Shown piece by piece: positions 1-64,000 of a stretch of 64,000 bases of DNA (position 1 is its first letter; each line of letters begins with the position of its first letter). The translations under genes were made by a program, and so were the position numbers. The stretch comes from an uncultured delta proteobacterium (GTDB taxonomy: Bacteria; Myxococcota_A; Polyangia; Polyangiales; B10-G4). The notes beneath the pieces are model-generated. The model saw nothing but the letters and a program-made list of their open reading frames with translations. It was not told the origin of the DNA and ran no database searches. The stretch spans positions 42,041 to 106,040 of the forward strand of contig CAVSGI010000025.1 in NCBI GenBank assembly GCA_963727445.1, written 5' to 3'.

Positions 1-81
1 GCGCCTCCGATCCCCCAAGCCACACGAGGCGACCACGAGCGTCAGGCCGAAGACCCAGAGAGCTCGCCCCGGCCGGCTCAC
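1..81 (-). CDS. 5' end of a putative lipoprotein (runs off window edge)
   Basis: Hand translation from GTG at 81 gives VSRPGRALWVFGLTLVVASCG..., a signal peptide with lipobox-like VASC. Confidence 0.4.
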   Translation of the reverse strand, partial: MSRPGRALWVFGLTLVVASCGLGDRRR

Positions 82-251
82 GCGCTCGGTTCCCACGGAC
101 CTGTGTCGTCCGCGCCATCGCGGAATTCCAACGCGTCGAGTGGCTGCTTGCCCATCACGGCGGGCTGATGCAGGGAGGAAAAAAGTCTCGGGGCGTGTCA
201 ATCCAGCCCAGCCAGCTTCGTCGCTCGATCGAACCCCAACCTGGAGGACCG

Positions 252-632
252 ATGCGCTACCTGTGTTTCATTCGTCATTCCGAGAAGTACCGCGAGAACC
301 CGCCGCCCCCGGCGCTCATGAGCGCCATGGGCAGCTTCATGGAGGAGACCACCAAAGACGGGACCCTGGTCGAGACCGGGGGCCTTCTGCCGAGCAAGGA
401 TGGGCTCCGCATCCGCCTCTCGAAGGGGAAGATCACCGTCACCGACGGCCCCTTCACCGAGAGCAAGGAGGTGATCGGCGGCTGGGCGATCTTCGAGACC
501 GACACCCGTGAGGAGGCCGTCGCGCGCGCGACGCGATTCATGGAGCTCCACCTCGAGCACTGGCCCGAATTCGAGGGCGAGTCCGAGGTGCGGCCGATGT
601 TCGATCCCGGGATCGGTCCCGATCAGGGCTGA
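252..632 (+). CDS. YciI/DGPF-domain protein
   Basis: DGPFTESKEVIGG motif; GGAGG RBS before ATG 252 (inside ORF 168..632). Confidence 0.9.
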   Translation: MRYLCFIRHSEKYRENPPPPALMSAMGSFMEETTKDGTLVETGGLLPSKDGLRIRLSKGKITVTDGPFTESKEVIGGWAIFETDTREEAVARATRFMELHLEHWPEFEGESEVRPMFDPGIGPDQG

Positions 633-647
633 GGAAGGAGCGAGACG

Positions 648-1082
648 ATGCGCGTCATGGTCATGGTCAAGGCGACCGACGATTCCGAAAAAGGCCTCAT
701 GCCGAGCGAGGACCTCCTCGCCAAGATGGGCAAGTACAACGAGGAGCTGGTCAAGGCGGGCGTCATGCTCGCTGGCGACGGCCTTCACCCGAGCAAGCGC
801 GGCAAGCGGGTACGCTTCAGCGGCGGCAAGAAGACGATCGTCGACGGCCCCTTCGCCGAGACCAAGGAGCTCATCGCGGGCTTCTGGATCTGGCAGGTGA
901 AGTCGATGGAGGAGGCCCTCGAGTGGGCGCGCCGCTGTCCAGACCCGATGCCCGGGGAGGAGAGCGTGCTCGAGATTCGTCCCATCTTCGAGCCGGATGA
1001 CTTCGGCGGCGAGCTCACGCCCGAGCTGCGTGCGAAGGAAGAAGCGCTTCGCGAAGAGCTGGAGCGACGACGGAAGCCGTGA
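648..1082 (+). CDS. YciI/DGPF-domain protein (second paralogue)
   Basis: DGPFAETKELIAGFW motif; AGGAG RBS. Confidence 0.92.
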   Translation: MRVMVMVKATDDSEKGLMPSEDLLAKMGKYNEELVKAGVMLAGDGLHPSKRGKRVRFSGGKKTIVDGPFAETKELIAGFWIWQVKSMEEALEWARRCPDPMPGEESVLEIRPIFEPDDFGGELTPELRAKEEALREELERRRKP

Positions 1083-2362
1083 GCAGCGACGGCGCCGCGC
1101 GCGAGGCCATCGACGCGGTCTGGCGGATCGAATCCGCTCGACTGATCGGTGGCCTCGTGCGTCTGGTGAAAGACGTCGGATTGGCCGAAGACCTCGCACA
1201 GGAGTCGCTGCTCGCGGCGCTCGAGCGCTGGCCCGAGAGCGGCATCCCCGACAATCCCGGCGCCTGGCTCATGGCGGTGGCCAAGAACCGCGCGCTCGAT
1301 CACCACCGGCGTGATCGGATGCGCGAGCGGAAGCACGAGCTGCTCGCAGACGCCGCGAGCGAGGCGGTGAGCGTGGTGCCCGATGTGGAAGGCGCGCTCG
1401 ACGAGGACGTCGGGGACGACGTGCTGCGCCTGGTGCTCATCGCCTGCCATCCGATCCTCTCCACCGAGGCGCGGGTCGCGCTCACGCTCAGGCTGCTAGG
1501 CGGGCTCACCACCGAGGAGATCGCCCGCGCGTTCCTCGTGCCCGCGCCTACCATCGCGCAGCGCATCGTGCGCGCCAAGCGCACCCTCAAAGAGGCGCGT
1601 GTGCCCTTCGAGGTCCCGCGCGGGGCGGACCTGTCGGAACGCGTGCCCTCGGTTCTCGAGGTGATCTACCTGATCTTCAACGAGGGCTACGCGGCGACGC
1701 GTGGCGACGAGTGGATGCGCACCGAGCTCTGCGACGACGCGCTGCGACTCGGGCGCATCTTCGCGGAGCTCGTGCCCGACGAGCCGGAGGCACATGGCCT
1801 GGTCGCGCTGATGGAGATCATCGCGTCGCGCGCGCGTGCGCGGGTGGACGCCGAAGGCGAGCCCATCCTGCTCCTCGAGCAGGACCGGAGCCGTTGGGAT
1901 CAGCTGCTCATCCGGCGCGGCCTGACCGCGCTGGCGCGGGCGCAGTCCCTGGCGCAGCCGCTCGGCCCATACACCCTCCAGGCCGGCATCGCGGCCTGTC
2001 ACGCCGTGGCGAAGACCGCCGACGAGACCGACTGGGAGCGGATCGTCGCGCTCTACGATGCGCTCGTGGAGCTCACGGGCTCGCCGGTGGTGGAGCTCAA
2101 CCGCGCGGTGGCCGTGGCGATGGCCTTCGGTCCGGCCGAGGCGCTCACGCTCGTCGACGCCCTCGCCGACGAGCCTGCGCTCCGCACCTACCATCTGCTG
2201 CCTGCGGTGCGCGCCGACTTCTTGATCAAGCTCGGCCGCACCGAGGAAGCCCGCGTCGAGCTCGGGCGCGCCGCAGACCTCACTCGAAACGCGCGCGAGC
2301 GCGCGCTACTTCTAGCGCGCGCCCGCTCGCTTGCCGGCACGACCGACGATCCGCCGTCCTGA
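1079..2362 (+). CDS. ECF sigma factor with C-terminal TPR-like extension (ECF42 type)
   Basis: Region-2 motif AEDLAQE...GAWL, region-4 motif EIARAFLV...QRIVRAK, long helical C-terminus; follows DGPF genes with GTGA overlap. Confidence 0.9.
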   Translation: MSSDGAAREAIDAVWRIESARLIGGLVRLVKDVGLAEDLAQESLLAALERWPESGIPDNPGAWLMAVAKNRALDHHRRDRMRERKHELLADAASEAVSVVPDVEGALDEDVGDDVLRLVLIACHPILSTEARVALTLRLLGGLTTEEIARAFLVPAPTIAQRIVRAKRTLKEARVPFEVPRGADLSERVPSVLEVIYLIFNEGYAATRGDEWMRTELCDDALRLGRIFAELVPDEPEAHGLVALMEIIASRARARVDAEGEPILLLEQDRSRWDQLLIRRGLTALARAQSLAQPLGPYTLQAGIAACHAVAKTADETDWERIVALYDALVELTGSPVVELNRAVAVAMAFGPAEALTLVDALADEPALRTYHLLPAVRADFLIKLGRTEEARVELGRAADLTRNARERALLLARARSLAGTTDDPPS

Positions 2363-2367
2363 GGCGG

Positions 2368-4086
2368 TCAGAGCGTCAGGGTGGCCTCGGCGACGCCCGG
2401 GGCACCCTCTGCGCCGGCCTCACCGCCCGCGCCGCCGTCGCCGCCGTCGCCGGCCTCGAGCACCGTCGTCGTGTCGCTGTCGATCGTCGCGCCAGCGCCG
2501 AGGAGGACGGCGACCGACGGGCCGCCCGCGCCGCCGCCGCCCGCGCCGCCATCGCCGCCCGCGCCGCCATCGCCGCCTGCGCCGCCGCGACCGGTGGTGC
2601 AGGTGCCGAACGTGATGCCGTAGCCGCCGCCGTTGCCGTGGCCGCCCTCGCCGCCGAGACCGCCCGCGCTTCCGTCACCGCCCGCGCCCCCGTTCGAGGC
2701 CGCGGCGTTCACCCCTTCGAGGCGCGCGTCGCTTCCCCAGAGCCAGAGCGCGACCGACGCGCCACCGCCGAGCCCGCCTCGGCCGGGGCCGCCACCGCAG
2801 CCGCCGCTGCCGCCGCCCCCACCCGCGCCGCCACTGACGTAGCAGGACGTCGCGAAGCAACCCAGGCCGCCGCCACCGCCGCTTCCCCCGTCACCAGCCC
2901 CGCCAGCCGTTCCATCGCTGCCGTCGCCTGGCTCGAAGCCCGACGCCCGAAAGCGACCGGCCACCCCGGCGCTGCCGGCGTCTCCGTCGACGCCAGCCGA
3001 GCCGGCGTTTCCGGCCCTGCCATTTCGGCTGGTGCCGGTTCCTGCACTTCCACCTGCGACGCCGATGAAGGCCGGGCAGATCGGCGCTCCGCCCGCGCTG
3101 AGCGCGTCTGCAAGCGCCCCGCGCTCTCCGACGTGTGCACTGGTGGCGCCATTGAAGGTCCCGGCCGCTCCGCCGTCCCCGCCCGCGCCGCATGTCGAGC
3201 AGGACGCGCTCGGGGCTGCGCCCGAACCGATGAGCGGAGGGGTCGACGAGGTCATCTCGCCACAGCTCGGCCCGCTGATCACACCCTCCCAACCCCACGA
3301 CCCATCGCTGCCGTCGCCGCCCGGCGTGGCCGCTGTCCCGTCGGTGCCGGCGCCGCCTGCGCCCGACGTGACGTCGAGGTCGGCGAAGACAAGACCCGTC
3401 GAGCGGAGCACGCGCACGGCCACGCTGCTCTGTCCGGCGGACGCGTCGTCTGCGGTGATCTGCAGCTCCGCGAGGGTCAGGCCCGTGAGGTCCGCGCCTT
3501 CGACCACCGGCGAGGGACCGGAGAGCTCGGTCGCGGTGCCGGTGCGCTCCCAACCGAGCTCCGCGTCGTAGCCGCCGAAGATCGACACCGCATCGACGAG
3601 GGTGATCTGCTCGCGGTAGCTGCCGCCATCGACGATGACGGCGCTCCGGCCGAGGGTGCTGGCGATGTCGAGGCCGCGCCCAATCGTCGCCACCGGCGCC
3701 TCGGGGGTCATCCCGTCCTGCGCATCGTCGCCGAGACGCGCGGAGACGAAGATCGACCCCTCCCAGGTGCCGTCGAGCCCATCGCAGTCGGCGTCCTGGT
3801 GCAGGCGATCCGGCAGGTCGGTCTCTGCCGTGGGGACGCACGCTGGCGCGGCGGCGTCGGCGGCGGAGTCAGGCTCGAAGCCGGCGTCGGGCTCGAAGCC
3901 CGTGTCGGGCTCGATACCCGCGTCGGGATCGCCTCCGACCATCCGGCGAACCTCCTCGCCCGCGTCGTTCACGCAGCGCCCGGAGGCGGTGGCCGTCGAG
4001 CCGGCCGGGCAGGGCGGGTCGGAACAGCCAGCGAGCCCAAAGAGGGTGAAGATCAGGGCGAAACTCGAGACGAAGCGCGCATTCAT
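2368..4086 (-). CDS. Gly-rich lipoprotein with MopE-like motif and DUF1565-like segment
   Basis: Lipobox LAGC, DADCDGLDG motif, GDDAQDGMTPEAPVATIGRGL, long GGxGG repeats; GGAGGAG RBS before ATG 4086. Confidence 0.8.
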   Translation of the reverse strand: MNARFVSSFALIFTLFGLAGCSDPPCPAGSTATASGRCVNDAGEEVRRMVGGDPDAGIEPDTGFEPDAGFEPDSAADAAAPACVPTAETDLPDRLHQDADCDGLDGTWEGSIFVSARLGDDAQDGMTPEAPVATIGRGLDIASTLGRSAVIVDGGSYREQITLVDAVSIFGGYDAELGWERTGTATELSGPSPVVEGADLTGLTLAELQITADDASAGQSSVAVRVLRSTGLVFADLDVTSGAGGAGTDGTAATPGGDGSDGSWGWEGVISGPSCGEMTSSTPPLIGSGAAPSASCSTCGAGGDGGAAGTFNGATSAHVGERGALADALSAGGAPICPAFIGVAGGSAGTGTSRNGRAGNAGSAGVDGDAGSAGVAGRFRASGFEPGDGSDGTAGGAGDGGSGGGGGLGCFATSCYVSGGAGGGGGSGGCGGGPGRGGLGGGASVALWLWGSDARLEGVNAAASNGGAGGDGSAGGLGGEGGHGNGGGYGITFGTCTTGRGGAGGDGGAGGDGGAGGGGAGGPSVAVLLGAGATIDSDTTTVLEAGDGGDGGAGGEAGAEGAPGVAEATLTL

Positions 4087-4177
4087 GAGGGTCTCCTCCA
4101 TTCGACAGTGCGCCCTTATCGAGACGGGCCGCGGCTGGTTGCGCGCGAATCGGGAGGATGGGCATCATGCGGACGCG

Positions 4178-5206
4178 ATGAAGCCCACGAAGAAGGTGGC
4201 GAAGAAGAGGGCCGCGAAGAAGGCATCCAAGAAGGCCCGCAAAGCCACGAAAAAGAGGGGCGGGGCGGGGGAGAGAATTGCGGCGAGGAGGGCCGCGCGG
4301 GGCGAGCTTCGGCTCACGCCTGAAGACGGCGTCCCGAGCGCGAAGACCCTCGCAGAGGTGCGCGAGCTCTCGATCGCCTCTCCGACCCACGGCTTCGTCG
4401 CGGCCTGTCTCGAGGGTGACCTTCCGGAGCTGAGGTCGCTGAGCATCGTCGAAGGCGACGTCCATGTCGACGAGCTGGTGGTCGCGGCCAGCCACGAGAG
4501 CCTCGAAAGCCTCGCCCTGTCCAAGCTTGCACTGAAGCCAGTGGAGCTCGAAGCTGCCCTCGCTGGGGTTGGCCCGCGTCTGCACACGCTCTCGCTCACG
4601 GACATGCGCCTCAACGCCAAGTCCGCCGAGGTCTTGGCCGCGCATTCGAGCTTGTCGGCGCTTCGCGCGCTCAGCCTCTTCTCGAACCGGATCGGTCCCG
4701 GTGGGGCCGCTGCCCTCGCGGTGTCCGGCACCCTGGTCAGCCTCGAGACGCTCCACCTCGGGCTCAACCCCATCGAGGCCGAAGGCGCTGCCGCCCTCGC
4801 CACCGGTCGCTGCATCGCGCACGTGACGGATCTGGGCCTCTTCAAATGCAACATCGGTGACGAAGGCGCAGAGGCGCTCGGGGAGGGCACGTCCCTCGAC
4901 GCGCTCGTGAGCTTGAATCTGGGAACGAACAAGATCACTGCTCGTGGGGTGGAAGCCCTCCTCCGGCATCCCTTCCCCGTTCTCGAGCGCTTGCTCCTCC
5001 ACGGCAACCGCATCGGCGTCGAGGGAGCTCGCATCGTGGCGTCGTCGCCGCTCCTCGAGCAGCTCCGGGAGCTGACCCTCAAGAATCGGGACGTTGAGGG
5101 GCTCGAAGGCCGTCGCGCGATCGCCGCATCGCCTCATCTCCACGAGGATCTGCGCAAGAACATGGCCCAGTCGCTGGTGGGGCTGCTCGACGTCGAGCTC
5201 GGTTAG
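4178..5206 (+). CDS. Leucine-rich repeat protein (RI-like) with Lys/Ala-rich N-terminus
   Basis: About 28-aa LxxLxLxxNxIGxxGAxALA repeats; ATG 4178 inside ORF 3635..5206. Confidence 0.8.
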   Translation: MKPTKKVAKKRAAKKASKKARKATKKRGGAGERIAARRAARGELRLTPEDGVPSAKTLAEVRELSIASPTHGFVAACLEGDLPELRSLSIVEGDVHVDELVVAASHESLESLALSKLALKPVELEAALAGVGPRLHTLSLTDMRLNAKSAEVLAAHSSLSALRALSLFSNRIGPGGAAALAVSGTLVSLETLHLGLNPIEAEGAAALATGRCIAHVTDLGLFKCNIGDEGAEALGEGTSLDALVSLNLGTNKITARGVEALLRHPFPVLERLLLHGNRIGVEGARIVASSPLLEQLRELTLKNRDVEGLEGRRAIAASPHLHEDLRKNMAQSLVGLLDVELG

Positions 5207-5844
5207 AAGTCGGCGTTCTCGGTGTGGCGGGCCTCGTTGCCGACGAAGTCCCAGAACATCACCCGACGCTCGTCGAGATCGACGAGGCCGAAGCCCGCCT
5301 CCCAGTTGCGGTGCAGCGTCCCGGGGTTGATGAAGACGAGTCCGGTCCCGAGGGTGCGCACCATCCGCATGTGGGTGTGTCCGCCGACGACGAAGGCGAG
5401 GTCGCTGCGCCCGTTCAGCGACATCAGCGCTGCCTGCAGGCCGTAACCGCGCGTGTCCGGGCGAAGCACCCCCATGTCGTCGTCGCCGATTCCGTGGCAG
5501 AGGAGGAGCTTGCCGGCGCTGGTCTGAAGCTCGCGGGTCCGGGGGAGGGCCTCGACCCATGCCCACGCGTCGCCCGAGAGCGAAGCGGTCGAGTCGTCGA
5601 GGTTCCGCATCTCGCCCGCGACGAACCAGCGCTCGTGATTGCCCCTCACCGCGATCACGTCGTGTTCCCGCAGAAGGTTGATGGTTCGCTCGACGTCGCC
5701 GTAGCCGTCCACGATGTCGCCGACGCACAGGACGCGCTCGACACCCTCGGCCTCGAGCACCCGCAGGGCCACCTCGAGCCGCTCGTCCTCGCAATGCACG
5801 TCGCCGAGGATTCCGAAACGGGTGAGGACGAGGGGCTCTCGCAC
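5203..5844 (-). CDS. Metallophosphoesterase (calcineurin-like, YfcE-type)
   Basis: GDVH, GDIVD, GNHE, GHTH, NPG motifs; start uncertain (GTG 5844 or ATG 5880). Confidence 0.85.
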   Translation of the reverse strand: MREPLVLTRFGILGDVHCEDERLEVALRVLEAEGVERVLCVGDIVDGYGDVERTINLLREHDVIAVRGNHERWFVAGEMRNLDDSTASLSGDAWAWVEALPRTRELQTSAGKLLLCHGIGDDDMGVLRPDTRGYGLQAALMSLNGRSDLAFVVGGHTHMRMVRTLGTGLVFINPGTLHRNWEAGFGLVDLDERRVMFWDFVGNEARHTENADF

Positions 5845-5936
5845 GAAAGGATCATACGGGAGACGCCCCGTGAGACCCAAAGATGCCGCCCGAGCTTCTG
5901 GCAGGTGGGCACCGCGTGGTGTAGATCCCCGCCACC

Positions 5937-7259
5937 ATGCTCGACCTCAGATACGTCAGCGAGAACCTCGACGAGGTGAAGAAAGGCCTGGCCCGCCGTG
6001 GCTTCACGGACGAATCGGCGCTCGACCGCATCGCCACGGCCTCCGGCACCCGGCGCGATCTCATCGGTGAAGCCGAGGCGCTGCGCCAGACCCGCAACGA
6101 GGTCAGCAAGGCGATGGGGCAGATCGAGGACAAGAAGTCCGAAGAGTTCGCCCAGAAGCGGGCGGAGATGCGCGAGGTCGGCGACCGCATCAAGGCGCTC
6201 GAGGACGAGCAGAAGGCGGTGGAAGGGGAGCTCGAGAGCCTCCTCATGAACCTGCCCAACCTGCCGCATGCCGAGACGCCCGACGGCCTCGACGAGACCG
6301 AGAACGTCGAGATCCTGGTTCACGGTGAAAAGCCCACCTTCGACTTCGAGCCCAAGGACCACGTCGACGTCGGCACCGACCTCGGCATCATCGACTTCGA
6401 GCGCGCGGCCAAGATCAGCGGCGCGCGCTTCGCGCTGCTCAAGGGCGCGGGCGCGCGCCTCGAGCGCGCGCTGATGGCGTTCATGCTCGATCTCCACAGC
6501 GGCGAGCACGGGTACACCGAGGTCTGGCCGCCGGTCCTCGTGAAGGACGACGCGCTCCGAGGAACGAGCCAGCTCCCGAAGTTCGAGGAGGACCTCTTCA
6601 AGATCGCCGCCGGCGAAGGGTGGGAGCAGCACCAGGAGGGCCCGCGCCACACGCTCTATCTCGCGCCCACCGCCGAGGTGCAGGTCACGAACCTCCACGC
6701 GGACGAGATCCTCGACGCCGCGGATCTTCCCATCGCCTACACCGCGTACACGGCGTGCTTCCGCGCCGAGGCGGGTGGCTACGGCAAGGACACCCGCGGC
6801 ATGATCCGCAACCATCAGTTCGACAAGGTCGAGCTGGTGCGCTTCTGCCGGCCCGAAGACGGCGACGCGCAGCTCACGCTGCTGCGCACCCACGCCGAGG
6901 AGGTCCTGAAGCGTCTCGGCCTCCATTACCGCGTGGTCCAGCTCTGCGCAGGCGACATGGGCTTCGCCGCCCACAAGGCCTTCGACATCGAGGTCTGGCT
7001 CCCCGCGCAGAACGCCTACCGCGAGATCTCGAGCTGCTCCTGGTTCGGCGACTTCCAGGCGCGCCGCGCGAAGATCCGCTACCGCCCGGAACCCAAGGCC
7101 AAGCCCCAGCTCCTGAACACGCTCAACGGCTCGGGCCTCGCCATCGGCCGCACGCTGGTCGCGGTCCTCGAGCAGTACCAGCAGGCCGACGGCAGCGTGG
7201 TCGTGCCCGAGGCGCTCCGCCCCTACATGGGCGGCCTCGAGCGCATCACGGCCTCATAG
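5937..7259 (+). CDS. serS: Serine--tRNA ligase
   Basis: MLDLRY start, coiled-coil arm, PTAEV, FRAEAG, HQFDKVE, YREISSCS, LNGSGLA motifs. Confidence 0.98.
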   Translation: MLDLRYVSENLDEVKKGLARRGFTDESALDRIATASGTRRDLIGEAEALRQTRNEVSKAMGQIEDKKSEEFAQKRAEMREVGDRIKALEDEQKAVEGELESLLMNLPNLPHAETPDGLDETENVEILVHGEKPTFDFEPKDHVDVGTDLGIIDFERAAKISGARFALLKGAGARLERALMAFMLDLHSGEHGYTEVWPPVLVKDDALRGTSQLPKFEEDLFKIAAGEGWEQHQEGPRHTLYLAPTAEVQVTNLHADEILDAADLPIAYTAYTACFRAEAGGYGKDTRGMIRNHQFDKVELVRFCRPEDGDAQLTLLRTHAEEVLKRLGLHYRVVQLCAGDMGFAAHKAFDIEVWLPAQNAYREISSCSWFGDFQARRAKIRYRPEPKAKPQLLNTLNGSGLAIGRTLVAVLEQYQQADGSVVVPEALRPYMGGLERITAS

Positions 7260-8099
7260 GTAGTCGCGGACCCACTCTTCGCTTCGCTCCCAGAGCTCGC
7301 GCGCGAGCGCCGGGTCGTCGGCGAGGGGGTTGTTCGGCGCGCGCTTCGACCGCTGGTAGTAGTGTCCGCTCTCGTTCGCCAGCTCGGGCGCGGTCGCGCA
7401 GTAGACGCTCGTCGCGGCGCCCTCTTCGTTGGTGAGCATCGTGCGCTTCATCAGCCAGGCGATGGGCTTCGGGATGCGACGCCACACGTCCGACGCGACA
7501 CGCCCAGGGTTGAGCGAGTAGGTGGTGATGCCCTTGCCCTCCGTGCGCCGCGCCAGCTCCTTCGCGAAGAGGACGTTGGCGAGCTTGGACACGCCGTACT
7601 CGTGCAGGCCCACGGTGGTCGCGGTCGGCTTGGTGAGCGCGTCCCAATCGATGCCTTTGGCGAAGGTGTGATTGCGGCTCGACACCACCACCACGCGCGC
7701 CGGGCGGCTCTCTTCGAGGCGCGCGAGGAGCAGCCGGGTGAAGAGGTAGTGGCCGAGGTGATTGACGCCGAACTGGATCTCGAAGCCGTCCTCGGTCTGC
7801 CCCTGATGACCGGCGAGCCCGGCGTTGAGGACCAGCACGTCGAGGCGCGGCTCGCGCTCGAGCAGCTCCGCCGCCGACTCCGCGACCCGCGCGAGGGAGG
7901 CGAGGTCGAGCTTCAGGAAGGTGGCGCTCACTTCCGGGTCGCGTTCTTTCAGCGCCTCGACCACGGGCTCGGTGCGCTCGGCGGATCGCCCGGCGAAGAC
8001 CACGTGGCCGCCGCGAAGCGCGAGGCCTTCGGCGGTGGCGCGCCCGATCCCGGTGTTCGCGCCAGTGACGACGAAGGTCTTTCCTTCGAGATCTCGCAC
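7254..8099 (-). CDS. Short-chain dehydrogenase/reductase (retinol-DH/WWOX-like)
   Basis: TGANTGIG, NAG, FGVNHLGHY, YGVSK catalytic motif. Confidence 0.92.
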   Translation of the reverse strand: MRDLEGKTFVVTGANTGIGRATAEGLALRGGHVVFAGRSAERTEPVVEALKERDPEVSATFLKLDLASLARVAESAAELLEREPRLDVLVLNAGLAGHQGQTEDGFEIQFGVNHLGHYLFTRLLLARLEESRPARVVVVSSRNHTFAKGIDWDALTKPTATTVGLHEYGVSKLANVLFAKELARRTEGKGITTYSLNPGRVASDVWRRIPKPIAWLMKRTMLTNEEGAATSVYCATAPELANESGHYYQRSKRAPNNPLADDPALARELWERSEEWVRDYL

Positions 8100-8114
8100 C
8101 GCGGACCTATGACC

Positions 8115-8453
8115 TCAGCCGAGCGCCCGCGCCAGCGACATCGCCAAAAGGAGCCCGCCCACCACGATCAGCAGGCTCCCCACGATCCAGGCGATCGCCT
8201 TCTCGGCCGCTGCCCGCGTTTCGGGGTCTGCGATCGCGTCGAGCTCCTCTCGCTGGGCCCAGCCGCTCGGGGTGAGGGTGCGCTTCGCCCCGAAGGCGAA
8301 GCCGCCTCCCGCCGCCAAGAGCGCCCCCCCGGTCGCCACCATCTTCGCGCTGGGCAAGACGAACCCCGCCACCACCAGCAACGCCCCCGCCGCCGAGGCG
8401 AGCACGTGCAGGGACAAAGCGAGGCGAGGCGTGACTACCGGCACCGCCCGCAT
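8115..8453 (-). CDS. Small membrane protein
   Basis: Three hydrophobic segments; fills the gap between the SDR gene and murB. Confidence 0.6.
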   Translation of the reverse strand: MRAVPVVTPRLALSLHVLASAAGALLVVAGFVLPSAKMVATGGALLAAGGGFAFGAKRTLTPSGWAQREELDAIADPETRAAAEKAIAWIVGSLLIVVGGLLLAMSLARALG

Positions 8454-8470
8454 GCTACCGTCTCTGCGAC

Positions 8471-9541
8471 TTGACGCTCGAAATCCGAGAGCACGTGCCC
8501 CTCGCGCCGCTCACGACCTTCGAGCTCGGCGGGCCGGCCCGCTTCTTCACGTCCCCCAAGGACGCGGAAGGGGTGCGCGAGGCGCTCGCTCATGCGGCCG
8601 ACCGCGATCTCGAGGTGCTGGTCCTGGGCGGCGGGTCCAACCTGGTGGTCGGGGATGCGGGCTTTTCGGGGCTGGTGATCTCTCTCGGCGAGCTCAGAGG
8701 GCTCACCTTCGAGCGGGGTCGGCGGCGAACGCTGGTGACGGCGGCTGCCGGCGAGCCGTGGGATCCTCTGGTGGAGGCGACGGTCACGCGGGACCTCGCA
8801 GGTCTCGAATGCTTGAGCGGTATCCCGGGCTTCGCGGGCGCTACGCCGATCCAGAACGTCGGCGCTTATGGTCAGGAGGTCTCCGAGACCATCGTCCGGG
8901 TAGAGGTCTACGACCGCACCATGGACGCGACCTACGAGATGGGCCCCAAGGACTGCGCCTTCGCGTATCGCGACAGCCACTTCAAGCACGTGCAGGGCCG
9001 CTACGTCGTTCTCTCCGTGACCTTCGGCTTGACGGATGGGGGCGCGCCGGCGCTCCGCTACGCCGAGCTCGAGCGTCGCCTCGGCGACGAGAAGCGCCCG
9101 AGCCTTTCGCGGGTGCGCGAGGTGGTGATCGCGCTGCGCAGGAGCAAGTCGATGGTGCTCGACCCCGCGGACGAGAACCGGCGCTCGGCGGGCTCCTTCT
9201 TCACCAATCCGATCCTCTCGGACGCCGAGGCGGAGCGGGTGGTCGCCCTCGCCGTCTCGGAGGGCATCGTGTCCCGCGCCGGGGAGGTGCCGCGCTATCC
9301 CGCGGGAGAGGGGCGCACCAAGCTCGCCGCCGGCTGGCTCATCGAGCGGGCGGGGATCGCGAAGGGCCATCGCCGCGGCGCTGTGCGCGTGTCGACGAAG
9401 CATGCCCTCGCGCTGACGCATCTCGGCGGGGGGACGACGGAGGAGCTTTTGGCGCTGGCCCGTGAGGTGCGGGGGGCGGTCGAGGCGCGCTTCGGGGTGA
9501 CCCTGGTCAACGAGCCGCGCCTGGTCAGCTGCGCCCTCTGA
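8471..9541 (+). CDS. murB: UDP-N-acetylmuramate dehydrogenase
   Basis: LGGGSNL, GIPG, QNVGAYG, YRDS, SAGSFFTNP, KHALAL motifs. Confidence 0.97.
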   Translation: MTLEIREHVPLAPLTTFELGGPARFFTSPKDAEGVREALAHAADRDLEVLVLGGGSNLVVGDAGFSGLVISLGELRGLTFERGRRRTLVTAAAGEPWDPLVEATVTRDLAGLECLSGIPGFAGATPIQNVGAYGQEVSETIVRVEVYDRTMDATYEMGPKDCAFAYRDSHFKHVQGRYVVLSVTFGLTDGGAPALRYAELERRLGDEKRPSLSRVREVVIALRRSKSMVLDPADENRRSAGSFFTNPILSDAEAERVVALAVSEGIVSRAGEVPRYPAGEGRTKLAAGWLIERAGIAKGHRRGAVRVSTKHALALTHLGGGTTEELLALAREVRGAVEARFGVTLVNEPRLVSCAL

Positions 9542-9599
9542 CCGCGTCTTTGGCCGGGAAACAGCCCAAGCAGGCGCGCCGCCCCGGTTCACGATCCCG

Positions 9600-10232
9600 G
9601 TGGCGGGCTCCGCTGAAATTTCGGGTCAGAAAATCCGAGACGTCCGGGAACCAACGGATGTGGAGGCGCTGAGGGACGAGCTCGAGGGGACGGCTCAGGT
9701 CGGGGACGCGGCCCGATCGCAGCCGGGCGTCGAGCGGGTCTTTCGCGAGCATGGGGCCTACGTCGCCCGCGCCCTGCGCTGCCTCGGGGTGCGAGAGCGA
9801 GAGCTGCCGGACGCCTGTCAGGAGGTGTTCCTGGTGGTGCACCGACGCCTCGACGAGTTCGAGGGCAAGGCGTCGATCCGCACCTGGCTCTATTCGATCT
9901 GCGTGCGCCGCGCGATGAGCGCGCGGCGGCGGGCGGCGCGGCGGCGCGAGGATGCGACGCCGGTGGTGCCCGAGCCCGAGGGCGAGTCGAAGAGCCCGCA
10001 CGATCACGTGGAGCGACGCCGGGCGCTGTCGGCGGCGATGAAGATCCTCGAGCGTCTCGATGACGACAAGCGCGCCATCTTCGTGCTCTACGAGGTCGAG
10101 CAGCTGCCGATGAGCGAGGTGGCGGAGGTTCTCGAGCTGCCGCTCCAGACCGCGTACTCGCGGCTCTACGCCGCGCGACGAGACGTCGCGCGCATTCTCG
10201 CGCGCCTTCGCGCCAGCGGAGGTGCGCCGTGA
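9600..10232 (+). CDS. ECF RNA polymerase sigma factor
   Basis: DACQEVFL...FEGKASIRTWLY (region 2), EVAEVL...TAYSRL (region 4); exact start uncertain. Confidence 0.88.
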   Translation: MAGSAEISGQKIRDVREPTDVEALRDELEGTAQVGDAARSQPGVERVFREHGAYVARALRCLGVRERELPDACQEVFLVVHRRLDEFEGKASIRTWLYSICVRRAMSARRRAARRREDATPVVPEPEGESKSPHDHVERRRALSAAMKILERLDDDKRAIFVLYEVEQLPMSEVAEVLELPLQTAYSRLYAARRDVARILARLRASGGAP

Positions 10233-12295
10233 ACGAGGGACAGGAGATGGAGCTGACGGAGGAGCTCGCCGACTTCGTCGCGCTGCTCCGCGGCGCGACG
10301 CCCGAGCCCGCGTGGATGGATGCGGTGGAGGCGAGCGTGGTGGCGAAGACCGCGGGCGCCGGCGCGCCTGGCGCCGGCGGTGGGGGAGCGGGCGCGGGTG
10401 CGAGTGCGACGGGAGGGGTGATGGTGAGCAAGGTGGTGGTCGTGATGCTGGCGCTGGGGGTGGCGCTGGGAGGGGCACGGTTGCAGACGCCCGGAGGGGC
10501 CGAAGGCCCAGACCCGACGCTGGAGGCGCCGCGGGGGGCGAATGAAGCGGCCTCGAAGAGCAGGGCCGCTGAAGAGAGGGACGCCGCGCAGGCGAAGCCT
10601 GCGGGACGGTGCGACGGGGGCCGGAGGGCCGAAGGCCCGCGAGGCGCACGCGCAGAGCGCGCCGCACAAGAGCCCCGCGCCGCGCAAGAGCACCGCGCCG
10701 CGCAGGAGCAGCGGGGCGCGCAGACCACGCCCGATGACGCCACCATGACCTTCGAGCTGGCCGAGACCGCGCCCGCGGCTCCGGACAATCCGTCCATGCC
10801 GCCCTCCGAGATGCTCGCGACCGGCCTGCGCGCCTACGCAGCGGAGGACTATCTCGACGCCGCCGTCGCCCTGAGGCCGGTCATCGAAGGGCGCTCCTCG
10901 GACGCGCGCGGCAACGTCGAAAAGGCGCGCTTCTTCCTCGCGAAGAGCCTCCACCATCTCGGCTTCGATCACGGCGCGGCGGTGGTGCTCGAAGAGATCA
11001 CCCGCGACGGAGCGGATGGCGCCTATTTCGACGAGGCGTTGCCCTGGCTCGCCGCGGTGGCCGAGCGCATCCCCGACGATCCCATCCTCATCGAGGCCGT
11101 CGGTCGCTACCAGGCGTCGGCGCTCTTTAGTGTCGACAGCGACCAGAGCCGAGACCGCTACGACCACCTCCTCTACCTCATGGGCCGCGCCCGCTACGAC
11201 CAGCGCCGCCTCGACGAAGCCATCGCGCTGTTCCGGCGCATCCATCGCGACAGCGAGCACTGGGTCCCGGCGCGCTTCTTCACCGCCGTCAGCCACGTGC
11301 GCGAACGCCGTGCGCGTCCCGCAGTCGCCGCATTCCGTTCGGTCATCGAGGCCATCGAGTCGGGGCGCGATGGAGACATCGACGACCCCGAGCGCATGAA
11401 GAACCTCGCCTGGCTCTCACTCGGACGCGTCTACTACACCGCCGCCAACGCCCGCGACGCCCAGGGCGACATCCAGGTCGACGGTCGTCTCCTCGGCGCG
11501 GCCATCGACGCCTGGGAGCGTATCCCCGAGTCGAGCGAGTACTGGCTCGACGCGCTCTTCGAAGCCTCCTGGGCGTTCTTCGTCGCCGAGCAGTACGACC
11601 GCGCCCTGGGACGCATCCACGCGCTTCAGTCCCCCTACTTCGCCGACGCCTACTACCCCGAGGCCGACGTCGTGCGCGCCGTCATCCTCTTCTCCCACTG
11701 CCAGCTCGACGCCGCCGAATCGCTCACCGAGCGCTTCCACCACCGCTACGACGGCATCCACGGCGCGCTCTCGCGCATCGCCGCCGCCCGCCGCGATCCC
11801 TCCCGCGCGTACGCGCTCTACGCCGGGCTCCAGAACGGCGACGCCGGGCTTCATCCCATCGTCGCCCGCCTCTTGCGCCGGGAGCTCAGCGACCGCGAGC
11901 TCATCCGGAGCGTCGCCCTCGAGGCGCACGTGCGCGACGAGGCGGGGCGCGCCGGCGAGCTCGCGGGCGACCCGCGCACGGCGGCCCTGGGCGCTTGGCT
12001 GGGACAGGAGCTCGCCGTCGTCGGCGCGCTCTCCCTCGATCGCGCTGGCGAGCTCGTCTCCGCGCGGCTCGAACGCCTCGCCGAGGATCTCGGCGAGCGC
12101 ATCAACGACATCGACGCCGTGAATCTCGAGATCCAGACCCAGCGCCGTACCGCACCGCCGCCGGGCGCCGCTCGCGACGACGACGTGCAGATCGTCGCGG
12201 ACCAGGAGCACATGATCTGGCCCTTCGACGGCGAGTACTGGTCGGACGAGATCCCCTACTACCGCGCTCGCGTGCAGAACCGCTGCACCCGCTGA
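10229..12295 (+). CDS. Membrane-anchored TPR protein: anti-sigma-like N-terminus plus GltC-like domain
   Basis: GTGA overlap with the ECF gene; short cytoplasmic N-terminus, TM segment, low-complexity linker, TPR helices, C-terminal IWPFDGEYWSDEIPYY resembling myxobacterial GltC. Confidence 0.7.
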   Translation: MNEGQEMELTEELADFVALLRGATPEPAWMDAVEASVVAKTAGAGAPGAGGGGAGAGASATGGVMVSKVVVVMLALGVALGGARLQTPGGAEGPDPTLEAPRGANEAASKSRAAEERDAAQAKPAGRCDGGRRAEGPRGARAERAAQEPRAAQEHRAAQEQRGAQTTPDDATMTFELAETAPAAPDNPSMPPSEMLATGLRAYAAEDYLDAAVALRPVIEGRSSDARGNVEKARFFLAKSLHHLGFDHGAAVVLEEITRDGADGAYFDEALPWLAAVAERIPDDPILIEAVGRYQASALFSVDSDQSRDRYDHLLYLMGRARYDQRRLDEAIALFRRIHRDSEHWVPARFFTAVSHVRERRARPAVAAFRSVIEAIESGRDGDIDDPERMKNLAWLSLGRVYYTAANARDAQGDIQVDGRLLGAAIDAWERIPESSEYWLDALFEASWAFFVAEQYDRALGRIHALQSPYFADAYYPEADVVRAVILFSHCQLDAAESLTERFHHRYDGIHGALSRIAAARRDPSRAYALYAGLQNGDAGLHPIVARLLRRELSDRELIRSVALEAHVRDEAGRAGELAGDPRTAALGAWLGQELAVVGALSLDRAGELVSARLERLAEDLGERINDIDAVNLEIQTQRRTAPPPGAARDDDVQIVADQEHMIWPFDGEYWSDEIPYYRARVQNRCTR

Positions 12296-12329
12296 AGCTG
12301 CGGACTACTCACGCCCGAGGAGCGGTACT

Positions 12330-14222
12330 TCACTCGTCGGTCGCTGGCGCGTCAGCCGGCTCGGCCTCGAGGTCGATGTCGCCTTCGGGCGGCAGCTCTT
12401 CTTCGACGAGCCCCTCACCCCCGCCGTACATCGACTCCGCGATGCGATACGCCGAGAGCTCGAGCGACTGCAACGCCTCTTTGATGGCGATGGCGTCACC
12501 CGCGCCTTCGAGGAGCTGCTTGAGGTTGTCGATGTCGGCTTGCACGGCTTCGATCACGTCCGCCGACACGAGGTCCGCGCACTCCTCGACCGCCTTTTCG
12601 CTGGTGTAGAGCAGCGCCTCCGCGCTGTTCTTCAGCTCGGCGAGCTCTTTGCGCTTCTCGTCGCTGCGGCGGTACTGCCCCGCCTCTTCGACGATCTTGT
12701 CGATCTGCGCCTGGTTCAGACCGCCCGAGGCGACGACGCGCACCGTCTGCTCACGTCCGGTGCCGAGGTCGCGCGCGCTCACGTCGACGATGCCGTTGGC
12801 GTCGATGTCGAAGGCGACCTCGATCTGCGGCACGCCGCGCGGCGCCGGCGGGATGGGCGCGAGCTCGAACTTCGCGAGGCTCTTGTTGTCGGCGGCCATC
12901 TCGCGCTCGCCCTGCATGACGTGCACGGGGACGAAGGGCTGGTTGTCGACGCTGGTGGTGAAGATCTCGCTTCGCCGGGTGGGGATGGTCGTGTTGCGCT
13001 CGATGAGCTTGTAGAACACGCCGCCGCCGGTCTCCACGCCGAGAGAGAGCGGGGTGACGTCGAGAAGGAGGACCTCTTCGACCTCGCCGGTGAGCGCCGC
13101 GGCCTGGAGCGCCGCGCCCATCGCCACGACCTCGTCCGGGTTCACTTCCTTGCTGGGCTCTTTGCCGAAGTACTCGCTCACACGCTTCTGCACGAGCGGC
13201 ATGCGCGTCTGACCGCCGACCAGGATGACCTCGTCGATCTCGTCCTTCTTCATGCCGGCGTCGTTGAGCGCCTGAGCGCAGGGCTTGAGGGTGCGGTCGA
13301 TCAGGTCGGAGACCAGGATCTCGAACTCGCTCCGCTTGATGGTGCGGACGAGGTGCTTGGGGCCCGACTCGTCCGCGGCGATGAAAGGGAGGTTGATCTC
13401 GGTGTCGAGAGAGCTCGAGAGCTCGTGCTTCGCCTTCTCCGCCTGCTCCTTGAGCCGCTGGATCGCCGTTCGATCCTGGCTGAGATCGATACCCGTCTCT
13501 TCCTTGAACTTGGCGATGAGGTTGTCGAGCAGGGCGTTGTCGAAGTCCTCACCACCGAGGTGCGTGTCGCCCGAGGTCGACTTCACGCTGAAGACGCCCT
13601 TGCTGATCTCGAGGATCGAGACATCGAAGGTGCCACCTCCGAGGTCGTAGACCACGATGCGCTGGCCTTCGGACTTGTCGAAGCCGTAGGCGATGGCCGC
13701 GGCCGTGGGCTCGTTGATGATCCTCTTGACCTCCAGGCCGGCGATCTTGCCCGCGTCTTTCGTCGCCTGTCGTTGGGCGTCGTCGAAATACGCGGGGACC
13801 GTGATCACCGCCTCGGTGATCTCTTCGCCCAGGTAGCTCTCGGCGACCTCACGCATCTTCTCGAGCACCAGGGCCGAGATCTCTGGCGGCGAGTACTCCT
13901 TGTCGTGGATCTGTACCCAGGCGTCGCCGTTCATCGACTGCACGACGCGATAGGGGACCGAAGAGGCGTGCCGCGCGACCTCGTCGGAGTCGAAGGTGCG
14001 GCCCATCATGCGCTTGACGGCGAAGATGGTGTTCTCGGGGTTGGTGACGGCCTGGCGCTTGGCGGTGGTGCCGACGCGGCGCTCGCCGGCTTCGGTGATC
14101 GCGACGACCGAGGGCGTGGTCCGGCTTCCCTCGGCGTTGGGGATGACGACGGGCTCGCCGTTGTCGACGAACGCCACGCAGGAGTTCGTCGTCCCCAGAT
14201 CGATCCCGATCACCTTCGCCAT
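12330..14222 (-). CDS. dnaK: Molecular chaperone DnaK (Hsp70)
   Basis: [38 protein letters not shown] motifs. Confidence 0.99.
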
Positions 14223-14232
14223 GCCGCCCCCT

Positions 14233-14814
14233 TCAAGCGTCCTCTTCCTCGGAGTCGGCGGCCGGCGGCGGCGCGCTGGCCTTTGCCTGTGAGGGCGGTC
14301 GCGCGACGACCACCATCGACGGCCTCACGAGTCTCCCGCGCAGTGAGTAGCCCGGGAGCACCTCGGCGATGATCGTTCCCGCCTCGTGCTCGGCCGACTC
14401 CATCTGCTGTACCGCGTCGTGAATCTGCGGGTCGAAGCGCTCTCCGACCGACTTCACGCGCTCGATCCCCACGCGGTTCCCGATGTCCTCGAACTGCTTG
14501 AGGACCATGGACACGCCGTCTGCCACCGACTTGGCGTCGGTCGCGTTTACGGCCGCTGAGACCGCGCGCTCCAGGTTGTCGATCACCGGCAGGATTTCGC
14601 GGAGGATCTCCTCGCGGGATCGGGCGGCAGCGTCCTCGAGATCACGCTTGCTACGCTTGCGGAAGTTGTCGAAATCCGCGGCGGTGCGAAGCAGCTGATC
14701 CTTGAGCTTGTCGCGCTCGGCGGCGAGCGCAGCCATCGGATCCGGCGGGTCTTCGTTGCCCTGTTCCGCCGCGTTGGCGGTCTCTTCTTCGGGGGCGTCG
14801 TCAGGTTCGGTCAA
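14233..14814 (-). CDS. grpE: Nucleotide exchange factor GrpE
   Basis: [30 protein letters not shown]...RPSMV; probable TTG start at 14814 after GAGGAG. Confidence 0.95.
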
Positions 14815-14887
14815 CAGAAGCTCCTCGGGCGAAATCGTAGACAGCCCGAGACGACCTGGAAAGATAAATGATGGACGGACACGGCTC

Positions 14888-15937
14888 TCAGTCCGACTCC
14901 TCCACGTCGTCCTTCGATTCGGTAACGGGGCTTCCCATCGCGCGGGCCGTGAACTCCACGATGGGAACGACCTTGGCGTAATCCATGCGCGCCGGACCGA
15001 TGACGCCAACGGCACCGCGGCTGCCGCCCGGCTGCCGGTAGGCCGCCGCGATCAAGCTCACGTCTTCGATCTCGTCCAGGTGGGTCTCGGCGCCGATCAG
15101 CACCTGAACCCCGCCTGCTTTGAGCGTCTCGTCGATCAGCGAGAGCAGACGCTCCTTGTCCTCGAAGGTGCGCAGAAAAGCCCTGATCATGTTGGGATTT
15201 TCGAACTCCGGCCGGTCGAAGAGCAGCTGCTGACCGCTGATGACCATCTCCGACTGCTCCGATTCGGAGAGGGTCGCGGCCACGATCTGATCGGTCATCT
15301 GAACGTAGTCCGCCCGGTCCACCGCCATCTCCTCCGCGAGCGCCTTTCGGACCTCGGCGAGTGAGCGTCCGTCCACGAGCTCCGTGAGGTAGTTGTGCAC
15401 GCGCTCGAGGTCCTTGGGGTCTACGGATTCGGTCAGCCGGATCACACGGTTCTGCACCTTGCCGCTTCGCGTCACCAGCACCGCGAGGACCTGCTTGTCG
15501 GTGAGCGGGACGAAGCGCAGCTGCATCAGCACCTCGTCCGCGGGTCGGGGCGGAGCCACCACCGAGACCGCTCCGGTGAGCATGGAGAGCACGCTGCCGG
15601 CTTCGCGGGTGCGTTCGGGGTCGGCGAGGTGTCCGATCCGCTGGATGACCGCGGCGCGTTCCTCTGTGGTCACCTCTCGCATCTGCACCAGCGCGTCGAC
15701 GAAGAGGCGGAAGCCCCGCTCGGTCGGCACGCGTCCCGCGGAGGTATGCGGCTGGGAGAGAAAGCCCATGTCCTCGAGGTCCGAGAGCACGTTTCGGATC
15801 GAGGCCGGCGAGAGGTTCAGCCCATAGCGACGCGAGAGCCGACGTGATCCGACGGGTTCGCCGGTCGAGATGTACTCGGTGATGACCGCGTAGAGGATCT
15901 TCCGAGCACGAAAGCTCAAATCCGTCAGAGCGTCCAA
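14888..15937 (-). CDS. hrcA: Heat-inducible transcription repressor HrcA
   Basis: YISTGEPVGS, SPASIRN, QPHTSAGRVPT, GVIGPARMDY motifs; upstream of grpE-dnaK. Confidence 0.97.
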   Translation of the reverse strand: MDALTDLSFRARKILYAVITEYISTGEPVGSRRLSRRYGLNLSPASIRNVLSDLEDMGFLSQPHTSAGRVPTERGFRLFVDALVQMREVTTEERAAVIQRIGHLADPERTREAGSVLSMLTGAVSVVAPPRPADEVLMQLRFVPLTDKQVLAVLVTRSGKVQNRVIRLTESVDPKDLERVHNYLTELVDGRSLAEVRKALAEEMAVDRADYVQMTDQIVAATLSESEQSEMVISGQQLLFDRPEFENPNMIRAFLRTFEDKERLLSLIDETLKAGGVQVLIGAETHLDEIEDVSLIAAAYRQPGGSRGAVGVIGPARMDYAKVVPIVEFTARAMGSPVTESKDDVEESD

Positions 15938-15992
15938 AGTGCCGGAATAACGCTACGAATCGGGGAACTCGAAGTCAAGGCGAGCCGAAATC

Positions 15993-16022
15993 TCGACATG
16001 TAGTATCGTACGGGTGCTTGTC
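15993..16022 (+). promoter_or_regulatory. Putative MerR-type promoter/operator
   Basis: TCGACAtGTAGtatcGTACGG resembles a -35 box plus the GTAC-N4-GTAC dyad of MerR-family operators; about 60 bp upstream of the MerR-family gene. Confidence 0.4.
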
Positions 16023-16082
16023 ATGACCGATCGGTTACCCTAGGAAACTGACTTCGGCACGGTTGGGGGGAACGGACTAGAG

Positions 16083-16466
16083 ATGAAAAAAGGCCGGACC
16101 ATCGGAAAGCTCGCTGAAGAGGCGGGCGTACACGTCGAGACCATTCGCTACTACGAGCGTCGAGGGATCCTCGAACAGCCCCCCAAACCCGAGAACGGTT
16201 GGCGGACTTACGGGGACGACTCGCTCGAGACGCTTCGCTTCGTCAAGCGAGCCCAGTGGATGGGCTTCTCCCTGGACGAGATCGAAGACCTCCTGGCGCT
16301 CCGTAAGAACGCGGACAAGAGCACCCCGCAAGCCAAGGATCAGATCCGCGGCAAGCTGGTGGAGGTGCAAGCGAAGCTGGAGGACCTGACCTCGGTCAGG
16401 GACAAGCTCCAGGCGCTCGTGAACGAGTACGAAGGGCGAGAGCTCTTCGACGCGTTTCACGGGTAG
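16083..16466 (+). CDS. MerR-family transcriptional regulator (no cysteines)
   Basis: TIGKLAEEAGVHVETIRYYERRGIL HTH, GFSLDEI, coiled-coil dimerisation helix. Confidence 0.93.
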   Translation: MKKGRTIGKLAEEAGVHVETIRYYERRGILEQPPKPENGWRTYGDDSLETLRFVKRAQWMGFSLDEIEDLLALRKNADKSTPQAKDQIRGKLVEVQAKLEDLTSVRDKLQALVNEYEGRELFDAFHG

Positions 16467-16483
16467 GGCCTTTTCGTCCGGCA

Positions 16484-17176
16484 GGCCGAAGGCCCCACAC
16501 AAGGCTCACGCCACCGTAGCGGAGCGCGGCCGGAGTGTGGGCGAAGCCCACGCGCCGGGCGTGCGCAGCGCAGGTGGGGTGAGCCAGGACTGCGTCCGGC
16601 CGGCCGAAGGCCCCACACAAGGCTCACGCCACCGTAGCGGAGCGGCAGCGCAGGGCGCGTAGCGCCTGGAGGTGCAGCGCAGCGCAGGTGGGGTGAGCCA
16701 GGACTGCGTCCGGCCGGCCGAAGGCCCCACACAAGGCTCACGCCACCGTAGCGGAGCGGCAGCGCAGGGCGCGTAGCGCCTGGAGGTGCAGCGCAGCGCA
16801 GGTGGGGTGAGCCAGGACTGCGTCCGGCCGGCCGAAGGCCCCAGACAAGGCTCACGCCACCGTAGCGAAGCGGCAGCGCAGGGCGCGTAGCGCCTGGAGG
16901 TGCAGCGCAGCGCAGGTGGGGTGAGCCAGGACTGCGTCCGGCCGGCCGAAGGCCCCAGACAAGGCTCACGCCACCGTAGCGAAGCGCGGCCGGAGTGTGG
17001 GCGAAGCCCACGCGCCGGGCGTGCGCAGCGCAGGTGTCGTGAGCCAGGACTGCGTCCAGTAGGCCGAAGGCCCCACACAAGGCTCACGCCACCGTAGCGA
17101 AGCGCGGCCGGAGTGTGGGCGAAGCCCACGCGCCGGTGCGTGCGCAGCGCAGGTGTCGTGAGCCAGGACTGCGTCC
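16484..17176. repeat. Tandem array of six 114/118-bp palindrome-rich (REP/BIME-like) units with two alternative central modules
   Basis: GGCCGAAGGCCCCA(C/G)ACAAGGCTCACGCCACC starts at 16484, 16602, 16716, 16830, 16944 and 17062; module order A,B,B,B,A,A. Confidence 0.95.
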
Positions 17177-17234
17177 CCACCTTCACCCCACTTTCTTGCC
17201 GACCTCGCCCCCCCAGGGTGAGGCTCGGGAGGTC

Positions 17235-17528
17235 GTGGACCGCTTTTCCAGCACACTCGCCTGGCTGCTTCCTTTCGCGGTGCTGGTGCTCGCCATCGTG
17301 GCGGTGCCGCTGCACCTCCTCGACGACCACGGGCTGCCCCGCTACCAGGTGCTGGCCCGGGAGCTGTCCCAGGTGGAGAGCGAGAACGAGCGGATCGAGC
17401 GGGAAGTCCGTGATCTTTCGAGGGAAGTCGAGGCCCTCCGGAAAGACCCCCTGGCAATCGAACGGATTGCGCGTGATGATATGGGCATGGTTCGCGAGGG
17501 CGAGCTAGTGTTCCAGTTTCCCGAATGA
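17235..17528 (+). CDS. ftsB: Septum formation initiator family (FtsB/DivIC-like)
   Basis: N-terminal TM, coiled coil, IERIARDDMGMVREGE motif; GGAGG before GTG 17235. Confidence 0.8.
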   Translation: MDRFSSTLAWLLPFAVLVLAIVAVPLHLLDDHGLPRYQVLARELSQVESENERIEREVRDLSREVEALRKDPLAIERIARDDMGMVREGELVFQFPE

Positions 17529-17584
17529 TCACACGCTCGCCTCCCTCACGGCCCCCTCGAATAGCCAGCACCCTCCGGTAGCTC

Positions 17585-18793
17585 GTGCCCATCCTGGACC
17601 AAGACCTGACCATCAGCGAGCGGGTGAAGATCCTGCTCGACGTGGTGGAGCAGGGAGAGCGGGTGCTCGTCTGCACCCACGACAACCCCGACCCCGACTC
17701 CATCGCTTCGGCCTTCGCCCTCGGTCGCCTCCTCGAGGCCAAGCGGAGCACGCCCTTCACCCTCGCCTTCGGGGGGGTGCTGGGACGCGCCGAGAACCGA
17801 ACGATGGTCAAGCTGCTCAAGCTGCCGCTCGTTCCCATTCACCGCCTGGACCTGAACGAGTTCGACGTCGTCGGGCTCCTCGACACTCAGCCCGAGGTCA
17901 CCAACCACGCCCTGACGGCGGACAAGGTCGAGGGCAAGAAGATGATCTGCATCGATCATCACCCGGAGCGGCCCAACTCCAAGGACGCGACCTTCGCTGA
18001 CGTGGGCGGTCATTATGGGGCGACCTCGACCCTGCTGACGCGCTACCTCTTCGAGGCCGGGGTCCAGCCAGACCGCGAGCTCGCCACGGCGCTCTTCTAC
18101 GGGATCAAGAGCGACACGCGCGACCTCGGACGGGAGGTCTCGGAGGACGACGTCTGGGCGTACAGCCATCTGGTTCCGATGACCGACATGCCGGTGGTCT
18201 CGGCCATCGAGCATCCGCCGCTGCCCCGCGCCTACTTCACGGTGCTGGGCAAGGCGATCGAGCGCGCCCAGGTCTATGGGGACGTCGCCGCCTGCGACCT
18301 CGGCCGCGTCTACGTGCCCGACCTGGTCCCGGAGGTCGCGGACAAGCTGGTGAGCGCCGAGGGGATCCGCTGGGCCATCGTGGTCGGCGAGTACGAGCAG
18401 CAGATCTACGCGTCGCTCCGGGTCGGCGACCGCCGGTATTCGGCGGGCAAGCTCGTTCGCGAGGTCATCAAGCGCTACCCCAACGGCGGCGCTGGCGGCC
18501 ACGGCAGCATGGCGGGCGCGAAGCTGGCCTACTCGGAGCGGACCAAGAGCCCGCGCGGCCGGACCCGCGCGCGCCGCAAGTTCTTGCGAGAGCTCGTCTT
18601 CGCGACGGGTGTCGCCGAGGACACGCGCCCCGAGCGCTTCGCGCCGGCGCCGATGGACGACAACAAGCCGGCTCCGAAGAACGGAAAGGGTTGGGGCCCG
18701 AAGACGACCGCGACCCATCCGCGGGTTGCCACCACCGAGAAGACCGGCACCGTTCCCAAGCCCCCCGACGCCGCGAAGTCGGTCAAGCGCTGA
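17585..18793 (+). CDS. DHH-family phosphoesterase (NrnA-like)
   Basis: HDNPDPDS, IDHH, GIKSDT, GGGHGSMAG motifs. Confidence 0.9.
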   Translation: MPILDQDLTISERVKILLDVVEQGERVLVCTHDNPDPDSIASAFALGRLLEAKRSTPFTLAFGGVLGRAENRTMVKLLKLPLVPIHRLDLNEFDVVGLLDTQPEVTNHALTADKVEGKKMICIDHHPERPNSKDATFADVGGHYGATSTLLTRYLFEAGVQPDRELATALFYGIKSDTRDLGREVSEDDVWAYSHLVPMTDMPVVSAIEHPPLPRAYFTVLGKAIERAQVYGDVAACDLGRVYVPDLVPEVADKLVSAEGIRWAIVVGEYEQQIYASLRVGDRRYSAGKLVREVIKRYPNGGAGGHGSMAGAKLAYSERTKSPRGRTRARRKFLRELVFATGVAEDTRPERFAPAPMDDNKPAPKNGKGWGPKTTATHPRVATTEKTGTVPKPPDAAKSVKR

Positions 18794-18814
18794 CGTCCGC
18801 CTGCGAGGTTACTG

Positions 18815-20017
18815 ATGCGCGCCCTCGCCGGCATCTGCGGTCTCGCATTCCTGGTCCTCTTCGCCTACGCGCTCTGCCGCGCTCCCATCGACTCGCTCTT
18901 CCTGGCGGAGCACGGCTCGGAAGGGCTGCCATGGGCGTGGGCGCTGGTGGCGGTCGCGACGACGGTCGCGGTCTTTGCCTACAACCGCGTCTCGGCGGGC
19001 AAGAGCCTGGTGCGAACCCTGGGGCTCGCCGGCGGGATCACCACGCTGATCTACGGGGTGCTGCTCGCGCTCCGGGGCGCGCCCGGGGTCTGGTGGGCGA
19101 TCTACGTGTGGAAGGACGTCCACGTGGTGGTGCTCCTGGAGATCCTGTGGAGCATCGCCAACGCGCACTTCCGCACGAGCTCGGCGCGTAAGGCCTACGG
19201 GATCTTCTGCGCCTGCGGCTCCATCGGCGGCATGGCCGGACACTCGCTCTCGGCCACGGTAGCGGAGCACTCGGGTGCCTCGATCGCGATGGCTCTGGCG
19301 CTCGCGCCGCTCGTGATCCTGACGGTGGGGACGCTGCTCTTCGACCGCGCGCGGCCCGATGCGGGCCCGCGGCCGCCCGACAAAGCGCGCGATTACGTGG
19401 GCGGGATCCGGGTGCTCGCGAGCTCGCGCTATCTGGTCTGGCTGCTGCTGCTGATCCTGCTGGTGCAGGTGTCGATCACGCTGATCGATCTGCACTTCAA
19501 CCAGGTGATGGAGGCGGCCTATCCAGACGAGGACCAGCGCTCGGCGATGTTCGGCTCGGTCTACTTCGTGATCGACGGCGCGGCGCTGGTCCTGCAGCTG
19601 GGCTCGGCCTTCATCCTGAAGGCGCTCGGCGTCGCGGTGACGCTGGTGGGGATCCCGCTGATCGTGTCGCTGACGGTGGCGGCGGCGATCACCTTGCCCG
19701 GCGTGCTCGTGGTGCAGGTCGCGCGGGTTGCCAGCAAGGCCTTCGACTACAGCATCTTCCGCGCGGCCAAGGAGATGCTCTACATCCCGCTGAGTTACGA
19801 CGAGAAGACGCGGGGCAAGTCGATGATCGACATGCTGACCTACCGGGTGGCCAAAGGCGGGGCGGCGGTGCTCCTGGGGCTTCTGGTGAGCGCCGGCTTC
19901 GCGGGGGAGCTGGTGATGACGGGGGTGCTCGGGCTCTGCGCTTTGTGGCTGGGGGTGACGGTGGTCGTGGTGCGGCGCTACCGGGGATTGGTGTCGCGAG
20001 CGGAAGAGCGCGCCTAG
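18815..20017 (+). CDS. MFS transporter, NTT/TLC (ATP:ADP antiporter-like) family
   Basis: About 12 hydrophobic segments; KAFDYSIFRAAKEMLYIPL...KGKSMID signature. Confidence 0.8.
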   Translation: MRALAGICGLAFLVLFAYALCRAPIDSLFLAEHGSEGLPWAWALVAVATTVAVFAYNRVSAGKSLVRTLGLAGGITTLIYGVLLALRGAPGVWWAIYVWKDVHVVVLLEILWSIANAHFRTSSARKAYGIFCACGSIGGMAGHSLSATVAEHSGASIAMALALAPLVILTVGTLLFDRARPDAGPRPPDKARDYVGGIRVLASSRYLVWLLLLILLVQVSITLIDLHFNQVMEAAYPDEDQRSAMFGSVYFVIDGAALVLQLGSAFILKALGVAVTLVGIPLIVSLTVAAAITLPGVLVVQVARVASKAFDYSIFRAAKEMLYIPLSYDEKTRGKSMIDMLTYRVAKGGAAVLLGLLVSAGFAGELVMTGVLGLCALWLGVTVVVVRRYRGLVSRAEERA

Positions 20018-20019
20018 GG

Positions 20020-20044
20020 GGGCACGCCGGGCTGCCCTTTTTTT
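20020..20044 (+). terminator. Possible intrinsic terminator
   Basis: GGGCA-N8-TGCCC followed by T7, directly after the stop codon. Confidence 0.5.
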
Positions 20045-20074
20045 GGCGATTGGATCGGGTGGGGATACCACCAG

Positions 20075-22189
20075 ATGGGGTCTCACGTGTCTTCCCTGGT
20101 CCACGCCGCACTCACCTTCCGCCGCACGGCGCGGGCGAGCTTCGGCTACCTGGCGGCCTTCGCCTTCGCGGTGCTCGACTTCCTCGGCGTCTTCCGGGTG
20201 AGCTACGAGTCGCTCGGCCTCGAGCACGGCGTGGTGACGGCGGCGTGGATCGCCGTCTTCGCCACGCGGGCCACGTCGCGCTTCAAGCAGGAAGAGGCGG
20301 GGCGGGTGCGCGCCTCTCTCGATCTCGAGCTGGGGCTGCTCCTGCTTGTCGCGGCGCACGCCGTGGTGCAGGTCGGTGGTGGGCTCACCAGCAACCTCTA
20401 TCCGCTGGTCTACATTCTGGTCGCCTTCGTCGCGTCCTTCGGCGAGCGGCCGGTCGGGACGATCCTGGTGCTGGTCGCCGTCTTCTTCGAGGCGGGGCTG
20501 TGGTTCATCACCGAAGAGCGGCGTGACGTGGAGCCGTTCGCGGTGCATGCGGCGTTCATCGTCTTCTTCGGGCTCCTCAATCTGGTCTTCACGCGCGTCG
20601 AGATCGCGCGGGTGCGCGAGCGTTCGAAGCGGGAGCTGGATCAAGAGCGCGAGAAGGTGCGCGACGATGCGCGGATCTTCCGGCTGGTGAGCGCGCCGAC
20701 GTCGTCGGGCGCCGCCGACGAGGAGCGTCTGCTCCGTTCGAGCATGGAGCAGGTCCACGCGCAGCTCTTTCACCAGCTCGACATGCTGAAGAAGACGATG
20801 GAGCTGCACACCTGCATCCTCTTCTTCGTCGACGAGAGCGGGGAGCGGCTCAGCATCGTCGAGCTGGCGACGGACTCGGACGACATCGCCGAGGGGCCCT
20901 TCAAGGTGGGCGGCGGTGCGGTGGGCGCGGTGGCGAGCCGCGGCGTGACGATGAACCTCGAGAACCTGCGGCTCGGCTACAAGGGGCTCTGTTACTACCG
21001 CGGGCCGGCGGAGGTGCGCGGTTTCGTGGGCGTGCCGGTGGTGGACGAGGGGAAGCTGCGCGGCGTCCTAGCGTGTGATCGGCGGGACGAGCGGCCCTTC
21101 ACGGGGCGGGACGAGCAGGTGCTCGAGGCGACTGTGAAGCAGATCCTCCGCACGGTGGAGAACGAGCGGGTCTTCGTGCAGCTCGAGCGCAGCAAGCGCG
21201 AGCAGACGGTGCTCTACGGCGCGTCGCAGAAGCTGGGCGCGGCGCTGACCGAGGACGAGGTGATCGACGCGGGGCTCGCGGCGGCCGCGGAGATCGCGAT
21301 GTACGACTTCGCTGCGGTGACGCTCTTCGATGCGGAGTCGAAGCGGCATTCGGTGCGGCGCGCGGTCGGCGAGGGAGCGGAGACCTTCACGAAGCTGACC
21401 TTCCGGGACAACACGTCGTTGACCGCGATGGCGGTGAAGAACAAGCATTACCTGCCGTACAAGGGCGAGTTCGACCCGCGCCAGCAGGTGGTCTTCACGA
21501 AGCGGAAGAACCTGAAGGGTATGGCGTCGCTCTTGATCATGCCGCTGGTGGTGCGGGAGAACGCGATCGGGACGATCTCCTTCGCGGCGCATCGTCGCGA
21601 TGCGTTCGGGAGCGCGGTGCGGCCGACGCTCTCGGTGCTGGCAAATCACGTGGCGGTGGCGCTGAGCAACGCGGCGGCCGTGCGGCGGCTCGAGGAGATG
21701 GCGACGACCGATGGGCTCACCGGCTGTCTGAACAAGCGGGCGTTCCTGGACGAGCTCGAGTCGAAGATCCGGAGCGCGGAGCGCTTCGACCGCAAGCTCT
21801 CACTGTTGGTGACGGACATCGACCATTTCAAGAGCGTCAACGATACCTACGGGCACGCGACGGGCGACGTGGTGATCAAGGAGCTCGGCGAGATCCTGCG
21901 GCGGATGAAGCGCGAGACCGACGTGGTGGCGCGCTTCGGCGGTGAGGAGTTCTGCATTCTCTGCGAGGAGACCGACACCGAGGGCGCCACGCTCCTCGCC
22001 GAGCGCGTCCGCGAAGAGCTCGAAGCCACCGTCTTCCAGACCGAGCTCGGCCGCCTCAAGGTCACCGCCTCCATCGGCGTCGCCACCTTCCCCCACGACG
22101 CCATGGACGAGCGCGGCCTCTTCGAGGCCAGCGACCGCGCCCTCTACGCCGCCAAACACGGCGGCCGCAACCAAGTCCGCACCGCCTGA
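20075..22189 (+). CDS. Membrane-bound diguanylate cyclase (TM-GAF-GAF-GGDEF)
   Basis: N-terminal TMs, two GAF-like regions, DIDHFKSVNDTYGH, RETD I-site, GGEEF active site. Confidence 0.93.
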   Translation: MGSHVSSLVHAALTFRRTARASFGYLAAFAFAVLDFLGVFRVSYESLGLEHGVVTAAWIAVFATRATSRFKQEEAGRVRASLDLELGLLLLVAAHAVVQVGGGLTSNLYPLVYILVAFVASFGERPVGTILVLVAVFFEAGLWFITEERRDVEPFAVHAAFIVFFGLLNLVFTRVEIARVRERSKRELDQEREKVRDDARIFRLVSAPTSSGAADEERLLRSSMEQVHAQLFHQLDMLKKTMELHTCILFFVDESGERLSIVELATDSDDIAEGPFKVGGGAVGAVASRGVTMNLENLRLGYKGLCYYRGPAEVRGFVGVPVVDEGKLRGVLACDRRDERPFTGRDEQVLEATVKQILRTVENERVFVQLERSKREQTVLYGASQKLGAALTEDEVIDAGLAAAAEIAMYDFAAVTLFDAESKRHSVRRAVGEGAETFTKLTFRDNTSLTAMAVKNKHYLPYKGEFDPRQQVVFTKRKNLKGMASLLIMPLVVRENAIGTISFAAHRRDAFGSAVRPTLSVLANHVAVALSNAAAVRRLEEMATTDGLTGCLNKRAFLDELESKIRSAERFDRKLSLLVTDIDHFKSVNDTYGHATGDVVIKELGEILRRMKRETDVVARFGGEEFCILCEETDTEGATLLAERVREELEATVFQTELGRLKVTASIGVATFPHDAMDERGLFEASDRALYAAKHGGRNQVRTA

Positions 22190-22362
22190 ACGGGGACGGT
22201 CTACACTTTTCAACTTTTCCAGCCTGAACGGGGACGGTCTACACTTTTCAACTTTTTTCAGCCGTTGTGGCGAGTGCTGGGAGCGAAAGTTGAAAAGTGT
22301 AGACCGTCCCCGTTGTGGCGGGTGCTGGGAGCGAAAGTTGAAAAGTGTAGACCGTCCCCGTT
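22189..22362. repeat. Four copies of a 29-bp element (two direct, two inverted)
   Basis: AACGGGGACGGTCTACACTTTTCAACTTT at 22189 and 22227; its reverse complement at 22286 and 22334. Confidence 0.95.
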
Positions 22363-22399
22363 GTGGTGGGGGGCGGTCGGCGCTATCGATTGGGCTGCG

Positions 22400-23422
22400 A
22401 TGGCGGACGGTTATGATGCGCTCTTGTTGCTTTCGTTCGGTGGGCCCGAGGGGCCCGAGGACGTGATGCCCTTTCTCGAGAACGTGACGCGGGGGCGGAA
22501 CGTGCCGCGGGAGCGGCTCGAAGAGGTGGCGAAGCACTATCTGGCGTTCGGCGGCAAGAGCCCGATCAACGATCAGAATCGGGCGCTGCTGACGGCGATC
22601 GACGAGGAGCTGGCGAAGCGCGACGAGGGGCTGCCCATCTACTGGGGCAATCGCAACTGGACGCCCTATCTCGCCGACACCCTCTCCATGATGAAGAACG
22701 CCGGCATCCAGCGGGCGCTCTGCTTCGTGACCAGCGCCTACGGGTCGTACTCGGGCTGCCGCCAGTACCAGGAGGACATCGCGAAGGCGCGCGCCGAGGT
22801 GGGCGAGGGCGCCCCCGAGGTGCACCTCGTCCGGCGCTTCTTCAACCACCCCGGCTTCGTCGATGCCAACGTCGACCGCGTGAAGGCTGCCATCGCCGAG
22901 CTCCCCGAGGCCGCACGCGACGAGGCGCGCCTGGTCTTCACCGCACACTCCGTGCCCCTCTCCATGGCCGAGACGTCCCCCTACGTCGCCCAGCTCGAGG
23001 AGACCGCGCGCCTCGTGGCAGCGGGCGTCGGCCGCGGCGAATGGGACCTGGTGTGGCAGAGCCGCAGCGGCCCGCCCCAGGTCCCCTGGCTCGAGCCCGA
23101 CATCTGCGACCACCTCCGCGCCCTCTCGGAGGGCGGCACCACCGCGGTCGTCGTCTCGCCCGTCGGCTTCATCTCGGACCACATGGAGGTCGTCTACGAC
23201 CTCGATCACGAAGCCCGCGAGGTCGCCGAGGCGCTGGGACTCGAGATGGTCCGCGCTGGCACCGTGGGCACGCACCCCACCTTCATCACCGCCATCTGCG
23301 ACCTCATCGCGGAGCGCCGCATCGGCGCGGAGCGGAAGAAGGTCGGCGGGCTGCCGATGGCGCCCGACGTCTGCGCCGCGGACTGCTGTCCAGCGCCTCG
23401 CCGCGGCCCCCCGAAACGCTGA
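22400..23422 (+). CDS. hemH: Ferrochelatase
   Basis: SFGGPEG, GGKSP, FTAHSVP, WQSRSG, WLEP, GFISDHMEVVYDLD motifs; ATG 22400. Confidence 0.95.
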   Translation: MADGYDALLLLSFGGPEGPEDVMPFLENVTRGRNVPRERLEEVAKHYLAFGGKSPINDQNRALLTAIDEELAKRDEGLPIYWGNRNWTPYLADTLSMMKNAGIQRALCFVTSAYGSYSGCRQYQEDIAKARAEVGEGAPEVHLVRRFFNHPGFVDANVDRVKAAIAELPEAARDEARLVFTAHSVPLSMAETSPYVAQLEETARLVAAGVGRGEWDLVWQSRSGPPQVPWLEPDICDHLRALSEGGTTAVVVSPVGFISDHMEVVYDLDHEAREVAEALGLEMVRAGTVGTHPTFITAICDLIAERRIGAERKKVGGLPMAPDVCAADCCPAPRRGPPKR

Positions 23423-23435
23423 GCCCCAATTGCGA

Positions 23436-23457
23436 AGGGCCGGCGCGAGCCGGCCCT
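23436..23457. terminator. Hairpin between convergent genes
   Basis: AGGGCCGGC-GCGA-GCCGGCCCT, 9-bp stem with GNRA loop. Confidence 0.5.
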
Positions 23458-23482
23458 CCGAGGATGTGGCGCCGGGCGCCGG

Positions 23483-25882
23483 TCAGTACTTACAGCAGCG
23501 GAACCCGGTGTTCGGGAACCGGAACGCGTTGTCGCCGACCGTGAAGTCGAAGGTGCAGGTCCGGCCCGGCTCGATGTTGTTGTACGAGCCGCCGCGGATC
23601 ACGTGGACGCCGCTCGAGACCGAGGTGTTGGTCCACTCCTTCACGTTGCCGCTCAGGTCGTAGATGGGACCTGCGCTGGCCCAGTCCGTGTAGCAGCTCC
23701 CGAAGGTCGTCGAGGCCGTCGGGTAGATCTGGTCGGGGTTGTACTCCTGTCCGTTGCAGATCGTCGGCGCCGAGGCGGTGCACGCGGAGGCGTAGCTCCA
23801 GTCGCAGAACGGTCCGCCCGGCCCTTCACAGGCCGACTGCCAATCGGCCTCGTCGCAGAGACGCCAGCCGGTGATGGTGCCGGTGTTGAGGGCCAGGCAG
23901 GCGTTCCGAGCCTCGGTCCAGGTCACGTCGGTCCAGGGAACGACGTCGGGGTTCGAGCAGGCCTGCGTCGTGACGTTGCCGCCGCTGGTGTCGGTGGCGT
24001 CCGGACGGCTCGCCTCGTATTGCATCACCAGGACGCCGCCGATGTCCACGGTTGGGATGTTCGCGACCGGGATGTCCTCGTCGGTGGTCCCGTCGCAGTC
24101 GTCGTCGATGTTGTTGCAGAGCTCGTCTGCCATGCCAGTGCCGGCGGCGGGCGCGTTGCACGTGACGCCGGTGCCGGCCCCGTTGCAGACGATCATGCCC
24201 GTGCGGCGGCAGAGGCCGATACCGTTCGAGCAGGGATCGCCCTTGGTCGGGAAGGGCTCGTCGATCATGCCGTCGCAGTCGTTGTCGAGGCCGTCGCAGC
24301 TGACCTCCGTCGACTCGTAGTCGGGGTCGGTGTAGTTGCACTGCCAGCCCATCGAGCCGCCGCACGTGGCGGTCGTCCCCGCACACTCGCCGTTGGCATT
24401 GCAGTAGAACGCCGGCGCCGTGATGCCGTCGTCCACCATGCCGTTGCAGTCGTCGTCGGCGCCGTTACAGACCTCCGAGCCGGTGATGCTGCAGGTGTAC
24501 TCGCAGCCGTTGCCCGGGCTGCCATCGAGGTCGACGAAGCCGGAGTCGCAGGACAGCACCACGCAGCTGCCGCCGCTGCAACCCGCGGTGGCGTTCATGA
24601 GGCTGCACGCGTTGCCGCAGGAGCCGCAGTTGCGAACGTCCGTCATGAGGTCGTAGTCCTCGTCGACCATCATGTCGCAGTCGTTGTCCATGCTGTTGCA
24701 GACGTCGAGGGACGGCCCGGTGGACCCCACACACTGGATCGAGCCGCCGGTGCACATGTAGGTGCCCGACATGCAGACGCCCGCCGAGGTGCCGCAGCTG
24801 CCGCCACCTTCGGGGTTGCCGTCGTCGATGGTGCCGTCGCAGTCGTCGTCCTGACCGTTGCAGAGCTCCATCGTGGGCCCGATGCCTCCCATGCAGACCA
24901 GGGTGCCGCCGCTGCACTGCTCGCGACCGCGCACGCACGCGCCGACGCCGCTGCCGCAGAGCGCGCCCGCCTTCGGGGTTGCCCTGGTCGACGGTGCCGT
25001 CGCAGTCGTCGTCGAGGCCGTTGCACAGCTCGGTGGTGGGCTCGACCGCGCCGCTGCAGACGATCGCGCCGCCCACGCAGGCTTCCGTGCCCACCGTGCA
25101 CTCGCCGACGTTGGTGCCGCAGGAGCCGCCGCCGCCCGGGTCGCCTTCGTCGACCATGCCGTCGCAGTCGTCGTCGACAGCGTTGCAGGTCTCGGTGCCC
25201 GGCGTCGACGGGGTGCAGGCGTACTCGCAGCCGTTCCCCATCGCGCCGTCGATGTCGTAGAAGCCGGGGTCGCAGTCGCCGAGCACGCAGGCGCCGGCGT
25301 CGCAGGCGCCCGAGGCGTGGGCGAAGCGGCAGATGGTGCCGCAGGTGCCGCAGTTCATCGGGTCGGTGTCGAAGGTCGACGTCCTCGTCGACCATCCCGT
25401 CGCAGTCGTTGTCGCGCAGGTCGCAGGCCGAGTCGTCGGCCGCCGGGTCCAGCGTCGAGCAGCGGTACTCGCATCCGTCGCTGTCGTCACCGTTCAGGTC
25501 GTAGAAGCCGACGTCGCAGGAGCCGAGGCCGCAGACGCCCGCGGTGCAGGTCGGGAAGGCGTCGGCCGGCGCGCAGGCGTTGCCGCAGCCGCCGCAGTTC
25601 GTCGACGTCGGTGTCGGTGTCGATGCCCTCGTCGACCATGCCGTCGCAGTCGTCGTCGAAGCTCGTTGCAGAGCTCCACGCGCCGGGGACGCAGCCGTCG
25701 GGGCCGGTGTCCAGCGGCCGTGTCCGCGGCGGCGTCCCGCGGGCCGGCGTCGCGCACGCCGCTGTCCCGCACCGCCGTCGTCGACCGTGCATCGCCGTCT
25801 GCCTCCGGCGTCCACGCAGTCGAGACAGTAGGGGTCGACGTCGCAGCCGCCGAGGACAGAGGGTCGAGCACCGCGAGCAGCG

Positions 25883-25900
<18 letters not shown>
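23483..25900 (-). pseudogene. Frameshifted Cys-rich protein: MopE-type repeats plus C-terminal FGE-sulfatase (C-type-lectin fold) domain
   Basis: ExCNGxDDDCDGxxDE repeats split over several frames; intact 3' part (23483..24934) with DLSGNVKEW, RGGSY and GFRCC; the frameshifts may be sequencing errors. Confidence 0.75.
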
Positions 25901-29501
<3,601 letters not shown>

Positions 29502-29675
29502 CCCAACCCCTTCCAATGAAATCGCCGCGGAAAACGAGCGGTTAGGCCCCAGCACCTGTCCGCTCCTGCCTTGGAATCTGAGCACGTCCCCCTCCAAAGA
29601 GTCAACACCGCTGGAAAGTTCCAATGAACGGTCTTGGCGCCCGGATCTGGCTTCGAGCCCCACCGATGCGCAATC

Positions 29676-32438
29676 ATGCAAACGACCGTGACCGCTGGGA
29701 AACCTCAGAAGGGCCGCCCCGCCCTCCCCAGCCGCCCGACCCTGATGATGGTCGGGTCGGACCCCATGTCCGACGCCATCCGTGCGGCGGTGACCCGCCA
29801 TCGCCTCCAGGTCGAGTCCTGCGGCCTCGCCGACATCCCCTCCGCTGTCATCGCGTCGGCTCCCGATCTGGTGCTGCTGGTGGGGGACGCGGCGCTCGGC
29901 GGCGGACGCGACGTGCTGCGTCTGCTCGCCCTCAATCCGGCGACCGCGGTTCTCCCCGTCGCCATCCTCACCGACGACGCATCCCTCGACGACAAGCTGA
30001 GCGCGTTTCGTTACGGCGCCGTCGCGGTGGTGCCGCGAATGGCGAGCGCCGACGCGATCGGCAAGCGCATCGCCGAGCTCGCGCGCGAGCTTCCCGAGCG
30101 TGCGGGCGAAGCGACGGGTGAGCTGGGTGAAGCGACGCTGGACGAGTTCGTCGATCTCCTGAAGAAGGAGCTGCGCTCCGGGATCCTCAGCGTCGGCAAG
30201 TCGGGCAAGGAAGATCAGTCGGTGCGCATCGTCCTCGGTGCCGGGCGACCGGTCGCCGATGCGCTGAAGGACTTCGTACAGCGTTTGCGCCCACTCGTCG
30301 CCGAAGCGGAGCCGCTTCAGTACGAGCTCCTCGAGGAGAGCGGAGGTCGCCTGCAGCTCCTCGAGCCCTCCGGATTGCTCGAGCTGCCGAAAGCCGATCC
30401 GGCGATCCTCTCGGGCACGCGCATCCTGGTGATGGACAGCGATCCCGGGCGCGCCGATGCGCTCGCTCAGGAGCTGCGCGGTCACGCGGCCAAGGTCGCG
30501 GTGACCGAGGTCAGCGCGCGCGGCCTCGAGAAGGCGCGTGGGCTGGAGCCCGAGGTCCTGATCATCGACGGCGCGGATCTCGACGGCCCTGCGTTCGCAC
30601 TCGTGCGTGGGCTTCGGCGCGATCCGCGGCTCCGCTGGACGTCGATGCTCATCGTCAGCTGGGCGGAGCTCTGGCCCCACGAGGACGGAGGGCCGGACCT
30701 GCCGCTCTTGGCGGCGAAGATCGAGCCACTGATCGGTCAGGACCTCGAGCTCACCGCGCGCGCCGAGCGCGAAGAGCAGTTCGACACCCGTCTCGAGACG
30801 ACCGGGCCCGGGCGGATGGTGCGCGCGCTCGTCAAGGCGAAGAAGACGATGCACGTCACCGTCGTCAGCCAGAAGGCCACCATCGAGCTCGACCTCAGTC
30901 AGGGGCTCGTGGTCGGTGCGGAGGGCAAGCTCCCCGACGGCACCGAGCTCGCGGGGGCCGCAGCCGTGGCCACGCTCCTCGTGTTGAGCTCGGGGCGCGT
31001 GCGCATCGAGCGAAGGATGAACCCGTCGGCGGCGAACGTGATGACACCCGTCGACGAGTGCCTGGCGGCGGCGTGGCTCGAGGGCTCGCCCGTCCAACCG
31101 TCGATCCCTCCTTCGGCGCCGCCCGTCCCCGCCGCGAAGGCTGCCTACGTTCCCAAGCCACCCAAGCCCGCCCCTCTACCGCCCGGCCGCAAGCCCAAGA
31201 AGAAGGGCGTCGAGAAGATCACCGTGCCGGATGGCAACAGCGCCCCGACGCCTGCCGCGGGGATCGATCGGGAGGTGGCGCGCACCCTCATGGGGATGGG
31301 CGCGGTGACACCCCCCGGCGGGGTGAAACCACCCGTCGTGCCCGCACCCCTGTCCCCCCTCGGCACCGTTCCCGATGCCCCCCACGACCGCCTCACGCCC
31401 AAGCTGCCGAAGGACCAGGTGCTCGTCGCTGCCGAGGACCCGTCGGCGGACGACGAGCCCATCCAGACCTCCGACCCGAGCCTCGCGTCGATGCTCGAGG
31501 GGGACGAGACCGAAGCGAACATCGCGCATTTCGATCACGATACGCAGCTGAACGCGGTGACGGTTCGGCCGCCCCCAGGCTACGAAGAGGCCGCGGAGCG
31601 CGGAGACCCGACCATCCTCGATCCGCCCTCCGATGAAGCGGGCGGTTTCCCCGCGATGTCGGAGCTCGAGGCGACCGAGCATCTGCCGAACACGACGAAA
31701 GGTGGCGGCGCGGGCAAGATGATCGCCATCGTCTTCGTGCTCCTGCTCCTGGTGGGCGGTGCCGTGGCCGCGTTCTTCTTCGTGCCGGGTGTGCGGGCGG
31801 CGCTCGGCATGGGAGGCGGCGCGGTGGCGATGGGCGACCACCCGGAGCCGAGCTCGAACGACGTGGTGACGCCGCCGGATGCCGCGGCCGCCGTGGACGC
31901 GGCTGCGCAGACGCCCGACGCCGAGAGCGATGCGTCGGTCGCGGACGCGGCGAGCGCCGTCGCCAACGTCGATGCGGCGGCGGACAGCGGGGCGGCCACC
32001 GAAGAGGAAGGCGAGGAAAGCGAGGAAGGCGAGGAAGGCGAGGAGGAGGCGGTGGCCATCGGCGAGATCGATCCGGACCGCTCGGTCGACTCGTTGGTGC
32101 GCGAGGCGGAGTCGATGATCCGAGACGGCGAGGTCCTCGCCGCGGCGCCTCTCCTCGAGCGCGCCTACGAGCTGGACTCGAGCGACAATCACGTCCTCGC
32201 AGGCCTCGCGCGGGTGTACATCGCGCGTGGCGATGGGCCGCGTGCGGTGCAGATGGCGGAGGCGGCGGTGCATCGGCGCTCGCGTCGCACTTCGTATCGG
32301 TTGCTGCTGGGGGAGGCCTACGAATTGGCCGGCGACACGGAAAACGCCCGGATCACCTACAACCGCGTCCTTCGCGAAGAGCCGCAGAACGGGGTCGCGC
32401 GCCATCGCCTCGACGCGCTTTCGGGCGGCGGTGAGTGA
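29676..32438 (+). CDS. Multidomain signalling-type membrane protein (degenerate receiver-like domains, Pro-rich linker, TM, C-terminal TPR)
   Basis: PDLVLL and PEVLII receiver-like segments, TM IAIVFVLLLLVGG, TPR helices; ATG 29676. Confidence 0.75.
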   Translation: MQTTVTAGKPQKGRPALPSRPTLMMVGSDPMSDAIRAAVTRHRLQVESCGLADIPSAVIASAPDLVLLVGDAALGGGRDVLRLLALNPATAVLPVAILTDDASLDDKLSAFRYGAVAVVPRMASADAIGKRIAELARELPERAGEATGELGEATLDEFVDLLKKELRSGILSVGKSGKEDQSVRIVLGAGRPVADALKDFVQRLRPLVAEAEPLQYELLEESGGRLQLLEPSGLLELPKADPAILSGTRILVMDSDPGRADALAQELRGHAAKVAVTEVSARGLEKARGLEPEVLIIDGADLDGPAFALVRGLRRDPRLRWTSMLIVSWAELWPHEDGGPDLPLLAAKIEPLIGQDLELTARAEREEQFDTRLETTGPGRMVRALVKAKKTMHVTVVSQKATIELDLSQGLVVGAEGKLPDGTELAGAAAVATLLVLSSGRVRIERRMNPSAANVMTPVDECLAAAWLEGSPVQPSIPPSAPPVPAAKAAYVPKPPKPAPLPPGRKPKKKGVEKITVPDGNSAPTPAAGIDREVARTLMGMGAVTPPGGVKPPVVPAPLSPLGTVPDAPHDRLTPKLPKDQVLVAAEDPSADDEPIQTSDPSLASMLEGDETEANIAHFDHDTQLNAVTVRPPPGYEEAAERGDPTILDPPSDEAGGFPAMSELEATEHLPNTTKGGGAGKMIAIVFVLLLLVGGAVAAFFFVPGVRAALGMGGGAVAMGDHPEPSSNDVVTPPDAAAAVDAAAQTPDAESDASVADAASAVANVDAAADSGAATEEEGEESEEGEEGEEEAVAIGEIDPDRSVDSLVREAESMIRDGEVLAAAPLLERAYELDSSDNHVLAGLARVYIARGDGPRAVQMAEAAVHRRSRRTSYRLLLGEAYELAGDTENARITYNRVLREEPQNGVARHRLDALSGGGE

Positions 32439-32499
32439 GCGCTCGCCTCGTTTTGACAGCATGACGTTCGCCGCTTAAACCTCCCGCGCGGGAGGCGGT

Positions 32500-33585
32500 A
32501 TGGCTCGTTCTGGCTTTTGGGGGCTCTTGGTGGTGGCGGTCGCTTGTGTGGGGTGCGCCACGAAGGGCACGCCTCGAGGCGGCGACGGCGACTCGAGCAT
32601 CGCCATCGATGGCAGCACCCGCACCGACAGCACCGTCCGCCCGATCCCGGACGCGAGCCTCGAGGGCTGCACCGCGAGCAGCGCCATGGTCGAGGAGGGC
32701 TACGCGCCCATCGACATCATCTACGTCGTCGACAGCTCGGGGAGCATGTCGAACGAAGCGGAGCGCGTGCAGGAGAACATGAACGCGTTCTCCACCGCCC
32801 TCGGCGCCCTCGACCTCGACTACCACGTGGTGATGATCACCACGAGCTCCTACGTGTCGGTGCCGCCGCCCCTCGGCGGCAGCCCCCGCTACATGCTCAT
32901 CGATCGTCCGGTCTCCTCGAACGAGCCGCTCCGCGCGCTCCTCGACGAGTACCCGACCTACTCGAGCTTTCTGCGCCGCTCGGCGATAACCCATTTCGTG
33001 GCGGTGACCGACGACGAGAGCGACGTGACCGCGGCAGACTTCAAGATGCAGATGGAGCGCAACCTGATGCGCAACTTCATCTTCCACGCCATCGCATCGG
33101 AGATGGGCACCACCTCCTTCACCAATCCCGAAGGCGCGTGTCAGGTCTCGGGCGGCGGCTTCGGAGACGGCGCGGCGGCGCCAGGGCTCCAGTATTACGA
33201 GCTGGCGCATCTGACCGGCGGGCTGACCTTCTCCATCTGCACGCCCGCAGACGAGTGGGCGGGGCTCTTCGACACGCTGACGGCAGCGATCGCGGTGCCG
33301 ATGGCGCTCCCCTGCCGCTACGAGGTGCCTTCGGCGCCGGACGGCATGGAGCTCGATCCCTTCCAGGTGAACGTCCGCTTCACCAGCGGCACCGGCATGG
33401 AGCAGGTGCTGCCTTACGCCGGCGGCATGGCCGGCGCGGACACCGACTGCACCGCGGGCGGTTGGTACTACGAGAGCGACGCGCACGACGTGATCCTGAT
33501 CTGCCCCAACACCTGCTCGCAGATCGAGAGCGACGCGGCCGCACGGCTCGACTTGATCTTCGGCTGCATGACGCAGTTCATTTAG
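32500..33585 (+). CDS. vWA-domain lipoprotein
   Basis: Lipobox CVGC, DSSGSM MIDAS, VAVTDD; GGAGG RBS. Confidence 0.85.
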   Translation: MARSGFWGLLVVAVACVGCATKGTPRGGDGDSSIAIDGSTRTDSTVRPIPDASLEGCTASSAMVEEGYAPIDIIYVVDSSGSMSNEAERVQENMNAFSTALGALDLDYHVVMITTSSYVSVPPPLGGSPRYMLIDRPVSSNEPLRALLDEYPTYSSFLRRSAITHFVAVTDDESDVTAADFKMQMERNLMRNFIFHAIASEMGTTSFTNPEGACQVSGGGFGDGAAAPGLQYYELAHLTGGLTFSICTPADEWAGLFDTLTAAIAVPMALPCRYEVPSAPDGMELDPFQVNVRFTSGTGMEQVLPYAGGMAGADTDCTAGGWYYESDAHDVILICPNTCSQIESDAAARLDLIFGCMTQFI

Positions 33586-33601
33586 GGCGCTTCGCGTTGG
33601 T

Positions 33602-33735
33602 GGGAACGGGAACGTGAGCGGGAACGTGAACGTGAACGTGGGCGGGAACGTGAACGGGAACGTGAACGTGAACGGGAGCGTGAACGGGAACGTGAGCGGG
33701 AGCCGGAACGTGAACGTGAACGTGAGCGGGTGAGC
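33602..33735 (+). repeat. Hexamer tandem tract 1, about 22 x G(G/T)GA(A/G)C
   Basis: GGGAAC/GTGAAC/GTGAGC/GGGAGC units in register from 33602. Confidence 0.95.
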
Positions 33736-33739
33736 GTGT

Positions 33740-33801
33740 TTCTTGGTCATCGCTGAGACCCCTCTCTTTTGGGGGAAAGGGGTCTCAGCGATGACCAAGA
33801 A
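33740..33801 (+). promoter_or_regulatory. Perfect 24-bp inverted repeat just upstream of four-helix-bundle gene 1
   Basis: TTCTTGGTCATCGCTGAGACCCCT (33740-33763) and AGGGGTCTCAGCGATGACCAAGAA (33778-33801). Confidence 0.85.
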
Positions 33802-33813
33802 CACTCTGATCAG

Positions 33814-34131
33814 ATGATTCATCACAATCTTCGGGTTTGGCAGCGGGCCGTGGCCCTGGTGCGTGCCGTGTACGCCAACCTGCCGAAGGACGCCGAGCTG
33901 CGGTCGCAGGTGAAGAGGGCTTCGACCTCGGTCGGTGCCAACATCGCCGAGGGATGCACGCAGAGCTCGCGGGCGATGCAGCGTAAGCACTACGAGATCG
34001 CGCGGGGCTCGGCCGTCGAGACCGTGGCGTGTTTCGAGCTGGCGGAAGCGACGGGGGATCGGCTTCCTGTCGAGGAGGTGCGAAGCCACGGCGCAGCGAT
34101 CGCCGCGATGCTCACGAAGATGCTTCGGTGA
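33814..34131 (+). CDS. Four-helix-bundle protein (23S rRNA IVS protein / Avd-like family)
   Basis: LRVWQRA, QVKRASTSVGANIAEG, IARGSAVET motifs. Confidence 0.9.
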   Translation: MIHHNLRVWQRAVALVRAVYANLPKDAELRSQVKRASTSVGANIAEGCTQSSRAMQRKHYEIARGSAVETVACFELAEATGDRLPVEEVRSHGAAIAAMLTKMLR

Positions 34132-34137
34132 ACGACG

Positions 34138-34175
34138 GTGAGCCCGGAGGGAGGGGGTTCGCCCTCCGGGCTCAC
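34138..34175. terminator. 14-bp hairpin between the two convergent four-helix-bundle genes
   Basis: GTGAGCCCGGAGGG and CCCTCCGGGCTCAC arms. Confidence 0.65.
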
Positions 34176-34182
34176 GTTCACA

Positions 34183-34509
34183 TCAACGATGGATCATCCG
34201 CCAGAGGGTGGCGGCGGCGTGATCGAAATGGTCCTCGGCCGATGTGCTCTCTGCCGCCCCGAGGTAGCCCCACGCCACAGCGATGCGAAGCGCCTGCCTC
34301 GCCTCCCTCGCAGAGTTCATCGCGACGGAGAGGCGTTCAGGCCGATGGCCTTTTCGCCCCCACTCGCCCTCGGCGGCGTTCAGCGCCGCCGAGCTGGCGG
34401 CCCGCCGCAGCTGCGACGCGAGGTCGCGGTCTTCGTCTTGGATGGCCTCGGCGAGGGGCCGCGTGGCCTCGATGGCCTCGAGGAGGATGTCGTGTACCAG
34501 CTTGCTCAT
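34183..34509 (-). CDS. Four-helix-bundle protein (second, divergent)
   Basis: DLASQLRRAASSAALNAAEG, AMNSARE, AWGYL motifs; AAGGAG RBS. Confidence 0.88.
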   Translation of the reverse strand: MSKLVHDILLEAIEATRPLAEAIQDEDRDLASQLRRAASSAALNAAEGEWGRKGHRPERLSVAMNSAREARQALRIAVAWGYLGAAESTSAEDHFDHAAATLWRMIHR

Positions 34510-34511
34510 GA

Positions 34512-34590
34512 GGTGTCGCTCCTTCCGCCCGCGTCAGGGGGCTTTGCCCCGCCCGAAGGGCCCCCTGACGCGGGCGGGAGGAGCGACACC
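34512..34590 (-). promoter_or_regulatory. 31-bp inverted repeat (one mismatch) covering the RBS of four-helix-bundle gene 2
   Basis: Arms at 34512-34542 and 34560-34590. Confidence 0.85.
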
Positions 34591-34597
34591 GATGGGT

Positions 34598-34705
34598 CCA
34601 CTCCCACTCCCACTCCCACTCCCACTCCCACTCCCACTCCCACTCCCACTCCCACTCCCACTCCCACTCCCACTCCCACTCCCACTCCCACTCCCACTCC
34701 CACTC
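34598..34705 (-). repeat. Hexamer tandem tract 2, (CCACTC)18, read as (GGGAGT)n on the minus strand
   Basis: Perfect 108-bp tandem repeat. Confidence 0.97.
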
Positions 34706-34740
34706 TTCGGACCCGAGCGCAGCGAAGGGGGGCAGAACGT

Positions 34741-34908
34741 GGGAACGGGAACGGGAACGGGAGTGGGAACGGGAACGGGAACGGGAACGGGAACGTGAAC
34801 GTGAACGGGAGCGTGAGCGGGAACGGGAACGGGAACGGGAACGGGAACGGGAACGGGAACGGGAACGGGAACGGGAGTGGGAACGGGAGCGGGAACGGGA
34901 ACGGGAGG
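34741..34908 (+). repeat. Hexamer tandem tract 3, about 28 x GGGAAC with GGGAGT/GTGAAC/GGGAGC/GTGAGC variants
   Basis: Units in register from 34741; ends 4 nt before the stop of the upstream minus-strand gene. Confidence 0.97.
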
Positions 34909-34912
34909 GCGA

Positions 34913-36880
34913 TTACTCTGGGTCGCAGGGGCCGTCGCAGGTCTGTTCGACCATGCCGTCGGGGCGCAGGAAGCGGTCGAGCTGCTCCTGGCTCGCGGCG
35001 AGGCGCCGGACGCCTTCGTGTACTTCGTTGTCCTCCGGGATCAGCATCTCGTCGGTGGGCGCGACGCCGAAGTCGAACTCCTCGATCGTCGCCGGGCCGT
35101 CGTAGGGCGCGGTGACGTCCTCGAGGCCGGTGATGGGGCGCGGCGCGGGCGTCAGGTGGGCGGCGCCGACGGCGCGCGCGTGGAGGTGCGCGGCGAGGTT
35201 CGTCACCTGGGCGTCGTTGACGCCAATCTGCATCAACACGCGCCGGCCGGCCGGCGTGCCGGGATAGGGGTCCGTCACCAGGTGGCTCGAATAGCTCAGC
35301 GGGTCGATGCGATCGAACTCGAGCTGCGCGAGGAGCTGGACCTTCTGGCGTTCGAAGGCGTCGTTGGCGACGGCCGCGAGGATGGCGAGGAAGGGGAAGA
35401 AGGGACGCGCGCGAAACATCATCAGACTGAAGTTCGCGCCGCCGACGCCGAGCACCGCGCGGTCGATGTCGGGTGACAGAGCGACGAAGGTGCCGCCGAG
35501 GATGTGGCCCTGGCTGTTGCCCCAGTAGTAGACCTCGGCGGGCTCGTAGACGAGCTCGCCGCCGATGATCAGCTCGGGCAGCGTCGTGAGCGTCGTGCGG
35601 ATCGCGTGCGCGACCGCCATGAAGTTCGCCATGCCCTGATGCACACGGTCCGTGAACTTCATCGTCTGCGTCGGCTCGCCGGCGAGGGAGATCCCGAGCT
35701 GCTGTCCGTCGGGCTGAGTCATCCCCCACCAGTCGGTGAAGAAGAGGACGAAGCCGCGGTCGTCCGCGACCTCGTGGATGGTGTTCTGCACCGCCTCCTC
35801 ACGCGATCCGAAGAAGCCGTGCCCGTACATGAGCGCCCGCGCCGGCGGATCCGTCATGGGATCGCGCGCGGCGACGCTTCGCGGGATCAGGATGGTGAAA
35901 GGCACCTCGGCGGTCCCATTCGCCACCACCGCGCCGCTGCCGTCGCGGTTCAGCGTCGACTCCACCTCGATCGAGTCGACGTAGAGCGGCACGGTGATCG
36001 TCGCCTCGATGCGCCGGAACGCGGTGTCGCTGTAGTCGTCCGTCACCTCGGTGACGGTGACGGCGGGCGGATCCGTTTCCATCCGGCTCACGAGGTCGTT
36101 GCGCACCCCGACCATGTCGCCGATGGTGTTGTCCTCGCTGCGCACCGTGAAGTCCCAGGCGAGGATCAGCTCCGCCCGCGCGACGCCCGCTGCCACCAAC
36201 GGGGCGAACACGTCGTCTTCGTAGCGGGCCGCGAGGCCCTCGAGCGCCGCGCTCTCGGGCGTCTCTCCGTCGCGGAGCTGGCGGAAGCCCTCCGGCACGG
36301 GAAGCGGATTGCCGTCGACGTCGTCGAGGCCGCGGATCGCGGCCACGTACCGATGCCCCCACGCGAGCGGCACCATCGGCCGGATGTAGAGAAGGCGCTT
36401 CTGGACCGGCGCGGTCGGATCGATCTCGGCGAAGTGGAGCACGCGCTCGCCGGTGTCGGCATCGAGGAGCACGGTGGGGCTCGCGTCGCCGAGGGACTCC
36501 GTGACGTCGTCCGTGTGAAAGACGAGGGGCGCGTCGTCGACGTTCACCGGGAAGCGGATCATCAGCGGCGAGCCCGGCGAAAAGCCGTCGTGGACGTGGA
36601 GCGCCGCGACGTCGACCGGCCCGGCGTTCGCGTGCAGCTGCGCCGGCTCCGGCAGCGTGACCTGGCCGCCGGTCAGGAAGAAGTCGGAGGGGAAGGGCAG
36701 GAGGCAGTCCCAGTCGGCGGCGAGGGGGTTACAGCTGGGGTCCGGCGGCGGGACGGAGGTGTCCGCGTCGGCCGCGTCCATCGCCGCATCCATCGCGGCG
36801 TCGGCGCTCCCGTCGTCCCCACAAGCGGCGGCGGCCGTGAGTCCGACGAGCAGCAGCAGAAGCGCGCGGCGTTCGTTCAC
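34913..36880 (-). CDS. Lipoprotein with alpha/beta-hydrolase-like domain
   Basis: Lipobox AAAC, YGHGFFG, GNSQG nucleophile elbow. Confidence 0.8.
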   Translation of the reverse strand: MNERRALLLLLVGLTAAAACGDDGSADAAMDAAMDAADADTSVPPPDPSCNPLAADWDCLLPFPSDFFLTGGQVTLPEPAQLHANAGPVDVAALHVHDGFSPGSPLMIRFPVNVDDAPLVFHTDDVTESLGDASPTVLLDADTGERVLHFAEIDPTAPVQKRLLYIRPMVPLAWGHRYVAAIRGLDDVDGNPLPVPEGFRQLRDGETPESAALEGLAARYEDDVFAPLVAAGVARAELILAWDFTVRSEDNTIGDMVGVRNDLVSRMETDPPAVTVTEVTDDYSDTAFRRIEATITVPLYVDSIEVESTLNRDGSGAVVANGTAEVPFTILIPRSVAARDPMTDPPARALMYGHGFFGSREEAVQNTIHEVADDRGFVLFFTDWWGMTQPDGQQLGISLAGEPTQTMKFTDRVHQGMANFMAVAHAIRTTLTTLPELIIGGELVYEPAEVYYWGNSQGHILGGTFVALSPDIDRAVLGVGGANFSLMMFRARPFFPFLAILAAVANDAFERQKVQLLAQLEFDRIDPLSYSSHLVTDPYPGTPAGRRVLMQIGVNDAQVTNLAAHLHARAVGAAHLTPAPRPITGLEDVTAPYDGPATIEEFDFGVAPTDEMLIPEDNEVHEGVRRLAASQEQLDRFLRPDGMVEQTCDGPCDPE

Positions 36881-37527
36881 GGCGCCGGCGGCAACACGCT
36901 CGCGCCCAACACGCTTCGCACCTTGCCGATGATCAGGTCGAGGGCGACCTCGTTCTCCCCGCCCTCGGGGAGGATGACGTCGGCCCAGCGCTTCGACGGC
37001 TCCACGAACATCAGGTGCATCGGGCGCACGGTCTCGTAGTACTGCTCGCGGATCGAGCCGAAGTCGCGACCGCGGTGCTCGATGTCGCGCCGGATGCGCC
37101 GAAACACACGGATGTCGGCGTCCGTATCGACGAAGATCTTCAGGTCGAAGAGGTCGCGAAGCCGCGCGTCGACGAAGGTGAGGATCCCCTCCACCACGAT
37201 CACCGGCGTCGGGTGGGCGATGACGGTCTCCTCCTTCCGGCGGTGGGTGGTGAAGTCGTAGATCGGGACCTCGACCTCGTTGCCCTGCTTGAGCGCCATC
37301 AGGTGGGAGATGAGGAGCGGCGTCTCGAGGGAGTCCGGGTGGTCGAAGTTGAGGTGCGAGCGCTCCTCCTCGCTCAGCTCCGGACGGTCCCGGTAGTAGC
37401 TGTCGTATTCGACGATGGTGACGTGCTCGGCTGGCACCGCCGCCGCCACCCGATGGGCGACGGTGGTCTTGCCCGATCCGGTACCACCCGCGATCCCGAT
37501 GACGAAGGGCCTCTCCCGCACCCCCAT
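36877..37527 (-). CDS. udk: Uridine kinase
   Basis: GIAGGTGSGKTT, DSYY, NFDHP, VEGIL, RPMHLMFVEPSK motifs. Confidence 0.96.
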   Translation of the reverse strand: MGVRERPFVIGIAGGTGSGKTTVAHRVAAAVPAEHVTIVEYDSYYRDRPELSEEERSHLNFDHPDSLETPLLISHLMALKQGNEVEVPIYDFTTHRRKEETVIAHPTPVIVVEGILTFVDARLRDLFDLKIFVDTDADIRVFRRIRRDIEHRGRDFGSIREQYYETVRPMHLMFVEPSKRWADVILPEGGENEVALDLIIGKVRSVLGASVLPPAP

Positions 37528-37577
37528 CGAGTAGCCGTTTTCTTGCCGCCGATCCAGCGCCCTGTCAGCGTCGACCC

Positions 37578-38120
37578 ATGCGCGCCTCGTCGTTGAGCCT
37601 CCTTTTGCCCCTCGCCCTCGCCGGCTGCCTCTTTCAGAACCTGAGCCCCGGGACGAAGCTCCGGGAGGCCGTCCAGGACGGCAACGAAGCCGCGCGCTGG
37701 GGCCGCCTGGACATCGCGATGGAGAAGGTGGCCCCCGGCTACGTCCGGGAGTACGCCCGCCGCCATCACGACTGGGGGTCGGGCATCCAGATGGCCGACG
37801 TCGAGATCCTCCGGATGCAGATGGCCGATGACGAGAAGAAGGCGACCGTGGTCGTGGCCTTCGGCTGGTACGACTACGACACCATGACCCTGGAGCGCAC
37901 GGTCGTGCGCCAGAAGTGGAACAGCCTCAGCGCTGGCGGCTTCGTCCTCGCGGAAGAGGAGGTCATCGACGGCAACGAGCGCCTCCTCGAGCCGCCAGAG
38001 GATCCGGAAGAAGAGGAAGCGGCGCCCGAGGAGAGCGACGAAGAGGAGATCGCCGCCACGGGTCACGAGCGCAGCGACGAGTGGGTCGAAGGCGAGGGCG
38101 AGCTCGCCCGCGCTCCCTGA
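37578..38120 (+). CDS. Hypothetical lipoprotein
   Basis: Lipobox LAGC, acidic tail. Confidence 0.75.
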   Translation: MRASSLSLLLPLALAGCLFQNLSPGTKLREAVQDGNEAARWGRLDIAMEKVAPGYVREYARRHHDWGSGIQMADVEILRMQMADDEKKATVVVAFGWYDYDTMTLERTVVRQKWNSLSAGGFVLAEEEVIDGNERLLEPPEDPEEEEAAPEESDEEEIAATGHERSDEWVEGEGELARAP

Positions 38121-38132
38121 CCCGTTAGTGCC

Positions 38133-38567
38133 TCACTCTGCGGGCGACTCCCAGTTGCTCATCGCGCCGAGCAGGTGCACGTCGGTGTAACCGGCGTCGC
38201 GGAGCATCTGCGCTGCGCGCGGGCTGCCGCCCCCGCCGTAGCAGTAGACGACGATGGGACGATCGCGCGGGATCTCGTCCATCCGCGCTTCGAGCTCGTT
38301 CATCGGGATGTTGGTGCTGCCCGGGAGCCCCGACTCCGCGCTGTGCCCCGCCATCGTGACGTCCAGGAGGAACGCGCCGTCGGCCACGAGCTGCTGCGCC
38401 TCGGCCCCGTCGATGTCGGGCGCCGGGAGCGCCTCACCGCCGCTGCTCTGCGCGCCGCCGCTCTGCTGGGCGCCACCGCTCGTCGCCCCGACCTCACCAT
38501 CGTCCTCGGCCGCCCCACCGCCGCAAGCGACGAGGAGGGCCAGCATCAATCCGATCAGAATTCGCAT
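38133..38567 (-). CDS. Rhodanese-domain lipoprotein
   Basis: Lipobox LVAC; FLLDV, NIPM, IVVYCYGGGGS active-site loop. Confidence 0.85.
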   Translation of the reverse strand: MRILIGLMLALLVACGGGAAEDDGEVGATSGGAQQSGGAQSSGGEALPAPDIDGAEAQQLVADGAFLLDVTMAGHSAESGLPGSTNIPMNELEARMDEIPRDRPIVVYCYGGGGSPRAAQMLRDAGYTDVHLLGAMSNWESPAE

Positions 38568-39648
38568 GGCCTCGCACATAAGCACATCGGCGCGAGACCA
38601 CGTCGCTCACTATCGTGATCTTGATGGTCGTCTTCTCGGTGCGGCGCAGCGGCTCGATGCCGATGGCGCTCCGTACCCGGCGCATGGTGCGCTCGGCGAT
38701 GGCGCGCGCCTTCACGGCGCCGGTGTCGAGGATGTCGTCGAGGACCTCGGGCTCGCGGCGGAGCTGCTCGAACTTGTCGCGCAGCGGCCCAATCTCCGTC
38801 TCGAGAGCCTGGTACAGGTCCTCCTTGGCGTGCCCCCAGCCGTAGCCGCCCGCGCGGAGCTCGTCGGCCATCTCCTTCGCCTTCGCTTCGGTCGCGACCA
38901 GTTTGTAGAGCTCGTACACCGTCGAGCCCTCGGGCTCCTTCGGCTCTTCGAGCGACTCCGAGCCGGTCTTGATGCCCATCACGCCCTTGCGCAGCTTCTT
39001 CGGCGGATCGAAGAGCGGGATGTGGTTGCCCAGGCTCTTCGACATCTTCTGTCCGTCGGTGCCCGGGACCAGGGGCGCTTCGGTGATGCGCTCCTCCGGC
39101 ACCACCACCGTGCCCTCGCCGAAGTGATGGTTGAGCCGGGCCGCGACGTCGCGGGTGATCTCGATGTGCTGCTTCTGATCCTTGCCGACCGGCACCACGT
39201 CGGTGTCGTACAGGACGATGTCCGCCGCCATCAGCAGCGGGTAGTTGAAGAGCCCGGCGTTCGGCTTGGCGCCCTTCGCCAGCGCGTCCTTGTAGGCGTG
39301 GCTCCGCTCGAGCTGCCCCACGTGAAAGAGGCACCCGAAGATCCAGGCGAGCTCGAAGACCTGCACCACGTCGGACTGGCGAAAGAGGATGGTCTCGTTC
39401 GGGTCGAGGCCGCAGGCCAGCCAGCTCGCGGCGACGTCGTGGACGTACTTTCGCATCTTGGCGGCGTCGTGCACCGAGGTGAGCGCGTGATAGTCGGCGA
39501 TGAAGTAGAGGGTCCGGTACTCGCCCGCCATCCGGAGCGCCGGCCGAATGGCGCCGAGGTAGTTGCCGATGTGGGGCAGGTGGGTCGGCTTGATCCCCGT
39601 GAGCGAGGTCTTCTTACGTGCGCCCCCCTCGGGCGTCTTGTCGTTCAT
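38494..39648 (-). CDS. trpS: Tryptophan--tRNA ligase with abnormal C-terminal extension
   Basis: [28 protein letters not shown] motifs; no stop after ...VRSAIGI. Confidence 0.95.
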
Positions 39649-39677
39649 GGGGCCGAAGCCTGCTACGTTCCGCGCCC

Positions 39678-40142
39678 ATGAGCGAGCGTCCTTTTCGAAT
39701 CCTGGGCATTCAGCAGATCGCCGTCGGCGGGCGGGACAAAGCGCGCCTGAGAAAGCTCTGGGTCGAGGTGCTGGGCCTGAAGCCCGAGGGAACCTTCCGG
39801 AGTGAGAGGGAAAACGTGGACGAGGACATCGTCGCCCTCGGCAGCGGAGCCCACCGGGTCGAGGTCGACCTGATGCAGCCCATCGATCCGGACCACAAGC
39901 CGAAGGTTCACGAGCCGGCGCTGAACCACGTCGGTCTCTGGGTGGACGATCTCGAAAAGGCGGTGGCCTGGCTCGAGGCCGAAGGGGTGCGCTTCACGCC
40001 GGGCGGCATCCGCCCGGGCGCCGCGGGTCACGACGTCTGCTTCATTCATCCCAAGGGAAACGAAGCCTCCCCGATCGGGGGCGAAGGCGTGCTGATCGAG
40101 CTGGTTCAGGCGCCACAGGACGTGATCGCCGCCCTCGGCTGA
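39678..40142 (+). CDS. VOC/glyoxalase-family protein (methylmalonyl-CoA epimerase-like)
   Basis: [31 protein letters not shown] motifs. Confidence 0.85.
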
Positions 40143-40174
40143 CCGATCCTTGCTCCGCCAGGCGTCGCGCTTAG

Positions 40175-40822
40175 ATGACGCTTGGAGTCATGAGTTACCA
40201 AGAGCTGATCGACGCGGTACAGGACCACGCGGGGCTCGCTTCTCGGAGCGAGGCTCAAACGACGACGCTGGCCGTCTTTCGAACGATCGCCCGGCGCGTG
40301 CTGCCAGGCGATCGCCGTATCGTCCGTGCGCTCCTCCCCGATGAGCTGCAGGAAGCGTTCAACGGGCAGGGGGCATCGGAAGACGCCACCATCGAGGCGG
40401 TGGTTCGCGAGGTCGCGGCGCACGAAGGCATCGCGGCGGGCTTCGGTCGGGAGCACCTGGTGGTGGTCGGCGCGGCCGCGGCGAGGGTGCTGCATCCCGA
40501 CGCCATCACCGCGCTTCGCACGCACCTGCCCGACGAGCTGGCCGCGCTCTTCGAACGGAGCGTCCCACGGCGCATCCCGCGGCCGACGCCCACCGCGAGC
40601 CCGCGCGCCGGGCGGCGGTTCTCCGAGGCAAAAGACGGCAGCCGCCATCTCGCCGAGGCGCGACCGGGCAGCGGTCATCCGCTCGCGGAGTCCAAGCCCG
40701 AGCGTGCGCACCACGACTCCGTGGCGCGCACCGACAATCCACACGGCGACACCAAGCTCTCGACGACCGGGGGCATGACGCAGAGCCGTGCACACGAGAC
40801 CCTGAGCGAAGGCAAAGAGTGA
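40175..40822 (+). CDS. DUF2267-like protein
   Basis: Tandem helical repeats ending ...LPDEL; typical spacing. Confidence 0.65.
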   Translation: MTLGVMSYQELIDAVQDHAGLASRSEAQTTTLAVFRTIARRVLPGDRRIVRALLPDELQEAFNGQGASEDATIEAVVREVAAHEGIAAGFGREHLVVVGAAAARVLHPDAITALRTHLPDELAALFERSVPRRIPRPTPTASPRAGRRFSEAKDGSRHLAEARPGSGHPLAESKPERAHHDSVARTDNPHGDTKLSTTGGMTQSRAHETLSEGKE

Positions 40823-40832
40823 GGAGGCGTCG

Positions 40833-41609
40833 ATGAAGATCCGCGAGCTGATGAGCCGTAATCCGACGACGGTTGGCGAAACGGAGGATCTCGCCACCGC
40901 GCTCCAGGTCATGTTGTGGACCGGCGCGCGTCACCTTCCGGTCGTCCGCGAGGGACGTCTGGTCGGCGTGCTCAGTCATCACGACTTGATCGCCCACCGG
41001 ACCCCCGGCGGAGGTCTACGCCTCGAAGGACGTCGCGTGGGAGATGTGATGACGTCGCCCGCGGTGTCGGCCACCGTCGACGAGACGCTGGAGACCGCGG
41101 CGGCGAAGATGAGCGTCGATCGCCTCGGCTGCCTGCCGATCCTCGACGGAGACGAGCTCGTCGGGATCGTCACCATCACCGACCTGTTGGCCCAGCTGGC
41201 CACCGACGTGCTCGAGTTCGAGCCGGTCGATCGCACGGCGAAGGACGTCATGACCCCCGACCCGGTCTACACGGATCGGGATCAGTCCCTCAGCGCCGCG
41301 GCCGAGCTCATGTTCGAGCGGCGCATCCGCCACCTGCCGGTGATCGACGAGGGCCGCCGCGTGATCGGCATGCTGAGCGACCGCGACGTCCGCTCCGCCT
41401 TCGGCAACCCGCTGCTCTCGAGCCTGAGGTCGAAGCTGCGCGTCGAAGACGCGATGACCCACGTCGCCAGCGTCGCCAGCCCGAACGACTCGGTCTCGAC
41501 CCTCAAGAGCATCTTCCTCGACACCCGCGTCGGCGCCGTCCCCGTCGTCGACGCCGACGAGAAGCTCCTCGGCATCGTCAGCTACATCGACGTCCTGCGG
41601 GAGTTCTGA
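40833..41609 (+). CDS. CBS-domain protein (four CBS repeats)
   Basis: RHLPVV, GCLPIL, RHLPVI and GAVPVV repeats. Confidence 0.92.
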   Translation: MKIRELMSRNPTTVGETEDLATALQVMLWTGARHLPVVREGRLVGVLSHHDLIAHRTPGGGLRLEGRRVGDVMTSPAVSATVDETLETAAAKMSVDRLGCLPILDGDELVGIVTITDLLAQLATDVLEFEPVDRTAKDVMTPDPVYTDRDQSLSAAAELMFERRIRHLPVIDEGRRVIGMLSDRDVRSAFGNPLLSSLRSKLRVEDAMTHVASVASPNDSVSTLKSIFLDTRVGAVPVVDADEKLLGIVSYIDVLREF

Positions 41610-41658
41610 GCGAGAGGTCACCACTATCGCTTTGTGCCCGGCCAGGGGACACTGAGTG

Positions 41659-41928
41659 ATGCCGGAAGCACGACTCCCCGATCTGCTGCGCGAACTTCAC
41701 GACGAGCTGGAGGGCGACAGTCCGCTCGACGACGAGACGAAGGCTCTGTTGCGCGAGACGCGGCTCGAGATCGAGGACGCGCTCTTGGACGACCAGAAGC
41801 TCGCTGCGGTGGCTCCGAGCGCCCGCTCGCGCATGGAGGAAGCCATCGAGCGCTTCGAAGATCGTCACCCCGACGGCATCAGGCTGCTCAACCGAATCCT
41901 CGAGGCGCTCTCACACGTGGGCATCTAG
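41659..41928 (+). CDS. DUF4404-like small protein
   Basis: FEDRHP...LSHVGI C-terminus. Confidence 0.75.
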   Translation: MPEARLPDLLRELHDELEGDSPLDDETKALLRETRLEIEDALLDDQKLAAVAPSARSRMEEAIERFEDRHPDGIRLLNRILEALSHVGI

Positions 41929-43022
41929 AACCGATACGCCACGCGCAGGGCGCCGCCCACGGTCGCGGCGCCGGCGCTGATGTACATCACCTCGGCGATC
42001 GCCGCTTCGAGGTGAAGCTCGCCGGTGACCCGCCAGGTCACGGTGGGCGCGCCGCGGAGCATGAAGGAGGGCGAGTTGTTCCCCGTCACCGGCTGGAAGA
42101 GGCCCAGCTCGACGCTGACGCCGATGAAGAGAGGGAAGTCTTTGAAGAAGCTGTGCAGGTACGCGCCGCCGAGGCCGATGGCGAAGCCGCTCGAGGAGCC
42201 GCCGAACCCGTCGATGGCCGCGCGCAGCTCGAGGCCGGGGACGCCCTCGATGGTGTAGCCGAGTCGCGCGGAGAGCCCCCAGATGAGCCCGCCCGTCGCG
42301 CCCGCGGGGGCCGCGACGATGGGTCGCACGTCGACGCCCGCGCTCAACATCCAGCGCGTGTCGCGCTGCCCGTATTGTTCCCGTCCGTTCCACGACGCCT
42401 GACGCTGGCGCTCCTCTTCGGCGGCGCGCTCGCGCTCGCGGGCGAGGAACTCCTCGCGGGCGGCCGCCTCGCGCGCGCGCTCCTCCTCGGCCTGTTGCGC
42501 CTGGCGCTCCTCTTCTTCGCGGCGCGCCGCCTCCGCCGCTTCGTCGGCGCCGGCGGGCTCCTCGGTCAGTCGCACCACGTCGTCGGCCACGCCCTCGGGC
42601 CTGAGCATCGCGCCGAGCACGTCCTGAAGCCGCGCCGCCTCGGTCTCGCCGCCGAGCACCGTCACCTCGAGCTCCTCGACGCGGCCATCCGAGGCCTGGC
42701 CCACCACCAGCTTCAGTCGATACATGGCGCTGCTGCCGTCGACCGTGGGGATCACCACCCATTGGGCGTGATCCATCTCGGCGATGGCCCGCATCTCGTT
42801 GCCGGTCTCCGGAGGAGGGGCCGAGATGGCCATGGACTCGCTCATCGGCTGGTTGCCCTGGCTGATGAGGGCGTCGGCCAGCGCCTCCTCGACGTGGTCG
42901 AGGAGCTCCTCGTTGTCGCTGCCGGTGGGCGGGAAGAGAACCACCTGGTCCGCTGCTGCGGCGGCCGGAGCGGAGAGGATGAGGAGGGCCAGGACGAGGG
43001 CCGTGAACGAATGTGGGCGCAT
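41925..43022 (-). CDS. Secreted protein with coiled coil and outer-membrane beta-barrel-like C-terminus
   Basis: Signal peptide; amphipathic strands; terminal LRVAYRF. Confidence 0.7.
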   Translation of the reverse strand: MRPHSFTALVLALLILSAPAAAAADQVVLFPPTGSDNEELLDHVEEALADALISQGNQPMSESMAISAPPPETGNEMRAIAEMDHAQWVVIPTVDGSSAMYRLKLVVGQASDGRVEELEVTVLGGETEAARLQDVLGAMLRPEGVADDVVRLTEEPAGADEAAEAARREEEERQAQQAEEERAREAAAREEFLARERERAAEEERQRQASWNGREQYGQRDTRWMLSAGVDVRPIVAAPAGATGGLIWGLSARLGYTIEGVPGLELRAAIDGFGGSSSGFAIGLGGAYLHSFFKDFPLFIGVSVELGLFQPVTGNNSPSFMLRGAPTVTWRVTGELHLEAAIAEVMYISAGAATVGGALRVAYRF

Positions 43023-43203
43023 CAAGGGGCGGATCCGAGAACCAGGGTTCACGAACAAACCACGATTGTCAGGGGTTCTACCGCAAATGGGACGGATGAC
43101 AGCAAGGAATGATCCAGGGCCAGGCGTCGAGACTCCTCCGCCGCCAGCCCTTCTGGAGCCCGTTGTGGGGACCTCTGGGCGTGGGTGCTATGCTCCGCCG
43201 GCC

Positions 43204-45330
43204 ATGCGGCTTTGCCTCGCCTCGTTCACGCTCACCCTCGTGCTCGTCGGTTGTGGTGCGGCCTCCTCGGGTCAGGACGGTACGACCGCTGCGTCGATCG
43301 ACGTCCCCGAGCAGATCGCCGGCGACACCTACGCCGAGTTCGCGCGGATCTACGTGGGGCTCAAGCTCGACGACGGGGCGCGCCTGCCCCTGCGCGAGCG
43401 CCTCGTCGCCTACCTCACGCGCGATACCGACGCGCTCCTGCGGGAGGCCGAGTACGAGGACGTCCTCGATCGTTTCGCGACGATCATGGACTACTACTCG
43501 CCCGAGGACATCGGCGCGGGCCGCGTGCCCCGACAGGTCGGGCCCATCGCCGAAGCGGTGGTCGCCAAGGGCTCGCCGCTGGGCGACGAGGGCGCGGTGC
43601 TCTCCGCATATCTGGTCCTCGACGTGCTCCATCCGGACGACGGCTACCACGACAAGTACGAAGGCCTTGTCCGCTGGGGGCGGGAGGCGCGCGCCACGCT
43701 CCCGAACGCGATCGAGAAGTACAGCCGCCTCATCGACGTGTGGCAGAAGCACGCGCATCTGACGCCGACGCCGGAGGTGCTCGAGCACCTCGCCCGGCTT
43801 CACATCGAACGGCGCAACGCGATCCTGCAGCTGCTGCCGGGCGACGGTCCCGGGCTCTCGCTGCCCGACGGGGTGAGCTTCAACGAGCTGCGCATCGCGC
43901 CGATGATCCTTCGCCGCGCGCCGCTCGACGTCGCGGGCGTCTTCTTGGCGCATGGCGACGTGGCGTCGGCGCTCAGTCACGTCGAGGCGATGGGCGACAC
44001 CGGCGGCGCGGAGATGGCGTTGATCCGCGCGCTCCGCGATGCGCGCGACGGCGACGACGACGCGCAGCTGGAGCTGGCCTTCGCGTACGCGGAAGGCGAG
44101 CCCGAGGTGGCCGAAGGGCTCTGCCGCCACGGGCGTCGGCGCCGGCCCGACGATCCCCGCTACGCGGTCTGCCTCGCGCGCGTCGCGGCGGCAGAGGACG
44201 ATTTCGCCATGGCGACCGGCTGGTATGCGGATGCCATCGCGGTCGCGCCCGACGAGCGCGCGCTCTACGACGAGGCTCTCGACAACCTCGGTGCCTTCAT
44301 CGCCCGCGGGCTCTTCGACTCCGACCCCACCGAGGCCCGCGCGATGGCCCGGGCCGCGGAGAAGATCCTCGAGGAGCGCACGCAGCGATTCCCCGACAGC
44401 GAGCCGACGGTCACAGCCGAGCGCCTGCAGTACGTGGTCGGGCTCCTCGAGATGAACGCCGGCAACCCGGTGGAAGCGCGCCGCCGCCTCGAAGCGAGCG
44501 TCGAGGCGCGCGAGACCGCGGACGCCCACCTCGAGCTCGGCCGCATCGCGGAGAGCACGGGCCGCCCCGAGGACGCCGCGCGTCACTACCGCCGCGCTCT
44601 CGACCTCATCACCGGCGAAGGCCAGGACGCCGCGCGCGCCGAGCTCCAGGAACGTCTCGGCGATGCGCTGCGCGCCAGCGGCGACGACGATCAGGCCGAG
44701 CGCATGTACCGCCAGGCCCTCGAGCTCTGGAACGGTCTGGCGCGGCAAGCCGACGACGGCGACTCGCGCGCCCAGGTCGCCGTTCGGCGCGGCGTGCTCC
44801 TCGACTATCTCGGCCGCCGGGACGAAGCCCGTCAGGCGTTCCGCTCGGCGATGGACGAAGCGCCGGGGTCGCGCGAGATCTACGCGCGGATCCTGAGCCA
44901 CCTCGTGGTGTCGGCGCCCGACCTCGAGCTGGCGAACGAGGTCTTCGTCGCCGCGCAGCGGCAGCTCACCCTCGAGCCCGAGTGGAAGGTCTACTTCGCC
45001 CTGTGGGTGGTCGCCATCGCCTCGCGCGCCGGCGAGGATCCCGGGCCCGAAGCCAAGGCCGTCCTCCGCACCCACGCCACCGGCGACGAGTGGTGGGCGC
45101 GCCTCGCGAAGTTCGGGGTGGGCGAGCTCGGCTTCGACGAGCTCCTCGCCAACGCCGAGAGCATCGGCCAGCGCACCGAAGCGCACTTCTATCAGGGCGC
45201 CGCGCTCCTGGGGTCGGGCGATCGGGCGGGCGCCGACCGTCAGTTCCGCCTCGTCCTCGACTCGAACATGGTGAACTTCTACGAGTTCATCATGGCCCTC
45301 GAGCTGACGGGTCAGACCCGTCAGCAGTAG
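43204..45330 (+). CDS. TPR-repeat lipoprotein
   Basis: Lipobox LVGC; multiple TPR helices. Confidence 0.8.
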   Translation: MRLCLASFTLTLVLVGCGAASSGQDGTTAASIDVPEQIAGDTYAEFARIYVGLKLDDGARLPLRERLVAYLTRDTDALLREAEYEDVLDRFATIMDYYSPEDIGAGRVPRQVGPIAEAVVAKGSPLGDEGAVLSAYLVLDVLHPDDGYHDKYEGLVRWGREARATLPNAIEKYSRLIDVWQKHAHLTPTPEVLEHLARLHIERRNAILQLLPGDGPGLSLPDGVSFNELRIAPMILRRAPLDVAGVFLAHGDVASALSHVEAMGDTGGAEMALIRALRDARDGDDDAQLELAFAYAEGEPEVAEGLCRHGRRRRPDDPRYAVCLARVAAAEDDFAMATGWYADAIAVAPDERALYDEALDNLGAFIARGLFDSDPTEARAMARAAEKILEERTQRFPDSEPTVTAERLQYVVGLLEMNAGNPVEARRRLEASVEARETADAHLELGRIAESTGRPEDAARHYRRALDLITGEGQDAARAELQERLGDALRASGDDDQAERMYRQALELWNGLARQADDGDSRAQVAVRRGVLLDYLGRRDEARQAFRSAMDEAPGSREIYARILSHLVVSAPDLELANEVFVAAQRQLTLEPEWKVYFALWVVAIASRAGEDPGPEAKAVLRTHATGDEWWARLAKFGVGELGFDELLANAESIGQRTEAHFYQGAALLGSGDRAGADRQFRLVLDSNMVNFYEFIMALELTGQTRQQ

Positions 45331-45353
45331 GCTCGCGGAAGGCTGAAGAGCCC

Positions 45354-46217
45354 ATGCGCGACGACGAGGCGCCGAACCCCATTCCTGCCTGGGCGGCGGT
45401 GGTCCTGCCCATCGGCGCGTACATGGGGATCCACGCCGTCGTCCATCTCGGGGCGGCGGTGCGCGCCATGGGTCGCGGGCAACCGCTGGCGGACGCGCTG
45501 CACGCCGTCCTGTCGGACCCCTTCAACCTCGGCATCTTCCAGCTCGCCGGCTTCGGCGCGGTCATCGTCCTCGGCCTCTATCTCTTCGCGGCAGAGCGGA
45601 GTACCGCGCGCACTCTCGCCATCCGGCCGGTGCCGCTGCCCATCATCGTCTTCGCCGTGGTCGGCGGCGCCGCGCTGCAGTTCCCGCTCGCGGAGCTCGG
45701 CAACCTGATGGCGGAGATCTTCCCCCGCTCCCTCGAGGAGCAGCTCACGCAGCGGCGGCTCCTCACGCCGGAGGGCCCGCTGTCGGCGCTCGCCATCGTC
45801 TTCTCGGTCGTGGTGGCGGCGCCGCTCACCGAGGAGCTTTTGTTTCGGGGCCTGCTCCTTCCCGGACTCGCCGAACGCTACGGCGCGGCCTTCGCCCTCG
45901 GCGTCACGTCGCTGGGCTTCGGGGCGATCCACGCAGAGCCGGGCGCCATCGTGTATGCGACCGTCGCTGGGCTGGTGCTCGGCGCGATCACCCTGCGCAC
46001 CAAGAGCGTGCTGCCTGCGCTCGCGATGCACGGCGCGACCAACGCGATGCCGGTGCTCGTGCCCGAGCGCCTGCTGCGCATCCGCGGCTTCAACACGATC
46101 TCCGAGGAGGTGTACCATCTGCCCCTGGCGCTGCTCCTCGGCTCCGGTTTGGTGGCGGCGGCCGCGATCCTCGCGCTGGCGCGCTTCAACGATCTGATGG
46201 CCGATGAAGAACGGTGA
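45354..46217 (+). CDS. CPBP-family (CAAX protease/Abi) intramembrane metalloprotease
   Basis: EELLFRG, FGAIH, HGATN motifs. Confidence 0.9.
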   Translation: MRDDEAPNPIPAWAAVVLPIGAYMGIHAVVHLGAAVRAMGRGQPLADALHAVLSDPFNLGIFQLAGFGAVIVLGLYLFAAERSTARTLAIRPVPLPIIVFAVVGGAALQFPLAELGNLMAEIFPRSLEEQLTQRRLLTPEGPLSALAIVFSVVVAAPLTEELLFRGLLLPGLAERYGAAFALGVTSLGFGAIHAEPGAIVYATVAGLVLGAITLRTKSVLPALAMHGATNAMPVLVPERLLRIRGFNTISEEVYHLPLALLLGSGLVAAAAILALARFNDLMADEER

Positions 46218-47316
46218 CCCCGGCGACGAGAGCGCACCGAAGGTGGTGCGCGAGACGGCGCTCGTCCTGTGCGGCGGCGGCATCACGGGCGCCTTCTACG
46301 AAGTGGGCTGCCTCGCGGCTCTGGAAGACGCCTTCGAAGGCTTTCGCGCCTGTGACTTCGAGATCTTCGTCGGGACCTCGAGCGGCTCCACCGTGGCGCT
46401 GGCGCTGGCGGGCGGGATCGACGCCACGCGCCTCTATCGGGCGCTCCTCGATCCTTCCGACGACTTCTTCCCGCTGGCGCGCCATCACCTGTTGCGCTTC
46501 GACCTCGGGGAGTGGCGCCGGGTCTTCACCCAGGCGATGGGCTCGGCGCGCCACCTCTTCTCTTCGGCGGCCTCGCGTCCTCTCGAGCTCGACGTGTGGA
46601 ACGAGTTCGAGCGCTTCACCGACGCGCTGCCTGCGGGCATCTTCTCTCTGGACGCCTACGAGAAGTTCCTCGAAGAGTTCATGAAGCGTCGGGGGATCGC
46701 GTCGACCTTCTCGGGGCTCGACCGCAAGCTGGTGCTGGTGGCCAACGACCTCGACGACGGCCGGCGCGCGGTCTTCGGCATGGACGACCTTTCGCGGGTG
46801 CCCATCGCGCAGGCGGTGGTGGCTTCGAGCGCGGCGCCGGTGCTCTTCGCGCCGGTGCGCATCGGCGATCGCGACTACGTCGACGGGGGCCTCGGCGAGG
46901 TGGGCCACGTGGATCTCGCCGAGGAGCTCGGCGCCGACACGGTGGTGGTGATCAACCCGATGGTGCCGGTGCGCTCCGACATCCAGGACCGCAACGTCCC
47001 GACCGGAGCCGGCAAGCGCAAGCGGGTCCGAGACAAGGGCGTGCTCTGGGTCTACAACCAGGCGTGGCGCATGCGCACCGAGGGGCGCTTCCATCGGCTC
47101 CTCGACGACTACCGCGCCGACCACCCGAAGACCAAGGTCCTGCTCCTCGAGCCGGCGCCGGACGACGCCGTCATGTTCATGTACTCCCCGATGAACTTCG
47201 CCGCCCGGCGGGTGATCCTCGAGGACGGCTACAAGACGACCAAGGCCGTGCTTGAAGAAGAGGGCTCGGCCCTTCGGCGCGCCTTCACCGACAAGGGCCT
47301 CCGCTACAAGACTTGA
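46204..47316 (+). CDS. Patatin-like phospholipase
   Basis: GGGITG, GTSSG, DGG motifs. Confidence 0.92.
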   Translation: MKNGDPGDESAPKVVRETALVLCGGGITGAFYEVGCLAALEDAFEGFRACDFEIFVGTSSGSTVALALAGGIDATRLYRALLDPSDDFFPLARHHLLRFDLGEWRRVFTQAMGSARHLFSSAASRPLELDVWNEFERFTDALPAGIFSLDAYEKFLEEFMKRRGIASTFSGLDRKLVLVANDLDDGRRAVFGMDDLSRVPIAQAVVASSAAPVLFAPVRIGDRDYVDGGLGEVGHVDLAEELGADTVVVINPMVPVRSDIQDRNVPTGAGKRKRVRDKGVLWVYNQAWRMRTEGRFHRLLDDYRADHPKTKVLLLEPAPDDAVMFMYSPMNFAARRVILEDGYKTTKAVLEEEGSALRRAFTDKGLRYKT

Positions 47317-47441
47317 AGCGGCGGCAAGTGGGGCTTTCGACACCCCGCTTCCGGCCAGCGTCGTAGCCAGGGGGGCGCGAGGATCATTGATGTTTCGCTG
47401 TGCGGAGGGCTGGCGCGCCCCGTGCACTCAGGAGCGTCCAG

Positions 47442-48914
47442 ATGAAGAAGCTTCTTCCCATCTCCCTGCTCCTCGCTCTCGCCGGTTGCGCGATGAACGC
47501 CGACACGGGGCCGCTCGACAACGACCCGCCGCTGGCGAGCGCAGACGAGCTTCTCGAGGGTGCGCCCTCGAACGACGAGCTGCCCCTCGAGGGCAAGGCC
47601 GACGATGTCTACCCCACGACCTTCGACCTGCACTCCCTGCAGGCGCCCATCCGCAACCAGCAGAGCCGCGGCGTCTGCTCGATCTTCTCGGCCGTCGGCC
47701 TGATGGAGCATCTCTACATCGCCGAAGGCACGATCACCGACCCGGACTTCTCGGAGCAGTTCCTCCAGTGGTCGGTGAAGAACGAAGTGCGCGCGTTCCG
47801 CGACACCGGCGGCTCGAGCTCACGCTACAACCTGCAGGCGATCCATCAGTTCGGCCTCGTGGAAGAGCACGTGTGGCCTTACGAGGGCTACAAGTGGACC
47901 AGCGCCAACGATCAGGCGTGCACCGGTGAGGACGACCAGCCCACGCGCTGCTACACCAACGGCGACGCGACCGAAGAGATGCTCGCCGCCGAGCGCTTCC
48001 ATCTGCCCGCCGGCCGCTGGATCAACTCCAACGCGCGCAGCATCAAGGGCCACATGGTCGAGACCAACACCGGCGTCGTCGTCGGCGGCACCTTCTACTA
48101 CCAGGCGTGGAACCACCGCCGCTCCTCGTTGCCCGTGTCGAGCGAGTACTTCGCCCAGGGCTACGTGCTTTCGCCGAACGAGGAAGACCGCCAGGCCAGC
48201 ATGGAGCATCGCGCCGGGCACTCCTTCGTGCTCATCGGCTGGGACGACGACCTCGAGGTGCAGAAGCACGACGCCGAGGGCAACCTCATGGAGGACGCCG
48301 ACGGCAACCCGGTGATGGAGAAGGGGTTCTTCCTCTTCCGTAACAGCTGGGGCACCAGCTCCTTCGGCACCCAGAACGAGTTCGGCCCGGGCTACGGCTG
48401 GATCAGCTACGCCTACGTCCAGGAGCTCAGCGCCTACGTCTCGGGCAAGCCCGACGTGATGACGCACCCCGGCGAGATCTGCAACGACGGCGAGGACAAC
48501 GACGGCAACGGCGCCGCCGACTGCGCCGACCCCGCCTGCAGCGCCGAGCCGGCCTGCATGATGCCCGCCGGCAACTACCAGAACACGACGGCCGTCGAGA
48601 TCCCCGACAACGACAGCGGCGGCGTCGACAGCACCATCACCATCACGGACGCCGGCACCATCTCCAGCCTCGCGGTCACGGTGAACATCACCCACAGCTA
48701 CCGCGGCGATCTCCGCGTGCACCTCATCAAGGACGACCAGGAGGTCGTGCTCGCCGACCGCGAAGGCGGCAGCCAGCACGACCTGATGAAGACCTTCAGC
48801 GTCGATGACTTCGACGGCGACAGCATTCAGGGCGAGTGGACGCTCCGTGTGAGCGACAACGCCCGCGCCGACACCGGCACCCTCGAGGGGTGGTCGATGG
48901 AGGTGACCTTCTAG
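47442..48914 (+). CDS. Papain-family (C1) cysteine peptidase lipoprotein with proprotein-convertase P-domain
   Basis: Lipobox LAGC; QQSRGVC, GHSFVLIGW, RNSWG; ITHSYRGDL...GEWTLRV P-domain. Confidence 0.88.
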   Translation: MKKLLPISLLLALAGCAMNADTGPLDNDPPLASADELLEGAPSNDELPLEGKADDVYPTTFDLHSLQAPIRNQQSRGVCSIFSAVGLMEHLYIAEGTITDPDFSEQFLQWSVKNEVRAFRDTGGSSSRYNLQAIHQFGLVEEHVWPYEGYKWTSANDQACTGEDDQPTRCYTNGDATEEMLAAERFHLPAGRWINSNARSIKGHMVETNTGVVVGGTFYYQAWNHRRSSLPVSSEYFAQGYVLSPNEEDRQASMEHRAGHSFVLIGWDDDLEVQKHDAEGNLMEDADGNPVMEKGFFLFRNSWGTSSFGTQNEFGPGYGWISYAYVQELSAYVSGKPDVMTHPGEICNDGEDNDGNGAADCADPACSAEPACMMPAGNYQNTTAVEIPDNDSGGVDSTITITDAGTISSLAVTVNITHSYRGDLRVHLIKDDQEVVLADREGGSQHDLMKTFSVDDFDGDSIQGEWTLRVSDNARADTGTLEGWSMEVTF

Positions 48915-48966
48915 CGACTTGGATTGGATTCGTTTCTACGGCCCGGGGAGGGGCCGTGGGAGGGGA

Positions 48967-48998
48967 GGGGGCCCGATTCTGGGGAGGATCGGGCCCCC
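48967..48998. terminator. Hairpin between convergent genes
   Basis: GGGGGCCCGAT and ATCGGGCCCCC arms, followed by AGTTTT. Confidence 0.6.
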
Positions 48999-49003
48999 AG
49001 TTT

Positions 49004-49798
49004 TCAATTCGCCTCGCCGCTGACCGCCGCGCTGACCGAGCCGCCGGGAGACGAGCTGACCGTCACCTCCGCGGAGTGTGCGCCCGCGGCCGACGGTGCG
49101 TAGATCACCTCGATCGTGCACGTGCCGTCGCCGGCGAGCGCGCTGCCGGAGCACTCATCGGCGCCGATGAGGAATTGGGCTGCGTCCACCCCGGCCAGGG
49201 AGACCGAGAGCACCCCGGCGGCGCATAGAGCCGTGACCGTCAGCGTGAGCGGGTCGCTCGTCTCGCCGACGGACAGCGTCCCGAAGCTCGAAGGAGTGGG
49301 AGTGATGGTGAGCGCGGGAGGATGAGAGACCGTCGCCATCATCGACGCAGTAACCCGCGCGCTTCGCTCGCTCACCTCGAGGCTCGCAGAGTTGCTGCCG
49401 ATGCTGCCTTCATCCGTTGCGTGCACCTGAATCGTGCAGTCCTCGCCGACCGCCAGCATCGGGGGGCAATCGTTGGCCGCGATGGTGAAGGCGGTGGATC
49501 CGCTGAGCTCTGCACGAAGGTCGACGGCCGGCGCGTCCCCGACGTTGGTCACGAGGAAGGGGGCGTCGGAGCCTTCCGGGCAGATGACGCTGCCGAAATT
49601 CCAGAACGCAGGGTCGATGACCAGCTCTGCTTGCGCCGTCGACGTGGAGTCGGGGATGTCGGCGGAGTCGGTCGTGGCGTCGCCTCCCATCGCCGAGTCC
49701 GCCGGACCGTCCGAGTCGCCACAGGCGACGAAGATCCAGACCAGCGCCAGCGCCGTGCCGAATCGTCTGGCGCGCCGCGCGCGCGATGAACGAGCCAT
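49004..49798 (-). CDS. Lipoprotein with two Ig-like (choice-of-anchor D/ASH-like) domains
   Basis: Lipobox FVAC; FG.V...VTNVG...C...LA.G..CTI.V repeats. Confidence 0.7.
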   Translation of the reverse strand: MARSSRARRARRFGTALALVWIFVACGDSDGPADSAMGGDATTDSADIPDSTSTAQAELVIDPAFWNFGSVICPEGSDAPFLVTNVGDAPAVDLRAELSGSTAFTIAANDCPPMLAVGEDCTIQVHATDEGSIGSNSASLEVSERSARVTASMMATVSHPPALTITPTPSSFGTLSVGETSDPLTLTVTALCAAGVLSVSLAGVDAAQFLIGADECSGSALAGDGTCTIEVIYAPSAAGAHSAEVTVSSSPGGSVSAAVSGEAN

Positions 49799-49988
49799 GT
49801 CCCTCCCCCTTGGTCGCCCGGGCGTGAAAGCCCGGCGAGCTCGGTCAAGCGTTCGAGCCCGCGCTTGTGCTCATCATACCAGATTTCAGGCGGAGCTCGG
49901 CGTCATCGAAGCGCGGGCTAGCCTCCACGCGCACCGGCACCGCCGAGAACGCGCGCCACTCCCGCCCGCTGATATCCTCCGGGCGCCC

Positions 49989-50894
49989 ATGCGCATCCCC
50001 GTCACCGTCGTCACGGGCTTTCTCGGGGCGGGCAAGTCCACGCTCGTCGACCGCTGGCTCGGGGAGCTGCCGCGCCACGAGACGGCGGTGATCGTCAACG
50101 AGGCGGGGGAGATCGGCATCGACGGCGCGCTCCTCGGCGCGCGCGCGGGGCGCCTGCGCGAGATCACCGGCGGCTGCGTGTGCTGCGCGACGCAGGTCGA
50201 GCTCGCCGCCGCCCTCGCGGAGCTCGCCGACGCCCAGCCCGCGCCCACGCGCATCCTCGTCGAGACCTCCGGCGCCGCTTCGCCCGCGGGCGTGGTCCGG
50301 CCGTTGACCCGCGGACGCGCCGCCGATCGCCTCCGCCTCGACGGCATCATCACCGTCGTCGACGCCACCCGCGTCGAGCGCGCCCTCGCCCACGCCCTCG
50401 CCATCGAGCAGCTCGGCTTCGCCGACGTCGTCCTGCTGACCCACCTCGACCGCTTCGACGGCGACCCCGCCTCCATCGAAGCGCGGCTCGTCGCCCACGC
50501 CCCGAGCGCCGTCCTCGCCCACGCCCCCCACTCGCTTCTGCCGCTCCTCGACGCCCGCGCCGACGTCCTGCGCATTCTCTCCGACGGCGCCGCGAGCCCC
50601 CACCCGATCGACGCCGTCTCCCTCACCCTCGACGGCGCCCTCGACGAGGATCGCTTCGGCGATTGGGTCGAAGCCGAGCTCGGCGCCATCGAAGCGCGCC
50701 TGCTCCGGGTCAAGGGCATCCTCGCCCTCGACGGCGTCGACGCGCGCGTGATCGTCCAGGGCGTCGGCGAAGCCATCGAGGTCACCCTCGGCGCCCCCTG
50801 GGGCGACGCCCCGCGCACCAGCCGCCTCGTCATCCTCGGCCTCGGCCTCGACGCCGCCGCGCTCGAGCTCGGGTTTCGGGCGTGCGGCGTTTGA
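49989..50894 (+). CDS. CobW/COG0523 GTPase metallochaperone
   Basis: TGFLGAGKST, VNEAG, GCVCC, ETSG, RVKG motifs. Confidence 0.93.
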   Translation: MRIPVTVVTGFLGAGKSTLVDRWLGELPRHETAVIVNEAGEIGIDGALLGARAGRLREITGGCVCCATQVELAAALAELADAQPAPTRILVETSGAASPAGVVRPLTRGRAADRLRLDGIITVVDATRVERALAHALAIEQLGFADVVLLTHLDRFDGDPASIEARLVAHAPSAVLAHAPHSLLPLLDARADVLRILSDGAASPHPIDAVSLTLDGALDEDRFGDWVEAELGAIEARLLRVKGILALDGVDARVIVQGVGEAIEVTLGAPWGDAPRTSRLVILGLGLDAAALELGFRACGV

Positions 50895-51047
50895 GGTCGA
50901 GAGGCCGTCGAGCGCGCCATGGCGCTCGGGGTCGCCGCGGACCGAATGCGCGAGGCCGGCGGCGAAGAGATGGCGAGCTAGGGCAACAAGAAACGCAACC
51001 CGCCGCGGCCGGGATCGATAAGGGCACATCTCGGTTCGGAGGAGCCC

Positions 51048-51563
51048 ATGTTTCCCACTCTCGCCGCGCGTTCGTTCGTCCTTTTTCTCTTCGCCCTGAC
51101 CATCGTCGGCTGCGTCGCCGATACGCGCCGGTACCCCGCCGAGTGTCGCTGCGTGGTCGAGACGGGCGGTGAGGTGTACGACCTTCCTTGCGGCGTGCAG
51201 GCGTGTCTCGACGGCGTCGGCGTCGAGTGCCGGAGCGCGGAGGAAGCGCGGCCCATCGACATCGCCTGCGATGACGACGAGACCGCCATCGAGGAAGGCG
51301 TTTGTGAAGGACAGCCGGACTTCTGCGGCTCCTACTATGGCACCACCGATTGCCCCGCCCACTGCGACATCAACCTCATCAGTATCTACTTCTACTGCGC
51401 TGAGCCAGCCACGCCCGTGCGATGCGAAGACCAGCGCGGAGAGTGGGAATGCGAGGGCGTGAAGGGCTGCTCCTGGGAGCCCGCGCCGTGCTCGTATTCC
51501 GAAAACGGCTGTGCGGGAAGCGACGAAGAGAGCGCTGCGACTGAAGAGGACGCGGTGCCCTGA
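51048..51563 (+). CDS. Cys-rich hypothetical lipoprotein
   Basis: GGAG RBS; lipobox IVGC; many cysteines. Confidence 0.65.
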   Translation: MFPTLAARSFVLFLFALTIVGCVADTRRYPAECRCVVETGGEVYDLPCGVQACLDGVGVECRSAEEARPIDIACDDDETAIEEGVCEGQPDFCGSYYGTTDCPAHCDINLISIYFYCAEPATPVRCEDQRGEWECEGVKGCSWEPAPCSYSENGCAGSDEESAATEEDAVP

Positions 51564-51596
51564 GCGCACTCATGGGTGCGCTACGCTTCCCCTCCG

Positions 51597-52358
51597 ATGA
51601 AGTACGCGCCGCCACCCGAGATCCTCGCTCGCCTGAGCGAAGCGAACGTGGAGGAGGCGCTCCGCGCGCTCTACGTGACGCGCGCCGGGAGCACGCTCAG
51701 GCCGGAAGAGGTGAAGAAGATCCCGCAGCTCGCGGGGCTTCTGCCGGTGCTCGCGCGCACGGGCCGCGACCCGCGCCTGGTCGACGCGGCGGCGGGGCGG
51801 GCGCCGGTCGGCCTGATGGCCGCCATGCTCTTAGAATGGTCGAACGTGGTGGTCATCGAGCGGGAGCCGGAGCGGGCTCTGTCTGCACGACGCGCGGCGG
51901 CGCGCGTGCCCGGGCTCGACGTCGACGTCCGCGAAGGCGACGTGGCCGACGCGCGCGTGTGGCCCGCGGCGGCCGAGGTCGTGGTCGCGCTTCATGCCTG
52001 CGGTCCGGCGTTCGACGAAGTGGTGAACCAGGCGATGGCCAGGGACGTGCCCTGGATCGTCGCGGTCCCCTGCTGCTACGCGGACGCCGTCCCTTTCGCC
52101 GACGTCGCGCGCGCCTGGGCCGACCACCTGGGCGTCGCCGCCCAGGCGCCCGTCCGCCGTCGCTTCGTCGAGTCGCTCATCGACACCGAGCGGACACTGC
52201 GGCTCGAAGCGGCTGGCTACCGGGTGTCGGTGCAGGCCTTCGTGCCCCCGACGGTCACCCCGCACAACCTGGTGTGGAAGGCGCAGCACGTTGGAGCCGG
52301 CCGACGTGCAGCCGAGGCCGAGGAGCGTTGGGGCAGGTTGGTGAGCGGGCCGGGGTAG
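51597..52358 (+). CDS. SAM-dependent methyltransferase-like protein
   Basis: LVDAAAGRA, ALHACG, VPCC, TPHN motifs. Confidence 0.8.
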   Translation: MKYAPPPEILARLSEANVEEALRALYVTRAGSTLRPEEVKKIPQLAGLLPVLARTGRDPRLVDAAAGRAPVGLMAAMLLEWSNVVVIEREPERALSARRAAARVPGLDVDVREGDVADARVWPAAAEVVVALHACGPAFDEVVNQAMARDVPWIVAVPCCYADAVPFADVARAWADHLGVAAQAPVRRRFVESLIDTERTLRLEAAGYRVSVQAFVPPTVTPHNLVWKAQHVGAGRRAAEAEERWGRLVSGPG

Positions 52359-52461
52359 GGGCTTGGCTCCCGATCTCCCGTATCCTTCGTGAATGTCCCC
52401 GAGGGCTCGGCGTCCCAATCGCCGTGACACGCACCGCTGCCGCCGTCCCCGAGGGCACGCC

Positions 52462-53553
52462 GTGACCCGCTGGCTCGCGCTCGTGTGGGCGCTCTCTTTG
52501 TGGCTCGCCTCGTCGATGGGCTGCGGCGGCGGCGCGGGGGCAGCCGGGGGGACAGGCGGGGGGCGCGGGGGAGACACCGTGCAGTCGGGAAGCGTCGACG
52601 ACACCTCGGGCGGCACCTCGCTTCGAGACGCGCGCCAGATCCCGGAGATGAGGCTCGACACATCCGCGGTGCGGGAGCGCGTGGTGACGGAGTGGGACGC
52701 GGGGTCGCTCTTCCCCTTCCAAACGTGGCCGGGGGTGGAGGGGCGCCGTCGCGGCATCGTGATGTCCGCCGGCCTTCAGCCGTGGGGCGGGGGCGTCATC
52801 TGGTCCGGCGGCCTGGACGTCGACGCCCAGCGCACGGAGTACCGCTTCTACGCCGAGGGCTCGAGCGCCTACGCCGTCTACTGGGCATCGCCGGACGGCC
52901 GCGGCGAAAACCCCATGAGCTGGACGGTGCGGGATCCAAACGGCGGCGACCGCCAGATAGCCACGGCGATGTTCCGCTACGACACGCCCAACGCGTGGGG
53001 GCTCCATCGCCGGGCCCACCTCGTCGAGGTCGACGCCCTCAGCCTCGCCAGCGGATCGAACGGCGGTCTTCACTTCGTCATCGAGAGCGCCCGCGTCCTC
53101 GACGGCACGGCCGACTTCCCGCTCGTCGTGGAAGACGCGCTGATGCAGCTGCGCCAGCGCTTCGACGACGCGCTCCGAGCCGCCGCCGCCGACACGGACC
53201 GCATCCTCGAGGCGCGCCGCCGCACCGTGCCGCCGGACTACGAGCACCGCACCGGTCGACCGCCGGTGGTCGTCGTGTTCCCCACCTGGCGGGACGCGGA
53301 GCGGCAGATGGTCGCCATCTTCTACGCCCGCTACGAGGAAGCGCACCTCGGGGAGGAGCAGGAACGGATGACCCAGTGTCCGCCGTGCCCCTGCAGCCCC
53401 GACGGACGATGCGCCCCCTGCGCTCGCTGCGATTCACATCCCGAGACCTTCCGCCCACAGATCAACGCCGGCTGGGAGATGGCCGCCCGCTACATCGTCA
53501 GCCACGACGGCCGACTCCTCGACGCGGAGATTCTGGCGGCGAAGGCGCGTTGA
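52462..53553 (+). CDS. Hypothetical lipoprotein
   Basis: Hydrophobic N-terminus ending SMGC; CPPCPC...CAPCARC cluster; start uncertain. Confidence 0.65.
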   Translation: MTRWLALVWALSLWLASSMGCGGGAGAAGGTGGGRGGDTVQSGSVDDTSGGTSLRDARQIPEMRLDTSAVRERVVTEWDAGSLFPFQTWPGVEGRRRGIVMSAGLQPWGGGVIWSGGLDVDAQRTEYRFYAEGSSAYAVYWASPDGRGENPMSWTVRDPNGGDRQIATAMFRYDTPNAWGLHRRAHLVEVDALSLASGSNGGLHFVIESARVLDGTADFPLVVEDALMQLRQRFDDALRAAAADTDRILEARRRTVPPDYEHRTGRPPVVVVFPTWRDAERQMVAIFYARYEEAHLGEEQERMTQCPPCPCSPDGRCAPCARCDSHPETFRPQINAGWEMAARYIVSHDGRLLDAEILAAKAR

Positions 53554-53707
53554 GCGGCTGGGTGCGCGGCGTGGTTCATCTGATCACGCCTCCGCCACTC
53601 CCGAGAGTGGCCGGCGCCCGCCCAATAGCAACGGTCGACGCACGAGTCGTCGCCGTCGCACGCGCATCGCGCGCTATACTCTGACGGTCGCCGACAACCC
53701 GGTTTCG

Positions 53708-53920
53708 GAGCTCGGAGACCTCCTCGAATGCGCTGCGGAGCCACGAGCCAGGGAGATAGTCATGACCACCGCCGAGAGACTGCGCCGGGAAGGGCGCGAG
53801 GAAGGGGACAAGAAAGCGCGCTCCGACGTCCTCGTGCGCCTGCTCACCACCGCAATCGCCTGCGTCGGATGTGGGGCAAGCGCTGTCGCAATGGCGGGCG
53901 ACGACGGGACGCGGCCGTGA
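53708..53920 (+). pseudogene. Remnant of the C-terminal part of an Rpn/YhgA-like gene
   Basis: In-frame ELGDLLECAAEPRAREIV-MTTAERLRREGREEG...VLVRLLT, then unrelated sequence; not in the ORF track. Confidence 0.6.
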
Positions 53921-54648
53921 CGGAAGCCGACGAACCCGCAGCCCCCATCCTCACGACGGCGACGGGCGAGCCGTTCCAGCCCGTCCGACTCTTCTTCGAG
54001 ATACCGGGGCGCGGCGTCGTTCAGCCGAGGCTTCGCGCGCTTCGCGGGATCAGGCACGTGCGCGGCTCCGAGTGGGTGTGGTCCCGTCCGCAGGTGGGCG
54101 TTTGGGCCGGGGAGCGCGAGCTCGACGACGACGCGTGGGCGCGGCTCCGTTTGCCCAAGCGCGGCGGGATGACGCTGCAGACGGGCTCGGTGCCGCGCGC
54201 GATCGCCGGAGCACGGGTGCTCGCCGAGATCTTCGGGGACAGAGCGCGGCTGGTGCGCGCGAGGATCGTCAACCGTTGCTTTCCGGAGGACGCGGGAGGG
54301 CTCGAAGCCCTCTTCGAGGAGCTCGATCGCAACGTCACCGTCATCGATCCGGAAGTGGCTGCGCGAGAGCTCGAACGGGACATGGCCGGCGTGCAGTCGA
54401 TGGAGGCGTACGAACGGCGCGCGGCCGCGCGCATGAATCGGCGCCTGGCGGAAGGTCACGACGTGCCCGACGTCGAGGACTTCCCGCTGCATCCAGAGGA
54501 GGAGACCGAGGACTTTCTCCACCTGACCACGACCCTCGGCCTGCGGATGGAGCGCGCGGTGCGACGCGCGAACGGCGAGCCCGTGACGCTCACCCGCATC
54601 ATCGTCGAACGCGTGGAGCGGGAACGGCTGGGGGAGGTGGATGAATGA
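53917..54648 (+). CDS. Hypothetical protein
   Basis: GTG start at 53917 inside ORF 53728..54648; protein-like composition (TATGEPFQPVRLFF, EDFPLHPEEE). Confidence 0.65.
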   Translation: MTEADEPAAPILTTATGEPFQPVRLFFEIPGRGVVQPRLRALRGIRHVRGSEWVWSRPQVGVWAGERELDDDAWARLRLPKRGGMTLQTGSVPRAIAGARVLAEIFGDRARLVRARIVNRCFPEDAGGLEALFEELDRNVTVIDPEVAARELERDMAGVQSMEAYERRAAARMNRRLAEGHDVPDVEDFPLHPEEETEDFLHLTTTLGLRMERAVRRANGEPVTLTRIIVERVERERLGEVDE

Positions 54649-54682
54649 CCGGGCGCGAGGGGCGTTCGACGGGGCGGCAGGA

Positions 54683-54895
54683 CTACTGGCGGGAGCCCTC
54701 GAAGGACTCCTCGCGCAGACATGCGACCGCGGCGAGGACATCGTCGGCGTCCACCAGCTGGCCGGCGTCTGCTTCTGCGATCCCACGGCGCAGTGACCTG
54801 TGCAGTGCGGCGCGATCGCCATCCTCGAGAGCGTCCCCCTCGCGGTCGTAGAGCATCACCTCCCACTCCGTCCCCTCGGGGAGATCGGTGGGTGG
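54683..54895 (-). pseudogene. 5'-truncated small antitoxin-like gene
   Basis: PTDLPEG...RAALHRSLRRGIAEADAGQLVDADDVL resembles small addiction-module antitoxins; no plausible start. Confidence 0.45.
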
Positions 54896-55147
54896 ATGGC
54901 GTGGGTGATGCCGCGCGCCTCGGCGCGGCGGGCGGCGACCTCGACCTCTTCGAGGAGGTGCTTGTAGGTGCGGCGGACGGTGCGGGCGAGCCAGCCGTCG
55001 CTGATGGTCTTTTCGGTGTGCTGTCCCAACGGCCGGGTCTCCGTCGGGGCTTCTCGGTCGGGTAATCACCGTTGCAGCAGGCGCTGAACGGATGTCAAGC
55101 TATTTTCCGACGCTCACGCGGTCGTCGAGTATGGAGTCACTCCGCTC

Positions 55148-56194
55148 ATGCCGACGACCTCCCCCCATCCGCGCGCGCGGGCGCTGCGGCTCTTCAAGCT
55201 CCGGCTCTTCGACGACCACTGCCACGTCGTCGCGAGCCACGACGATCGCCGCGCCCCCGCCGACCTCCCGGGCGTCGACCTCCGCGGCGCCGATGCGGCC
55301 GCGGCTTTCCACGCCGCGGCGCCGCTCCTCGACGCAGTGCGCGCGCGTGGCGACGGCCGCGAGGTCCGCGCGGTCTCCGTTCACCTCGAGCGCCGACGCA
55401 TCCTCGCCACCTTCGAGCCGAGGGCAGGCGAGCGCACGCCGCCCGTCGTGCGCATCGATGGTGAAGCGTTCGACGACGTCCTACCGCGCGCCGCGGAGGT
55501 CATCGCGCTCCTCGCCGACGCCGCGGCGTCACGCCTGGCCGCGCGGCGGCTGCCCACGCTCGCAGAGCTCACCGCCGCCGAGCGAGCGCGCGCCAGCGCC
55601 GAGACGCTTCGCCACTACGAGCGCGAGGCCGAAGCGTTCTGGCAGGGAACGCGGGACCACGACGTCAGCCAGAACATCGCCGCCTTGCTTCGGCACCTTC
55701 CGGACGACGGCTGTCACACCATCCTCGACCTCGGATGCGGCCCTGGCCGAGACCTCGCGACGTTTCGCGATCTCGGTCACGAGGCGGTCGGGCTCGACGG
55801 CGCGCGCGCCTTCGTCGAGATGGCGCGCGCACACACGGGCTGCGAGGTTCTGTTGCAGGACTTCCTCGACATGCATCTGCCACAAGCGCGCTTCGACGGC
55901 GTCTTCGCCAACGCGTCGCTCTTCCACGTGCCGAGCCAGGAGCTCCCACGCGTCCTCGGCCAGCTCCACGACGCGCTCGTGGGCGGCGGCGTGCTCTTCT
56001 GCTCCAACCCGCACGGCCCGAACACCGAAGGCTGGTCCGGGGGCCGCTATGGCTCCTTCCTGGACCTCGACACCTTCCGCCGGTTCACGACCCACGCCGG
56101 GTTCGAAGAGCTCGAGCACTACTACCGGCCGACCGGACAACCGCGCCACCGCCAGCCCTGGCTCGCGACGGTGTGGCGCAAGCCGGGATGCTAG
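55148..56194 (+). CDS. Class I SAM-dependent methyltransferase with N-terminal extra domain
   Basis: ILDLGCGPGRD, FDGVFANASLFH motifs. Confidence 0.85.
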   Translation: MPTTSPHPRARALRLFKLRLFDDHCHVVASHDDRRAPADLPGVDLRGADAAAAFHAAAPLLDAVRARGDGREVRAVSVHLERRRILATFEPRAGERTPPVVRIDGEAFDDVLPRAAEVIALLADAAASRLAARRLPTLAELTAAERARASAETLRHYEREAEAFWQGTRDHDVSQNIAALLRHLPDDGCHTILDLGCGPGRDLATFRDLGHEAVGLDGARAFVEMARAHTGCEVLLQDFLDMHLPQARFDGVFANASLFHVPSQELPRVLGQLHDALVGGGVLFCSNPHGPNTEGWSGGRYGSFLDLDTFRRFTTHAGFEELEHYYRPTGQPRHRQPWLATVWRKPGC

Positions 56195-56484
56195 GACGCC
56201 TTCTTCTCCAGCGCCTCGACCCGCACCCTCAGCTCGTCGACGTCCTTCCGCAGCGCCCGCGACTCGCGACCGGCGATGGAGACGAGGTTGTCGAGGCGGC
56301 TGCCGTTCGTGCGGACCTCGTCGGTGAGCGCGTCGATACGCCGGCCATTGTCGCGAACGGCCACCTTCGTCTCGCTCAGCTCGACCCGCGTGGCATCGAG
56401 CCGCGCGTTCGTCTCCCCGATGAGCTCCGCCAGCGTGGCGAACCCCTTCTCCATCACCTTCACGAGCTCGTCGTCATCGGCCAT
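56191..56484 (-). CDS. Small coiled-coil protein
   Basis: AAGGAG RBS; heptad repeats ending RVEALEKKAS. Confidence 0.75.
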   Translation of the reverse strand: MADDDELVKVMEKGFATLAELIGETNARLDATRVELSETKVAVRDNGRRIDALTDEVRTNGSRLDNLVSIAGRESRALRKDVDELRVRVEALEKKAS

Positions 56485-56601
56485 CGGCGCTCCTTCAGTG
56501 TAGCAGGCCTCGGCCCGCCCGCCGTTATCGACCGCGGTCCTCGCGAGTTGCGAAGGACATCGCGCGCCCTTCGTAGAATCGCGCGCACTGCGTCCAGGCG
56601 C

Positions 56602-57051
56602 CGAGGTTGTCGAGCTCAGCGATCGACATCCGGAACCTCACCGAGGAGGACAATCGTGTCGCCGGCGAGCACCCTCTCGAGGAACGCGCTGTCGCGCAGA
56701 CGCCGCGAGAGCTCAGCGGACGTGTAGAGCGTGGGTCGTATCGACCGGCCCAATGCGGCCTCGGTGTCCGCGAGTGTTCGGTAGACCTCCTCGAGCGTCA
56801 GGTCATCGGAGACGAGCATCAAATCGATGTCGCTGTCGGCGCGGTCCGTCCCCTTCGCGACGGATCCATAAATGAGCGCGAAGTCGAGCCGGTCGGCGAG
56901 GGGCGCGATCGCCGCGCGCAGCGGCTCCGCGACGCCCACGGTCTTCTGCACGATGGAGCAGAGCTCGGCGAAGATCGGCGAGTCTGCGTTGGCCTGGTAG
57001 TGAGTCTGACGCCCGACCCGTGAAACGTTGACCAGCCCTGCCGCCGTCAGC
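56602..57051 (-). repeat. 450-bp direct repeat, copy 1 (3' two-thirds of an HTH-nucleotidyltransferase gene)
   Basis: Matches 59060..59510 except for one inserted base there; encodes YGSVAKG...SDIDL. Confidence 0.92.
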
Positions 57052-57086
57052 GCGCGTTGGGACTCGGCGGGCGATCCCCGCGCTCG

Positions 57087-57182
57087 CTACGGCGCCTTCT
57101 CCTCAAGCGCCTCGACGCGCACCTTCAGCGGGTCGACGTCCTTCCGCATCGTCCGCGACTCACCTTCGTCGCGCTCAGCTCG
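57087..57182 (-). pseudogene. Internally deleted paralogue of the 56191..56484 coiled-coil gene
   Basis: ESRTMRKDVDPLKVRVEALEEKAP* versus ESRALRKDVDELRVRVEALEKKAS*. Confidence 0.7.
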
Positions 57183-57194
57183 CCCGCCCTGACC

Positions 57195-57458
57195 TCAATC
57201 GGCCACCTTCACCGCCAGCACGATCACCTCGCTTCCGTCCTGGTCGAAGAGAACCACCAGGGTCGTTCCTTCGACGGCGCGGGCCCAGCATCGGCGCATC
57301 GGCGGCAGGAAATCTTCGTTGTCTCCAGGTGCGGGCACGGGCTCGCGCCCGAGTCCTCGAACGCAGAGGGCGAGCCTCTTCGCCGTGCTGCTTCCCGCGG
57401 GCGCGAGCCGTCGCGCGGACCGGAAATAGCCGCGTGTCAGTCGGACTCGGAGGGACAA
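57195..57458 (-). CDS. Small basic protein, possible RelE/ParE-like toxin
   Basis: 87 aa; RVRLT start and VVLFDQDGSEVIVLAV end fit the RelE topology; overlaps the upstream small gene. Confidence 0.45.
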   Translation of the reverse strand: MSLRVRLTRGYFRSARRLAPAGSSTAKRLALCVRGLGREPVPAPGDNEDFLPPMRRCWARAVEGTTLVVLFDQDGSEVIVLAVKVAD

Positions 57459-57667
57459 GGGTCAGGGCTCGGCCCGCGACCCTCGAGGTACGCAATCTCC
57501 TCCTCGAGCGAAGCACTGGTGGGCTCGGCGGCCCACGCGGCGAGTGCTTCGAGCGAAGGAGGAAGCGTCCCCTTTTCCCGCACCCACTGAGCAGCGAGGG
57601 CCGCGTAGTGCTCCCGCCACACTTCGGGCAGAGCAGATTCGGCGACGTCCTTTGCTGCGTCAGTCAT
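57437..57667 (-). CDS. Small acidic protein, possible antitoxin
   Basis: 76 aa; EEEIAYLEGRGPSPDPC C-terminus overlaps the next ORF. Confidence 0.45.
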   Translation of the reverse strand: MTDAAKDVAESALPEVWREHYAALAAQWVREKGTLPPSLEALAAWAAEPTSASLEEEIAYLEGRGPSPDPCPSESD

Positions 57668-57753
57668 CGTGTCGAATCGTAGCACGGGGCGAACCCGTGG
57701 GCTGGGCGCGGGAGAGAAGGTCCACGCAACCCGAGAACGAGCTCCTCACACCC

Positions 57754-58074
57754 TCATTCGTCCCCCAGGCGTGCATCGTGCTCCTCGATGAGTCGGCGGA
57801 TCTCGTTGAACAGCTCGCGCGTGCAGTCGGCGGAGCCGCTGCGGAGGCTCGCGCGGAGCTCCCACGCGACGTTCGCACCGTAGAAGTAGGTCGTCGCCTT
57901 CAGCGGGAACTTCCTTCCCGCACGCGTGTCGTGGTGCACGACCGCTGCAGCGACCTTCGGCTGCTCCTTCGTGGTGCCGTACGCGACCCGTACGAGCTCT
58001 TCACGTACCTCGACGACGACGCCGGGCCGCGATTTGTCTGCGAGCTCGAGCCAGACTGTGTTCCGCTCACGCAT
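57754..58074 (-). CDS. Possible PemK/MazF-like protein
   Basis: VW...KSRPGVVV...VRVAYGTT pattern; start overlaps the upstream stop. Confidence 0.55.
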   Translation of the reverse strand: MRERNTVWLELADKSRPGVVVEVREELVRVAYGTTKEQPKVAAAVVHHDTRAGRKFPLKATTYFYGANVAWELRASLRSGSADCTRELFNEIRRLIEEHDARLGDE

Positions 58075-58951
58075 CCCGGAGGAGCCGGACGCGCGCCGCA
58101 TCGTAGCTGCGGCTCGCCTGGGCCCGCGCACGGGTGTGACGCTGGTGAATGGCGTCGAGATCCAGGCGCCCCTCGGGCGGCAGGACCGATTCCGGGACAT
58201 CCGCACCCGGGAAGGCCGCGAGAAGGCGGAGGTGGGATCGCACGCCGGCTACCAGACGGTCGACCAGGGCGCGGGCGAGCCAAGGCTCGATGCGGGTCTC
58301 TTCGCTCAGCGCACGCGCGATGGCGAAGAGGCAGAGGCCTGCCTTCAGCCCACCGGCCAAGCTGTCGGCGATCTCGGGAGCCACCTCGGGGCTCGTCAGG
58401 AAACCGGGTCCGACCGCTTCGAGGTCGCGCATGGCTTCCTCTACGTCCTCGGCGGAGACGCTCGCCATCACGCGGCGCTGCGTTTGGAGGTAGGCATCGA
58501 GCAGAGGAGCGGCAAGTTGGAGCGCCCGGGCCTGGCCTTCGCCCAACACGGGCGTCGCCGTCGCCGTGAAGTCGTCGGCCGGCGTGGGGTCGTCGCGAAG
58601 CAGAGGTCGCGCCCTGCGCGTGGCCAACACGTTCCAGTGGAAGATGCCCGGCTCCTCGAGGAGGTCGTCGAGCCGGTCGTCGAGGTCATCCACGTCGGAT
58701 GCGCTCAATACGGCGTCACCGAAGTGGGAGACCGCGTACGCCACGAGGTGAAGAAGCGCCTCCTCCTCCTTCGTCGGGGCCACAGCCGGGGCCAGCCGCC
58801 GGAGACTTCGCCAGATCGACGTGAGCCAGGGAAGGAAACCGCCGGGCAGATCGAGTGTCTGGAGCGTCGCGTGGTCGCTGCGAGTCACCTGGGGATCTTG
58901 CCTCGGGTTCGAACGGTTCGCCAGCAGAGGAGGATACGAGAATCCAGGCAT
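58067..58951 (-). CDS. Hypothetical helical protein, coupled to the MazF-like gene
   Basis: 294-aa ORF; start uncertain; 8-nt overlap with the downstream gene. Confidence 0.6.
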   Translation of the reverse strand: MPGFSYPPLLANRSNPRQDPQVTRSDHATLQTLDLPGGFLPWLTSIWRSLRRLAPAVAPTKEEEALLHLVAYAVSHFGDAVLSASDVDDLDDRLDDLLEEPGIFHWNVLATRRARPLLRDDPTPADDFTATATPVLGEGQARALQLAAPLLDAYLQTQRRVMASVSAEDVEEAMRDLEAVGPGFLTSPEVAPEIADSLAGGLKAGLCLFAIARALSEETRIEPWLARALVDRLVAGVRSHLRLLAAFPGADVPESVLPPEGRLDLDAIHQRHTRARAQASRSYDAARVRLLRDA

Positions 58952-59059
58952 GGTGAGGGCCTGGGGGGCTTATCGGAGCCACAAGTCACGACTTGCGTCG
59001 CAAGGCGACAATCCTCTCGGCCTGCCCCTTCACCCAACCCCAATCCTTGTGGACGCGGA

Positions 59060-59510
59060 CGAGGTTGTCGAGCTCAGCGATCGACATCCGGAACCTCACC
59101 GAGGAGGACAATCGTGTCGCCGGCGAGCACCCTCTCGAGGAACGCGCTGTCGCGCAGACGCCGCGAGAGCTCAGCGGACGTGTAGAGCGTGGGTCGTATC
59201 GACCGGCCCAATGCGGCCTCGGTGTCCGCGAGTGTTCGGTAGACCTCCTCGAGCGTCAGGTCATCGGAGACGAGCATCAGAATCGATGTCGCTGTCGGCG
59301 CGGTCCGTCCCCTTCGCGACGGATCCATAAATGAGCGCGAAGTCGAGCCGGTCGGCGAGGGGCGCGATCGCCGCGCGCAGCGGCTCCGCGACGCCCACGG
59401 TCTTCTGCACGATGGAGCAGAGCTCGGCGAAGATCGGCGAGTCTGCGTTGGCCTGGTAGTGAGTCTGACGCCCGACCCGTGAAACGTTGACCAGCCCTGC
59501 CGCCGTCAGC
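59060..59510 (-). repeat. 450-bp direct repeat, copy 2
   Basis: See copy 1; reads GCATCAGAATCG here versus GCATCAAATCG in copy 1. Confidence 0.92.
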
Positions 59511-59680
59511 CTCTCGAGCTGTCGCTGGACAGCGCCGCTCCCGGCGCCCACGTGGTCGATGATCTCGCTCGTGTAGAAGCTCCGCTCGGGCTGACCGAAG
59601 AGGAGCGCGAGCAGACGCAGCTGCGTCGACGAAAAGAGCGCGCCCGCCAGCGACTGTCGTGAGGTCGACGACCTACCCAT
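59074..59680 (-). pseudogene. wHTH + minimal nucleotidyltransferase (MNT antitoxin-type) gene with +1 frameshift near 59280
   Basis: ALFSSTQLRLLALLF HTH region, YGSVAKG, SDID; split into ORFs 59261..59752 and 59074..59328. Confidence 0.85.
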
Positions 59681-59709
59681 AATGGGTATGAGTGTACCCG
59701 AAATGGGTA
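59674..59709. promoter_or_regulatory. Tandem palindromic operator at the HTH-MNT start
   Basis: TACCCAT-A-ATGGGTA (59674-59688) and TACCCGA-A-ATGGGTA (59695-59709), 21 bp apart. Confidence 0.7.
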
Positions 59710-60032
59710 ATGTGGCCAGAAATCCAGGAGAATTGGCACGGGTGGATACCACGACCTGGGAGACGGGCCCAACGCAGGGGGACTGACATCACCTCGGCGC
59801 CGGTTGCCACCAGCGCTGGCCCCGTTCGACGGCACGCGTGGCCCAACCGGCGGTGAAGGCGAGCAGGGCGAGCGCGACCACAGCGCTGCCGATCAACACC
59901 GCCAGGTCCAGGCAGAGCGCCCTTCGCGTCCTTTCGAGCGCACGAGTAAGCGGAGGCGAGGGCTATCCCTCCGAGACGCAGGTCAAGCGCGGCTACCGCA
60001 CTGTCGGCGACGGCAAGGTGCTCGTCGAGAAG

Positions 60033-60497
60033 TCATCCCGCCGCGGACACATCTTCCGAGAGCGCGAGGTACCCGGCGGCCAATTCATCACCGACTGCCT
60101 CCTCGAGCACGCCCTTTCGTCCCAAGAAGTGGATGAACGCGCGAACGTCGTCGACGAAGTCCATGGGACCGGTGTTTCGCGGATTCAGTGTGTACACGCG
60201 CGCATAGCGGACCTGGTCCCATGGGTCGACACCGGCCCACGCTTGGCTCTCCGTGAGGACATCAGGTCGGAGGAACTGGGCGAGCGCGGCGCCGGTCAGC
60301 TCGTAGAGCGCGGTAAACACCTGCCGCCAGTGCCGGAGCCGCCGGTCCGGCAGCTCATCGCACATGAAGTCGATGACGAGCCCGACGTACTTGATGTGCC
60401 AGGAACGATCGGGCTCCGGCAGTGGATAGATAGGCTCCTTGCCCTTGAAGCGCTGGAGCTCGCGGCGCGCGCGCCGAGCCTTGGTCTCGATGTTCAT
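60033..60497 (-). CDS. Hypothetical protein
   Basis: AAGGG RBS, ATG start, protein-like composition. Confidence 0.6.
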   Translation of the reverse strand: MNIETKARRARRELQRFKGKEPIYPLPEPDRSWHIKYVGLVIDFMCDELPDRRLRHWRQVFTALYELTGAALAQFLRPDVLTESQAWAGVDPWDQVRYARVYTLNPRNTGPMDFVDDVRAFIHFLGRKGVLEEAVGDELAAGYLALSEDVSAAG

Positions 60498-60711
60498 GCG
60501 GCCCTTATCGGGCCGACGCCGCGCCAGTTGTCGTGTCGACTTGCCTCGGCGGTTCCACGTGCGAGCTCACGTGTCCGGCAGCGGCTGCGTCCCTTGGACG
60601 AAGTCCTGGTCCTTCATGGCAGCGTTCGTGAGGGGCATGGGGTCAAGGATGGCTCGTGCTGGAGTTGGGGGGGAGGGTGGCCGCGTACCTCGGGGTGCGC
60701 GTCGCGGTTGA

Positions 60712-61079
60712 TCACGAAGCGGGCGGAGTCGCTCGCATCCCCAACGCGCCGAGTACGATGGGAAGGAGGGAGACGGCGAAGCCAGGGCGAGGTAGAGCCC
60801 TGCCTCGTCTCGGCCCGATTCGAGCAGCATGTCGTGGAGCTCCGGTTCGGCCTCGGCGAGCTGGTTGGCTCGCACGATCGCGGCCACCCCGCCGAGCGCG
60901 GCGATCGCACCCGCGAGGACTCCGAAAGCGATCGCGGCTGAGCCGATCGCGATGCGCCCACCGCGCGATGCAATGCGCCGCCCAAACACGAAGGCGACCA
61001 CGCCCAGCGGATGCGCGACGGTCGTCAACAAGAGCGCGATGACAGTAAACGGACTGACGAGGTCCCACAGGAACGACAT
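60712..61079 (-). pseudogene. Small membrane protein with probable 1-nt frameshift near 60785
   Basis: ...AGLYLAL continues naturally as GFAVSLLPIVLGALGMRATPPAS* in the neighbouring frame. Confidence 0.55.
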
Positions 61080-61274
61080 CACGCCGAGGGTAGCGCGCTC
61101 CGCGGCGGATGACTGGCGTCCTCGCTTTTCAATGCTTGGCGGGTCGTTGGAGTAGCTCGCCCCGGGGCGCGTAGTCTTCCCTGAAGAAGACCGTCACCCC
61201 TCTGGGGTGACACGGCCTGGGCGCGATCGGGAGGGGACCCATGACCGCCCGGCCGCTTGCGATAGAGTGACATC

Positions 61275-63878
61275 GTGCGGACCTGCTGCCGTTTGCTGCT
61301 CTCGCTTTGCGTCGTCGCGTTTGGTACGCCGACTTCGTTCGCCCAGCCAACCCTCGCGGGTCCGATCGAGGTGTCCGACTTCGTGGGTCCGCGGACCGCC
61401 TGGAACGTGACAACCGCCACCTCGGGTCCGGGGCACATCGCCGTCTGGCACGGGGGTGTCGGAGACTGGGACATTCGCGTGACGAGCTTCACTGACGGCG
61501 GGATGCTCGGCGTAGACCGAACGTTGTTCTCCCCCGATTATCCACCGTACGCGATCTGCATCGACTGGGGTCCCGCCGGGTATGTCGTCGCTTGGACCTC
61601 GACGAGCGCGCTCCACGCGGCGCTCCTCGATGGCAGCGGCGAGGTCCTGGTCCCACCAACGGTGCTGCCCTTCCCGACATCGATGTCGTCGACGGCGCGG
61701 TGCGCGGTGTCGAGTGATGGCGCTTCACGATATCTCGTCGCGGCGGGAGATAGCCTGCTGCTGCTCGACGGCGCGCTGGCGGTCCGCAGCTCGACGGTAC
61801 TGCCGGGGGTCAGCATCGCCGACGCCGCCTTCTCCGGAGGGCGCCACCTCGTCGTTGGGCAGCTCCGAGGCGACGTGGTCGGGCAGCGCGTGCGGATGGA
61901 TGGCACGCTCGAGGACGGCGCACCCTTCGTGATCGCACCGTACAGTGAGCGCGGCGCGCCAATCGGAGGCGCATACGACATCGCGGTATCCGGGGACAGC
62001 GGATCGTTCGTCGTCTTCTATGACGCCGTCGCGAGCGCAGCGAGCTTGATGCTGACGGCTCGCTCGGTGAGCGGGGCCGGCGTGGTGGGTGCGGCGACGA
62101 TCCTGGCGAGCGGTGACAACAGGTACTGGGGAGGCTCGCGCTCGCGTGCGGCCGCCGCGGACGGGCGTCACCTCGTCGCGTTCGTCATCCAAAGCGCTTC
62201 CTCGGAGACGGTGCGAGCCCTCGCCGTACGAACCGATTCCACGGGAGCATCATTGGATGCCACGCCGATCGTCATCGACGAGCGACCCAGGGACTTCTCG
62301 ACAGCCTGGTACTGGGGACCTGACGTCACAGCTTCATCGTCGGGGTTCATCGCGACGAGCAATGGTTGCTTCGACTACAGATGCTACGGATTTGGCCGGA
62401 CCGTCTTCGCGGACGGGAGCACGACCCCTCCGTTCGCCATCCCTGCCGGGCACGTCGAGGTCTCGAGCATTCAGCTCGTCTGGTCGGAGGTGGGCCCCCT
62501 CGCGGTAATGGCCGAGCGGCGCGATCCACTGCGCGGCTACGATCTGACGTCGGTGCAGCTCACGGAGGACGGTGCGCCAGTCCCAGCAGCCGCACGCGTG
62601 CTTCGGTCGGGCACAGAACCAAGCACGAGGATCCTGCCCGGTGCGGCCATCTACGACGGAGAGCGCGTGATCGTCGCATCGAGCGACTACCCGTTGCCGG
62701 GCTCGGGCGGTACGTTGACGACGACGGCGCTGAGCACGCTCGACGGCAGCGGCGCGGTCATCGACATCGACGCAGCCATGGTCGACGGCGTCACGGTGGC
62801 CATGGTGCGCAGCGCCACATCCACTCTGCTCTTTCAGTCCGATGGAACCGCCACGCGGTTCGGCCCCTTGACGGACGACTTCCGCTTCGAGGGGGTGCAC
62901 GATCTCGGAGACGCCTTTCGCGACGTCGCGGCTGACGACGATCGCTTCTTCATCGCATTGGACGGCGCGTTGCTCGTCGTCGATGATGCGGCTGATGAGC
63001 TACGGCGGACGACGTTTCCGGGGGTGAGAGCGCGGGTTGCGGCATTCGGTGGACAGGTGCTCGTTGCTTCCGTCGTGGGCTCGAGCATCCGCCTGGAGCT
63101 CTGGGACCGCGACGGGGAGTCCCTCTGGTACGTCCGGGTGCCGGGGATGGGAGACGTGCAACCAGACATCGTGCACGACGGTCGAACGTGGGTCGTGAGC
63201 TGGCTGGTCGACGACACCCTGAATGTTGTCCGAGTCCGGGCGGATGGAACCATCGTCGACATGGAGCCCGTGACCGCAGTGCTCGCTCCGTACAGTGGCG
63301 AGCTGGGCACATGGTCGAACCACGAAGGTCACTCCTATCTCTCGGTCTTTTCCTCCAGTCTGCAACGCGCGCGCCTCTACCGCTTCACGAACGACCTCCT
63401 CGCGGACGGAGCAGCCTGCTCGAGCTCCGCGGCTTGCGCCAACCTCCACTGCGTGGATGGGGTGTGCTGCGACGACCCATGCGGCGGCGGTGACCCATCG
63501 GACTGTCTCGCTTGTAGTCGGTCCGCCGGCGCTGCCTCCGATGGCGTTTGCACGTTCGCGGCGGGCACGGTCTGTCGCGCGGCAATCACCCCGTGTGACA
63601 TCCCTGAGCAGTGCGATGGCTTCGGCCCGAGCTGTCCATCCGATACCGTGGAGCCGGACGGAACGGATTGCGACGATGGCGATCCATGCAACGGTCGCGC
63701 GGCTTGTAGGGCGGGCGAGTGTATGCCCGCCGCCCCGGACCCTCTGTGCGACACCGATGGGGGAACGGGGACCATGCCTTCGGGTGGATGCGCATGTCGA
63801 ACGAATGCGGGCGACGGCTCCCCGAGCCATCTGTGGCTGCTGATGTGGGCGTTGTGGATCTGGCGACGTGCCAGGTAA
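61275..63878 (+). CDS. Secreted beta-rich protein with Cys-rich (disintegrin-like) repeats and MYXO-CTERM sorting signal
   Basis: Signal peptide; CVDGVCCD and CRAAITPCDIPEQCDG; GGCAC...LWLLMWALWIWRRAR tail. Confidence 0.85.
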   Translation: MRTCCRLLLSLCVVAFGTPTSFAQPTLAGPIEVSDFVGPRTAWNVTTATSGPGHIAVWHGGVGDWDIRVTSFTDGGMLGVDRTLFSPDYPPYAICIDWGPAGYVVAWTSTSALHAALLDGSGEVLVPPTVLPFPTSMSSTARCAVSSDGASRYLVAAGDSLLLLDGALAVRSSTVLPGVSIADAAFSGGRHLVVGQLRGDVVGQRVRMDGTLEDGAPFVIAPYSERGAPIGGAYDIAVSGDSGSFVVFYDAVASAASLMLTARSVSGAGVVGAATILASGDNRYWGGSRSRAAAADGRHLVAFVIQSASSETVRALAVRTDSTGASLDATPIVIDERPRDFSTAWYWGPDVTASSSGFIATSNGCFDYRCYGFGRTVFADGSTTPPFAIPAGHVEVSSIQLVWSEVGPLAVMAERRDPLRGYDLTSVQLTEDGAPVPAAARVLRSGTEPSTRILPGAAIYDGERVIVASSDYPLPGSGGTLTTTALSTLDGSGAVIDIDAAMVDGVTVAMVRSATSTLLFQSDGTATRFGPLTDDFRFEGVHDLGDAFRDVAADDDRFFIALDGALLVVDDAADELRRTTFPGVRARVAAFGGQVLVASVVGSSIRLELWDRDGESLWYVRVPGMGDVQPDIVHDGRTWVVSWLVDDTLNVVRVRADGTIVDMEPVTAVLAPYSGELGTWSNHEGHSYLSVFSSSLQRARLYRFTNDLLADGAACSSSAACANLHCVDGVCCDDPCGGGDPSDCLACSRSAGAASDGVCTFAAGTVCRAAITPCDIPEQCDGFGPSCPSDTVEPDGTDCDDGDPCNGRAACRAGECMPAAPDPLCDTDGGTGTMPSGGCACRTNAGDGSPSHLWLLMWALWIWRRAR

Positions 63879-64000
63879 GTGACCCTCGTGGCGAAGGCCC
63901 TGCCCGAGGCGTCCCCGAGGCGCCCGCGCGGGCGCTGCCGCCCATGCGCGTCGGTCCATGGTCGGTCCCCCGGGGTAGCTCCGGGGAGGCTGGTCACCCG

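What the first reader, a model, noticed from the sequence alone, without database searches (positions are those of the whole stretch)
33602..34908. Mirror-image four-helix-bundle cassette: hexamer tract, long hairpin, then gene, on both strands
Seen: two divergent ~105-aa four-helix-bundle genes face each other. Read on its own sense strand, each has the same layout: a G-rich hexamer tract of consensus G(G/T)GA(A/G)(C/T) (about 22 units for gene 1, 18 for gene 2), then a 24- or 31-bp inverted repeat ending 2-12 nt before the ATG, then the gene, then GTGAAC/GTGAGC hexamers again. The two hairpins are unrelated in sequence, so the architecture is shared rather than the sequence. Known: this family (23S rRNA intervening-sequence protein, TIGR02436/PF05635) is structurally related to the RNA-binding Avd protein of diversity-generating retroelements, and its function outside those contexts is unclear. 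Inference: a small nucleic-acid/protein module, either a minimal mobile cassette or an RNA-level regulatory unit, in which the protein recognises the hexamer tracts. There is no rRNA or reverse transcriptase nearby. This is the best candidate for an undescribed system in the window.
Basis: partly seen in the sequence, partly recalled or inferred. Interest (0 to 1): 0.88.

Follow-up and report, generated by a model that had tools for sequence, protein, structure and literature searches.

The report
Repeat-flanked four-helix-bundle gene cassettes
Two small tail-to-tail genes of the little-understood '23S rRNA intervening-sequence protein' family, each behind a long hairpin that buries its ribosome-binding site and each bordered by six-base repeat tracts, form one of five copies of a cassette that is present or absent between related myxobacterial genomes and whose mode of action is unknown.

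Summary
The features exist at the stated coordinates, but the "mirror image" does not hold. The two PF05635 genes are convergent. The conserved outer tracts have the same polarity on the + strand. The (CCACTC)18 tract that gives the mirror look occurs only in this copy.

The locus is one of five paralogous pair cassettes in this genome. All 16 PF05635 matches (11 loci) lie 59-1080 bp from a non-coding period-6 array, whereas 2.9% of the genome lies within 1.1 kb of one. Arrays accompany these hairpins (10 of 12) but not other long hairpins (1 of 53).

Array, hairpin and gene recur together with other hexamer units and hairpin sequences in other families of the order. The hairpins bury the Shine-Dalgarno sequence and, for type-1 genes, an in-frame start codon. 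Both proteins are under strong purifying selection. A congeneric genome has cassette- and array-free sites at orthologous positions.

My best reading is two modules of a recurrent, probably selfish cassette related to ORF-bearing rRNA intervening sequences, with a translation-lock hairpin and co-travelling arrays. Protein-tract recognition is untested.

This scan had already noted the same kind of cassette on other DNA (planctomycete, Kofleriaceae and others). I found no paper describing it.

The parts
33604..33730 (+). Left hexamer array of about 21 units of GGGAAC/GTGAAC/GTGAGC. It is non-coding and starts 18 nt after the stop of the vWA-like gene.
   Evidence: TRF, 20.3 copies. No coding signal in spanning frames. 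A homologous array is present in 5 of 5 copies.
33736..33805 (+). Hairpin 1. Arms are 33740-33766/33775-33801, extendable by 4 bp past a 1-nt bulge. The 3' arm carries a purine-rich SD-like AAGGGG and an ATG at 33791.
   Evidence: The arms are identical in 5 of 5 paralogs although dS is 0.6-1.4. 13 of 31 pairs changed on both sides between the two species.
33791..33817 (+). An 8-codon upstream ORF that starts at the hairpin-embedded ATG and ends in ATGA, overlapping the gene-1 start. In 3 other paralogs the same ATG is in frame with the gene.
33814..34131 (+). Gene 1, a type-1 four-helix-bundle protein of 105 aa.
   Evidence: PF05635 E 1.9e-21, TIGR02436 E 3.9e-20. AlphaFold pLDDT 97, TM 0.87-0.90 to 2GSC. 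dN/dS 0.03-0.09 among paralogs.
34138..34175 (.). Shared terminator-like hairpin between the convergent genes, with a 14-bp perfect stem.
   Evidence: A homologous stem is present in the other copies.
34183..34509 (-). Gene 2, a type-2 four-helix-bundle protein of 108 aa. It carries the 4-residue insertion typical of type 2.
   Evidence: PF05635 E 2.8e-10, TIGR02436 E 1.9e-11. Alignment A1. dN/dS 0.08-0.14.
34512..34590 (-). Hairpin 2 with 31-nt arms. On the gene-2 strand the 3' arm holds the SD (GGAAGGAG) and ends 2 nt before the ATG.
   Evidence: Present in 4 of 5 copies. 3 of 32 pairs changed on both sides.
34598..34705 (-). A perfect (GGGAGT)18 on the - strand, which is (CCACTC)18 on +. 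It is unique to this copy. As - strand RNA it can pair with the next array through G.U pairs.
   Evidence: TRF, 100% matches. Absent from 4 of 4 other copies. MFE of the two arrays is -195.7 (- strand) against -163.6 kcal/mol (+ strand).
34706..34740 (.). Spacer with a short motif (core GAGCGCAGCGAAGGGG) that recurs between hairpin 2 and the right array in other copies. A related form occurs in the congeneric genome.
34741..34906 (+). Right hexamer array (GGGAAC)27.7 with the same + strand polarity as the left array. It ends 6 nt before the stop of the lipase-like gene.
   Evidence: TRF. Conserved position and polarity in 5 of 5 copies.

Best explanation
The locus is two tail-to-tail modules of a recurrent small cassette. 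Each module is [non-coding hexamer array] - [long hairpin that base-pairs the gene's own translation-initiation region] - [PF05635 four-helix-bundle gene] - [terminator]. Here a type-1 and a type-2 module share one terminator.

I read the cassette as a semi-autonomous, probably selfish unit akin to the ORF-bearing intervening sequences of 23S rRNA, but sitting between ordinary genes.

Shown:
- the architecture;
- its recurrence with different sequences in other lineages;
- five old paralogous copies in unrelated contexts;
- strong purifying selection on both proteins and on the hairpin;
- arrays specific to these hairpins;
- cassette- and array-free orthologous sites in a congeneric genome;
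- no recombinase or RT inside the cassette.

Inferred:
(a) The hairpin is a translation lock. Any transcript that contains both arms, for example read-through from the co-directional vWA-like and lipase-like genes, cannot be translated. The protein would be made only from transcripts that start inside the hairpin, or after the stem is opened or processed. IS elements protect their transposase genes from outside transcription in the same way.
(b) The arrays belong to the unit. They are kept long by slippage and serve as homology or landing tracts for gain, loss and exchange by host recombination.
(c) The ring-forming protein acts on the cassette's own nucleic acid.
For: Copies and context
- G000 has 16 PF05635 matches at 11 loci, five of them convergent pairs.
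- The five pairs share a core of about 1 kb at 80-84% identity (C6/C27 95%) with unrelated flanks.

Array association
- All 16 matches lie 59-1080 bp from one of the 124 period-6 arrays. Only 2.9% of the genome lies within 1.1 kb of an array.
- Of 65 perfect hairpins of at least 18 bp, 10 of the 12 next to PF05635 genes have an array within 300 bp. Only 1 of the 53 others does.

Other families of the order (25 loci, 30 four-helix-bundle ORFs)
- A period-6 array lies within 1 kb upstream in 19 of 30, and on either side in 24 of 30.
- A stem of at least 15 bp lies before the start in 11 of 30.
- Units differ by lineage, for example GACCGC and GGAGCG.

Hairpin content
- An in-frame, open ATG sits in the 3' arm in 11 of 15 type-1 hairpins.
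- The SD sits in the 3' arm of the type-2 hairpins.
- Hairpin-1 arms are invariant in 5 of 5 paralogs, and 13 of 31 pairs are compensated between species.

Selection and turnover
- dN/dS is 0.03-0.23.
- Empty sites in G001: vWA|11 bp|udk, and flanks 23 bp apart at the C14b locus.
- The C27 cassette lies at a synteny break.
- In G001 the same type-1 gene is paired with a different type-2 lineage, and both types also occur solo.
- A 106-bp element sits in the arrays on both sides of the C27 cassette.

Other
- The scan found no sigma-70-like promoter in 33400-35100.
- The Coxiella IVS has a 28-bp stem, its SD is removed with the stem, and variable heptamer repeats lie just before the ATG (PMC4990558, passages read).
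Against: - No mobility was observed. Insertion and precise loss cannot be told apart, because outgroups have another gene order.
- The window's empty site also lacks the lipase-like gene.
- The paralogs are old (dS up to 1.4) and the proteins strongly conserved, which also fits a host function.
- The hairpins have no gene-less copies in this genome, unlike typical proliferating elements.
- Solo modules carry an array on one side only, so array-to-array recombination cannot be the general route.
- The empty C14b site holds only one near-unit (CGGAAC), not an array.
- No transcription data are available.
- The IS fold-back analogy is recalled, not tested.
Confidence: 0.5

Rival explanations
1. 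Autoregulatory RNA module that works like TRAP on the trp leader. The ring-shaped protein binds the hexamer repeats in its own 5' leader RNA and thereby opens or closes the adjacent SD-sequestering hairpin. On this view the cassette is a host-kept gene with an unknown cellular role.
For: - The family forms homopentameric rings (2GSC, five chains).
- Repeats of period 6 lie directly 5' of an SD-burying hairpin.
- Type-1 genes show a strand polarity: G>C on the sense strand in 16 of 21 upstream arrays.
- The window's two right-hand arrays pair much better as - strand RNA through G.U pairs.
- The hexamer unit is lineage-specific.
- The proteins are under purifying selection.
Against: - Nothing shows that the arrays are transcribed.
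- Type-2 genes show no polarity.
- Arrays of 20-80 units are far longer than a pentamer needs.
- In 3 of 5 copies gene 2 is divergent from its neighbour, so a promoter would have to lie in or beyond the array.
- The presence/absence pattern is not explained.
Confidence: 0.2
2. The arrays are neutral by-products: microsatellites that expand next to very stable hairpins or in gene-poor gaps. The cassette would then be simply a duplicated small-gene family.
For: - Other tandem repeats arise at the same spot: the perfect (CCACTC)18 here and 51-bp repeats in C6/C27.
- This genome has many hexamer arrays in general, 124 in all.
Against: - Only 1 of 53 other long perfect hairpins has an array nearby, against 10 of 12 at PF05635 genes.
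- The arrays persist with the same unit in paralogs at dS 0.6-1.4.
- The association recurs in other families of the order with other units.
Confidence: 0.12
3. A defence or addiction module, for example a toxin-antitoxin-like pair of the two proteins kept silent by the hairpins.
For: - Patchy distribution, and tightly locked translation.
- Family members are reported inside cas operons (PMC3936711, passage read).
Against: - No PADLOC match for either protein.
- Both types occur solo, and partners are swapped between species.
- No nuclease or other effector motif was seen.
Confidence: 0.08
4. A diversity-generating retroelement accessory gene (Avd), a true rRNA intervening sequence, or an assembly artefact.
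For: PF05635 resembles Avd (PMC10053308, passage read).
Against: - The only PF00078 match in the assembly is on another contig.
- Rfam finds no rRNA in the 7.4 kb around the cassette.
- The architecture recurs five times here and in an independent assembly, G001, whose contigs break at the arrays.
- Raw reads could not be checked.
Confidence: 0.03

Closest known systems
ORF-bearing intervening sequences (IVS) of 23S rRNA, e.g. the Coxiella burnetii IVS (PMC4990558; abstract and passages read)
   Same: - A PF05635/S23p gene.
- A stem of about 28 bp that includes the SD region.
- Short tandem repeats of variable number immediately before the ATG.
- Regarded as a selfish element of unknown mobility.
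   Different: - Not inside rRNA.
- The hairpin is local and lies upstream of the ORF, rather than being formed by the element's two ends.
- The repeats are 20-80-unit hexamer arrays.
- Two genes lie in a convergent pair.
- The proteins are under strong purifying selection here, whereas the Coxiella ORF is decaying.
Avd, the accessory protein of diversity-generating retroelements (PMC10053308, passage read; its role with the RT is recalled)
   Same: A homologous four-helix-bundle, ring-forming, nucleic-acid-associated protein.
   Different: No adjacent reverse transcriptase. Template and variable repeats were not specifically searched for.
PF05635 genes interspersed in cas operons (PMC3936711, passage read)
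   Same: Small family members sit between unrelated genes. The RxxxSxxxNxxE motif is present in both proteins.
   Different: That paper does not mention flanking arrays or hairpins. No cas genes are present here.
Fold-back inhibition of transposase translation in IS10/IS50-type insertion sequences (recalled, no call)
   Same: An inverted repeat that pairs with the SD and start codon, so that read-through transcripts from outside are not translated.
   Different: No transposase and no terminal inverted repeats. The internal promoter that the analogy requires has not been shown.
TRAP and the trp leader of Bacillus (recalled, no call)
   Same: A ring oligomer, tandem short repeats at 5-6-nt spacing in a leader, and an SD-sequestering hairpin.
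   Different: The protein fold is unrelated. Binding is untested and the arrays are much longer.

Membership tests
PF05635 / TIGR02436 four-helix-bundle (23S rRNA IVS protein) family | Profile score above the curated cut-off | tested here: met
   Gene 1 scores 76.7 bits (cut-off 33.8) and 72.1 bits (cut-off 24). Gene 2 scores 40.8 and 44.2 bits.
PF05635 / TIGR02436 four-helix-bundle (23S rRNA IVS protein) family | Four-helix-bundle fold like XCC0516 (2GSC) or BT_0352 (2RLD) | tested here: met
   The gene-1 model has pLDDT 97.2, with TM 0.84-0.90 to 2GSC chains and 0.70-0.82 to 2RLD. Gene 2 was tested by sequence only (2GSC, E 7.9e-5).
PF05635 / TIGR02436 four-helix-bundle (23S rRNA IVS protein) family | Conserved motif GxxRxxxSxxxNxxE (PMC3936711) | tested here: met
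   RxxxSxxxNxxE is present in both proteins. S39 and E46 are invariant and N43 nearly so across 21 sequences. The leading G is absent.
PF05635 / TIGR02436 four-helix-bundle (23S rRNA IVS protein) family | Homopentameric ring | not tested
   No multimer prediction was run.
23S rRNA intervening sequence (IVS) element | Inserted in a 23S rRNA helix | tested here: not met
   The cassette is flanked by a vWA-like and a lipase-like gene. No rRNA match in L001.
23S rRNA intervening sequence (IVS) element | Terminal inverted repeats that enclose the ORF in one long stem | tested here: not met
   Both hairpins are local and lie upstream of their ORFs. The outer arrays are direct.
23S rRNA intervening sequence (IVS) element | Excision of the stem by RNase III | not testable with these tools
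   No RNA data.
Diversity-generating retroelement (Avd role) | Adjacent reverse transcriptase | tested here: not met
   The single PF00078 match in the assembly is at C1:31930-32544. All PF05635 genes lie on other contigs.
Insertion sequence / MITE | Transposase gene or terminal inverted repeats | tested here: not met
   The only family-assigned ORFs between the arrays are the two four-helix-bundle genes. The outer repeats are direct arrays.
Insertion sequence / MITE | Target-site duplication | tested here: inconclusive
   At the C14b locus both junctions resemble the G001 empty-site sequence around the stop codon, but only loosely.

The most novel reading that the evidence does not exclude
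The array-hairpin-gene unit is a self-contained genetic element of a new kind. It has no recombinase. Its ring-shaped four-helix-bundle protein takes the hexamer array (as RNA or single-stranded DNA) as its specific ligand and uses it both to control its own locked translation and to promote array-based gain, loss and spread. The ORF-bearing intervening sequences of 23S rRNA would then be the special case in which such a unit landed in an rRNA helix.
Probability: 0.2. Interest if true: 0.9.

Novelty: new variant of a known kind. Interest (0 to 1): 0.68.

Why it matters
PF05635 proteins are widespread: in rRNA intervening sequences, inside cas operons, and as Avd in diversity-generating retroelements. 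The stand-alone members have no known function.

Here the gene is tied to two other features: a hairpin that buries its own start signals, and a long hexamer array. The tie holds across lineages whose sequences no longer match. That turns an old open question into concrete tests:
- Does the ring protein bind the repeat?
- Does the stem gate translation?
- Do the arrays drive gain and loss of the cassette?

The arrays also break short-read assemblies and sit at synteny breaks, so they bear on genome plasticity in myxobacteria.

Tried and rejected
- **Coding versus non-coding calls for the 124 arrays.** I tried three home-made classifiers: GC3 phase, ORF plus GC3, and codon-usage log-odds. All were too strict near low-complexity flanks. 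The last one called 32 of 108 distant arrays and 0 of 16 cassette-side arrays coding. The other 76 remain unresolved, so I rely on reading 24 GGGAAC-type solo tracts by eye.
- **Sequencing runs.** No listed run holds more than 7% of the sampled words and no RNA holder is listed. Read laying was not used, so the raw-read check of the tracts was not done.
- **The search for related loci.** The single-protein scan found only the two G001 records and one distant hit.
- **Rooting the C14b empty site.** Outgroups failed because the two flanking genes are arranged differently there.
- **C14a flanks.** Not found in G001.
- **C6 locus.** The empty-site search failed on an invalid reference and was not repeated.
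- **Rfam.** Only sub-threshold miRNA-precursor-like hits on the hairpins.
- **PADLOC.** No match.
- **Promoter scan.** 0 sigma-70-like sites. Other sigma types are not covered.
- **Gene-less copies of the hairpins.** None in this genome.
- **Remnant four-helix-bundle genes next to 7 solo arrays.** None at a convincing E-value.
- **Hairpin-induced slippage as the cause of the arrays.** Rejected on 1 of 53 against 10 of 12.
- **Leader ORF through the array that would melt the hairpin.** Considered by eye. The frames are not consistent between copies, so I dropped it.
- **ECF-type GGAAC promoters inside the array.** Considered. Other lineages use other units, so I dropped it.
- **Literature.** Searches found no paper describing arrays and hairpins beside PF05635 genes outside the Coxiella IVS.
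Full report
**What is there**

Between a vWA/MIDAS-like gene (32500-33585, +) and a lipase-like gene (34913-36880, -) lie the following, in order:
- a (GGGAAC/GTGAAC/GTGAGC) array, 33604-33730;
- hairpin 1, arms 33740-33766/33775-33801;
- gene 1, 33814-34131, +;
- a 14-bp terminator-like stem, 34138-34175;
- gene 2, 34183-34509, -;
- hairpin 2, arms 34512-34542/34560-34590;
- a perfect (CCACTC)18, 34598-34705;
- a 35-nt spacer;
- a (GGGAAC)27.7 array, 34741-34906.

Both genes pass the PF05635 and TIGR02436 cut-offs, and both hit the XCC0516 pentamer 2GSC. The gene-1 model (pLDDT 97) superposes on 2GSC at TM 0.84-0.90. The leader regions fold far better than shuffles, with z -8.2 and -12.2.

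**Correction of the observation**

The genes are convergent. This genome (G000, 9.47 Mb, 27 contigs) holds 16 PF05635 matches at 11 loci, five of them convergent pairs. The five pairs share a core of about 1 kb at 80-84% identity (C6 against C27 95%), and their flanks are unrelated.

In all five, both outer arrays are G-rich on the gene-1 strand. The layout is therefore direct and not mirrored. The (CCACTC)18 tract is found in this copy only. At the same place C6 and C27 carry 51-bp tandem repeats, and the two C14 copies carry nothing.

One copy (C14a) is decaying. Its gene 1 is frameshifted, its gene 2 is shortened and hairpin 2 is gone.

**Is the association more than chance?**

TRF finds 124 merged period-6 arrays of at least 8 copies in G000. 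Sixteen of them lie 59-1080 bp from a PF05635 match, and every one of the 16 matches has one nearby. Only 2.9% of the genome lies within 1.1 kb of any array.

Each protein lineage has its own unit:
- GGGAAC for the pairs;
- GTTGGC/GTTCGC for the two C9:186-188 kb genes;
- ATTCGG for C9:916/924 kb and C12;
- GCGTTT for C11.

Of 65 perfect hairpins in the genome (stem at least 18 bp, loop at most 40 nt), 12 lie at PF05635 genes and 10 of these have an array within 300 bp. Of the other 53, one has (Fisher 4e-9; the copies are not independent). Most of those 53 belong to two GGGGACG-type palindromic repeat families.

So strong hairpins as such do not breed arrays.

(GGGAAC)n tracts are common elsewhere. 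By eye the 24 solo tracts I printed mostly continue (GAGACG)n runs and read as Gly-Thr/Glu-Thr linkers after signal-peptide-like or membrane-helix-like segments. My automatic coding calls were crude: 32 of 108 distant arrays and 0 of 16 cassette arrays were called coding. Two long solo arrays (C14:205507 and C12:221047) look non-coding and have no four-helix-bundle gene or hairpin within 1.5-2 kb. They could be relics.

**Relatives**

The only congeneric genome held (G001, 590 contigs) has 9 PF05635 matches, several at contig ends next to arrays. Three forms occur there:
- one convergent pair;
- a solo type-1 gene with (GGGAAC)n plus hairpin 1;
- solo type-2 genes. Their SD region is closed by a 13-bp stem around a structured insert of about 140 nt, followed by a motif and an array.

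Alignment A1 separates two protein types. The G001 pair joins the same type-1 gene (75% identity) to a type-2 lineage that in G000 sits elsewhere, on C9. The modules are therefore separable and partners are exchanged.

Across 201 genomes of the order, 20 had a gene-1-like match at E <= 1e-10. I kept 25 loci from outside the genus, with 30 four-helix-bundle ORFs. Four duplicate loci (L009, L018, L019, L039) were dropped. Among the 30 ORFs:
- a period-6 array of at least 5 copies lies within 1 kb upstream in 19;
- an array lies on either side in 24;
- no array is found in 6;
- a stem of at least 15 bp precedes the start in 11;
- five loci are convergent pairs.

Locus L028, from another family, repeats the whole window layout with (GACCGC)50 and (GACCGC)80 and unrelated hairpin sequences.

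For type-1 genes the upstream array is G>C on the sense strand in 16 of 21. That breaks down as 5 of 5 in the genus and, among the 16 others, 11 G>C, 2 equal and 3 G<C. Type 2 shows no rule.

**The hairpins**

In 11 of 15 distinct type-1 hairpins the 3' arm holds an ATG that is in frame and open to the gene. In many lineages a GAAGGAGG lies nearer the loop. In the window and in C14a a 1-nt deletion puts that ATG out of frame. It then opens an 8-codon ORF that ends in ATGA on the annotated start.

Type-2 hairpins hold the SD in the 3' arm and end 2-5 nt before the ATG. The stems therefore bury the translation-initiation region.

Hairpin-1 arms are identical in all five paralogs apart from the 1-nt indel, while the loop varies. 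Synonymous divergence of the adjoining genes is 0.6-1.4. Between G000 and G001, 13 of 31 pairs changed on both sides. In hairpin 2, 3 of 32 pairs did.

A loop of the form TGGGGT recurs in several distant lineages.

**Selection and turnover**

dN/dS is 0.03-0.09 for gene 1 and 0.08-0.14 for gene 2 among the G000 paralogs, and 0.13-0.23 for gene 1 between G000 and G001.

Orthologous sites in G001:
- **Window locus.** The vWA ortholog is followed after 11 bp by the convergent udk gene. No array, cassette or lipase-like gene is present.
- **C14b locus.** The two flanks lie 23 bp apart on one contig. The site holds CGGAAC-TGA, one near-unit, and both G000 junctions loosely resemble it.
- **C27 locus.** The flanks lie on different contigs, next to other genes and without arrays. 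This is a synteny break.
- **C14a locus.** The flanks were not found.

Outgroups could not polarise gain against loss. A 106-bp element lies within the arrays on both sides of the C27 cassette and in the left array of C6. That points to exchange between arrays.

**What it is not**

So this is not a DGR.
- It is not in rRNA.
- It matches no PADLOC model.

**How it most likely works**

I read each module as a cassette of the kind known from ORF-bearing 23S rRNA intervening sequences. The Coxiella IVS has a 28-bp stem, an SD that is lost with the stem on RNase III cutting, and 2-4 variable heptamer repeats just before the ATG (PMC4990558).

The hairpin is best explained as a translation lock. In the window both genes lie downstream of co-directional host genes, with no room for a promoter between array and stem and no sigma-70-like site. 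Read-through transcripts would therefore be untranslatable. This is the logic of fold-back inhibition in IS10/IS50, which I recall rather than tested.

The arrays travel with the cassette. I infer that they are its homology tracts for gain, loss and exchange.

A serious rival is a TRAP-like loop, in which the ring protein binds the hexamer repeats in its own leader and sets the state of the lock. Two points fit it: the type-1 polarity, and the pairing of this copy's (GUUCCC)n and (GGGAGU)n as - strand RNA through G.U pairs (-195.7 against -163.6 kcal/mol for the + strand).

Nothing here tests binding, transcription or mobility directly.

**Novelty**

Five literature searches found no description of arrays plus hairpins beside PF05635 genes apart from the IVS paper. 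PMC3936711 reports family members inside cas operons. PMC10053308 notes the likeness to Avd.

Earlier notes of this scan describe the same kind of cassette in a planctomycete, in Kofleriaceae, in CPR bacteria and in Verrucomicrobia. My results agree with them for this genome. They also add the type-1/type-2 modules with partner exchange, the hairpin control (10 of 12 against 1 of 53), the selection figures and a clean empty site.

Noticed in passing
window 22184-22370; also G000 C14:205340-205510, C12:81736-81831, and L015 1321-1381 (G001): Two families of palindromic repeats of about 95 bp begin with GGGGACG: one with a GTCTACAC core, the other with a TAGATTGACAATTGAC core. They make up most of the 53 other long perfect hairpins of the genome (23 carry the first core) and look MITE-like.
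   Followed up: partly
window 16475-17176: A 114-bp tandem repeat of about 6 copies at 91% matches (TRF). Not examined.
   Followed up: no
G000 C6:406054-406408, C27:290404-291013, C4:23121-23551: A 51-bp tandem repeat (7-12 copies) lies between hairpin 2 and the right array in two cassette copies. It recurs at a third locus that has no four-helix-bundle gene.
   Followed up: no
G000 C27:289155-289406 and 291176-291278; C6:404866-404971: A 106-bp element with an internal small hairpin is embedded in the hexamer arrays on both sides of one cassette and on the left of another, at 97-100% identity.
   Followed up: partly
window 34913-36880: The lipase-like gene (weak VolA/Pla-1 match) overlaps the udk stop codon. 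It is missing, together with the cassette, at the orthologous site of the congeneric genome.
   Followed up: partly
G000 C9:915500-926000 (L051): Two near-identical array-hairpin-gene units (ATTCGG arrays) lie 7.6 kb apart as part of a segmental duplication of more than 1 kb that includes part of the upstream gene.
   Followed up: partly
G000 C12:221047-221444 and C14:205507-205798: Two long solo non-coding hexamer arrays, (GTTCGC) of about 66 units and (GGGAAC)48. Neither has a four-helix-bundle gene or hairpin within 1.5-2 kb. They may be cassette relics.
   Followed up: partly
G000 genome-wide, e.g. C10:1170754, C14:387505, C11:106000: Many proteins carry (GGGAAC)n/(GAGACG)n-encoded Gly-Thr/Glu-Thr linkers just after signal-peptide-like or membrane-helix-like segments.
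   Followed up: no

What the first reader, a model, noticed from the sequence alone, without database searches (positions are those of the whole stretch)
34598..34908. Two different microsatellites that form a ~100-bp duplex only in minus-strand RNA (G-U wobble)
Seen: (CCACTC)18 and (GGGAAC)~28 flank a 35-nt linker, TTCGGACCCGAGCGCAGCGAAGGGGGGCAGAACGT. In minus-strand RNA, the strand of both the upstream hydrolase gene and four-helix-bundle gene 2, (GUUCCC)n pairs with (GGGAGU)n at all six positions (4 Watson-Crick, 2 G-U). In plus-strand RNA each unit has two A-C mismatches. The variant units GGGAGT and GGGAGC improve the pairing. Inference: the asymmetry points to selection on a single-stranded, probably RNA, structure with a slidable register in the leader of gene 2. 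It is reminiscent of the long RNase III-processed stems that enclose IVS-protein genes in 23S rRNA.
Basis: partly seen in the sequence, partly recalled or inferred. Interest (0 to 1): 0.75.

Follow-up and report, generated by a model that had tools for sequence, protein, structure and literature searches.

The report
Expanded repeat arm of a gene cassette
The two complementary six-base repeat tracts are real, but they are best read as a recent, one-off expansion at the edge of a five-copy, repeat-embedded small-gene cassette and not as an RNA stem kept by selection.

Summary
The sequence is as described: (CCACTC)18 (perfect), a 35-nt linker and (GGGAAC)~28. Per unit they pair 4 WC + 2 G-U in minus-strand RNA and 4 WC + 2 A-C in plus-strand RNA. 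"Only in minus-strand RNA" is overstated, because both strands fold far better than shuffles (arms only: -195.7 vs -165.9 kcal/mol).

The tracts form the right edge of a module present 5 times in this genome: (GGGAAC)n array, 28-bp hairpin, four-helix-bundle (PF05635) gene 1, then convergent gene 2 with a 34-bp hairpin over its SD, a conserved linker and another (GGGAAC)n array. Only the window copy has a long C-rich arm. Two paralogs have about 50 nt of degenerate C-rich hexamers there, and two paralogs and a same-genus copy have none.

(GGGAAC)n is the commonest microsatellite in the genome. CCACTC is the reverse complement of its variant GGGAGT. Most transition variants of this family would put wobbles on that same strand, so the asymmetry is one amplified event and not evidence of selection.

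By contrast, the leader hairpin shows 11 compensatory pairs. In the sampled genomes of this order, hexamer arrays accompany most PF05635 genes, usually in direct orientation. This scan has noted such cassettes before on other DNA; I found no paper describing them. No RNA data were available.

The parts
33604..33730 (+). Left hexamer array, (GTGAAC/GGGAAC)~20, directly after the stop of the 361-aa gene
   Evidence: TRF found period 6, 20.3 copies. Unit counts are GTGAAC 8, GGGAAC 6, GTGAGC 2, GGGAGC 2. All 5 paralogous modules have a G-rich array here.
33738..33803 (+). Hairpin H1, a 28-bp stem about 11 nt upstream of the ATG of gene 1
   Evidence: Read from the sequence. In an alignment of 7 copies, 98.2% of cells pair, 11 of 28 pairs change on both sides and 0 change on one side.
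33814..34131 (+). Four-helix-bundle gene 1 (105 aa, PF05635)
   Evidence: Pfam E 2.8e-21. The ATG start is shared by 7 copies.
34138..34175 (.). GC-rich hairpin between the two convergent genes, terminator-like but without a T run
   Evidence: Read from the sequence. Present in all paralogs. The terminator scan did not call it.
34183..34509 (-). Four-helix-bundle gene 2 (108 aa, PF05635)
   Evidence: Pfam E 2.8e-10. GC3 is 0.84.
34512..34590 (-). Hairpin H2, a 34-bp stem whose gene-proximal arm holds the AAGGAG Shine-Dalgarno of gene 2
   Evidence: Seen in the folds of both strands. Present in window, C6, C27 and C14b, with paired changes such as cgcgtc/gacgcg against cacgtc/gacgtg. Deleted in C14a.
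34598..34705 (+). (CCACTC)18, which is (GGGAGT)18 on the minus strand: the expanded C-rich inverted arm and the subject of the finding
   Evidence: TRF gives 18.0 copies at 100% match. It is the only array of its class in the genome. Homologous to the degenerate C-rich hexamers of C6 and C27, and absent from C14a and C14b.
34706..34740 (+). Linker holding the conserved 21-mer GACCCGAGCGCAGCGAAGGGG
   Evidence: Matches with 0-1 mismatch occur in the genome only at the right ends of modules (C25, C14b, and C14a twice). A diverged form is present in C6 and C27.
34741..34908 (+). Right array, (GGGAAC)~28, ending 5 nt before the stop of the 655-aa gene
   Evidence: TRF gives 27.7 copies at 90% match. 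All 5 modules have a G-rich array here in the same orientation as the left array.
34913..36880 (-).
   Evidence: ORF, with GC3 0.93. No Pfam family matched. A GNSQG motif is seen by eye in the translation.

Best explanation
The locus is the right-hand edge of a dispersed, five-copy 'twin four-helix-bundle cassette' that sits inside (GGGAAC)n microsatellite.

Shown: the module order is G-rich array, hairpin H1, gene 1, convergent gene 2, hairpin H2, conserved linker, G-rich array.

Inferred: the copy ancestral to the window, C6 and C27 carried a short patch of inverted (C-rich) hexamers of the same repeat family between H2 and the linker. In the window copy one unit of that patch, CCCACT, expanded recently by replication slippage to 18 perfect copies.

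The arm is complementary to (GGGAAC)n because it is an inverted relative of that repeat. Its unit differs by A-to-G and C-to-T, which automatically gives G-U on the strand where the arm reads G-rich (the minus strand) and A-C on the other.

If a minus-strand transcript crosses the region, for example by read-through from the 655-aa gene, a hairpin of about 100 pairs will form as soon as the second arm is made. It could incidentally block or process that RNA. This duplex is a by-product of repeat dynamics and not a conserved part of the cassette. The conserved cis-elements are the two gene-proximal hairpins and the arrays as such.
For: Module in 5 places with unrelated flanking genes.

The C-rich arm is long only in the window. 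It is about 50 nt and degenerate in C6 and C27, bracketed by the same CCGATGGG and linker. It is absent in C14a, C14b and the same-genus copy L002.

(CCACTC)18 is the only array of its class among 156 TRF period-6 arrays. It is one of 2 perfect arrays among 49 with 15 or more copies, whose median identity is 0.88.

(CCACTC)4 with up to 1 mismatch was found in 6 of 201 sampled genomes of the order, counting this one. Elsewhere only short runs occur, and there are none in the same-genus genome.

(GGGAAC)-class arrays are the commonest class: 36 of the 156 TRF arrays, 17 of them inside ORFs, most of these read as (GT)n or (GN)n.

Among the 20 commonest units of 988 in this class, wobble-type transition variants number 193 (GGGAGC 149, GGGAAT 21, GGGGAC 18, GGGAGT 5), against 20 of A-C type and 55 mixed.

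GGGAGT units also occur in the right array of C14b, which has no C-rich partner (by eye).

Of 57 array pairs within 2.5 kb in this genome, 43 are direct and none is inverted at 5 of 6 or better. The window pair is the only one with 4 WC and 6 of 6 pairing.

The paralogs show no minus-strand folding advantage.

Positive control for what selection looks like here: hairpin H1 has 11 of 28 compensatory pairs.
Against: GGGAGT is rare genome-wide (5 of 988 units), yet 2 of the 27 units of the adjacent right array are GGGAGT, the exact Watson-Crick partner of the arm. This could mean exchange between the arms or selection for pairing.

The minus strand does fold about 30 kcal/mol better.

Some relatives of the cassette do have complementary arrays around the gene, so paired hexamer arms may be functional in the family.

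No transcript, read or population data could be obtained, so both the recency of the expansion and the lack of function are inferences.
Confidence: 0.65

Rival explanations
1. The two arrays are kept by selection to form a long duplex with a slidable register in the minus-strand leader of gene 2. This would be an RNase III-type processing or stability element, and G-U tolerance reveals the functional strand.
For: Pairing is 6 of 6 on the minus strand only. The minus fold is 30 kcal/mol better. The arms lie upstream of gene 2, on its strand and on that of the 655-aa gene. GGGAGT units in the right array give perfect pairs.
Against: The arm is absent or vestigial in 4 of 5 paralogs and in the same-genus copy. 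The arm is perfect, so it is young. The asymmetry is the neutral expectation for this repeat family. Paralogs and other lineages show no strand rule. In C14a and C14b gene 2 diverges from the next gene, so read-through cannot be its normal source of transcription. The conserved hairpins use Watson-Crick changes only.
Confidence: 0.12
2. IVS-like bracket. The C-rich arm is the true inverted partner of the LEFT array (33604-33730). Together they enclose both convergent genes, as complementary arrays enclose single PF05635 genes in some relatives. The right array is then an extra neighbour.
For: Complementary arrays bracket the gene in L115, L117 and L137 (6 of 6 WC) and in L134 (5 of 6). The layout of array, genes and inverted array fits this design.
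Against: The left array pairs with the arm at only 3 WC + 2 G-U per unit. The right array is 35 nt away and would win kinetically in minus-strand RNA. Of 40 genes in the sample with arrays on both sides, 31 have direct arrays and 3 have inverted ones. Four of 5 paralogs lack a usable arm.
Confidence: 0.08
3. DNA-level role. The arrays act as G-quadruplex or i-motif tracts, or as a quasi-palindrome, that stall forks and promote recombination. This would let the cassette move between (GGGAAC)n arrays or vary in length as a contingency locus.
For: (GGGAAC)n on the plus strand and (GGGAGT)n on the minus strand are G3N3 runs, and the single arms are predicted to form G-quadruplexes. Direct arrays flank all 5 modules, and 43 of 57 nearby array pairs are direct. 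Array and cassette are absent upstream of purM in 9 of 9 relatives with a purM match.
Against: Arrays next to the other PF05635 subfamilies (CGGATT, GGCGTT, GCGTTT) have no G runs. With both arms present the duplex out-competes G-quadruplexes in the minus RNA. No promoter-like site was found whose spacing the arrays could tune. There are no population data.
Confidence: 0.1
4. Assembly artefact. The perfect 18-unit array or its orientation is a mis-assembly.
For: The array is perfectly regular. The genome is in 27 contigs and 85.6% complete. No reads were available to check it.
Against: The assembly spans many longer arrays, up to 398 nt. The arm sits exactly where two paralogs have homologous C-rich hexamers, between the same flanking motifs.
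Confidence: 0.03

Closest known systems
ORF-bearing intervening sequences (IVS) of 23S rRNA, e.g. the Coxiella burnetii IVS with its S23p ORF (PMC4990558, abstract read)
   Same: The genes belong to the same protein family (PF05635). The element is small and looks selfish, and long base-paired arms sit next to the ORF. In Coxiella the stem is cut by RNase III. Some relatives here have complementary arms enclosing the ORF.
   Different: It is not in rRNA. The arms are hexamer microsatellites. In this genome the flanking arrays are direct, not inverted. The window's paired arms both lie upstream of gene 2 and enclose only a 35-nt linker. Two convergent genes share one module.
Hexamer-array-flanked four-helix-bundle cassettes noted earlier by this scan on other DNA (e1-6554997, e1-3910770, e1-1497503, e1-5271126 and others). 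These are AI notes, not publications.
   Same: Twin or single PF05635 genes, a leader hairpin, six-base repeat tracts, many copies per genome, and repeat motifs specific to protein branches. I re-derived all of these independently.
   Different: The earlier notes stress mirror-image arms. In my sample of this order direct arrays dominate (31 of 40). The window's long arm pair without a gene is unique in its genome.
Avd, the accessory protein of diversity-generating retroelements (PMC10053308, search listing only), and PF05635 genes in cas loci (PMC3936711, one passage read)
   Same: The same four-helix-bundle family, again as small genes lodged next to repeat-containing or nucleic-acid-handling systems.
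   Different: I did not look for a reverse transcriptase, template/variable repeats, cas genes or CRISPR arrays here. The nearest neighbours are a 361-aa gene and a 655-aa gene with no Pfam match.
Quasi-palindromes and slipped-strand microsatellite expansion (general knowledge, recalled)
   Same: A perfect, recently grown tract next to an inverted relative. A rare shared variant (GGGAGT) in both arms is what templated correction between quasi-palindrome arms would give.
   Different: The arms here are whole microsatellite arrays with a sliding register, embedded in a multi-copy gene cassette.

Membership tests
ORF-bearing 23S rRNA intervening sequence (IVS) | Inserted in helix 25 or 45 of a 23S rRNA gene | tested here: not met
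   No rRNA match in 33000-35500 at E up to 1. The module lies between protein-coding genes.
ORF-bearing 23S rRNA intervening sequence (IVS) | ORF of the PF05635 / S23p family | tested here: met
   Both genes match PF05635, at 2.8e-21 and 2.8e-10, above the cut-off.
ORF-bearing 23S rRNA intervening sequence (IVS) | Complementary ends form a stem that encloses the ORF | tested here: not met
   The strongly pairing arms (34598-34705 and 34741-34908) enclose only the linker. The left array and the arm, which do enclose the genes, pair at 3 WC + 2 G-U of 6.
ORF-bearing 23S rRNA intervening sequence (IVS) | Excision by RNase III | not testable with these tools
   No RNA run holds the stretch.
Hexamer-array-flanked four-helix-bundle cassette (undescribed in print; noted earlier by this scan) | PF05635 gene within a few hundred nt of a period-6 array | tested here: met
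   16 of 16 PF05635 matches in this genome lie within 495 nt of an array, against 2.5% of random windows within 650 nt. In sampled relatives, 110 of 160 genes have an array.
Hexamer-array-flanked four-helix-bundle cassette (undescribed in print; noted earlier by this scan) | Conserved hairpin at the gene start | tested here: met
   H1 is 28 bp with 11 compensatory pairs. H2 is 34 bp and covers the SD. In the sample, perfect stems of 12 bp or more occur at 36 of 124 gene starts against 6 of 184 controls.
Hexamer-array-flanked four-helix-bundle cassette (undescribed in print; noted earlier by this scan) | Multi-copy, at unrelated loci | tested here: met
   5 module copies with different neighbours. 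Array and cassette are absent upstream of purM in 9 of 9 relatives with a purM match.
Phase-variable contingency locus (SSR in a promoter spacer or ORF) | Repeat between promoter elements or in frame in a gene, with length differing between strains | tested here: inconclusive
   The arrays lie outside the confident ORFs. No sigma-70-like site was found in 33400-35100. There are no strain or read data.
Intrinsic terminator | GC-rich stem followed by a T run | tested here: not met
   No terminator-like site was called at the arrays or hairpins. The one site found, at 34410-34430, is inside gene 2.
G-quadruplex-forming tract | Four or more G3 runs with loops of 1-7 nt | tested here: met
   The sequence shows (GGGAAC)n and, on the minus strand, (GGGAGT)n. 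ViennaRNA with G-quadruplexes folds the single arms at -77.1 and -50.6 kcal/mol. The full minus RNA still prefers the duplex.

The most novel reading that the evidence does not exclude
The hexamer arms are working cis-elements of a self-spreading, IVS-like cassette that lives outside rRNA. Each branch of the four-helix-bundle protein family keeps its own hexamer: here GGGAAC, GGCGTT/GCGTTT and CGGATT for three subfamilies. The arrays and the gene-proximal hairpins are what the protein or a host RNase/recombinase acts on. On this reading the window's C-rich arm is the surviving inverted arm of the twin cassette, caught in the act of regrowing, and it forms a gene-less arm pair with the right array.
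Probability: 0.15. Interest if true: 0.8.

Novelty: new variant of a known kind. Interest (0 to 1): 0.4.

Why it matters
The specific claim, a strand-specific RNA stem revealed by G-U wobble, would have been a neat example of selection acting on a microsatellite. The evidence says the asymmetry is a neutral by-product, which is a useful caution: transitions in one arm of any inverted repeat always give G-U on one strand and A-C on the other, and slippage multiplies a single event.

What remains of interest is the setting. A small gene family otherwise known from rRNA intervening sequences, DGRs and cas loci is tied to hexamer microsatellites and covarying hairpins. This holds for 16 of 16 genes in this genome and for most genes in sampled relatives. 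My six searches of the held library found no paper that describes it. Working out how these cassettes spread, and what the arrays do, would address the long-open question of what IVS-type four-helix-bundle genes are for.

Tried and rejected
Rfam. Nothing reached gathering score in 33000-35500. The only matches were sub-threshold plant and animal miRNA-precursor hairpins over the array stem. Eight relatives' loci gave 0 matches.

Promoter and terminator scan. 0 promoter-like sites and no terminator at the arrays.

Sequencing runs. No RNA holder was listed, and the best DNA share was 0.11 of sampled words, so nothing was laid and there is no evidence either way on expression or on array length.

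Metagenome scan with the 21-nt linker. It returned 11 contigs, all in unrelated contexts. My detector found no period-6 arrays there, so no extra module ends were gained. One contig (L248) has G-rich and C-rich heptamer-like runs on either side of the motif, by eye.

I tested a recalled idea that a GAGCGnAGCGAAG motif accompanies four-helix-bundle genes in other phyla. It was present in 5 of 78 loci, all at the same place 3' of the four-helix-bundle match, so I rejected it.

Translated repeats. The arrays lie in long spurious ORFs (TPTP.../GNGN... on plus, PFPF.../VGVG... on minus). These overlap the real genes out of frame and were not picked by the GC3 test.

The orthologous locus in the same-genus genome. 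The best match to the 655-aa protein is only 46% identical. Its contig breaks in a (GAACGK)-type array 97 nt past the gene end, so the arm could not be examined there.

Literature. Subscription journals are not covered.

A first attempt at the hairpin census used a wrong profile-position filter and gave only 2 regions. It was redone.

Full report
**1. The observation**

At 34598-34705 TRF finds (CCACTC) x18.0 with 100% matches, and at 34741-34906 (GGGAAC) x27.7 with 90% matches.

Per repeat unit, the best antiparallel register gives 4 Watson-Crick pairs and no wobble on the plus strand. On the minus strand it gives 4 Watson-Crick plus 2 G-U.

Folding 34500-34920 as RNA gives -272.7 kcal/mol for the minus strand (z -13.8) and -253.1 for the plus strand (z -10.1). 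None of 100 shuffles reaches either value.

For the arms and linker alone (311 nt) the results are as follows:
- Minus RNA: -195.7 kcal/mol, 129 pairs, 31 of them G-U.
- Plus RNA: -165.9 kcal/mol, 100 pairs in 4-bp blocks separated by 2x2 loops. This becomes -180.0 if G-quadruplexes are allowed.
- As DNA: -82.1 vs -75.8 kcal/mol.

The tracts and the arithmetic are therefore real and far from chance. The word 'only' in the title is too strong, because the plus strand also folds into a long helix.

**2. What surrounds it**

The tracts lie in a 1.3-kb gap between two convergent genes: a 361-aa gene on the plus strand and a 655-aa gene on the minus strand. From left to right the gap holds:
- a (GTGAAC/GGGAAC)~20 array (33604-33730);
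- a 28-bp hairpin H1 (33738-33803);
- four-helix-bundle gene 1 (33814-34131, plus strand, PF05635, E 2.8e-21);
- a GC-rich hairpin between the genes;
- four-helix-bundle gene 2 (34183-34509, minus strand, PF05635, E 2.8e-10);
- a 34-bp hairpin H2 (34512-34590) whose gene-proximal arm contains gene 2's AAGGAG;
- then (CCACTC)18, the linker and (GGGAAC)28, which ends 5 nt before the stop of the 655-aa gene.

The 655-aa protein matches no Pfam family. The label 'hydrolase' rests only on a GNSQG motif seen by eye.

**3. The module is repeated**

The genome is 9.47 Mb, 69% G+C, in 27 contigs. It has 16 PF05635 matches.

The convergent pair occurs five times: in the window, at C6:405304-405910, at C27:289654-290260, at C14:396312-396952 and at C14:127931-128535. 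The copies are 81-85% identical over 860 nt and have unrelated neighbours such as purM, a miaB-like gene and a gene on the opposite strand.

All five copies share the order G-rich array, H1, gene 1, gene 2, H2 (deleted in C14a), linker, G-rich array. The two flanking arrays are in the same orientation. C14a is decayed: gene 1 is frameshifted.

The 21-mer GACCCGAGCGCAGCGAAGGGG of the linker matches with 0-1 mismatch only at the right ends of modules in this genome.

**4. The C-rich arm is peculiar to the window copy**

An alignment of the junctions places the window's (CCACTC)18 exactly where C6 and C27 have about 50 nt of degenerate C-rich hexamers (cccgct cccgtt ... ccccac tcaccc ... tcccag). 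This patch lies between the shared CCGATGGG and the linker. C14b goes from H2 to the linker without any such patch, as does C14a.

A same-genus copy (L002) has the genes, a long hairpin with the SD, a linker-like GAGCGCAGCGA and a G-rich hexamer array, but no C-rich arm.

(CCACTC)n is the only array of its class among the 156 TRF period-6 arrays of six or more copies. It is one of two perfect arrays among the 49 arrays of 15 or more copies, whose median identity to consensus is 0.88.

Four or more units, allowing one mismatch, were found in 6 of 201 sampled genomes of the order, counting this one. Elsewhere there are only short runs, and there are none in the same-genus genome.

Of 57 pairs of arrays lying within 2.5 kb of each other in this genome, 43 are direct and none is inverted at 5 of 6 or better. 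The window pair is the only one with 4 Watson-Crick pairs and full 6 of 6 pairing.

The simplest history is a short inverted patch in the common ancestor of three copies, with a recent slippage expansion of one unit in the window.

**5. Why the G-U asymmetry is not evidence of selection**

CCACTC is the reverse complement of GGGAGT. That unit is GGGAAC with A-to-G and C-to-T changes.

Any transition in one arm of an inverted repeat gives G-U on one strand and A-C on the other. A-to-G and C-to-T give wobbles on the strand where the changed arm is read.

(GGGAAC)-class arrays are the commonest class in the genome. They make up 36 of the 156 TRF arrays, and 17 of them lie inside ORFs, most of these translated as (GT)n or (GN)n.

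Among the 20 commonest units of the 988 in this class:
- Wobble-type transition variants total 193: GGGAGC 149, GGGAAT 21, GGGGAC 18 and GGGAGT 5.
- 20 are of the A-C type (GGAAAC).
- 55 are mixed.

An inverted arm built from a typical variant of this family would therefore usually place its wobbles on the strand where it reads G-rich, which here is the minus strand. The 18 units are one state multiplied by slippage, not 18 observations.

Other checks agree:
- In the four other paralogs the plus strand of the homologous stretch folds better in three (C6, C14a, C14b) and the minus strand in one (C27).
- In relatives, array pairs that pair better on one strand favour the gene's sense strand in about three lineages: four paralogous loci of one genome counted once, L168, and the window. 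They favour the antisense strand in about three: L134, L211 and L158. Most of these pairings are weak.

One point runs the other way. GGGAGT is rare (5 of 988 units), yet two of the 27 units of the neighbouring right array are GGGAGT, the exact partner of the arm. However, the right array of C14b also has GGGAGT units and has no partner arm (by eye). Shared ancestry of the right arrays, or templated correction between quasi-palindrome arms, explains this as well as selection does.

**6. What conserved structure looks like in this element**

H1 was aligned from the five paralogs and two same-genus copies. It keeps 98.2% of cells paired. 11 of its 28 pairs change on both sides, and none changes on one side only. 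None of 500 shuffles reaches the observed covariation score. H2 shows paired changes between paralogs as well.

These hairpins, and not the array duplex, are the conserved cis-elements. Their changes are Watson-Crick to Watson-Crick, with no wobble intermediates. That fits a palindrome kept at DNA level at least as well as an RNA stem.

**7. The wider pattern**

In this genome all 16 PF05635 matches lie within 495 nt of a period-6 array. Of 20,000 random windows, 495 (2.5%) lie within 650 nt of one. The 16 matches fall into only about three subfamilies at ten loci, so they are not independent.

Each of the three subfamilies has its own hexamer, followed by a long hairpin over the SD or the start codon:
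- GGGAAC for the twin module;
- GGCGTT/CGCGTT/GCGTTT for a second subfamily;
- CGGATT for a third.

For the order I examined 127 stretches: 117 loci from sampled genomes of the order plus 10 regions of this genome. Results:
- 110 of 160 distinct PF05635 genes have an array within 700 nt upstream or 900 nt downstream.
- 218 of the 221 arrays have period 6.
- 40 of the genes without an upstream array have less than 400 nt of contig on that side.
- Many matches lie 100-450 nt from a contig end.
- Of 40 genes with arrays on both sides, 31 have direct arrays, 3 inverted and 6 neither.
- Perfectly complementary arrays bracket the gene in L115, L117 and L137, and those loci have no Rfam match at gathering score.

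Two comparisons serve as controls. Upstream of purM, 9 of 9 relatives with a purM match have neither array nor cassette. That fits the array and cassette having arrived together in this lineage, although these relatives belong to other families. In 78 loci around more distant relatives of gene 1 from other phyla there are no hexamer arrays of five or more copies, but nine loci have short heptamer arrays.

**8. Comparison with what is known**

PF05635 proteins are known from three settings:
- ORF-bearing IVS of 23S rRNA. In Coxiella the IVS is excised by RNase III (PMC4990558, abstract).
- DGR Avd (PMC10053308, search listing only).
- cas loci (PMC3936711, one passage; PMC10910872, one figure legend).

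Six searches of the held library found no paper tying this family, or myxobacteria, to hexamer microsatellites. Subscription journals are not covered.

Earlier notes of this scan describe the same kind of cassette on other DNA. I reached the pattern independently before reading them. My counts agree on the association, the hairpin, the multi-copy nature and the branch-specific motifs. They differ in finding direct rather than mirror-image arrays to be the rule in this order.

**9. Verdict**

The tracts are real, and the minus-strand duplex is thermodynamically favoured. It is best explained as a recent expansion of an inverted variant unit at the edge of a repeat-embedded twin four-helix-bundle cassette, with the strand asymmetry a neutral consequence (confidence about 0.65).

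The IVS-like bracket with the left array keeps about 0.08. DNA-level roles (G-quadruplex or recombination) keep about 0.10. Mis-assembly keeps about 0.03.

Transcription, processing and array polymorphism could not be tested, because no run holds the stretch.

Noticed in passing
window 16475-17176: Six tandem copies of a 114-nt unit (91% matches) rich in GCGAAGCGCAGC / GAGCGCAGCGCAGG motifs, which resemble the core of the cassette's linker.
   Followed up: no
window 22184-22370: Two adjacent tandem repeats (38 nt x1.9 and 48 nt x2.3) share a GACGGTCTACACTTTTCAACTTT core in opposite orientations. The same core flanks linker-like motifs at G000 C14:252714-252865.
   Followed up: no
G000 C6:406045-406395 and C27:290395-291000 (loci L015, L009): 6-10 tandem copies of a 59-nt unit (cgggcgttggccgcaacgtcgggacttgcgaccgc...) are inserted between hairpin H2 and the C-rich patch in two paralogous modules.
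   Followed up: no
G000 C27:289134-289398, 291178-291271; C6:404870-404963: A roughly 95-nt element (gggcacgtggctgtagccgtgcatggcggagcggacggcagtccgc...gatgctagtc) is repeatedly interspersed inside the (GGGAAC)n arrays of two modules, like a small insertion that targets the arrays.
   Followed up: no
G000 C14:127931-128611 (locus L020): This module copy is decaying. Gene 1 is frameshifted, hairpin H2 is deleted and the linker is duplicated.
   Followed up: partly
G000, 17 sites listed (e.g. C21:713982-714262, C9:828493-828711): (GGGAAC)n arrays also lie inside long ORFs. Most of these are translated as (Gly-Thr)n or (Gly-Asn)n linkers with the G-rich strand as sense, so the same microsatellite is both coding and intergenic in this genome.
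   Followed up: partly
G000 C14:205507-205798: A perfect (CCCGTT) x48.7 array, the only other perfect long array in the genome. It fills most of a doubtful 151-aa ORF.
   Followed up: no
Loci L050, L058, L059, L081, L086, L097, L101, L102, L105 (records from other phyla): Distant relatives of gene 1 in other phyla have short heptamer arrays (5-10 copies), not hexamers. In six of the nine loci the array lies within about 150 nt of the matched part of the gene.
   Followed up: partly
Copy numbers of these cassettes are therefore probably underestimated in draft genomes.
   Followed up: partly
Locus L248 (metagenome contig): The exact 21-nt linker motif lies between G-rich (GGGGAAC-like) runs upstream and (CCCCGTT)n-like runs downstream. 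This is an inverted arm pair around the same motif in an unrelated contig.
   Followed up: no
Loci L142-L145 (G009) and L156-L159 (G031): The same twin layout (array, hairpin, gene 1, convergent gene 2, hairpin with SD, array) occurs in other families of the order. The hexamers (CAGTGC; CGGACT/CGGATT) and the hairpin sequences are entirely different.
   Followed up: partly
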